Shown piece by piece: positions 1-47,003 of a stretch of DNA of 47,003 nt. Position numbers and translations under genes: made by a program. The notes below the pieces were generated by a model, which saw only the letters and a list, made by a program, of their open reading frames with translations, had not been told where the DNA came from and searched no databases. The stretch comes from Octopus sinensis. Its lineage: Eukaryota. The stretch lies in NCBI RefSeq assembly GCF_006345805.1, contig NW_021832160.1, forward strand, positions 1-47,003, given 5' to 3'. Every line of letters begins with the position of its first letter. The first letter of the stretch is position 1.

Positions 1-469
1 TTTGTTGAGATAAGACGATACGGAAGAAGTAGTCGAGCACTCAACACGTCCACTACATTGGGGATGGAGAAAATGGATGAATTAAGGAATTCCTGCATTT
101 GGGATGCCTTGCCCAATTGTCCTTCACCTGCAAAAGCAGATGTATTCAGAGAACTTAAAATTGGAACAAAAACTACAAGGTATCCGGTCCCACTGTCTTA
201 CACCTCCTCTGGTTCATTGCTCCAGTTTGGTAATTATATTATTATCGATCACAAAAGAATGAAATAAAAATTTGGCTGTGGCGAGAACTGAACGCGGTTC
301 GCACAGTAACGGAAAGAAAATCTCAAGACATTTTACCCACCATTCGCACAACCTGACCACTTCACCATCGTATCGTTACGATTTACTCTAAGAAATTCCT
401 GAAGATCTTTAAACCCAATTCGTCTCCTTAATCTAACCAAAATTCCATTAGAAAAATGACAGTAATTTA

Positions 470-780
470 TTTAAATTTCGATCAATGGACCGAATGTTTC
501 CCTATGATCGATCTACAACGGCTTCCATCTGAGAGTTCCTGAAAAATTTCCATGAGCTAAAGATGCTAGTCTATCATAAAGCAGGATTAAAATTCTAGCG
601 AAGGGTTTTCTTCAACGGCAATAAAAGATCTTCAAAGACAGTCACTTCTATTGTAATTCTCCGTCCGAAATAAAATCCACGACATATTCACCATTCTGTA
701 GAATATTTTTAGAATCTAGAGAGAATTCTTTCGCTGCTTAGATATCAGCATTCACTGCTTCACCATTTATCTTAGAGAGT
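470..780 (-). mobile_element. Degraded pogo/Tigger-like transposase fragment
   Basis: Hand translation with stops gives GEAVNADI*AAKEF..NILQNGEY and YDRLASLAHGNFSGTLRWKPL*IDHRETF, resembling Tigger GEAASAD..AA..F and KDRLTLLLGGNASG..KxKPL. Confidence 0.55.
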
Positions 781-1041
781 GGCTCTCAAAGACAGAAAAG
801 CCAGTTCTTTACTACGTGGAAATGTTTCGTCTCACACACCATTCACCTTTATTTCATGTAGATGTCTGTCTGTCTGTCATCTTCTCTATCTGTCTGTCTG
901 TGTGTCATCTTATCTGTCTGTCTGTCTTGCTATCTATGTATGTGTGTGTGTGCATATGTGTGTGCATGTGTGTGTGTGTTGTGTGTGTATGTGTGTGGGG
1001 TGTGCACATATAGGGAACAAGAAAAAACGTGAGAGATTATG

Positions 1042-1110
<69 letters not shown>

Positions 1111-1431
1111 AAGATGGAGTGAGTGAGAGAGTGAGGCTAGAAAGAGAAAGAGAGAGAGAGAGAGAGAGAGTGTGATGCAATTAATGGGAAAATGGAAAGA
1201 AAATTCAGATATTTCCAGCCTAAAATTAGATTTAAAAATAAAAAAAATAAATGGGTGTCAATGAGTAAAACCGGGTGGAACTGGTTTAAACTGGTTGAAG
1301 AATCGGTTTTGGGAGGAAATAAATTAGGTGAAAATTGCAAATAAAATATCCGATAAATTTATCTGCTTTTCCTCCTCTCTTTCACTCACTTTCTCTTTCT
1401 CTCTAACTCTCACTCTTCTTTCCTCTTTCCT

Positions 1432-1469
<38 letters not shown>

Positions 1470-2271
1470 CCTGTCTGTCTTCTCTCTCTCTCTCTCTCTC
1501 TCTCTTATTGTTTCATTCCTCATCTATTCCAAACTATCTCAGTTATTCTCTACATATCTATGGTCGTGCATCTATATATATAAATATGTGTGTGTGTATA
1601 TGTGTATATATATATGATAGGTATGTGTGCATATATACAACCATGTATGCATGTATGTATGTATGTATGCATGCATATAACATGCATGTATGTGTGAATG
1701 TATATACAAGCACGATTACTATTGGCTAATTTTTTTTTCTTTAGAACTAAAAGAAGTCTTGAGGGAATTATATCTTTTTTTCTCTCACTTAAAGTAAATT
1801 AATTAAAGAAGCTACAACATTTTTTTTTCAGCAATTAATGTTTAATTTAATTCTAACAACGACATCGAATCTCTCCTCGTTTTGCGGACAGACAGACTCA
1901 ACATTTGATCTGATCCTAATGGCACCTTTATTCCACAGAATCTACTCGCTGTATCATATTTCGCGCTACTTCGCTCGTCTAATTTCATGATTGCCTATAC
2001 CAATCCCGGGCCATCTGCGGCCCGCCGGACTCTCTGGTACACTTACTTTGAATTTACCTTGAATTTTTTACTAATGCGACCCTCCTGATGATGAGTTATG
2101 TCTCATGCAACCCGCTTCTCGACAAAGGCTGCTCATGCTTGGCCTAGACAATTGCTAAACTATCGGAAGGATTTTTTAAGGGAAAAAGAGCAGCGCGCAC
2201 ATCAGTTCCCAGCCCTCAATCTCACATAATCTACTCACAATGGCAAGAAAAGACAACAGAGCTTTTATGAG

Positions 2272-2831
2272 AATGCCATGATGCAGTTCCAGGCAGTGGC
2301 TCTCATGGCTTCTGATCTTAACTGATTGGAAGTGTTATCATGTACATTGTTTTGTCTTGGTATAAAAGATGGGCTACAGCAAATATTCTGCTCAATACCA
2401 CAGATTTGCTTGTCAGTTGTTTGACCTTAACCAGTTGAGCATGTCCCTTGGTGGCTGACGATATGTGCATCTCTGATCACAAGCAGAAGTAGTGGGGGAG
2501 CAACATAGCCATGTGTTGAGAGGGATTCTTTGGGGTTTGGATAATTCAGCTTTGGAAACATGGGAGGTTCGTTCAACGTCCTTAAACAGCCCTTATTCAG
2601 GGACCTTTTGAGTGAGGTGGGCTACTCAACCAGAAGAAAATTCTAACTGGGCCCCACCTGCAAGGTCATGCGCTGTTTATCTTGATATGAGATCACCATG
2701 TCGCGCACATATGGTTGTGATGCATGTGCCTAGTGTACCCTTATGAGACGGGTAGTCATGATGGGTATATTGGACTTCGTATATTTTACCCCAGTGTCAC
2801 TTTGATGGCATGCACTGCTCTCTCACTCAAT
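2272..2831 (+). mobile_element. About 560-bp interspersed repeat with (TAA/CAA)n tail, copy 1
   Basis: Highly similar to the reverse complement of 38762-39316 over its whole length; followed by (TAA)n/(CAA)n. Confidence 0.85.
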
Positions 2832-4369
2832 ATAATAATAATAATAATAACAACAACAACAATAATAATAATAATAATAATAACAACAACAACAACAACA
2901 ATAATAACATGATGATGATGATGATAATGATGAGGAAAATGTTATAATTGTAGTTATTATTGTTTTATTGTTACATTTATTAATATTATAATTATTATTA
3001 TTGTTGTTGTTGTTATTGTTATTGTGTGGTGATGAACGCAGTCATTTTTCTTAATTTGTAAGTCAATACGCTAATTATTCGGAGATGTAATCTATTTGGC
3101 GATGTCACCACGCTGTTACCGCGCACGCGCATCCCCTTTTACATGTACATGCATACATATATATGTGTGTGTGTGTATATATATATGCATATGTGCGTGT
3201 GTTTACCGATATTTATTAGTGTATGCATGTGTGTATGAGTACAGATATGTATGCACATGTGTGTGCCTTAATGCATATACATTCGTTCATATGCAGCTCA
3301 TCGCACACTCACCCCCAACACACACGCACGCACACACACACGCGCACGCACATACACACACACACACACGCACGTACATTGACACACATACACACACACA
3401 TGCACGCACGCACACATGTATAGACTTCAACACAGAACATGCATACACATGTATATATACAAACACATGCATATATACATATCCATACACATTCAGCCAT
3501 GCACATATACATGTATATATACATACATTCGGTCGTGGAATGATATGTAGCTAATTACACGCACGTACACATATATGGACTTCTTCCGGCAACACATATA
3601 CACATACGGACACACACACACACAAGCACAAACACATATACATATATATATGTATGTATACACAATCACACATATATAAATAGAGACAACTTGCTCCCCA
3701 CTCCCTGCCGCCCCCGCAGAAATTTTTACTGAACGAAATAACACACCACACACACACACACGCACACACACACACGCACACACACACATACGCACAAACA
3801 CACACACAAAGGCACACACACACACCACGCACAAACACACACAAACATACACACACACTCACAAACACACACACACGCACAAACACACAAACACACACAC
3901 ACAAACACACACAGACAAAGGCACACACACACACGCATAAACACACACACACACTCACACACACACACAAACACATCCCCAAAGACACACACACGGGGGA
4001 ATACTTAGCAATTAACGAATCGTTAGATTAAGGAAGGGCTAATTAAGAAGGTGTTGTGATTAAAATGACAGGTGACAATTGACAAACTGTTGCAGAAGTC
4101 GAAGGTACAAAAGGTGAACTGCCTTACAAGAACAACGACAACAACATCCCTACAATAACAATAGCTAAGCTGTAGAGAAACACCACCGCAATCACCCGTA
4201 CCCCTACCACTGAACACCCCACCAAGCCATTATATCAGCCAGGCACACTTTCGAAAATGTTATCTGATATTGGTGAAACGTAAGATGAACGTATTACGCT
4301 GTTGTCCTCGTCAGCAGAGCTCGTTAATCAGTGCTAAAGACTTCTGCCGATTTGGTCGTCGGCTTCGAA

Positions 4370-4554
4370 TATAAAAAAACCCAGACTGATTCGGGTCCAT
4401 CAAGTTTGTTCTCACAACAAGCGGAAACTGGTCGATCGTTGTGATTTTAGCTCACAGACAGCGTTCCTGATTCCTGCAACTATTTTTGGTGATTTTCATC
4501 AATCAAAGAATATCTCTCTCTCTCTCTCGAAAAAGTACCAACCAACCAACAACA
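4370..4554 (+). promoter_or_regulatory. Candidate TATA box, Inr and non-coding first exon of the EF-hand gene
   Basis: TATAAAA at 4370-4376, Inr-like TCAAGTT at 4400 (30 nt later), and a consensus donor CA|GTAAGT at 4555. The acceptor just before the ATG at 6052 implies an upstream UTR exon. Inference only. Confidence 0.4.
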
Positions 4555-4741
4555 GTAAGTTATTGTCCGTTTCTTGGAATTTGGTTATATATATATATAA
4601 ATATATATACATATATATACACATAACTACGTATGTATACACACACACACACACACACACACACCACCACATATATATATATATAATATATTATATTATA
4701 TATATATATATATATATACATATATACATAACTACGTATGT

Positions 4742-4781
<40 letters not shown>

Positions 4782-4793
4782 TTATTATATATC

Positions 4794-4824
<31 letters not shown>

Positions 4825-5097
4825 TATATTCTTTCCTTTGACAGACCACAAAAGCCCGTATACGTACAATGCGTTTTCGTTCTTTCACTCATACACACTG
4901 ACACTTACCACACATACACACACGCACACACACTTACACATACTGATGCTCACATATACATAGACGAATAAAAACATCGGAATAATTCTTCTCCATCGAG
5001 TCTGCATTTGCCGTCATCCGCCAGCGAGAAACTTTATGAATGCAGTCAACTTCAGTAAGATACATACATACATACATACATACATACATACATACCA

Positions 5098-5129
<32 letters not shown>

Positions 5130-5152
5130 CATATATATATCTATATATATAT

Positions 5153-5187
<35 letters not shown>

Positions 5188-5241
5188 GTATATAATATAT
5201 GCAATATTATATATTATATATATATATATATATAATATATA

Positions 5242-5274
<33 letters not shown>

Positions 5275-5335
5275 CATACATACATACATATTTGCATACT
5301 ACACATATACATATATATATACTAATATATATATA

Positions 5336-5566
5336 CAATTGCAGCGCGTGGAAGGTGTTTGTAAGCCATTTAGAACACACAAAAGCCGTTCGATTCACTT
5401 CAACATTTAAGTTTAATTTGTCAAAATATTTTCGTCGCTTTAAGACCGCGACCTGTTTACTGACAAAAATCCGTGCTGAGATGCAGCACCTTCCACGCTG
5501 CAATGTTTTCGTTTCAGCACACGATCTCAGATCAAATCACTTGCTATGCAAGTACATCTCCGTAAT
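5336..5566 (+). mobile_element. Non-autonomous element with 18-bp inverted repeats and a 3' hairpin tail
   Basis: ATTGCAGC(GC)GTGGAAGGTG at 5338 and CACCTTCCACGCTGCAAT at 5487-5504; hairpin ACTTGC-TAT-GCAAGT at 5539-5553; homologous to 17554-17714. Confidence 0.7.
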
Positions 5567-5633
5567 ATATATATATATTATATATATATATATCGTATGG
5601 CGTAGATATATATATATATATATATATGCGTAG

Positions 5634-5689
<56 letters not shown>

Positions 5690-6051
5690 TATATATATTA
5701 TAATATATATGTATATATATATAATTACATATATATGTACATATATATATACGTATAATAATGTATAGATATATACTTATATATGCACATATTTATGTAT
5801 ACATACATACATATATATATATGTATGTATAAATATATACATACCTATATATGTCCATATACATACGTACATATATGTGTGCATGTGTGTGTACGTGTGT
5901 GTGTGTGTGTGTGTACATGTGTATCTAGATACACCTTACATTTATATCCAATTTCTGTACAATATGTCCGTCCATGCTAGAAATCCACACAGTCACGTGA
6001 CTTCAGTTATGCAATCACTATTTAGCGAAATGTTTTCTTTTTCCTCCAGAA

Positions 6052-6180
6052 ATGCCTAAATTCTTTCTGTTTACGTTGGCCCTTGTCTGCACCCTGTCAC
6101 TCGCGTGGATTGAAACTGAAGCTATGTCTGTTGGACTTCGCAAACGTTTGAACGTTATAAAGAATGTGCATGATCATCTG
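6052..6180 (+). CDS. Secreted two-EF-hand acidic protein, coding exon 1 (signal peptide, MPKFFLFTLALVCTLSLAWIETEAMSVGLRKRLNVIKNVHDHL)
   Basis: Pyrimidine tract plus AG at 6048-6049, ATG at 6052, 43 open codons with a hydrophobic N-terminal stretch ending in an AxxxxxA-type region, then GTAAGT donor at 6181 (phase 0). Missed by the ORF track. Confidence 0.85.
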
Positions 6181-6852
6181 GTAAGTTAATACATCTATTA
6201 TTAGTATTTTGTACATTAGGAAAATCGTTGGGGACCGCAGACAAAATGCCTTGAGATTTTTAGTCGTGGCTGTGTACGTTCTGCGTTCGAACTTCGCCTA
6301 GGTTTATTTTCTTTTCATTCGCCCGGGGTCGATAAATAACGTACCAGTAAAGTATTGAAGTTTATTTTATCGATGTTTCCCTCCGCCCTAATGTCTGGTA
6401 TTTTCTTATGCAAAGCCAGACGGATTAGCAGAAACGTTAGAGAATGGTGAAGTTCAAATGAAAAATTTTTGGGAGCGAAATTAAAATGAAAAACTAATCA
6501 AGAACTGGAGTCAATTACATCGACAAGCCCCTCCTCTCAAAATCTCTGTCCATGAGGGCTCAGTCTTTAGAGTATCGGACAAAATGCTTCGCGATATTTG
6601 TTCCGGGTCTTTATGTTCTAAGTTCAAATTCTGCTGAGACTAAATTTACCTCTTATCCTTCTTAAATCACGCCGGGGTCGACGTAATCAATCATTCTCAT
6701 CTCTACATTTCAGACCTTGTACCAAATTTACAGCCCTTAAGTGTATATATTGTCTTAGGTGTATATATTCTTTTCTACTCTAGGCACAAGGCCCGAAATT
6801 TTGGGGGAGGGGACCAGTCGTTTTGATCGACCCAAGTATGCAACTGGTACTT

Positions 6853-7483
6853 TGGTGGATGGGGCATCGTTTCCCATTCAAACTACTCTAGCTTTTGGAA
6901 TATCATCCTCGCTGTATGTGGCCGAGCATTATCCTGATGTAAGAACACCTTTCGTCTTGAAATCAAAGATGATCGTTTTTCTTCTAGCGCAGGTGTCGAT
7001 GAATGGTTGAATGGCCAAATCCAAGCTTCTCTGCTGATTCCTCAACAGTTACGATGGGATTTTGTTCCACCAGGGTTTGCAGGATGTCCTCGTCAAGATC
7101 TACAGATCTTCCAGGACGAGGCTGGTCTTCTAGGCTGTAGTTTCCGGCTCGGAATTTCTGGAACCACCGTTGAGACTGGCTTAGTGTCCAATCCCCATAT
7201 ACTGCATTAATATTCCTCACACTTTCTCTTGCACTGTTACCTTTATTGAAATCATAAAGCAAAATACATCCAATATACCCCTGTGTCACTTCCATTATAA
7301 CTTTGAAAAAATAACTGTTAGAATCGAACTGCACTCTTCAAAACTTGCACCACGAATAAGGACAAGGTAAAATTACTACCAGCTCTTATAACAAGTTGAT
7401 TCAGGTAGTTTATCTCCTCCCACTCCGACTTTTAGTTAGTTCATGCAAATGAAAAAAACGCTTTATTTATGGGATGACCCAAT
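6853..7483 (-). mobile_element. Internally deleted, 3'-truncated mariner (DD34D-type) transposon
   Basis: Mariner HTH region (ILLYDFNKGNSARESVRNINAVYG..QRWFQKFRAGNYSLEDQPRPGR) joined directly to HQDNARPHTA..WETMPHPP; TIR-like end TTGGGTCATCCCATAAATAAAG next to TA at about 7483. Confidence 0.9.
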
Positions 7484-7509
7484 ATATATATATATATACA
7501 CATAAGCAC

Positions 7510-7550
<41 letters not shown>

Positions 7551-8464
7551 TGTTATGAATATATATGTCTGTGTTCACCAAATATTGTTTATACTGTGTA
7601 GTAGATATTAAGATATGTAGATGATATATAATATTATGTAGATTATTTGTTAAAGTTTCGTGATGTGTTGCACACACGGAAATGACACACAGACATTTCC
7701 AGTAACATCTTAAAACTAAGTCGTCTTCTTATCTCCATTACCAATCTCCGTTCTGGTTTTGTCTCGTGTTGTTGGATTTGGAAGGAACATCTTTCGTAAT
7801 ATGACGTGACGTGCCAGCGTCTAGATCAAATAAAGTCGCAGATAAATTCTATATTGGCAGAATGTTTCCGTTTACCAAACCTGACACGACACTGAATTAT
7901 TTAGACAAGGGAGCGACGCCCTCTTCGTCTCCATCTTCGTATTTACTTTAGCTCAAATTTCATGGGATTTAGAATTCTGTAAACTTTTGTCGCTAAAGAA
8001 CCGTATTTCTTGTTTTGCTTTCTCGAAAGGTGTAAAGGTGAGATGGCCTAGCGGACACTATATTACAATTACCAATTCACAGATTGTAGGTTCAAACATT
8101 CTCTTGGCTTTTCGGTATTGATACTGTTGTTATTTAAACTTAGGCCCCAAATCTGACCTCATTTCGGTGTACTTTTTACCAAAAACAACAAATACTTCCA
8201 TTTTTTCATTTTTTTACGATAATAGACTTTATTTCAGGAAGATTTGTTTGCTGTTTCTAACAGACGAAAACACCACTTGGGGGCTCACTCCTTTGTTGGT
8301 TTCAGGGATTTAGAATTAAGATTCTCTCTCATGTTCGTCTTTGTATCTCTGAGCACATCATTGTGTTCTACACGGATATGTAATATGTATATACGTACAT
8401 CTATGAACATACATATATGCAATTTGTAACATATGCATATAAGCGTAGGCGTGGTTATGTGGGT

Positions 8465-8925
8465 AGGCGAAGGAGTGGATGTTTACTAAGAAGCTTGATT
8501 CCCAACCACATGGCTCCGGGTTCAGTTCCACCGCGTGCCGCCATAGGCAAGTGTCGTCTACAATAGCCTCTGACCAACCAAATCCTTGTGAGTGGATTTG
8601 GTAGACGGAAACTGGAAGAAGCCCGTCCTACATACATACATACATAAGTACGTACAAACATACATACATACATACATTCATACATACACATATGAGTGCA
8701 TGTGCGTGTATGTGTATGTTTGTGTGTGTGTTGGTTTGTCCCCTACCACCGTTTGACAACTGATATTGGTGAGCTTACGACCCCGAAACTCAGCGGTTCG
8801 ACAGACGGGACCGATAGAGTAAGTAGCAGGCTTATAAAGGGACTGAGGGCAGTTGATTCGACTAAAATTCTTCAAGGCTGTACTCCAGCATGGCCACAGT
8901 CTAATGACTAAAACAAATAAGCGAT
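8465..8925 (+). mobile_element. tRNA-headed SINE, family A
   Basis: A/B-box-like head (GGCTTCCGGGTTCAGTTCCA-type), internal microsatellite and conserved tail shared with 13645, 26688, 34274, 37640 and 46927. Confidence 0.8.
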
Positions 8926-8953
8926 AAAAAATAAACGACATATAAGTATATAA

Positions 8954-9001
<48 letters not shown>

Positions 9002-9198
9002 TGTGTATATATATTGAGTCGCCATGATAGATCTGTAGCCACTACACACATTTTTTTCTCTCCTTGTTTCTCTCCTTGTTTTTTCCGTGTTCCTTTCTGT
9101 AGAAGAGCGTAGGCTCGAAACATAAAAGACTTTTTCTATTCCTGAGCGTTATACTTATACACCTGTCTTCGTCTTTCGTTTTTTTTTCGTAAACTCTC

Positions 9199-9232
<34 letters not shown>

Positions 9233-9270
9233 ATATATATATATACGGCATATTATATTCCCATTTGCAG

Positions 9271-9553
9271 CAAGCATCTCGTAGTGTAAGAGAGGCGAGA
9301 AGAGAAGAAGAAGAAGAAGATGGAGAAGAGGATGAAGGAGAATACGAAGAAGAAGCTGAAATGATGTGGGGTTCAAGAGAAGATGCTGAGATGTTTCTCA
9401 GCATCTTTGACCTCAACAGAGATGGCAAACTGAGCAGAGACGAACTGTGGGGATTCTTCGAGGCATTATCCTACACCGACAAAGAAATTAACCAAATATT
9501 GGAGAAATTCTCTGCCATTGACACAAATTCAGACTCCTTCTTCTCTGTTGATG
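9271..9553 (+). CDS. Secreted two-EF-hand acidic protein, coding exon 2 (Glu/Asp tract, EF-hand loop DLNRDGKLSRDE, most of loop DTNSDSFFSVD)
   Basis: tttgcag acceptor at 9269-9270 in phase 0, matching exon 1; canonical EF-hand loop (D1,N3,D5,G6,S9,E12); GTGAG donor at 9554 (phase 1). Confidence 0.92.
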
Positions 9554-9681
9554 GTGAGTTTATCATTCACAATAGCATCCTTGCTGAATTGCTTTATTGC
9601 TTAATTGCTACATTGTAGTGTTGCCTCGTTTTATAATTGTTACATTGTCTAATAATTGCTATGTTGCGTATTGTGTACTGT

Positions 9682-9830
9682 GAAGGTGCGTGGCTTAGTG
9701 GTTAGGGTGTTGCACTCAAAATCGCAAGGTCCTGAGTTCGATTCCCGGACCGATCGACGCGTTGTGTTCTTGAGTAAAACACTTCATTCCACGTTATTCC
9801 AGTCTACTGGGCTGTGAATGGGTCACCCTG
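9682..9830 (+). mobile_element. tRNA-headed SINE head (family B-like)
   Basis: GGTGCGTGGCTTAGTGGTTAGGGTG A-box and GAGTTCGATTCCCGG B-box followed by SINE body. Confidence 0.7.
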
Positions 9831-10794
9831 TCACGGTATTGTCTTCCGATCGGCGGGAAAGTGTTGGTCCGCTAACTTTGCCAGCTGAGTGGCATCATTG
9901 GAAATCTAGAAAAAAAAAAGAAAAAGAAAAAAGAAGATGCAAAGCGCATTGTGACCAGCGATATGCAACAACATCCGATAGTCTTGTCGATCACGTGGTC
10001 ACGTGATATTGTATCCTGGCCGTAATGTATATTTGCTATATTGTATAACAGCAACATTGTGTAATTACATTTTTAATTGTTCACAGTTTACTAATTACTC
10101 ATTACTAATTACTACACATTGTATTAATAGCTACATTGTATTGGGTTGTCTGGAAAGTTCGTGCCGGTTTATACAAGCTTACCTTTCGACTTATTTTAGA
10201 ACATGGTTCAGTCCATAAAATAGGATTTGACTACACCTCCATTTAAAGCACAGTTTAAGCTATCTTTTCGTGGAAAAAGGTTTATATTCCTATATCCTAT
10301 GTTAATTCTGTAACCCTTTAAAACGGAAGATAAGAAAGTTCATTTTCGGCACTTGATGCTTAGGGAACAAAACAAAAATTGTGTATAATAGGTTAAAGAG
10401 TAAATGTGCCTATTGTCAAATGTGCCTATTGTATAATGTAGACTAGAGTCAATAAATAATAAACAATGAACAATTGGTGGTGTACAATAGGCCCAGTTTA
10501 CAATGGGTAGTGTTTAACAATAGGACAAATGTAATTATTGTACCTTGGGCAACAGAACCGGTTTACAATAAACCCAGAGTACAATAAGGTCTTGAAGAGA
10601 CGAGCTACGATGTACAATAAGATCTAGTTTCCAGCAGGTGATGCTTACAATAAGTCAATAGACACAACGGAAAATAAAACCCCATCTAGAGTATGATGAA
10701 AATAGATAATTAGATCTTGATTAAATTATCAATTATTCTGTGCAAATGTCAACTAATGTCGTTTATATTCTTATTTTTTTGTATTTTTTTTCAG

Positions 10795-10829
10795 AGCTAA
10801 TGATGGCAATGCAACTGTCGCTGCTGTAA
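10795..10829 (+). CDS. Secreted two-EF-hand acidic protein, terminal coding exon (E-LMMAMQLSLL-stop)
   Basis: Long T tract plus cag acceptor at 10793-10794. The phase-1 join G|AG gives the Glu at position 12 of EF-loop 2, followed by a helix-like LMMAMQLSLL and TAA at 10827-10829. Confidence 0.85.
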
Positions 10830-10983
10830 GGTTCACAGAAAGGACCAATTTATGGAATTGGTATCGAATAGGTTGTCGAACTTAAGAAAAGTAAACTATA
10901 TAATATCTATATGATATCTAATATGATATCTATAAGATGTCAATATTTGTTCAATATTTTCAATATATCTTATGTAGAAATTC

Positions 10984-10989
10984 AATAAA
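10984..10989 (+). terminator. Candidate polyadenylation signal AATAAA of the EF-hand gene
   Basis: First AATAAA about 155 nt after the stop, before the microsatellite block starting near 11080. Confidence 0.45.
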
Positions 10990-11565
10990 AACAATACCAA
11001 AACTGTAATAGTTTTTCGCTTCGTCATTCTTATCTTTATACGTATCGCAGTGATCATGTGAATGATTGTGTATATATATGCATGTATGTATATATATATA
11101 TATCTATGTGTGTGTTTATGTATCGATGTGTGTGTGTGTGTGTGTGTGTGTGTGGTGTGTTTGTGTGTGTGTGTGTGTGATACGTGTGTGGACACAAACA
11201 CACAGACATCGACGTGCATTTTACGTTCATGCGTAATTGTCTATTACAGATGTCAAATCTTTGCGGTCGGCTCTTCAGTTTTTGCTCCGGAACATTTGAC
11301 ATAATAAGCGTGTTTAGCCACACTCTATCGATCACGTTGGGTTCTGTATCAGTTGATGTTCGAGCGATGTGAAATCTATATTTTAAATACACTTTGCAGC
11401 TTTATCATTACAACATACACACACATATACACACACATACACACACACGCACGCACATGTATATATATATGTATATATGTATATATATGTGTATATATAT
11501 ATGTATGTATATATAAGCGTATGTGTGTGTAAGTATATGTATGTGTGTACATGATGTAATATGCA

Positions 11566-11605
<40 letters not shown>

Positions 11606-11657
11606 CACATATGTATATATATACACATGCACATATAAATAATATATATATGATGCA

Positions 11658-11688
<31 letters not shown>

Positions 11689-12489
11689 TGTATGTATGTA
11701 GGTGTATATATATATTTATGTATGTATATATGTGTGTATATGTATATGTATTTATATTTCTTATTTTATTTCTTTATTTGTTTATTTTATTTCCTAATGG
11801 TTTTAACTCTTTTTTTTTGTATCCATTCCCTCTCACCGTTATTCAATATTAATTTCACGTCATTCCCTGTATCTCTTCTCAAAGAACCAAAATGGCAAAG
11901 ATGTCAGCCATTGGACCAAATCCATCCGGAGTCACACATTTTGTACTCTCAGCTTCCGTGAGAAATATATTGAAAATGACGAGCCACCAGTTTATATATT
12001 CGTTGTGTAGCAGACTGTTATTAACAGCTGTCATTTATGTCTTTAAGCAGAGAACTGTCTAAATCCGAAGAACACGTGAAGTGTGTGAGAAGATAAATGT
12101 GTGTCTCCCAGCCGCTTCTTCCCCGACATACACTCAGTGTCTACAACTTGAGTCTTGTCGATGGTTGGCGTTGATAGTTTAATGAAAGTCTGACAGCAAC
12201 CACCAATTACATACAGCTTATCTTTGAAATTACACTCTCGTTGCTTTATTTCATTAACGGACTTGTTTGATAACAGTGATACAGTGATACTAGACACGAT
12301 GCAAAAGTTGATAACGGAAAAGGAAAATATATGGTGTAAAAAAAAAAAAGAAAACTACAAAAAGCTACAGCTCTATTGCTTGTTTATAATTTGTTCTGAG
12401 GAGAAACAAATGTAGAATGACACCAGCGGTAAAAATTTGTTTGAGAGAAATTTTTAACAAGAGACTTGAGGGTAAAAAATACAGGGCCT

Positions 12490-13030
12490 CGAGCGGTGGG
12501 TCGTCAGACAAGCTGTTTCGACCTGGTTCAGTTTCCTCGGTTGTGAATGTTCTGAGCTAAACTAAAAGTGCTCTTCCGATACAGAAACCGGTAAAGAAAG
12601 CATTTTCTGATTTGTGCGAAAGCTGGCCAGCCAAGAACTAATTCATAAACACACTTGAAACATCACCTAATTAAAATACCAGCGTGTATAAATTTTACAA
12701 CATATGTATACAAACATGCAACGTCACTAACTGTAATATTAATGATTCAGAGAATCTCAAAGGAATTTTTGCTTATCAGAAGATAGATGTCTTTACTAGG
12801 GCTTCACTTAAAACATCCGTGAATCGCCAGTCGCAATGTTTCGATCGGATTTGATCCCCTCAGTGACGAATCATCCTGATGCTCTGAGCTAAGCTAAAAG
12901 TACTTGCTTCGATATAAAAATCGGTAAACGAAACATTTATTGATTTCCGCATAAGCTAGCCTGGCTAGAGTTAAACTAATATACGCACTTGAAACGGTTT
13001 TAGATTAATATACCAGTGTGTATAACAGCG
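12490..13030 (-). repeat. Two diverged tandem units about 330 bp apart, each with a degenerate hammerhead-like motif
   Basis: CTGAGCTAA(A/G)CTAAAAGT..CGGTAAA..CACTTGAAAC..ATACCAG(C/T)GTGTATAA occurs at about 12555-12690 and 12885-13025. Confidence 0.6.
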
Positions 13031-13556
13031 AAGCTCTATGGTTTTAACACACAAATCTCTTTGAATAGTTTCTCTGAAACAAAATCTCAGAGTAAGTGCC
13101 ATTCACCGTTTGTATACACACTCTGCATATTATACACACTGGTGTTTTAATCTAAGGCTGTTTCAAGTCCATAAATTAATATAGAAACAAATTTATTGAG
13201 CAACAGGATAATATCGAACGACCAAAACTGGAAGGGAAATCTATTTTCAGGGATCTGCCAGCCATAAATAAGATCTACCGAGTCAGGAAGGCCACAAAAT
13301 AATTCAACAACAAAATTATTCAACTGTTCTTCAGCTCTGTTTCTTCTTTCCTTCTTTTCTTCTTCCTTTCTTTCTCCTTTCGTTTTATTTTTAGATTTAG
13401 GTTATCATTTCACATGAGATTTGGTTTATACCTTGCTTATCACATTTACACAAACGATTAAACTGATTAAATGAACAACAGATAAATAAATAAATAAAAT
13501 AGAGCTTGAAGGCCCAAGGACACTCCTTGTTCGACGATACCCTCATATCCTCATAT

Positions 13557-13625
<69 letters not shown>

Positions 13626-13644
13626 ATATGTATATATATATATA

Positions 13645-14055
13645 TTACTCTTTTTACTCTTTACTCTTTTACTTGTTTCAGTCATTTTTGACTGCGGCAT
13701 GCTGGAGCACGCGGCTTTAATCGAGCAACTCGATCCCGGGACTTGTTCTTTTTGTAAGCCCAGTACTTATTCTATCGTCTCTTTGGGCCGAACCGCTAGT
13801 AACGGGGACATAAACACCAGCATCGGTTGTCAGTAATGCTATGGGGGACAACACAGACGCACAAACACACACACTCATATATATATAATATATATATATA
13901 TATACATATATACGACGGGCTTCTTTCAGTTTCCGTCTACCAATCCACTCACAAGCTTTGGTCGCCCGAGGCTATAGTAGAAGACACTTGCCCAAGGTGC
14001 CACGCAATGGGACTGAACCCGGACCATGTGGTTGGTAAACAAGCTACTTACCACA
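13645..14055 (-). mobile_element. tRNA-headed SINE, family A
   Basis: Reverse-complement match to 26688-27102, including the (TAAAAGAG)n tail. Confidence 0.85.
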
Positions 14056-14099
14056 CACACACACACACACCCCACACACACACACACAACACACCACAC

Positions 14100-14150
<51 letters not shown>

Positions 14151-14172
14151 TATATTATACGTACATAGCATA

Positions 14173-14391
14173 CGAGGGGCGCTGAAAAAGTTCCTTGTTT
14201 TAACTAAAAGAAAATACAGAAGGATCAGTTAATTAAAATTTTATTCAACATATTCCCCTCTCGGATTCACACATCAATTGCAGCAGTCCTTCAGGTCTTC
14301 TAAGCCCCGCAAAAGAATTCGGAATGTTGGGCCTCCATCCAAACCTTTCGCGATACCCTTAAAGCCATGAACTTCTCAGCACCCCCACCTG
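14173..14391 (-). mobile_element. Mariner-derived MITE
   Basis: Imperfect TIRs (CGAGGGGCGCTGAAAAAGTTCC / GAACTTCTCAGCACCCCCACCTG), TA on both sides; interior encodes a mariner C-terminus-like GLEDLKDCCN*CVNPRGEYVE*. Confidence 0.8.
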
Positions 14392-14712
14392 TATATGTGT
14401 AAACATTATTTGTCGCACATAGTGCATGTCTTTTGTTTATACGCTCATTTGCTGGGGGACAGCGTCGAGAGAAAGCTCTCTACACAACGCCGAGGGTTAA
14501 AGAACACCGAATTTTGCCGACCAGGCGAAACAACTCACCTCAAATCACCGAGAATGGTAGATATCGGTATTTCCCCGTCAATACTATGTACTCGGATCAT
14601 CTTGAAACGAAGTGAATTGCTGGTCTGCGACTTATAACATTGAAATATACATAAATACAAGAATTTTAAATGTTGTACATGCATATTAAATGTTTAAACT
14701 GACAGGTTAGAG

Positions 14713-14913
14713 CAGTGCTTTTCAAACTTTTTGCTGGAGCGGAACTCCAAGGAAACATTCCACTGGCTCGAGTTACCCCAGTACAATAATTTAATTGTCT
14801 TATGCACACATATCTGCACAGGAGAATTAAAAATTACTGCCAATTTTAGCAGTTTTGTAACTTCTTGCGGAACCCCTGGACTGTACTGGCGGAACCCTGG
14901 TTGAAAACCACTG
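14713..14913. mobile_element. hAT (Charlie-like) MITE with perfect 8-bp target-site duplication
   Basis: TIRs CAGTGCTTTTCAAAC / GTTGAAAACCACTG; GGTTAGAG duplicated at 14705-14712 and 14914-14921. Confidence 0.9.
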
Positions 14914-16202
14914 GGTTAGAGTATGAGTGGCCACAAAGATTTTAGCAAATCAGCCACAAGCTTCTCCCCCAAAATACCAAGGTACCAAATCAGGAAAACC
15001 ATGTTTGGTACCAAGAAAAGTCACCAAACTTGCCTCTTGTTAAACAAATTTGCCCGAGGTATCAAGATCGGTGGAGTACTCACTGGTAAGATAACCGGAG
15101 TAGTTTTCTTTCTTTGGAATTACCTGCGGTACCCCCTATTATGGGGACAATTTTCCATCCCCTCATCTCCATCCGATTCTGATAATATTCATGATACAGC
15201 TGCAACAACTAAAATAATATTGAATGCCGAATATGCCTCACATTCACCAAATTTGCCTGAAATAAGAAAACTGGGAGTCGGGTTTCTGGTGAGCCAGCTG
15301 GAGCAATTTTTACCTTTGTTTCTATTCTACTAATAGAACCACCCATGACAGAACTGTAAGAACTTGTCTCGCAATCACTAAATTTTTCCGAAAAAAAAAA
15401 ACTGGGTGGGGACACACTTTGGTATGGGTGCCGTAGAAAATTTCCCTTTTAATTCCACACCATTTATAAATATAAATCTAGCTCTGGTAACGCCCATGAT
15501 GTAACTGTAATAAATATATCGTATAATATACAGAATGATTTCATGTCTTCGATACCATTAATCGATTCCAATATACAGTTACCACAATTTCAGAAAGACC
15601 AGCTGCTATTCGATGCTACACTTTAAAAGACCAGATATGTTTCCTATTAATTACCAAAGTCAGTCTTTTATAAGAAGATGTCTGGGAATTTATGGAAGCT
15701 AAATAAACCAAAAGCATCGAATGGCATAAAAAGGAGAAATAAATACAAGTATGTATCGCATGGAATTTAATATAGAATTAATATATGTTGGTCTGTATTT
15801 GTAATATAGTAAGTATGGTTGAGACAATCCAAGACTGGTTGGTCATAATGGAGAGTCTGAGAGGAATGCGGAATCGTTTATAGTCTTCCTTAGTGATTTC
15901 GTGATTTGAATTGGTCAGCCATCTTCCGTTAGCCATCTACTCTTTGATCGACGCAGCAGCATATTTATGTTTGTGTGTGCATATATATGTACAAACACAC
16001 ACAAACATATGGATACATACACACATACATACATACATATATTATATATATATATATATATACATATCGCGCGATCAAAGTATACGTGCAAGCGCATAAA
16101 TATGTACCTATATTCGTAAAAAATGTATATACTCATGTATATATATTTTTTATTTATCTAATCTACATGTCGACATGTATGTTTGTGCATATATGTGTCT
16201 GG

Positions 16203-16258
<56 letters not shown>

Positions 16259-16326
16259 ATAAGCCAGTAAATGGTGGTTGGTTTTTTTCTCTCCTATATA
16301 TATTATATATTCTAGAATGTATTGGG

Positions 16327-16373
<47 letters not shown>

Positions 16374-16774
16374 GATACATACATCCACACATGCGCATAC
16401 TACAGTTATATCTCCATCCGTTCAGATGTATGCATCGTTGTGTGTTTACTCAAGGTTTTAAGGATAAACCTTGCCAATATCCTCGTTACTATGATAATTC
16501 TCGGATTTTAGTGATCCAAGATGTTTTAGTAGCTTAGCTATTCGCTTTAGATAACGCTTTGGTTACACACGCACCTAAACAACGCCAACGCATATATATA
16601 TATATACACACATATTAAACATGTGTCAGGATATATATATATACATTTATCACAAACATATCTAAGCGGGTTATTTAATCAGATGGGAGATTTCTAGAAA
16701 TCTTTGTTTATGTAAAAGCAAACGAACAAACCGATGCATAACGAACGTGTTTGTACGCAAATATTTTACACACA

Positions 16775-16854
<80 letters not shown>

Positions 16855-16868
16855 TACACACACACATA

Positions 16869-18200
16869 CAGGGTGTCCTAAAATCAAGACAAACAATATT
16901 TTAAGATTTTTCCAAAGCAAAATATTGTTGAATTTCCTGTCCGAGGGTTGCAATGCAATGGTAAAGGAAACACAATTATGATACGACCACATTTATTCGA
17001 TATGACCACTTCTGTTTCGAATCCCAGCCTTAAGTCTAGGTGCGAATACTTCACACACGGCGCGCAGCTGTTCTTGCGGAATCGAAACCCATTCCTGGCG
17101 CAGTTTTGCCTTCAGCGCATCGAGCGAAGCATGAGGAGAGCTCGAGACACTCGTCTCCAAAATGGACCAAACAGAAAAGTCCAACGGGTTGAGATGGGGG
17201 CTTCTTGAGGACCGTACGTCTTTGCCTATGAACGACAGAATGTTTTTCTGAATCCAGTGTTGTATCTGTTTAGAGCTCTTGGATGGTGCTGAGTCCTGTT
17301 GAATGCTCCAAGGTGCGCTTTGAAAATACTTATTCGCCCATGGAAGCAGATCAGCTTCCGGAATGTAGCTAATGTATTGCTGGGAGTTAATTTTAACACC
17401 CGAGGGCACAGAAACGAAGGGAGCACTTCCGGTGGCTGTCACAGCCTCCTAAACCCTAACTGACTGTAGATTTTGACGCCGATTTACGAATAAATCATCG
17501 ACGGAGCCAGATACATTCCAAAATCGGTCATTTTGGTGGTTTATTGTCAAATTACGGAGATGTACTCGCATAGCAAGTGATTTGATTTGAGATCGTGTGC
17601 TGAAACGAAAACGATTGCAGCATGGAAGGTGTTTGTAAGCCATTTAAGAAACAAACAAAAGCCGCTTTTGTGTGTTTCTTAAATGGCTTACAAACACCTT
17701 CCACGCTGCAATTGTTATTGTCAAATTTCTTTTCATCAATGAACACCAGGTTGGGTAGCGTGCCTTCAGCAATCTGACGCCAGATAAAACGACTTCTCTT
17801 CCGTCTCATGGCCTTATAAATTTGCATGAGTTCATGACGACGGATCATGTTGTAGGAGGGGTGGGTCTTGAGATCCTCCTTCAGTACACGATACAACGAT
17901 GTTCGGCTTATTTTTGCTATGACAGCCAGTTTTCTGACGGAACGATGAGGATTTCACCGTATCTTTTCTCTGGTACTTTCAATAAGCTGAGGGGTCCGCA
18001 CACTCCTTTTTCGGCCACGTCCAGGTCGATCAGCAGTGGAACCCTGTCTCTTGAAAATCTTTAACATTTTTTCAGACTGTTTTCGGTTAATTTTAAGCTT
18101 TCTTTGCTATATAGCTGTGTTATTTTCGCCTCCTTTCTGGGGGTTTTGATTGTTTTCCGGTCTATGGCCATTATCTAATTCATAAATCTGAATTTATTTA
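16869..18200 (-). mobile_element. Decayed maT (DD37D) Tc1/mariner transposon, interrupted by a nested insertion
   Basis: TA-CAGGGTGTCC terminus at 16867-16878. Fragments DRPGRGRKRSVRTP (HTH), LVFIDEKKFD, and QQDSAP..SPHLNPLDFSVW with exactly 37 residues between D2 and D3; frameshifts and stops; the other TIR is not visible. Confidence 0.9.
17554..17714 (-). mobile_element. Fold-back copy of the 5336-5566 element nested in the maT transposase
   Basis: Near-perfect palindrome of about 50 bp per arm at 17614-17712 plus the 60-nt tail shared with 5505-5566; 13-bp direct repeat TTATTGTCAAATT at 17541-17553 and 17715-17727. Confidence 0.75.
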
Positions 18201-18299
18201 GTCTGAAACAAAAAGAAACACACTAAGCTTTCATATTGATGTATAATTTTCATATCTTATCACATTTATTGACAGTTATGTGTGTGTGTGTGTGTGTAT

Positions 18300-18570
18300 G
18301 GGTTACGGTATTTGGCTCACCATCGTAAGGCTGTGAGTTCGATTCCCAGTTGCGCATCGTATTCTTGACCATGACACCTTATTTCAGGTTGCACCAGTCC
18401 ACTCAGCTGGCAAAAATGAGTTGTATCTGTATGTCAAAGGGCCAGCCTTGTCACATTTGGTGTCACGTGCTGAATCTCCTTGAGAACTACGTTAAGGGTA
18501 CTCATGTCTGTGGAGTATTCAGCCACTTGCACGTTAATCTCACGAACAGGCTGTTCCGTTAATAGCATCA
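18300..18570 (+). mobile_element. tRNA-headed SINE, family B
   Basis: GAGTTCGATTCCC B-box; body CACTCAGCTGGCAAAAAT..GAGAACTACGTTAAG..CCACTTGCAC shared with 40350-40640 and partly with 9682-9830. Confidence 0.75.
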
Positions 18571-18622
18571 TCAAGACACTCGCCATGCAAGATGTCCTCT
18601 GACTGCCAGTTTATACATAATA

Positions 18623-18657
<35 letters not shown>

Positions 18658-19078
18658 ATATTATATATATATATATATGGGTACACATATGTTTATATAT
18701 GTGTATATATATATATGTGTTATGTATATATATGTGATATGTATATGTATGTATAATATGGTATGATGTGGTGTGTGGGTTTGTTATATATATGTGTGTA
18801 TGTGTATATATGTGTATATAGGGACTAGTGTGCTCTGTGTGCTGTGTGTTAGTGGAAGTTGTGGGTGTATGTGTATATATATATTTTTCGTGTATAGGAG
18901 GTGTGGTCGTGGTGTATATATAAATGTAGTGTATACGTGTATACAAGTGAGTGTGTGTATGTATAATATATATGTGTATGTGTAGATATGTATAGTATGT
19001 GTGATTGTATATATATGTGTGTATGTGTAGAGGTATAAGTGAGAATCTCCTTATTACCTAAAACTCTATTCCCCCCTT

Positions 19079-19120
<42 letters not shown>

Positions 19121-19528
19121 TTTTAATTTATTATTATATTTTTTATTTTTTATATTTTTTTTATTTCTATTTTTTATTTTTTATTTTATTTTTTAGTATT
19201 TATATTTTTTATTTTTTATTTTTTATTTTTGTTTTTTATTTTTTATTTTATTTTTTATTTATTTCCTATCTATTTAACACATGACCACCTCCCCAGTATG
19301 ATTTTGCGCTATGCCTACCCCCAAAAAGTCCACACCCCTATTAAACACCCCTTTAAATGCTTAAATGTATAAATGCCAATACAATTCTTGTTAACTAGCC
19401 TTCCTGAAGATTTCTCTTGAATGAAACATTCTAGTCCTGTAGAAGCTCCTTCTATTAATAAATAATTTTACTCTGCATGTATTGAGTACTTATTACTGTG
19501 GTTAACCCCGAATCAAACCGGGACCTAC

Positions 19529-19604
<76 letters not shown>

Positions 19605-19748
19605 CATAGTAGAATAGTGTAGATTAGTAGCATAAGAAATAGAAAGTCGTTAGTACAGTATTATAAATCTGAAAGTAAATAGAAATTGCTTTTCTGTAAT
19701 TTTTGCCTTTAATAATGGATGTTTCATATTAATACATATATCTATATG

Positions 19749-19789
<41 letters not shown>

Positions 19790-19801
19790 TATATATATAT
19801 T

Positions 19802-19839
<38 letters not shown>

Positions 19840-20148
19840 GTATGTAGTAGTATTATATGTACTTACCTATATATATACATATATACATACCTTATATTAG
19901 ATGTATATATAGATGTATATGCATACACATACAAATAATATACTTATACACACTATACAGCTACACACACACACACACACACATATATATACACACCACA
20001 CTTCCGTATGCTAATTATAAAAGTGTCCTTATTTATAATTGTTTTTATGTTCCATTGTTTGCAATAAGAGTATTAATCATTATTCTCACAATACAAGTAT
20101 TCTTTGTGTAGCTATAAGCAACATTGACACCTGAGTCACACACACACG

Positions 20149-20189
<41 letters not shown>

Positions 20190-20399
20190 TTATATATATA
20201 CACACATATATATATTTATATATCTTCTTCGATATTACAGTACATACATATATACACATATATCTATCTATCTATCTATCTATATATATATATTTATGCA
20301 GACATACACACTCACATAGTAAGGTTGCTAATGGGTCTTTAAATTAATTTGCAAGATGTCTTGTGATTCTACATCTGTGTTGTTGATTCTTCCTTTTTG

Positions 20400-20900
20400 G
20401 CTTTGTTGCTGTATTTTCAATGTCCTCCGTCTTTGACTTGCAAATCGTCTGTTATTGTGCGACTGACGATTGTGTATCGAGGTTTGTTTAGTAAATTCCT
20501 CTCTTACAAAATGCTTCCTCTTTGTTTTTAGTTTTTTAATTCAATATTATTATGGAATTTTCTAATCAGCAATAATTTCATTGTCTCTTATAAGATTTTA
20601 TTTATATAAAGAATGGGAAGTTCCTTAGAGAATAACATTTCAACAATTCTATGTAGATTCGGTGGAAAGGAACATTGGAATTGGCTATGTGAAGATTCTT
20701 TTGAGAGTTGTGTGATATTGTGTTTGGTAAATAATTACATCCTGGCATCTTGATATACAAGAAATCGAGAATTCAGGAACTGTGTTCGAACAAGCCACAA
20801 ACATTCACATTAATTAAAAATGTATTGAAGGTGAGACACGAGGGTTTAAAAGCTTACAGATTTCCCATGCATTGCTAGGGCAATTAGTATATCACTTTTA
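20400..20900 (-). mobile_element. Possible highly degraded Penelope-like RT fragment
   Basis: Only weak, frameshifted similarity by eye (SFPPNLHRIVEMLFSKELP; ERNLLNKPRY). Confidence 0.25.
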
Positions 20901-20929
20901 GTTCTGTCTTTGCGCATAATGCGTATATA

Positions 20930-20964
<35 letters not shown>

Positions 20965-23559
20965 GATATATATATATATGTTATGTGTGTGTATGTTTGT
21001 GTGTGTGTATTAAAAAACAAAAAAGAAGAAAACATTGAGGAAATTTTCATGGATAAAACTAAGAAAGTATTTACATGTTTATCAACATATGTTACCGGTT
21101 TCAAACACTTGAAAACCACAGTTTAGTCATGCTGGAATAGAATGCAAAATAAATTGAAATATACTAAAATAGTATTCATGATATCAGTTCTGGAAGTCTA
21201 TATTTTTTCTTACCAAAACTACGTCGTCCCGGTGTTTCTTTTCCTGATTGTTGCTGGGTCGTGGTAGTTGTAGCAGCAGCAGCAGCAACTACATAACCGA
21301 TACGATTGAGTTCAATGACTTCATCCTAGTTTTAATGACTAAGATGTCTGTTTCAAGATTTTTGCTTATCATGTTGAAAAAACACTGATGCAGTAAAAAC
21401 TAGCTGAAAAGGAACCGGAAATGGAGACAGCGATTTAAAAATGACGTTGCTAAGGATCCAACAGTGAGCAGACACTGAAACCGTGAATAATGAGACGTTG
21501 GAACAGAGGGACAATGGAATAGTTGGACAAAGGAACAATGGAACAGTGGATCAATGGGATAGAGCAACAGGGGAGCGACTGAAAAGGAACTGGAACTTCA
21601 GCGATGGAACTCCGTCGCAAAAACATCAAGGTGAATCTTTTTATTGCAGATTTATGTAAATGTTTTAGGATCATGTTTTGTACCAAGTGTTTTTTTCGCG
21701 AATTTAAAAAAAAAAAAAAAGATCAAGAATGGCCAACAATAATCTCGAAGACAAATTGCGAGATGCTCCATCTCAGATGTTTCCAAACACTGGAACATTT
21801 TAAAGGAATTTTCTTTACTAAATTTGTAACCCGGATTTTCATGTCATTTCCTTTTCTATTTTGATTGCTGCCTAAACAGCGACAACTTTTTATAATTCTA
21901 TAATTTGCTTTCTATATAATCGATTGTGTACTTTAAACCACATACAATAATTGCTAAATTACTCTATTAACGATATGCTTCCATTTATTAACATTGTCTG
22001 CTGTTAATCAAAAGGTTACCCATGTTATTACGAGCCAATAACACACCGATCTATACATTTACTATCATTCAGACAAAACACCTCATAACCTTATCTTATT
22101 TTGTCAGACTTTTCACTGCCAACACATGTTGATCTTGAACACAGAACACAACCCATGGTTACATTCTGCTCCATTTCAAATACTTTGAACTTACCCTCTT
22201 TCTCATTAATAGTTAGAAACACCAAAAACATCCCAAAACCTTGTACGACGCCATTTTAAAATCGCTGTCTCTGGCACGTTTCACATTAACACACGAGACA
22301 ACTTGATTTTGAAAATCTGGTTGAGTCTTTATGTCTACGAGATTTGAGGAAAATACCAAAGTCGTTATTATCTTTTGTAAGTAATCTATGTAATTATGTG
22401 CTTTATATAATTATGATTATGTTTTTATACACCGAACGTCAATATGGTCGCCATATTGAACTGAAATTTGCGAAGATTATTTACTGTTGTTTAACCTCAG
22501 TTCGGCCCAGATTAAACAGACTTATGATTAAAGACATTCAAACCGTGGCCATCCTTTCTTATTTTCGGATATCTAAAGCCACAGTATTCAATATGTCCTC
22601 TCTTTTCTTAAGTTTCAGTTTGGTTTTATCGCAATTTGCCTGCTATTTCTAGCAGATCAAGCAGACTTGTAGCAGGGATTTTATCGACAAGTTTACTTTT
22701 CTAGTTTTCACCATGTTTTCTATCATTGATACTTTATCCCCTTATCTCACTGCCCAATTGTTCCCCTTTTCAGTTGTCTTGTCCCCCCACTCCCCCTTTA
22801 TACCACTGTTACCGTTTCATTGTTCCATTGACTTGAAATTCCATTGTTCCATTATTCCACTGTTCCACTGTGTCCATTGCTCCATTGTCCCATTGCACTA
22901 ACGTCTCATTCTTCACGGTTCTCTTGCCTATTCACTGTCGTATCCTTTCTACAGGGAATGATGGTAAGTTCCGCAGGCAATATTTTTGCATTTTAACGCT
23001 GAGAGAAATAACACTGTGATAGCGTTGACGTCTCGTCGCTTCCACGACAGCGTTATTTCTTCTTGAAGTAGAAGTTTTAAGTCTGAGTCAACGACGAAGA
23101 GATACAGCTTGATGTCATCTCTAGGCGGTTTAAAAGCACGAGTCTCTGACATTCAAATGGTTAAAAACTGTCTGCAGGAGGGCACAGAGGTGTGGAACTG
23201 AAAGAAATGGCATTCAAATACTGGCAGCTTTGGAAGCAGAGCACAATTACATACATATATATATATGCATGTGTGTGTGTCTGTATGCAGAGAAAGGAAG
23301 AGAGATGAGGAGAGAGATGGAATGATACAAAGACACAACAAATATGATGCAATATAGAATAATTAAAAGAACGAAGACCGAAGCTCAGTAATCTAACCGC
23401 GGAGACTTTATTGACCGAATATCAACAGAATGGTGTCACGTGACAGATTTTCATATTATTGAAAATATTGAATATGAATTTTAGTGAAGACGCATTCACA
23501 CGTACACATATTTACACATACATACACACACACCTGCTTATACGCACGCTCACACATGC

Positions 23560-23584
23560 ACACATACATATACATACATATATA

Positions 23585-23634
<50 letters not shown>

Positions 23635-24122
23635 TATATTATATATATGTAAATATGAATATATGTACACACACACATATATATATATATATGTAGCTTA
23701 TATACCTCTGTATATATATATATATATATATATGTTCATGCGTACAATTAATCTCGCTTTCAGATATTTGTAAGATACATACGCATGCACTTAAACCCAC
23801 ATACATACGCACTAACACATTCACGCATACTCACGCACACATATATATACGCACGCACGCACACAACACACACACACACATACTCATACATACGTACATA
23901 CATACATACATCTATGTATGTACAGCAGCGTTACATAAATATATACAGTATTATATTCATACATAACAATTATGTTTTCTACAACACAAATGTGTGGAGG
24001 TCATACACACACACACACACACACAAACAGCCATTCATGCACATGTACACACGTCTCATATCCAGACGTTGTCAAGCACGCATCTACACACTTATAAGCA
24101 TAGACGCATATTAACAAGTATA

Positions 24123-24153
<31 letters not shown>

Positions 24154-24197
24154 ACACATATATATATGATATAGAACATATATATATATATATTATA

Positions 24198-24235
<38 letters not shown>

Positions 24236-24260
24236 ATATGTATGTATGTATATATAATAT

Positions 24261-24305
<45 letters not shown>

Positions 24306-24307
24306 AA

Positions 24308-24360
<53 letters not shown>

Positions 24361-24908
24361 GCATATATATATATACATGCATATATACACCTGCACATAG
24401 ACAGAGCGAGTTATTGATTGGGTGTTAGATCTAGTCTTATACATTTATCAAGAGTTACATTTCAAAGTCCAAATATATACATATATGTATAAAGTATAAA
24501 TGTATATATCCATATATGGTTGTGCATATATACACATTTGCATATATACACTTATATATATGTACATTTAAATATATACATATATATACATACATTTATA
24601 CATGTGTGTAGATAAGTAAATATGTATATATATATATACATATATATATATGTATATATACATACGTACATACATATATACATATATATATATATGTATA
24701 TATGTATAAACACACACTTATAAATATTTAATATGTATGCAAATATAAGTTCTGTTATTATTTTATAACTATAAATAATAATAATAATAGTAGTAATAAT
24801 AATAATAATAATAATATTAATAATAATAATAATGATAATAATAAAAATGATATAAGTAAATAATGTATAAAGGATGATATATCTTGTATATATATATATA
24901 TACAATAT

Positions 24909-24939
<31 letters not shown>

Positions 24940-24998
24940 ATATATATGTTCATATACCCTTATTTAGTGCATGTATGTATGCATATATATATATATAT

Positions 24999-25042
<44 letters not shown>

Positions 25043-25897
25043 GTATACACATCTATTATATATATATATATTATATATACGCACACACATATATATATAT
25101 ATACATAAATACGTAGATATATATATATATATATTACACACAACACCACACATATGCACATATATACAGAGCAAAGGGAGAAAGAAAGAGAGAGAGTGAT
25201 GAGGAAAGAGAGAGAGAGAGAGACTGAGTACATGGCGAAATTAGAAAGAAAGTTTGTGTCTCTCCGATGCATAAGAATTGTTCCATATTTTTCATGAAAG
25301 TTTTGGAAACATTAGTCTGCAGACATTTATGTTAACAACATCGCTTAATTAGTTTGTATAATTAGTTTGTTGATCAACATATATTGCGGATAGTCCAACT
25401 CTGGATTTGTACGAGGCTAAACAATAATTACATACTTAGAAAGATATTATAGACACGCCTCCTCTATATGTATATATACACACATACAGGTATATATATG
25501 CATATACACATATATATATGCTTATATATATATATATATAATTACACACATACAGATATATATTTATATATACCTATACACACGCACACACACACACATA
25601 TATAGACACAGATGCACGTGCCTTAAACCGTTTCTTTGCAACCTACAAGATCTTTCGACTAGAGAACATTAATGCTGCCTCTAGATTCACCATTCTAAAC
25701 ACAGACACAGACGCACACACACACATACACACATGCAAACACGCACAAACACACACATATACGTGAATGCACATATATATATATATGCATGTATACGTAT
25801 ATACGTATATATATATATTTACATGCACGCATGTATCTACATATAAAATACATAAAGAGGGAGAGAGAAAAATAGAGAGAGAGAGAGAGAGAAAAAT

Positions 25898-25929
<32 letters not shown>

Positions 25930-26024
25930 GTAAATCGTGGAACCATATACACAGAATAGTAAGAAAAAGAAGTTCATTTAACTTAAAGATATATATATCT
26001 ATGTGTGTATTTATGTATTATATA

Positions 26025-26063
<39 letters not shown>

Positions 26064-26302
26064 TAGATACATATATATATAAATATACATACACATATTT
26101 ATGCACATGATATAAACATCTGTATCCTTATATATGCATATATACGTATATATATGTATATATATATATGCATATATAGGTATAATATGTATATATATAT
26201 GTACATACACAACTATATATGAATATATATATATACATTCAAAATATACATATACATATATATATACATTATACATATATTATAACATACCATACATACA
26301 TA

Positions 26303-26343
<41 letters not shown>

Positions 26344-26370
26344 TACAAATATGTATATAAACACTCGTGT
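23560..26370. repeat. Extended (TA)n/(CA)n/(GA)n microsatellite-rich block
   Basis: Directly visible; similar blocks lie at 880-1700, 3130-3990, 4580-5900, 11080-11750, 27470-28550 and 42400-43700. Confidence 0.95.
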
Positions 26371-26435
26371 ATTGTCTTTTGCCTTTGTTTTTCCTCTATA
26401 TTTGTTTTTTTTAAAAAACAGTATAGTATTTTTCT

Positions 26436-26610
26436 TTATTTTCTATGTTGTGACTGTGGCCGTCTGTGTTGCCTTGGTAACCAATGACTGTCAGCACGTG
26501 ATCCCATATAAGCCGGCCACTGTTGATCATTGAAGGGTAATATTCTTGCGCATCGCTTGGTTCCGTTTTTCACCTCGTGGTCGTCTTTACATGTGCATGT
26601 AATCCGAAGT
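26436..26610 (-). CDS. FAM234-like protein, terminal coding exon (R-LRITCTCKDDHEVKNGTKRCARILPFNDQQWPAYMGSRADSHWLPRQHRRPQSQHRK-stop)
   Basis: T-tract plus tacag acceptor in phase 2, matching the previous exon; TAA at 26438-26436. Missed by the ORF track. Confidence 0.88.
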
Positions 26611-26687
26611 CTGTAAAGAAAAAAAAAACCCAGTATAAATCCATTTAAAAGATATATATTATAATATATATATGCACATTTATATAC

Positions 26688-27102
26688 AGGCGCGGGAGTG
26701 GCTGTGTGGTAAGTAGCTTGCTAACCAAATACATGGTTCCGGGTTCAATCCCACTGCGTGGCATCTTTGGGCAAGTGTTTTGCTATAGCCCCGGGCCGAC
26801 CAATGTCTTGTGAGTGGATTGGTTGGACAGGAAACTGAAAGAAGCCTGTCATAATTATGTATATATATATGAATGCGTGGGGTGTTTGTGTGTGTGTGTT
26901 TGTCCCCTAGCATTGCTTGACAACCGATGCTGGTGTGTTTATGTCCCCGTCACTTAGCGGTTCGGCAAAAAGAGACCGATAGAATAAGTACTGGGCTTAC
27001 AAAAGAATAAGTCCCGGGGTCGATTTGCTTGATTAAAAGGCGGTGCTCCAGCATGGCCGCAGGCAAATGACTGAAACAAGTAAAAGAGTAAAAGAGTAAG
27101 AG
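26688..27102 (+). mobile_element. tRNA-headed SINE, family A, full length
   Basis: Head GGCGCGGGAGTGGCTGTGTGGTAAG..GGTTCAATCCC, internal (TA)/(TG) spacer, tail ending (TAAAAGAG)n. Confidence 0.88.
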
Positions 27103-27561
27103 TATATTTATATACACACACGTGTATCTGCATACAGGTATATGCGTACAAAAATGCATATATAACGTATACGGATTTTCTTTGCTCATAATGAAACCTT
27201 TTAATGGCGACGAAAATATATTTCGTGGAAGAAAGATCCTTAAGCGTTATTTTGTTTTAAATTGTCAGTATATATCGAAAATGCTGCAATTTGTGTCTTG
27301 CAGAGAAATTCTGCCCGATTAAACTCCTTGACTGGAAATTCCTAAATTAACAAAAATAATAATCCGAGCTGATTTCGACCTGCCGGCAAAAACTTGAATT
27401 TTTTCATATGAGTTTAAAAGAATACTTTTTAATTGACGATGGAACTCCTCAGGCGACTGAATGCATGAAAAACATACTGATATACTACATACATATACAA
27501 ATAATACATACATAATACATACATACATCATACATACATACATAACATATATATATATATA

Positions 27562-27592
<31 letters not shown>

Positions 27593-27621
27593 GATACACA
27601 CACGTATATATATACTAAATA

Positions 27622-27669
<48 letters not shown>

Positions 27670-27855
27670 TTAGAGACAAAACCACTATTATGCAAATCAA
27701 ACAAAGAAAGACTTAATCCAAACATAAAAATTTCATATAAATTAAATAAATTAAATTCGCCCCTACAATTGTTTTTCGTGTTCTTCTAAGGACATTCATC
27801 TGATTTTTCCTGTAAATTTGGATTTATTCCCTAATATTTATTATTATTATTATAG

Positions 27856-27892
<37 letters not shown>

Positions 27893-27975
27893 CAAAATAC
27901 ATATATATATATATAGGCTATATATATAGATTATAATATATATATATTTAATATATATAATATATATATTATATA

Positions 27976-28007
<32 letters not shown>

Positions 28008-29437
28008 ATACATAATCATGCATATATATATACGTATATATGGCATACATACATGCACACACAAACACACACACACACGCATACATACATATATATATGC
28101 ATATACATATACTGGGGCATATATACATACATATTTGTATATACGCATGCAGTCTGAAGAAGTGAAGTGAAGTAAACCGAAATTTCGAAGTCACTCTCAA
28201 CAATTACCCTGATTAAATAAATGAATATCTTGGTGCATTTTATTGTAATGAGTGACCCTCAAAGAAAGCCTTCGCTTTCGTTATATATCGTTATACATAA
28301 AACAAACATTATATACATATACACCTGCATACATATGTATACACATAAACTTATGATCATAAGCTTACAGACATGCATATATACAAACACACACACAATC
28401 ACATACGTATATGTATAATATATATATATATATATATCTATAGATTATATATTCTATAATATATATATATTATGTATAGTATATGTTGTATGTATGGTAT
28501 GTATGTATGTAGGTATGTATGTAGGTATGTATATGTATAAATATGTATGCATGAGAAAAGTCAGCTAATATTTATTCAGTTATGATGACTCACTGCATGA
28601 ATTGTCATCATTGATCGAATTGTATTGCTTCTGTGTCCTTGCGACAAAGAGATCGAAGATTATGTGTGTGTGTCTTTGTGCACGAGCGTGTGTGTATGTG
28701 TATTTGTGTGCATGTGTGTCTGTGTGCGTACGTACGAATCTCAAGTAATATTTTTTTTCTGAAGAGATAATGAGGTATCTCGATGCATTCCCCGCTAGCG
28801 TTTCAATCCAGCCATTTGCAAAAGACGACAACCACATAAAGTTAAAAAAGGAAAAGAAGAAGCAGACCTCCACAGTCTCGTTCATCCATCGATTAGAAAT
28901 TAGCGATACAACGAAAAAACAACAACAACAACAACAGAGAAGAAAGCCCTCGCAGTAAGAGTGTGGGATCTGTAGTTATATATAAGGACGACACGACCAT
29001 TTTTAACTCTGCCTGATCGTGACATCGGTCTTGTTCGTTAAAAGAAATATATTAAAAAAAAAGCTTACACTTCACTCAGGTGCATGTGTAAATATATATC
29101 ATATGTGTGTGTATATATATATATATGCATTTAATGCATAATGTATAATGTAATGAACATTCACATATATGTAAGTATATAACCAACAAGACCGGTGCCA
29201 CGATCAGACAGAGTGTATTATAATATATATCATAGCAATACATATATACATATACATGTAAATATTATTATATATAGATATATATTATGATGCATACACA
29301 CAAACACATACACACATATATGCATCGTGTGTGTGTGTGTATTTATATATAATAGATAGATAGATATATACGACGTATGTATATATGTATGTATAACAAT
29401 ATATATATATATATCTATATTATATAATATTATGTAT

Positions 29438-29475
<38 letters not shown>

Positions 29476-29476
29476 A

Positions 29477-29511
<35 letters not shown>

Positions 29512-30037
29512 CTATGTTTGTTGACTGAGTGTCTTAAAAGTTTGCCAGCCTGAATCCCATAAAATCAAGTTTGGGCTAATATATATTTAACTGACAGCGA
29601 CCACAGCATTACATCTTTTATCGAACATCTAAAATCTATTTCGCATTGATTGCCGAAACCGCAATAGCATTTTGTCTTACATATTATATTTAAGATGAAT
29701 TAATCAAAATGGCATGACTGTGCGTCTACATGTATCTTATGGGTGATACATTATATTTTATGCATGCATGTAGTAATACTTCCACATGTTACATAAACGA
29801 GGAGAAAATTTTCACTGGAAGATGGTCTGCGTTGACAACAAAGTTGTGTGACACAAGGAGGATGTGGTTTCTTATGTTTCAAGCAAAGGCTCTGATAAAA
29901 GGAACGTATAAAGTTTATTGAATCTCGCTCTTTTTTCTGATGCAGGCGGAAAAACTAATTTCTTTCGAGTAAACGAAATAAATATGAGGAGCAGCCACAA
30001 AGATTCTTCGCTTATATATGAATTTCAATGTTCTCAC

Positions 30038-30176
30038 CTGTAGAGTGTCATCTGTCCCATTGGTATATTGTACGGATTATAGTTTTCGTGGTGATGTTCT
30101 TTCTTTCCATGAACTTGCAAACACTCTTCAGTGATAGCATGTTCATACGCATCGTCATCCATGCCATAGTATTTAC
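30038..30176 (-). CDS. FAM234-like protein exon (S-KYYGMDDDAYEHAITEECLQVHGKKEHHHENYNPYNIPMGQMTLY)
   Basis: ttccacag acceptor (phase 1), AG|GTGAG donor (phase 2); 139 nt. Confidence 0.88.
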
Positions 30177-30232
30177 CTGTGGAAATTGGGTGACAAACGA
30201 ATAAATACATAAATAACCACAAACAATTAATT

Positions 30233-30365
30233 AAAGCAGACGATGCCTTGTCGTCCGACATTAAAGCAGGCGATACCTGGTCGTCCGAGATTTTTAGCAG
30301 ACGATACGTGGTCGGCTAACATCAAAGCAGACGATACTGGATCGGTCAACATTTAAACAGACATC
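30233..30365. repeat. Minisatellite, 30-31-bp unit, about 4.4 copies
   Basis: AAAGCAGACGAT(A/G)CC..GTCGTCCGACATT units start at 30233, 30263, 30294, 30324 and 30355. Confidence 0.85.
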
Positions 30366-31499
30366 TTGCGTATCAAGTTTAAAACTATTCATTAATCAAA
30401 ACAGAATTAACAACCAACAAATCAAGGATTAACTATTTTGTTAACTAAATACATCAGTAGACTTCCGGTTGACTTTCCAATTTCAAATGGACAAATACCT
30501 CCTTGTTACAGAGATCAGGTCACTGATATTTTCTCAGCTTCAAGAAAAGTCATTCTTTATTGTTGTTTCTTGGAACCTAATATAAACTACACTATTTTTA
30601 TATCTGCATTGTGGTTTTTTTGATATTTATTCAGCTGTTAAATCACTTAACAGTTTTATTTGTCCGCTTGTGTCTGCAGTGAGTAGTAAAACCGTTTTAT
30701 TTGTATTTTTAAGCGTAAAAATAAAACACCGCAGAGTCCGAGGAGAGAGGTGGAGAATGCGTCGGTAAAAATTATACAGTGAATATCATGAGTCTGGAAA
30801 ATTTCGTATGGAGAGAGGAAAAAGAGGAAATGTGACGTTTAGAGGTTAACGTTTTTTCCGAGAGAAGAGTTTTGTTGATATATTTAAACCGTATCTAATA
30901 CAAATAATTCAATTTTGTCTCTGAATCAAAACTTTTAATTTTAAGTACCTCAACGTAATTAATTTCCATGAGGAAATAGACAGAAAATCGCCGAGAATAT
31001 CAGAGGAAAATGTCTGGGAAATAAGGGTTGAGTGAGCAGTTTAGTGTAAGGTTTGTGGTGAGATGGACTGAATTAGAAAAGAAGAGCTAACAAACAAACA
31101 AGGGCCATGGTTGGGGATACGACACAGTGAGTTAGACAAGAGGAAAGGCTATAGAGCAGTGGATAAGTAGGAATATAATTTGAAGTGGGGCATAATGAGT
31201 AAACGGAGATTTAGCCTGGAAGGTATCATAGATTAAACTCCGCTAAAGATACTCAAGACACCAGGTTAAGGCGTTAAACCGGACAAAAGGACAGTAGATT
31301 AAGTCGTTCCTCCAAGTAAGGCATCCAGTCTTGTATATTTTAGGCTACATTATCCAACGTGTCCTTACTTTGTCGAGACGGTTAGGCTGGAACTGAGACA
31401 TTTCGCTTGCTATTTCTAGCAGATTGATCATCCATGCAGAAGATCCTCGAAAAACCCCACTGTCCGAGATTTCCTTGAAACCCCAAGCGCAACTGCCCT

Positions 31500-31800
31500 C
31501 TCCAATTCCTTCTCTCTGACTACACTTAGAGAGGTAGCATCCCCTCTTACCATTTTTGCAACTTTCACTCATCTTTCAATAAACTCACTCAAGGACACCA
31601 CTTTCCTCTCCACTCTCAATTTCCGTTTCAAGTGAAACTTGAAGAAGTCAATGAGAGTTCTACCAAAGAGGAATGTGTCTGTCCTCATACCTTTCGGCCT
31701 TGTCCACCAAACAACCTCTTTCTCCACAGCCACCAGGCAAAGGAAAACTGCCTTGCCTGCCCGATTGAAAGAGGGCGGCGGCTGCAATCTTCACTACAGA
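31500..31800 (-). mobile_element. 3' ORF2 fragment of a Tx1/L1-clade LINE
   Basis: AVFLCLVAVEKEVVWWTRPKG..LIDFFKFHLKRKLRVERKVVSLSEFIER*VKVAKMV resembles the C-terminus of Tx1-type ORF2 (AKxxIWxxR..F..RW) from recall; contains a stop. Confidence 0.5.
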
Positions 31801-32419
31801 CTCGGCCGAATAATAATAGGCTATGGCAAATGAAGAAGTTCCAATTATTGTTGGGTTCTTAGGAACAGTATCAGAAGGTATCAAGAAGAATATAAAGGAA
31901 ATTGGAATAGAGTGCTCAGTAGAATTGTTACGAAAGGTTTGCCTCCTTGACACGGCCAGGATAATTCAGAAAATATTGGATAGCTGAAAAGACCGATAGC
32001 ATGGTACCGTAGGCTGTAGGGAGCAAGACCGCTACGCATGCAAGACTCAAAGAGCTGCAACAAAACTTGTGATAAAAATATAATACTACTACTAACAATA
32101 ATAGCTTCAAAGTTTGGCTCAAGGCCAGCAATATTATGGATGGGTGTTAGTCGTTTAGAGTGACCCCATAATTCAACTGGCACCTATTTCTACTCAAAAC
32201 GTAAAAAGCCGGAACAAATGCCACAAGGCATCTTGTCCGGCGTCCTAATGATTCGGCCAATTTACTCCCCTGAATAATAGTTTTTTTCTAATATAAGCAC
32301 TGGCAAGAACTTTGAGGGTGGAAACAGATCGATATCAACGATTAGCACTGTATTTTATCGATTATATGGAGATCAAAGGTAAAGTTGACTTCTGAACTTA
32401 GAATGAAAAGTACCGGACT

Positions 32420-32835
32420 AAATACATATTTCTTTACTACCAACAAGGGGCCAAACACAGAGAGGACAAACAAGGACAGACAAACGGATTAGTCGATTAT
32501 ATCGACCCCAGTGCGTAACTGGTACTTATTAATCGACCCCGAAAGGATGAAAGGCAAGTCACCTCGGCGGAATTGAACTCAGAACGTAACGGCAGACGAA
32601 ATACATATATATTTTTATTACCCACAAGGGACTAAACACAGAGGGACAAACAAGGACAGACTAGGATTAAGTCGATTACATCGACCCCCGTGCGTAACTG
32701 GTACTTAATTTATCGACCCCCGAAAGATGAGAGGCAAAGTCGACCTCGGCGGAATTTGAACTCACAACGTAACGGCAGACGAAATACAGCTACGCATTTC
32801 GCCCGGCGTGCGAACGATTCTGCCAGCTCGCCGCA
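32420..32835 (-). mobile_element. SINE family D with an internal tandem duplication of about 180 bp
   Basis: Two direct copies at 32420-32598 and 32599-32787 followed by a tRNA-like head end; degraded relatives near 6240-6370, 6590-6690 and 6765-6852. Confidence 0.75.
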
Positions 32836-32931
32836 AGGCATTTTATCAGATGCTATGACTATTCTACCAATCCAGGAACCTTAATCAATAGCGAAAAATT
32901 AATTAAAAAAACGTCTTTTTCTTTTACTTAC

Positions 32932-34138
32932 TCGTCTGATCAAAGCGTATGCTTTGGTCATCCATTCTCTGTTGTATACACTTTTTGTCTTGTGGTAAAA
33001 TAATTCTCGTTTCTGCTGGGTAAAACCAATAGGTAGCAAATACAATATCGATGGAATGGTTGAAGTCTGGGTGGTTTGGAGGTAAATTAGACGGAACCAA
33101 AGAACCAGTTGATATGAGTCTCATCAGACCTTTCGTATCATGTGGACCAATATGGCGCCGATTTCGTTTTAAAGAAAACAATTTTTTCAAATTTTCTACA
33201 ATTTTACTTTCTGAGTATTTCTCATTTTGCTTCTTTGAACGAGTTTCTCTGGTGATTCTTTGTTTTTCTCGCAGTGTGCTTTCTTGTTGGGAAGCATTTT
33301 GTTCATTCGTATGAATGTCTTTTACTTGTTTAGCGATTGCTCTTTTACGCCTCATAATTAAATTAGACAGTTCTTGTAACGTATGTTTGCCACTAACGTT
33401 GTTTTCAGCTGCTGAAGGACGGATATTTTTCTGCGAGCGCTTCCTTGCGCCATCTGGTGTAATGTCAGATCGAGTGATTCTTTTTGGTTGTCTTTCAATT
33501 CGTTTTTGTCGCATTCTGCCGTAATTGTATCGATCTGTATCACTGTATTGGTTTCTATAATTTCTGTAACGATTTATGTTCGAATTTTGTCGCAGTTCAC
33601 CTTGACGGATTCCAGTATCGTCTTGACCATTTTGAGAGTTTTGCTGGTATGGATATAAAGAATAATCTTGTGAGTCCTGAGAATAGTCCCTCGAAGAATC
33701 TAACCCCGTATAGCTGGCTCCAGCACCAGCACCAGCGCCAACACTAACACCACCACCTCCACCACCACCATCATCACCACCACCACCACCATCAGCAGTG
33801 TCGTAAAAGTCACCATATTGTGAAGAATCGACATTGATACGGTCGCCATTGCCACCATTAGCATCGTTGATAATTCTTCGATTATTGGTGGGCCTAGAGT
33901 TGCTACTCATTCTGGTATCGATCCCGCGACCCAAGAAATAACCTCGGTCTCCTCCCAGGGCCCGAGCTGCATCAATGTTTTTATAGTTGTTATAATATCG
34001 ACTTCCTTTTTGCTTCGACGACTTCCGTTGGTTATCGACGTGACCCTTTTTCGGGGAAGACCCACTCTCACCGCTCTTACCGTGTTGCTTCCTGGCCGAT
34101 TCTTTACTGATTGGTCCATATTCGTTGATGATTCTCTG
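32932..34138 (-). CDS. FAM234-like protein, 1207-nt exon: long low-complexity Gly/Asn/Arg/Gln region then a globular-looking segment (GLMRLISTGSLVPSNLPPNHPDFNHSIDIVFATYWFYP)
   Basis: 402-codon open frame (ORF 32924-34144), ttgcag acceptor in phase 0, A|GTAAGT donor in phase 1. Confidence 0.9.
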
Positions 34139-34273
34139 CTGCAAGAGTCAAAGACATTAAAATTGATGAGTCATGCAGAATCCGCCAAATATAAAAACAA
34201 ATTTATTAAATAATAGAGCAAATCTCTCAAATATTCCATCATTTTTATTATCTTTTTGTTAATTATTTATTTT

Positions 34274-34547
34274 CTTGTTTCAGCCACTAGATTTTGCTGC
34301 GGCACCGCCCCGAAAGCTTTTACTTGAACGTGTCAATCCAAGAACTAAGTCTTTTTTTCTTTTTAAAGTCTGGTACTACTTTATACTATCGGCCTCTTAT
34401 GCTGAACCGCTAATTTATGGGAACGCAAACAAACCTACACCGGTTGTCAAGTGACAAACAAACACACACACACAGAGGTATACAGAGTGTCCTCAAATTA
34501 TCTTCTCATGTTCAAAGGTAGAAGTTGTAATCGTATACATTTATACC

Positions 34548-34624
<77 letters not shown>

Positions 34625-34892
34625 CATACATATATATATACATACATACACATACATACATACACATACATACATACATACATACACACACACATACATA
34701 CATACATACATACACACATACATACATACATACACACAGACACACTAATACACACACGCATATATATATATATATCGAGCTTCTTTCTGTTTCCGCCTAC
34801 CAAATCCTCTCTCAAGTCTTTGGTCGGCTTGGGCTTTAGTAGAAGACTTTTGACCAAGGTACCACATGGTGTGGCTGAAACCGGAACCATGT
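34274..34892 (-). mobile_element. tRNA-headed SINE, family A, diverged, with expanded internal microsatellite
   Basis: Tail at 34274-34470 and head fragment at 34775-34892 match the other copies. Confidence 0.7.
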
Positions 34893-35299
34893 ATGATATA
34901 TATATCGTATATCGTATATTGACAAATACTACACTAGATTTACCACAATGTTATATAATACACCAGATATCACATACTGGTAAGTTAAAAATAATAGATC
35001 AGACACGTCACATATTGTTATATAATAAACAAATTAGTTGATATATATAGCAGAAGATATTTTTGCATAAGATTACGTAATACACCAGACATTCGACTCG
35101 CTGTTACATAACACAACAGAATCTTCGTATGAAGTTATGTAATACAGATTATGTAGACTATAACAGAATGGGTGCAGACATGGCTCTGTGGATAAGAAGT
35201 TCATTTTCCAACAACGTAGTTTTGGGTTCAATCCTACTGTGCGGCACCGTGGAAAAGTGCTTTTTGCTTCTGGTCGACCTGTTTGGCAGATCAAGAATA

Positions 35300-35550
35300 A
35301 AGAGAGACTTCGGTATGTTGGTCTGGCCCTTATGACGGAAATCTTTATCGATAGAAAGTTATGTCGGTTGGGCCACAGCAGACTCCCTAAACAAATCCTT
35401 TACTCCCGACGATGCGAAAGGAAAAATAAGCCACGGAAGACCTAGACTGAGATTCGAAGGTCCTGCAAAAAGGAATCGATTACCATAATAAATGGCAAGC
35501 CCAATGAAAAGCCAACCAGTATGGAAAAAGCTTATCAAGTCAGGCCGAAG
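35300..35550 (+). mobile_element. RTE-clade LINE 3' fragment
   Basis: RLRYVG..LGHSRLPKQILYS and frameshifted HGRPRLRFEG match the RTE motif RLRWxGHxxRM..RLPKQILY..GRPRLRFKD. Confidence 0.7.
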
Positions 35551-35741
35551 CAATGACTGCTCGTAAGTTCACGTGTCATGTGACATAGTGGAGACATGGA
35601 TCAGGTTAAGAAGTTTCTTTTCCAACAACGTAGCTTACTGTGCGGCACCGTGATGTGTCTTCTGCATGTGAGCGACCAATGCTTGAGTTGATCCAAGGTT
35701 ACGATAAAACACACTTATCTACGGTACTGCCACAACGAAAT

Positions 35742-35778
<37 letters not shown>

Positions 35779-35799
35779 TATATATATATCTTATATTAA

Positions 35800-36040
35800 T
35801 TAAATTAGAGATAAAACCACTATTAGGCAAATCAAACAATGAAAAACTTAAGCCAATACATAAAATTAATTAATTTATATTATTTTAAATATATATCAAA
35901 TGTATTAAAAGTTTAATAAAAGATAATGAGTAAAACACTACGATCGTTTCATGGCTGTCCAATTCGTAATAATTCGAGTTATGGTTACAGTCAATCTTCA
36001 GGTAATTGAAATATCTATCTTAGCGAGGTTTAGCAGTATA
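35800..36040 (-). mobile_element. Penelope-like repeat end, adjacent to (TA)n
   Basis: AATTAGAGA(T/C)AAAACCACTATTA..CAAATCAAACA shared with 27665-27730; carries a hammerhead-like motif, as Penelope-like element termini do. Confidence 0.5.
35936..36004 (-). ncRNA. Minimal type-I hammerhead ribozyme-like motif
   Basis: On the - strand: TAC-CTGAAGA-TTGACTGT..ACAGCCAT-GAAAC-GATC-GTA-GTG. All core nucleotides present, palindromic GATC in stem III, 3-bp stem I; stem II imperfect. Confidence 0.55.
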
Positions 36041-36367
36041 TATATATATGTATACACACATTAACACACACACACTCACACATATCTTGGCTGGATAGGC
36101 AGACCGGGTGTACGTAGCTATGTGTGAATATACCACCATGTCACACTTAAACCCTTTTTATCCCACGAACTATTCTGTTACCTCACTTCTTTTCTATGCT
36201 AATATTTTAATTAGTCATCCCTAAATTAAACTGTATCAAGTTTCCCTTAGTCATTTTCATCTCCCTTAAACGTCAAGTACAAGATAACGATCTTGGATCG
36301 ATTCGAACGTAGAACTGCGAAGTTTGCACAATGCAGTATTAACGCTGTGCCCCACAAACTAACCTAC

Positions 36368-36531
36368 CTTTTCGGCCACTTTCATCTGATCTTCTTCCCC
36401 AAAGTTCACAGGGACGGTGAGTGAAAGATAGTAGAGATAGTCGTCCAGATACTCTGGGGAGCTGCTGATGAACTTCACAACTTCCTCCGTCGTGTTTACC
36501 CACGCTTTGTGTTCGTCTTTGCTTCGTTCTT
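36368..36531 (-). CDS. FAM234-like protein exon (E-ERSKDEHKAWVNTTEEVVKFISSSPEYLDDYLYYLSLTVPVNFGEEDQMKVAEK)
   Basis: Pyrimidine tract plus aacag acceptor (phase 1), AAG|GTAGGT donor (phase 0); 164 nt. Confidence 0.85.
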
Positions 36532-36752
36532 CTGTTAACAAAAGATCAACAAACGAAAGTACATCAAAGTAAGTAAAACCTGTTATTTATCCGAATGGTA
36601 CTGACAGGGACTTCGAAGTTTCGACCAGCTAAGTCATCGCAGTCCGACGTTAGCTGAGCTGGCCGGAACCTCGAAGTCCCTGTTAATACTGTTTTCGCTT
36701 AAGAATAATCAATTTGTACTCAACTTAGTATGGTGAGGTTAAAGGCAGAGAT

Positions 36753-36789
<37 letters not shown>

Positions 36790-37639
36790 GAGAGAGCATG
36801 TGTGTTTGTCCGAGAGAGAGATGGGTAGAGAGATAATGATGGTAGTGGTGGTGGTGGTGGTTATGGTGGTGGTGGTGGTTATGGTGGTGGTGGTGGTTAT
36901 GGTGGTGGTGGTGGTGGCGATGGTGAGTAAATAAGTGAAGGGTGTATTTTTTTAACTGAGCTAATATTTTTTTATATCACATACCACTTAACGCATGCGC
37001 ATAAGTGCAATTCCGTGAAATATTCACGCTTATTTACGAGGCAGATATATGTAATTTAATTAAAGGTTGTATCTTATGTACGACAATACATTTTTTTCTT
37101 TGTTTATGGGCAAAATGGAAAAAGAGGACTGAATATTTATTTTATGAGCGCTGTGTATTAAATCTATAAAAATTGTGCATAACGTATATATAAAGTGTAT
37201 ATATAAAGTGCTTTAACTGGTCATCATATTCCAATTTCTTTCAGTTATCAGAGTAGAAGATCAGCGACTCTCTTTCCATACAGACACAACACGGGTCACG
37301 CTTTCAGGATTTTGGATAAAGTTTTCAGAAATAACCCAGAGGGATTACCATTAATTTCATGAATATTTATGGATCCCATAAGTATTTATATATACTTTAG
37401 TCTTTCATACGATAAATTTTTATAAGTTGCTGATTTTTAAATATTTTATGTATTTGTTAAGAGAAAATAAGGGATTTTCCATGCGCATTGAAGGTCCCCC
37501 GAGACGTGGGGGAGACGAAAAGAGAGGGTTCTTTACATCACGTGATATCTGAATGTCATAGAATGGTTTATCATTCACGCGCGCGCGCGGACGTGTGTGT
37601 AGCTAACTCGCTAGGTGGATAGGTGAGTGTAGATATCTA

Positions 37640-37860
37640 TCTTTTACTTGTTTCGGGTATTCGGCTCCGGCCATGCTGTGGCATTACCTCGAAGAATTTT
37701 AGTCGACCGAATCGATCCCAGGACTTATTTAAAACTTTTTTTAAAAACCCTGGTACTTATCTATCGATCCCTTTTGCTAAGTTACAGGAACATAAACAAA
37801 CCAACAACGGTTGTCAAGAGGTGGTGCGAGACAAACACAGACACAAAGACACACACATAT
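37640..37860 (-). mobile_element. SINE family A tail
   Basis: CTTTTACTTGTTTC..GGCCATGCTG..TCGATCCCAGGACTTA matches the tails of the other copies. Confidence 0.7.
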
Positions 37861-37913
37861 GTATCTTTCAGCTTTCGCCCGCAAAATATATATATATATG
37901 TGTGTGTGTGTGT

Positions 37914-38135
37914 GGAGGCGCAATGGCCCAGTAGTTAGGGCAGCGGAGTCGCGGTCGTAGGATCGCGGTTTCGATTCCTAAACCGGGCGTTGGGAGTGTT
38001 TATTGAGCGAAAACACCTAAAGCTGCGCGAGGCCCCGACAGAGGGTGGTGGCGATCCCTGTTGTACTATTTCGCTACAACTTTCTCTCACTCTTTCTTTT
38101 GTTGGCCTGCTCGCTTAGCCAGCGGGGTGACCTCA
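37914..38135 (+). mobile_element. tRNA-headed SINE, family C
   Basis: GGAGGCGCAATGGCCCAGTAGTTAGGGCAGCGG..GGTTTCGATTCC head; body similar to the reverse complement of 45811-46104. Confidence 0.75.
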
Positions 38136-38432
38136 TACATATATATGCATACGTGACGAGTATAGAGCGGTAATAAGAAACTGAGATGACAAAGGAAAAA
38201 AAATGATTATCTTAAGTACTTCATTAGCTTACAGCTGTTTCTGGTGTAAGATCCAGTGGATTTATAGTTGATTGCCTGAAGCTATAAGGTGTTATTCAGG
38301 CACTCAATTATGAGTCAACATCTTCCGATAGCAGAAACAGACGTAAGGTATTGAAGCTCATGACATAACCGTTTTTTACCTGCGTCATCTCATTTTTCTT
38401 ATACATATGTGTGTGTTGTGCCTGTGTATACA

Positions 38433-38500
<68 letters not shown>

Positions 38501-38531
38501 TATATATATATTATTATATATAATATATATA

Positions 38532-38562
<31 letters not shown>

Positions 38563-38700
38563 CACTCATACATATATATGTATATATATATATATACATA
38601 CCTACACACACAGAGATACATACATATATACACACCATTACGCACACATACATACCCACAATCAAGCATAGTATAATTGTAGCGATTATTATTATTATTA

Positions 38701-38760
<60 letters not shown>

Positions 38761-38761
38761 C

Positions 38762-39316
38762 ATTGAGTGAGAGAGCAGTGCATGCCATCAAAGTGACACT
38801 GGGGTAAAATATACGAAGCCCAGTATACCTATCATGACTACTCGTCTCATAAGGGTACACCAGGCATATGCATCACAACCATATGTGCGCGACATGGTGA
38901 TCTCATATCAAGATAAACAGCACATGACCTTGCGGGAGGGGCCCAGTTAGAATTTACGTTGAGTAGCCCATCCCGCTCAAAAGGTCCATGATTAAGGATT
39001 GTTTAATGATGTTGAACGAAACACCCATGTTTCCAAAGGTGAATTATTCAAACCCCTAAGAATCCCTCTCAACACATGGCTATGATGCTCCCCCACTACT
39101 TCTGCTCGTGATCAGAGATGCACATATCGTCAGCCACTAAGGGACATGCTCAACTGGTTAAGGTCAAAGGACTGACAAGCAAATCTGTGGTATTGAGCAG
39201 AATATTTGCTGTAGCCCATCTTTTATACCAAGACAAAACAATGTACATGATAACACTTCCAATCAGTTAAGATCAGAATCCATGAGAGCCACTGCCTGGT
39301 ACTGCATCAGGGCATT
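38762..39316 (-). mobile_element. About 555-bp interspersed repeat, copy 2, embedded in (TAA)n
   Basis: Inverted copy of 2272-2831 with (ATT)n runs on both sides. Confidence 0.85.
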
Positions 39317-39334
39317 TATTATTATTATTATTAC

Positions 39335-39416
<82 letters not shown>

Positions 39417-39420
39417 GTCG

Positions 39421-39483
<63 letters not shown>

Positions 39484-40350
39484 TCATCATCATAAGCGTC
39501 GTCGTCGTCGTCGTTGTTGTTGTTGTTGTTATTGTTGTTGTTGTTCCTTTCATTGTTGTGGCCAAGAATGTTGTTCTTATTGCTTTTGTTGTCAGCCTTA
39601 TTATGAATGACGTCATCGACAAAAACATTAACTGTCAACCGTTGCTATGGTGTAAGCATGTAACCATAGCAACAACTGCAGCCACTGATCTAGAAACACT
39701 ACAAATTGCTGTTGGAGTCTTTTTTTATGTAATAGTGCACAATGGTTGGTGGGGGCGGCGGGGGAGGGAGAGGAAGAGGCTGTGGTGGTGGTGGTGGGTG
39801 TTGGTTGTTATGATAAATGTGGTGGGACGCGCGAATTGTAGTTGTGATGACGGTGGTGGTGGCGGTGATGGTGGTGGTGGTGGTGGCGGTGGTGGTGGTG
39901 GTGATGATGGTGGTGGTGGCGGTGGTGGTGATGGTGGTGGTGGCGGTGGTGGTGATGGTGGTCGTGGTGATGGGGGTGGTGATGGTGATGGCGGTGGTGA
40001 TGGTAGTGATTGTGGTAGTGGTGGTGATGGTGGTGGTGGTGGTGGTGGTGGTGGTGATGATGGTGGTCGTGGTGATGGTGGTGATGGTGGTGATTGTAGT
40101 AGTGGTAGTGATGGTGGTGGTGTTGATGGTAGTGGTGGTGGTAGTGGTGGTGTGGTTGTAGCAGTGAACGTGGTCACGATGGTGTTGGTGATGGTGGTAG
40201 TGGTGGTGATTATGGTTGTGGTGATATCGGCGCCGGTGTTGCAGGTGATGCTGGGGGGATGGTGGGGGTAGTGGTGCTGGTGGTGGTTTTGGCAGAAGTA
40301 TTGTGATAGTGGTGATTGCAGTGGTGGCGGTCATGGTGGTGGTGGTGGTG
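39317..40350. repeat. Compound trinucleotide microsatellite (ATT)n-(CAT)n-(GTT)n and degenerate (GGT/GAT)n
   Basis: Directly visible; explains the stop-free ORFs 39263-40334 on both strands. Confidence 0.95.
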
Positions 40351-40640
40351 GTGAATGGTTAAAGAGGTTTCTCTGCAATCACCAGTTACACGTTGTGTCC
40401 TTGAGCAAGTCACTTTATTTCACTTGGCTCCAGTTCACTCAGCTGGCAAAAATTAGTAGTAGCTGTAATTCACAAGGGGCCAGCCTCGTCACATTCTGTG
40501 TCACGCTGAATCTCCCTGAGAACTACGTTAAGCTTATGCGGGTCTGTGGAGTACTCGGCCACTTGCACATTAATTTTACGAGTAGGCTGTTCCGTTGATC
40601 GGATCAACTAGAACACTCATCGTCGTAACTGACGGAGGAC
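40350..40640 (+). mobile_element. tRNA-headed SINE, family B
   Basis: Direct similarity to 18300-18570. Confidence 0.75.
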
Positions 40641-40935
40641 CATTTTTTTCTTGAAAGGTTGTACTGTTGGTGATTAAGGGCGGATAATGTGGTGTTTAAG
40701 AGAAAATATTAAAGGGCGTTTAAGTTGATGGGGATGGTGTTTAAAGGAAAACAATCCGACAAGGGTCAATGGTAGGGCGTAAGAGAGGTTAATGAAGATT
40801 TTTGATAGGGGTTTAACTGTGGGGGCAGTGATGCTGTTTAAGAGATCATGATAATAATGTTTAAGTTATAGTGATGACATAATGTTTAGGGGCAGTGACA
40901 GGGAGTGGAAAGGGCTGCGCCCGAAGCTGACCTAC

Positions 40936-41061
40936 CTGAGTAATAGAGTGTCTTTCCCGGGGCCTTGATGTGTTGACTCGTGGCGTACAACTTGGCATAA
41001 CCTTTCGTTTTGAATCGCATTCGACAGAAATCTGCTCGGCTCTTTTTGTGAACGTTAGTTC
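40936..41061 (-). CDS. FAM234-like protein exon (G-TNVHKKSRADFCRMRFKTKGYAKLYATSQHIKAPGKTLYYS)
   Basis: tttcag acceptor and GTAGGT donor, phase 1 to phase 1, in frame with both neighbouring exons. Confidence 0.88.
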
Positions 41062-41304
41062 CTGAAACAATAGACAGACTTGTTTGATAAGCTTTAGCAT
41101 ATATAAATAGACAAATAAGTATATATATATAATGGTAAAGTTTACGAAAATAAACAAAAGACGATGGCAGGTGGAGTACAAACAAACAAATGTATTAGTA
41201 TGGCGCTCAGGAATAGAAATAGAACAGGTCTTTTACGTTTCGAGCCTAGGCTCTTCGACAGAAAGATACACAGAAAAAAAACAGAAAGAAAAAATGCGTG
41301 TGTA

Positions 41305-41359
<55 letters not shown>

Positions 41360-41361
<2 letters not shown>

Positions 41362-41603
41362 CACATCATGGAGGTGAGAGAGAGAAAGGGAACAGATAAG
41401 AGTGGTGAGGTCAGAGAATAGATGTTTATTCCATTCGTTTACAGCTGTTTCATAAATCACGTTAATTATATAATAGATATTACACCAGTATTACACATAT
41501 ACAAACATACATATAAATACATGTAGCTCCGTTTGATCCTTTGGATCCCTACTTTTCAATCTCTCTGTCTCTCACTCTCGCTATGTATATATATATGTAT
41601 ATA

Positions 41604-41634
<31 letters not shown>

Positions 41635-41880
41635 ATATATAATATATATATATACACATCAGGAGGTGAGAGAGAAGAAAGGGAACAGATAAGAGTGGTG
41701 AGGTCAGAGAATAGATGTTTATTCCATTCGTTTACAGCGTTTCATAAATCACGTTAATTTATAATAGATATTACACCAGTATTACACATATACAAACATA
41801 CATATAAATACATGTAGCTCCGTTTGATCCTTTGGATCCCTACTTTTCAATCTCTCTGTCTCTCACTCTCGCTATGATAT
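41360..41880 (+). repeat. Near-identical tandem duplication of about 230 bp separated by (TA)n
   Basis: 41360-41590 and 41653-41880 differ by only a few indels. Confidence 0.9.
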
Positions 41881-41881
41881 A

Positions 41882-41921
<40 letters not shown>

Positions 41922-42193
41922 TGTATGTATGTATGTATGTATGTATGTATGTATGTATGTATGTATGTATATATATATATAGTTAATCCAAACAAGAAAG
42001 CACAAAAAAACACAACAACGCAAGGACGTGGAACAAATATAGTATTATTGGATGCTCAAGAAAAAAGGAAAGAAGGAGGGTTTATCGTTTCGAGCGGAGC
42101 TCTTCGTCGGAAACATAGGAGAAGGAATGATCCAGAGAAGGGAAGACAGAGGAAAAAAAATCGCCAACGAAACACACGCGGTCACATTTTGAA

Positions 42194-42225
<32 letters not shown>

Positions 42226-43431
42226 TGTATTTATATATCCAAGCATACAACGGTTAAGCACCATATCAATTAATGATACTGGAAATTCCTTATGAGCGTC
42301 TGTACTGGTGTTTATCGTTGGTTCTTCTCTGATCATTAGTACCTTACCATTCTGAAATTGGCATTGGTCGCTATAGATGTTTCCATCCTCTCGATGTAGG
42401 AAAAAAAAATTTCAACACACACACACACATATGTATAACATATATATGTACACACACACGCACACACACCATGGATACACACACCTGCATGCATTTCATA
42501 CACACACATATGTATTGGTTTGTTTGATCTGCCTGGACAGTGGAGTGGAGGTGTAGCACGTGGTGGAGAAGTGGCTGCTGGGGGTGTTGATGGAGGTATG
42601 ATGGTAACTAGTGATGGTAGTGTGGGGGCAAGGGGGTGGGGGGTGGGGGTTCTGAACGATGATCTTCAAGTCGGAACAATAATGGTTCAATATACACACA
42701 AGTGTATATATCTACGTGTGTACGCGCATATATTACGCGATTATTGCCCCATGTTATAAAAATGTATATACACGCATGTGTATTTATGTGTGTGTGTGTG
42801 TGTTTTATGTCTGTCTGTGTGTAGGTTTTTACGTGTGTGAAATCATCTCTACAGATGTATTAGTGTATATGAACGTTTACCGATTTTCATAAAAACACAC
42901 TCATACACACACATGTATAATTACGTATGTTTGTTTCTATGTATATATATATATATATATACACAATATGCACATAATCATATATATATGTATAAATACA
43001 CATGCATATATATGAAAGCAAACACACACCTACACGTATGAAAGACACACATACAAGTGATACATGTATATACGGCCATACATGCTTATATTGCGATATT
43101 CAAGAAAGCAATACTTTGACATTTGGGAATGGAATAATTGCTAATAGAAATGGTAAAATATATTAATAAAGTCACTGTCTCTCTGTCTGTCTCTCTCTCT
43201 CTCACCCCCTCTGTCTGTATGTCTGTCTATCTCTCTCTGTCTTTCTTTCTCTTTCTCTCTATCTCTCTTTCTCCCCTCCATTATAATGATCGATGTTTTA
43301 CACAGAATCTACCTTAGTTGCCCTTCCATGGTGACATGAATAACAATCGTGATCCTCTCTCTCTCTCTCTCTCTTTCTCTCTCTGTCTCTCTTTCTCTGT
43401 CTCTATTTCTCTCTCTCTTTCTCTCTCTCTT

Positions 43432-43463
<32 letters not shown>

Positions 43464-43543
43464 ACACATAAATATGTACGTCTGTGTATATGTATATCTA
43501 TGTATGTAGACATACATACACACACATATACATACACACACAC

Positions 43544-43585
<42 letters not shown>

Positions 43586-45050
43586 CACGCTGATGTGTAC
43601 AGATACGTAGGCATAGAGACAGACAGATGGACAGACAGACATAGCAGATGGATAGTTCACATACATATACACACACACGTACATGTACACAAGCACACAT
43701 AAAAAATGGCTTCCTAGGCATAACATTTTTAATACCGCTTTTCTCGAATAAATAAATAAATAAAATGGCGATCGAAGTCAGAAGTCACGTGATGTTATTG
43801 CCTGTGTACTTTGAATCTATCGTGGCGATCATGTATTAAGCGTCCCTTCATTAATTTCTTGCTGTTCGTATATTTTTGCCGTAGCAGATCGTTAAGGTAG
43901 GGAGATGGGTGAAAATTAAATAACAGAAAATAATAAGGAGAGAAAAAGAAGGATGAAAAAACTGCGAATTTTGCTGAAAAATAAATATAGGATGAAATAA
44001 CGTAAAATAAAATGAAGAGAAACGAAGGCAATTACATCAGAGATAAATGGACGTGAACGGAATAATTAATTATTGGATGAAATCTTTAGTGATTATTGCT
44101 GAGATGTCATGCTAAAGATGGCTTAAGTTTGTCCAATGATAATATGTGACCAATTGATATAATATGGCGGCTTAGAATATAAAGTAGGAAAGATAACGGG
44201 GGCGGGTGCAATTAGATGACGTCTGCTCGACTATACGGCTGGAGGATATATTTTATTACCTCCCTTGACGGCCTCATTTTAAATCTCACCAGGTGCCATC
44301 TTGTCTGGTTCGATACAGCAAAAATGGTGAGGTTAATATTTGTGATTCTTTTTCGTCTTTATGATGCATAGTTGAGCGGTTACGAAGTTCGGTTCACAGT
44401 CACGTGGTTTTAAGTTCCCTCCCATTACGCGGTATCTTGGCAACAAGTGTCTTTTACAAATGTTCTTACCATTTACTTCTGAGCGAATTTAGTACACATA
44501 CAGAAAGTGTGTTAAATCCTGTCATATATATATATATATATATATATACACTAGCAGTATCACCCGGCGTTGCTCAGGTTTGTTTTTTTTCGACCCTTTA
44601 GAATTGGAATTTTTGAAAAGTAAAACATTTGCATTATGTAGCTTATTATTCTCTTTAAGTGAACATTTTTCTGATTGAAATACACCGAAAAACGGCGACA
44701 CAGCAGTCAAACAATCGTAAAAAATAGGGATATTCATAGCAAAAAGCACCTTTTTGATGTAAATAATTTTTGGCGTCAACATGGGCCGATTTGAATATTT
44801 TTATCCTACAGAATGAAGAGCAAGCCTTCTTCTATCATACTTTCAATTTTGGTCAACTTGCGCCGCAGGATCTCCGAGGAGCTAGTGTTAGTTGAAGGCT
44901 ACCAAACCTGCCACACATACACAAACGATTTCAGCTTTATATATATATATATATCTCCTTCTTCCCTTCTTTCCTGACCGCCCAATAATACTTTATTTGT
45001 TCCACATCCTCGCGTTGTTGTCTTTTTGTTTTCTTGTTTGGATTAACTTT

Positions 45051-45112
<62 letters not shown>

Positions 45113-45131
45113 ATATATATAATATATATAT

Positions 45132-45460
45132 AAGTGTAACCTTGGTTTACGAACATCTCTCATTACGAACAAATCGATTTCTCAAACAATTCTTTTTAAC
45201 ATAAATGGTCTCGGCTAACGAACGGTGTCTTGATTAACGAACAGGCCAACTGGCACCAACGGTTGGAAACGACCCGAGAGTATCATTGGGAGAGCATCAG
45301 TTGGTGTCTAGCTTTTACACAGAATACATTCCAGCTTGAATTCCCCGTGCTTTCTTTTGAATTTCCAATAGGAGAAAAATAGTTTTGATATAAGAACATT
45401 TCGGGTTATTGACGAACGACCTTCAAGAACGAATTAAATTCGTAAACCGAAGTTACACTT
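45132..45460. mobile_element. Tigger/pogo-like MITE
   Basis: 22-bp TIRs AAGTGTAACCTTGGTTTACGAA / TTCGTAAACCGAAGTTACACTT; internal repeated TAACGAAC motifs. Confidence 0.75.
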
Positions 45461-45810
45461 TCTAATGAGCGAGGTTTTGTCAGAAGGCCTCCAGAAAAGC
45501 GAAAACTTTTGCACTGCCACTTTTGGTGGTCGTCTCGCATCTTCCCCTCCCATTCAGAACCCCTGCTACAAAATATAAAGATTAGGTATGGAATTGACTC
45601 TAAGAGAGACAATGTTCGCATCTGTAAAAAACGCAATGCGAAACATCCACTTATAAGTTGGCAATTAATAGAAATTTAGAATAGTTTAAAGTGGCCGACG
45701 ACATTTGCATGATACTGTATGTGTGTGTATATTTGATATACGTACGAGTGCATAAATGTGTATGTATATATATATATATAATGTATGTGCGTGTGTTTTT
45801 TTTGTTTGTT

Positions 45811-46104
45811 CCTTCTCGAGCCATGCCTGGCTCATAAGGGCCGGATTCACGGTTTCCTTGGCATATAGGTTCTCCACCTGGACGGGACGCCGGTCCGTCG
45901 CAGGTGAGCTGCAAGATGCAGGAGGAAAGAGTGAGAGAAAGTTGTGGCGAAAGAGTCAGCAGAAGTTCGCCATTACCTTCTGCCGGAGCCGCGTGGAGCT
46001 TAGGTGTTTTCGCTCATAAACACACACATCACTCGGTCTGAGATTCGAACCCGCGATCCCTCGACCGCGAGTCCGCTGCTCTAACCACTAGGCCATGTGC
46101 TTCC
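45811..46104 (-). mobile_element. tRNA-headed SINE, family C
   Basis: Head GGAAGCACATGGCCTAGTGGTTAGAGCAGCGG..GGGTTCGAATCTC on the - strand; homologous to 37914-38135. Confidence 0.8.
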
Positions 46105-46148
46105 ACAATGTGTGTGTGAGTGTGTGTATGTGTGTGTGATGTACCTAC

Positions 46149-46332
46149 CTTTTACAAAGGCGAATTCCGTTCTTTCGCCTTCATGCCCCAAGCAGTCAGC
46201 CACCCAGAACAGAAAGAGGTCGTTACCGAACCCTTCCATGCTGATCGTTAAGGGTGAAGAAATGGCTCCGACTGTGTCTTTAATGGCGGGACTAATCAAT
46301 GGCTTCCCCGAGCGTCCATCCAGAATTGTCGT
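46149..46332 (-). CDS. FAM234-like (FG-GAP/beta-propeller) protein, most 5' exon in the window (TTILDGRSGKPLISPAIKDTVGAISSPLTISMEGFGNDLFLFWVADCLGHEGERTEFAFVK)
   Basis: ttgcag acceptor (phase 0), GTAGGT donor (phase 1), 61 complex codons. The ILDGxxGKPL and SxEGxGNDxFLxWxADC motifs resemble invertebrate FAM234-like proteins as I recall them; not searched. Confidence 0.88.
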
Positions 46333-46410
46333 CTGCAACATAGAATTGAAGAATGTAACACGATCAAAGACCAACACACGTGCACACACATACACATACA
46401 CCACACTACA

Positions 46411-46467
<57 letters not shown>

Positions 46468-46926
46468 AACACACACACATACACACAAAGTCCGCACCAC
46501 CCATCAGGTGAACTTGAATTCTATTTGGCGCACTATGATTTTACAGGAAGTTAATATGGCGTCCCACCCGCCATAGGCAATTCCCTAAGGTTTTAAAATC
46601 TGGGCATTTAAAAATAACTGAAACAAATTTCTGAATCCAACAAGAAACACAAAAACACTTTCATAAAACATCCAGAATCACTCCGGAAGAGAGGAGAATG
46701 GTGGACAGGGAAGACGGGATGATCACGTGGTGTTTATGTCCTGTTATAAGGCCTACCCTTTTGAAGGCTAATCGAACACCTAAGAGAACCGTCTACAGTC
46801 GTTAAATGATGGAATTTAGCGGTATTTTGCCGAAATCAGTTGAGTGAAATCGCCGAAATATAAAAAAATCGGGTCCGTCGTCGTCCGGCAAATATGGTGA
46901 AAAGTGGCGATGTGGGTGCTGAAGGT

Positions 46927-47003
46927 ACTCTTTTACTTGTTTCAGTCATTTGACTGCGGCCATGCTGGAGCACCGCCTTTAGTCGAAAAAATCGACCCCA
47001 GAG
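46927..47003 (-). mobile_element. SINE family A tail, running off the window
   Basis: ACTCTTTTACTTGTTTCAGTCATTTGACTGCGGCCATGCTGGAGCACCGCC matches 13660-13740. Confidence 0.8.

What the first reader, a model, noticed from the sequence alone, without database searches (positions are those of the whole stretch)
6052..10829. Complete small gene for a secreted, probably processed acidic two-EF-hand protein
Splicing gives 148 aa: MPKFFLFTLALVCTLSLAWIETEA-MSVGLRKRLNVIKNVHDHLQASRSVREARR-EEEEEDGEEDEGEYEEEAEMMWGSREDAEMFLSIF-DLNRDGKLSRDE-LWGFFEALSYTDKEINQILEKFSAI-DTNSDSFFSVDE-LMMAMQLSLL. Seen: signal-like N-terminus, RKR and RR basic sites, a (GAA)n-encoded acidic tract, two EF-loops, no ER-retention C-terminus. 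Established: EF-hand proteins are mostly cytosolic, and small secreted ones are reported from mollusc shell matrices (Pinctada EFCBP, Ruditapes IMSP5 type). Inference: a convertase-processed extracellular Ca2+-binding protein in a shell-less cephalopod, perhaps for statolith, stylet, egg case, skin or salivary secretion. Two of three exons are invisible to the ORF track.
Basis: partly seen in the sequence, partly recalled or inferred. Interest (0 to 1): 0.72.

Follow-up and report, generated by a model that had tools for sequence, protein, structure and literature searches.

The report
Octopus secreted two-EF-hand calcium-binding protein gene
This is a real small gene of Octopus sinensis, already in RefSeq as an uncharacterised protein, that encodes a probably secreted, very acidic calcium-binding protein found so far only in octopuses, argonauts and cuttlefish; its function is untested.

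Summary
It reproduces exactly (GT-AG introns, phases 0 and 1) and is identical to RefSeq XP_029654908.1, "uncharacterized protein LOC115228473" of Octopus sinensis. The same three coding exons, with the same phases, occur in O. vulgaris, O. bimaculoides and Argonauta hians. A colinear mRNA exists in Sepia esculenta hatchlings. dN/dS is 0.1-0.3.

The product has a conserved signal-peptide-like N-terminus, a basic helix, a length-variable (GAA)n acidic tract and one canonical EF-hand pair. The mature part has no Cys and there is no KDEL-type end.

- An upstream non-coding exon ends at 5054, outside the given coordinates.
- The gene is already annotated.
- Luminal or secreted EF-hand proteins are well known outside shell matrices (MCFD2, CREC, nucleobindin, SPARC).

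The RKR and RR sites are not conserved in Sepia, but an RxxR motif (R47, R50) is invariant, so convertase processing stays possible and unproven. An exhaustive profile search found no specific relative outside coleoid cephalopods. MCFD2 has the same architecture but is not a detectable homologue. Any biomineral, salivary or egg-case role is unsupported. This is an ordinary new member of a known kind, of modest interest.

The parts
4861..5054 (+). Conserved promoter-proximal block and upstream, probably non-coding, exon. Its 3' end is at 5054 (donor GTAAGA at 5055); its 5' end is undetermined. It holds an in-frame ATG at 5036 in a weak context, which would add MNAVNFK.
   Evidence: The block is about 80-82% identical to O. 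bimaculoides and 93% to O. vulgaris, while the flanking microsatellite does not align. The alignment shows ATG and donor conserved. The older O. bimaculoides model XP_014777540.1 begins MNALNFK+MPKFF. Argonauta has an annotated upstream exon spliced to the same acceptor.
6050..6180 (+). First coding exon, with acceptor CAG at 6047-6049 and start ATG at 6052. Codons 1-24 (6052-6123) are the signal-peptide-like segment. Codons 25-43 begin the basic helix. RKR is at 6139-6147.
   Evidence: Start codon, frame and length are conserved in O. vulgaris, O. bimaculoides and Argonauta. The uncharged run is 17 aa in the octopods and 14 aa in Sepia, and -3/-1 sites are present.
6181..9270 (+). Intron of 3090 nt, phase 0, rich in repeats and holding a mariner remnant.
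   Evidence: GT...AG boundaries. Nothing in it aligns to Argonauta at DNA level. A Mos1 HTH_48 ORF lies on the minus strand at 6984-7334.
9271..9553 (+). Second coding exon (residues 44-137 plus the first base of codon 138). Invariant RxxR at 9280-9291 (RSVR), RR at 9298-9303, acidic (GAA)n tract at 9298-9355, EF loop 1 at 9409-9444 (D90-E101), EF loop 2 starting at 9520 (D127).
   Evidence: It is the only part that aligns to Argonauta at DNA level (75%). The genomic contig L005 of an unidentified cuttlefish-like species has the same acceptor and donor positions.
9554..10794 (+). Intron of 1241 nt, phase 1, splitting codon E138 inside EF loop 2.
   Evidence: GTGAGT...TTTCAG. The same phase is seen in O. 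bimaculoides, Argonauta and L005.
10795..10829 (+). Last coding segment (E138-L148 and the stop TAA). It completes EF loop 2 and the exiting helix.
   Evidence: The C-terminal AMQLSLL is identical in the three octopods; Sepia has AMEKGYL.
10830..10989 (+). 3' UTR up to the polyadenylation signal AATAAA (10984-10989).
   Evidence: The region is 88% identical to O. bimaculoides. The cleavage site itself is not determined.

Best explanation
LOC115228473 of Octopus sinensis is a genuine gene of at least four exons: one upstream non-coding exon and three coding exons. It is restricted, as far as the databases show, to coleoid cephalopods.

It encodes a 148-aa precursor of a small secretory-pathway calcium-binding protein. 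The inferred mechanism runs as follows.
1. The N-terminal hydrophobic segment acts as a cleavable signal peptide. The likely cut in octopods is after the conserved IET(E/G)A motif at residue 24.
2. The Cys-free, sequon-free, strongly acidic product (pI about 4.3) folds its C-terminal 70 residues into one calmodulin/troponin-C-type EF-hand pair. That pair binds two Ca2+ and should be permanently loaded at luminal and extracellular Ca2+ levels.
3. Lacking a KDEL-type or membrane anchor, the protein leaves the ER. It is then either secreted or held by a partner that binds the Ca2+-loaded EF pair, as MCFD2 is held by LMAN1.
4. The basic helix (residues 27-50) and the variable poly-Glu/Asp tract form an N-terminal extension. 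A furin-type convertase may remove it at the invariant RxxR.

Shown here: the gene structure, its conservation, purifying selection, the EF-hand identity and the predicted fold. Inferred: signal cleavage, secretion, Ca2+ binding and processing.
For: Gene model:
- The model reproduces exactly and equals the RefSeq protein.
- Orthologous three-exon structures with identical splice phases occur in O. vulgaris, O. bimaculoides and Argonauta.
- A Sepia esculenta poly-A RNA-seq contig is colinear across both junctions and has an in-frame stop before its ATG.

Constraint: dN/dS is 0.31 against O. bimaculoides and 0.11 against Argonauta. In the EF domain it is 0.05-0.16. Only exon sequence is alignable with Argonauta.

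N-terminus: there is an uncharged run of 17 aa in the octopods and 14 aa in Sepia, after a basic n-region and followed by sites that obey the -3/-1 rule. Sepia has no Met at position 25.

EF-hands:
- Four Pfam EF-hand models score above their cut-offs.
- The loop ligands D90, N92, D94, G95, E101, D127, D131 and E138 are invariant.
- The AF2 domain model (pLDDT 80) is helix-loop-helix twice with a short beta bridge.
- Foldseek gives more than 1000 matches. All 50 listed are EF-hand proteins or constructs containing an EF-hand domain, at probability 0.99-1.00 and TM up to 0.73.

The mature part has no Cys and no N-glycosylation sequon, and its pI is 4.3.
Against: - No signal-peptide predictor was available, so that call rests on heuristics and conservation.
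- No transcript carrying the exact octopus protein was found in the assembly collection. Only genome records carry it. Splicing in O. sinensis itself therefore rests on the RefSeq model and cross-species colinearity.
- The O. vulgaris annotation starts at M25 (124 aa).
- The full-length AF2 model is poor (pLDDT 61).
- EF loop 2 has Ser instead of Gly at position 6.
- Nothing here shows secretion, Ca2+ binding or cleavage experimentally.
Confidence: 0.75

Rival explanations
1. It is a resident cofactor of the early secretory pathway, working like MCFD2. The Ca2+-loaded EF pair binds a membrane cargo receptor or cargo in the ER/ERGIC, and the protein is not a true extracellular product.
For: The architecture matches that described for MCFD2: signal sequence, disordered N-terminal part, one EF-hand pair, about 16 kDa, no retrieval signal, and secretion only when its partner is missing (PMC10317151). 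The mature cephalopod protein has no Cys and no glycosylation sequon.
Against: There is no specific sequence relation to MCFD2: hhalign probability 2%, and only the EF region aligns. MCFD2 is absent from the best 60 PDB matches. The inter-loop linker is 25 aa, against 36 aa in the human MCFD2 sequence as I recalled it. MCFD2 is widely conserved in animals (my own knowledge), whereas this family appears only in coleoids. Whether octopus has a separate MCFD2 orthologue was not tested.
Confidence: 0.12
2. It is a prohormone or granin-like precursor. A convertase cuts at the invariant RxxR (or at RR in octopods) and releases a conserved basic peptide of about 26 aa as the active product. The acidic Ca2+-binding part helps sorting or aggregation into dense-core granules, as in nucleobindin-2/nesfatin-1 or the chromogranins.
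For: R47 and R50 are invariant in Octopus, Argonauta and Sepia. K31, L33 and K37 of the N-terminal segment are also invariant. The 25-50 peptide has pI 12 and the remainder pI 4.05. There is a precedent: NUCB precursors combine a signal peptide, dibasic sites and EF-hands (bioRxiv 10.1101/2021.11.19.469228).
Against: The classical dibasic sites are not conserved in Sepia. The strongest constraint is on the EF domain, not the N-terminal segment: dN/dS for segment 25-54 is about 1.06 between the two Octopus species, against 0.16 for the EF domain, though the counts are small. There is no C-terminal Gly for amidation. Amphipathicity is only marginal. No peptide or sequence match was found in the literature.
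Confidence: 0.12
3. It is an extracellular matrix protein of a calcified or chitinous structure (statolith, stylet, cuttlebone, egg case), as the first reader proposed by analogy with bivalve EFCBP/PFMG1-type proteins.
For: Signal-peptide-bearing EF-hand proteins are expressed in bivalve mantle and respond to shell damage (PMC3120837). The poly-acidic tract is a common trait of mineral-associated proteins (my own knowledge). All species that carry the gene have statoliths.
Against: No expression or proteome evidence was found. No non-cephalopod mollusc protein stands out in the exhaustive profile search. The acidic tract is short and varies in length like a slippage product.
Confidence: 0.08
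4. It is a cytosolic EF-hand protein translated from Met25, as in the O. vulgaris annotation, and the hydrophobic stretch is untranslated leader.
For: CAI9737236.1 of O. vulgaris is annotated as 124 aa starting at MSVGL.
Against: In the O. vulgaris DNA, ATG1 and codons 1-24 are intact with one conservative change. The 24-codon length and the hydrophobic character are kept in Argonauta despite 50% divergence. Sepia has Arg, not Met, at position 25, and its mRNA has a stop just upstream of the first ATG. dN/dS of codons 1-24 is 0.15-0.35 among the octopods. RefSeq uses ATG1 in both O. sinensis and O. bimaculoides.
Confidence: 0.04

Closest known systems
MCFD2 (multiple coagulation factor deficiency protein 2), the soluble EF-hand cofactor of the LMAN1/ERGIC-53 cargo receptor
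   Same: About 146-148 aa with a signal sequence, an unstructured N-terminal part, a single C-terminal EF-hand pair and no ER-retrieval signal. It is therefore secreted unless held by a partner (PMC10317151).
   Different: There is no detectable specific homology (hhalign probability 2%). The inter-loop linker is shorter. This protein has a basic helix and a poly-acidic tract that MCFD2 lacks. The family is seen only in coleoid cephalopods.
CREC family (reticulocalbin, calumenin, Cab45): luminal multi-EF-hand proteins
   Same: Both have a signal peptide and an acidic N-terminal region before the first EF-hand. A CREC-like marine eukaryote protein (P0090) aligns over the whole EF pair at 96% hhalign probability and 26% identity. 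Proteins ending in HDEL or LDEL are among the weak profile hits.
   Different: CREC proteins have 4-7 EF-hands and usually an HDEL-type end. This protein has two EF-hands and ends in QLSLL. The similarity is at the level of any EF-hand pair.
Nucleobindin-2 / nesfatin-1 precursor
   Same: Signal peptide, dibasic or convertase sites and an EF-hand pair, with an N-terminal peptide released by prohormone convertases.
   Different: NUCBs are roughly three times larger (about 420 aa, from my own knowledge) and have leucine-zipper motifs and a DNA-binding region (my own knowledge). No NUCB structure appears among the best PDB matches. Cleavage here is only a motif-level inference.
Bivalve mantle EF-hand proteins (Pinctada EFCBP, PFMG1 and relatives)
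   Same: Mollusc proteins with a signal peptide and EF-hand motifs, thought to act extracellularly (PMC3120837).
   Different: Only the cephalopod proteins and repeat proteins of several hundred to about 2200 aa score below E = 1e-10 in the exhaustive search. There is no evidence that the cephalopod protein is in any mineral matrix.
Calmodulin / troponin C lobes, polcalcins, Entamoeba CaBP (generic EF-hand pairs)
   Same: These are the best sequence matches in the PDB (E 1e-5 to 1e-3) and the best fold matches (TM 0.6-0.73, probability 0.99-1.00).
   Different: They are cytosolic and have no signal peptide, basic helix or acidic tract. Identity is only 20-30%.

Membership tests
EF-hand superfamily (paired EF-hand domain, Pfam EF-hand_7) | Two 12-residue loops with oxygen ligands at positions 1, 3, 5, 9 and 12, and a hydrophobic residue at position 8 | tested here: met
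   Loop 1 is DLNRDGKLSRDE and loop 2 is DTNSDSFFSVDE. The ligand positions are invariant in four species. EF-hand_6, EF-hand_7, EF-hand_5 and EF-hand_1 score above their curated cut-offs. Loop 2 has Ser rather than Gly at position 6.
EF-hand superfamily (paired EF-hand domain, Pfam EF-hand_7) | Helix-loop-helix twice, with the loops paired by a short beta bridge | tested here: met
   The AF2 model of residues 72-148 has pLDDT 80.3, four helices and two 2-residue strands. All 50 Foldseek PDB matches listed are EF-hand proteins or constructs containing an EF-hand domain. This is a prediction, not a solved structure.
EF-hand superfamily (paired EF-hand domain, Pfam EF-hand_7) | Binds Ca2+ | not testable with these tools
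   Needs ITC, 45Ca overlay or a Ca2+-dependent mobility shift on recombinant protein.
Classical secretory proteins (cleavable N-terminal signal peptide) | Basic n-region, hydrophobic h-region of about 7-17 residues, and a c-region with small residues at -3/-1 | tested here: inconclusive
   The heuristics are met in all four species: MPK/MSR/MK, then a 17-aa (octopods) or 14-aa (Sepia) uncharged run, then TEA|M, TGA|M or VDC|L. The ORF is conserved. No trained predictor (SignalP) was available.
MCFD2 family | Sequence homology to MCFD2 across the EF-hand domain and the N-terminal region | tested here: not met
MCFD2 is not among the best 60 PDB sequence matches.
MCFD2 family | Ca2+-dependent binding to LMAN1/ERGIC-53 | not testable with these tools
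   Needs pull-down or co-expression experiments.
CREC family | Four to seven EF-hands and a C-terminal HDEL-like retrieval signal | tested here: not met
   There are only two EF-hands, and the C-terminus is QLSLL in octopods and EKGYL in Sepia.
SPARC/BM-40 extracellular Ca-binding (EC) domain | Match to Pfam SPARC_Ca_bdg, and a disulfide-bonded EF-hand pair | tested here: not met
   SPARC_Ca_bdg scores 15.0 bits against a cut-off of 22. There is no Cys after the signal peptide in any orthologue.
Proprotein-convertase substrates | An R-X-(K/R)-R or RXXR site, conserved, in an accessible region | tested here: inconclusive
   R47-S-V-R50 aligns with RAVR in Argonauta and RFAR in Sepia, and both Arg are invariant. 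RKR and RR are not conserved outside octopods. Cleavage itself cannot be tested here.
Mollusc shell-matrix EF-hand proteins (EFCBP/PFMG1 type) | Homology to those proteins, and presence in mantle or shell-matrix proteomes | not tested
The exhaustive profile search shows no close relative outside cephalopods. No proteome data were found.

The most novel reading that the evidence does not exclude
This would be a coleoid-specific mini-prohormone or granin. Cleavage at the invariant RxxR would free a conserved basic helical peptide of about 26 aa (residues 25-50) as a signalling or membrane-active product. Before cleavage, that peptide might dock into the hydrophobic cleft of its own Ca2+-loaded EF-hand pair through the flexible acidic tether. 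The result would be a self-chaperoned, Ca2+-gated peptide-delivery module that arose new in cephalopods.
Probability: 0.08. Interest if true: 0.6.

Novelty: new member of a known kind. Interest (0 to 1): 0.3.

Why it matters
Secretory-pathway EF-hand proteins are few, and each known one has a distinct role: cargo receptor cofactor, luminal Ca2+ buffer, matrix organiser or prohormone. A small one restricted to one lineage, conserved from octopus to cuttlefish and under purifying selection, is a tractable candidate for a cephalopod-specific extracellular or luminal Ca2+-dependent function. It is also a clean example of a taxon-restricted gene built from an old domain plus a slippage-prone acidic tract. 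As it stands it is an annotated but uncharacterised protein with no expression or functional data, so its immediate value is modest. The practical result is that the first-stage reader can reconstruct correct small multi-exon genes from raw sequence.

Tried and rejected
- Full-length AF2 model: mean pLDDT 61 and pTM 0.40. The Foldseek search with it gave only meaningless matches at E > 2. It was replaced by a domain-only model.
- MCFD2 orthology: rejected, hhalign probability 2%.
- SPARC EC domain: below the Pfam cut-off, and there are no cysteines.
- Word-indexed searches with alignments: no new relatives (where the 8000-candidate limit was reached). The acid-tract-free query returned only one known protein, so absence from squids or Nautilus cannot be claimed from those searches. 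The exhaustive HMMER search is the basis for the taxon-restriction statement.
- Paralogues in the window: none by tblastn.
- Literature searches by accession, locus name and peptide strings: nothing on this protein. ERR3431203 could not be assigned to a species.
- Hydrophobic-moment test of the basic helix: only marginal (0.42-0.56; 0.5-8% of shuffles reach it), and the best window is not at the same place in all species. It was not used as evidence.
- ARAGORN on the window: no tRNA genes, so the tRNA-like intronic segments are at most SINE remnants.
- Synteny check of downstream ORFs against the fetched loci: no overlap was available.

Full report
**Observation**

I read 5800-11100 and joined 6052-6180, 9271-9553 and 10795-10829.
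- Both introns are GT-AG. The donors are CTG|gtaagt and ATG|gtgagt, the acceptors follow polypyrimidine tracts, and the phases are 0 and 1.
- AATAAA lies 155 nt after the stop (10984).
- TRF reports the period-3 AGA/GAA array at 9298-9355.
- tblastn finds no second copy in the window.

**Identity of the window and the gene**

The first homology search returned three cephalopod proteins. The cluster look-up shows a 148-aa member, XP_029654908.1 "uncharacterized protein LOC115228473 [Octopus sinensis]". It sits on a contig of 47003 bases, the length of this window. The model is therefore right, and it is already annotated, without a function.

**Comparative evidence that the model is a real coding gene**

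I fetched the loci of O. bimaculoides (L001), Argonauta hians (L002) and O. vulgaris (L003).
- All three have the same three coding exons with GT-AG boundaries at the same codon positions and phases.
- Against Argonauta, only exon 2 aligns at the DNA level (75%). The introns do not align at all.
- Nei-Gojobori dN/dS is 0.31 (O. sinensis vs O. bimaculoides) and 0.11 (vs Argonauta; dS is saturated there). The EF-hand part is lowest, at 0.05-0.16.
- An exhaustive HMMER profile search of 1.84 billion representatives found two further relatives.
  - P0004 is a 141-aa protein on a 913-nt contig of run SRR19578112. That run is poly-A RNA-seq of Sepia esculenta hatchlings.
  - P0007 is exon 2 read through into both introns, on a genomic contig of run ERR3431203. 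Its species is unknown and it is about 95% identical to Sepia.
- The Sepia mRNA is colinear with the octopus exons across both junctions, with no gap at L43|Q44 or at D137|E138. It carries an in-frame stop eight codons before its ATG.
- The genomic contig has its acceptor (ttctttcag|TTG) and donor (GATG|gtatgt) at the same positions.

This is cross-species evidence for both splice junctions. Direct junction reads from O. sinensis could not be obtained here.

Two bases before ATG 6052 there is a conserved acceptor (ttttcctccag|AA).
- In Argonauta, the annotated protein runs on upstream into an exon 5.8 kb away that is spliced to exactly this acceptor.
- In the window, a block at about 4861-5070 is conserved with O. 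bimaculoides and O. vulgaris, while the surrounding microsatellite is not. It ends in ...AACTTCA|gtaaga at 5054/5055.
- Spliced to 6050, it keeps an ATG at 5036 in frame, which would add MNAVNFK. That is the N-terminus of the superseded O. bimaculoides model XP_014777540.1.
- That ATG has a pyrimidine at -3, whereas ATG 6052 has a purine in the spliced context. Argonauta has no upstream ATG and Sepia has an upstream stop. Met1 of the 148-aa model is therefore the conserved start.
- Either start gives a signal-like N-terminus.

The gene thus has at least four exons and begins outside the reported coordinates.

**The protein**

*N-terminus.* After MPK (MSR in Argonauta, MK in Sepia) comes an uncharged run of 17 residues in the octopods and 14 in Sepia. 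Sites obeying the -3/-1 rule follow. TEA|M (TGA|M in Argonauta) after residue 24 is the one conserved in octopods.
- The segment has diverged in sequence but not in length or character. That is how signal peptides usually evolve.
- The O. vulgaris annotation that starts at Met25 (124 aa) is not supported. Its DNA has ATG1 and all 24 codons intact, and Sepia has Arg at the position of Met25.
- I had no trained signal-peptide predictor, so I rate this point as very likely, not shown.

*Basic segment (25-54).* It is predicted helical, at low confidence, and has pI 12.
- RKR is RKH in Argonauta and QKT in Sepia. RR is SK in Sepia.
- R47 and R50 are invariant (RSVR, RAVR, RFAR), which is a minimal furin-type RxxR.
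- Amphipathicity is marginal.

*Acidic tract.* Its length differs in every species, and it is encoded by a triplet repeat. Replication slippage is the likely cause of the variation.

*EF-hand pair.*
- Four Pfam EF-hand models pass their cut-offs.
- All ligand positions of both loops are invariant.
- A domain-only AF2 model (pLDDT 80.3) shows two helix-loop-helix units with a short beta bridge.
- Foldseek finds more than 1000 PDB matches. All 50 listed are EF-hand proteins or constructs containing an EF-hand domain, led by the centrin Cdc31, troponin C, calmodulin lobes, polcalcin and CHP1, with TM up to 0.73.

*Other features.* The mature chain has no Cys and no N-glycosylation sequon, and its pI is 4.3. 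The C-terminus (QLSLL; EKGYL in Sepia) is not a KDEL-type signal.

**Relatives and family placement**

Beyond the five cephalopod clusters, the exhaustive search gives only multi-repeat or generic EF-hand proteins.
- PDB sequence matches are generic: calcineurin B, Entamoeba CaBP, polcalcins and calmodulin, at E of 1e-5 or weaker.
- MCFD2 has the same architecture (signal sequence, disordered N-terminal part, one EF pair, no retrieval signal; PMC10317151). It shows no specific homology, with hhalign probability 2%.
- A CREC-like marine eukaryote protein aligns over the EF pair at 96% probability and a bacterial-type EF protein at 97%. Calmodulin reaches 29%. These figures show that the domain is an ordinary EF pair, not that it belongs to any of those families.
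- SPARC_Ca_bdg is below its cut-off, and the disulfides that define that domain are absent.
- Bivalve mantle EF-hand proteins with signal peptides exist (PMC3120837), but I could not compare their sequences.
- Nucleobindin-2/nesfatin is a precedent for a convertase-processed secretory EF-hand protein.

**Mechanism**

The best-supported reading is a small soluble protein of the secretory pathway. It is Ca2+-loaded through one EF-hand pair and lacks a retention signal. It is therefore either secreted or held by a partner.
- Shown: the gene, its conservation, the domain identity and the predicted fold.
- Inferred: signal cleavage, secretion, Ca2+ binding and RxxR processing.

I found no support for the statolith, stylet, egg-case, skin or saliva suggestions. 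Searches by accession, locus name, peptide string and topic returned nothing on this protein. The orthologue in a cuttlefish, which has a calcified shell, shows the gene is not tied to loss of the shell.

**Novelty and score**

The gene is annotated but uncharacterised, and no paper in the library mentions it. It is a new, apparently coleoid-restricted member of the known class of luminal or secreted EF-hand proteins. That is a useful candidate rather than a surprise, so I score interest at 0.3.

The taxon restriction rests. The word-indexed searches were unreliable here, so absence from squids, Nautilus or other molluscs is not proven.

Noticed in passing
window 6984-7334, minus strand (element about 6853-7369), inside the first coding intron: Remnant of a mariner/Mos1-type transposase. 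A 116-aa ORF matches Pfam HTH_48 (E 3.8e-13). The same insertion is present in the O. bimaculoides intron at 89% identity, so it predates the split of the two species.
   Followed up: partly
window about 8440-8560 and about 9685-9760 (introns): Segments that look like tRNA-derived SINE heads (for example ...GGTTCGATTCCCGGA...). ARAGORN calls no tRNA anywhere in the window.
   Followed up: partly
window 5060-5335 and 5565-5923 (within the intron between the upstream exon and the ATG exon): The intron between the upstream exon and the ATG exon consists largely of (ATAT)n, (AT)n, (TACA)n and (TG)n microsatellites. It is about 1 kb here and only about 250 nt in O. bimaculoides.
   Followed up: partly
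L003 (O. vulgaris OX597833.1) 9929-10057: The O. vulgaris annotation of the orthologue (CAI9737236.1, 124 aa) starts at Met25, although the upstream ATG and 24 codons are intact (T8S only). It looks like an annotation truncation.
   Followed up: yes
window 32924-34144, minus strand: A 406-aa ORF, low-complexity and rich in Gly, Asn, Arg and Ser, with no Pfam match. It could be a large exon of a neighbouring gene.
   Followed up: no
window 46081-46500, minus strand; L002 30564-30877: A 139-aa ORF with no Pfam match. In Argonauta, the gene downstream on the minus strand is an 1178-aa FAM234A/B-type beta-propeller protein. Whether this ORF is an exon of its orthologue was not established.
   Followed up: partly
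window 16993-17442 and 17552-17896, minus strand: Two ORFs (149 and 114 aa) whose sequences look to me like DDE-transposase fragments of the Tc1/mariner type. There was no Pfam hit at E < 0.01.
   Followed up: partly
window 39263-40334, both strands: A long stretch of extremely simple sequence that gives poly-Ile, poly-Thr, poly-Asp, poly-Gly and poly-Pro ORFs in several frames, with strong GC skew at 40001-42000. It is most likely a satellite or low-complexity repeat, not coding sequence.
   Followed up: no
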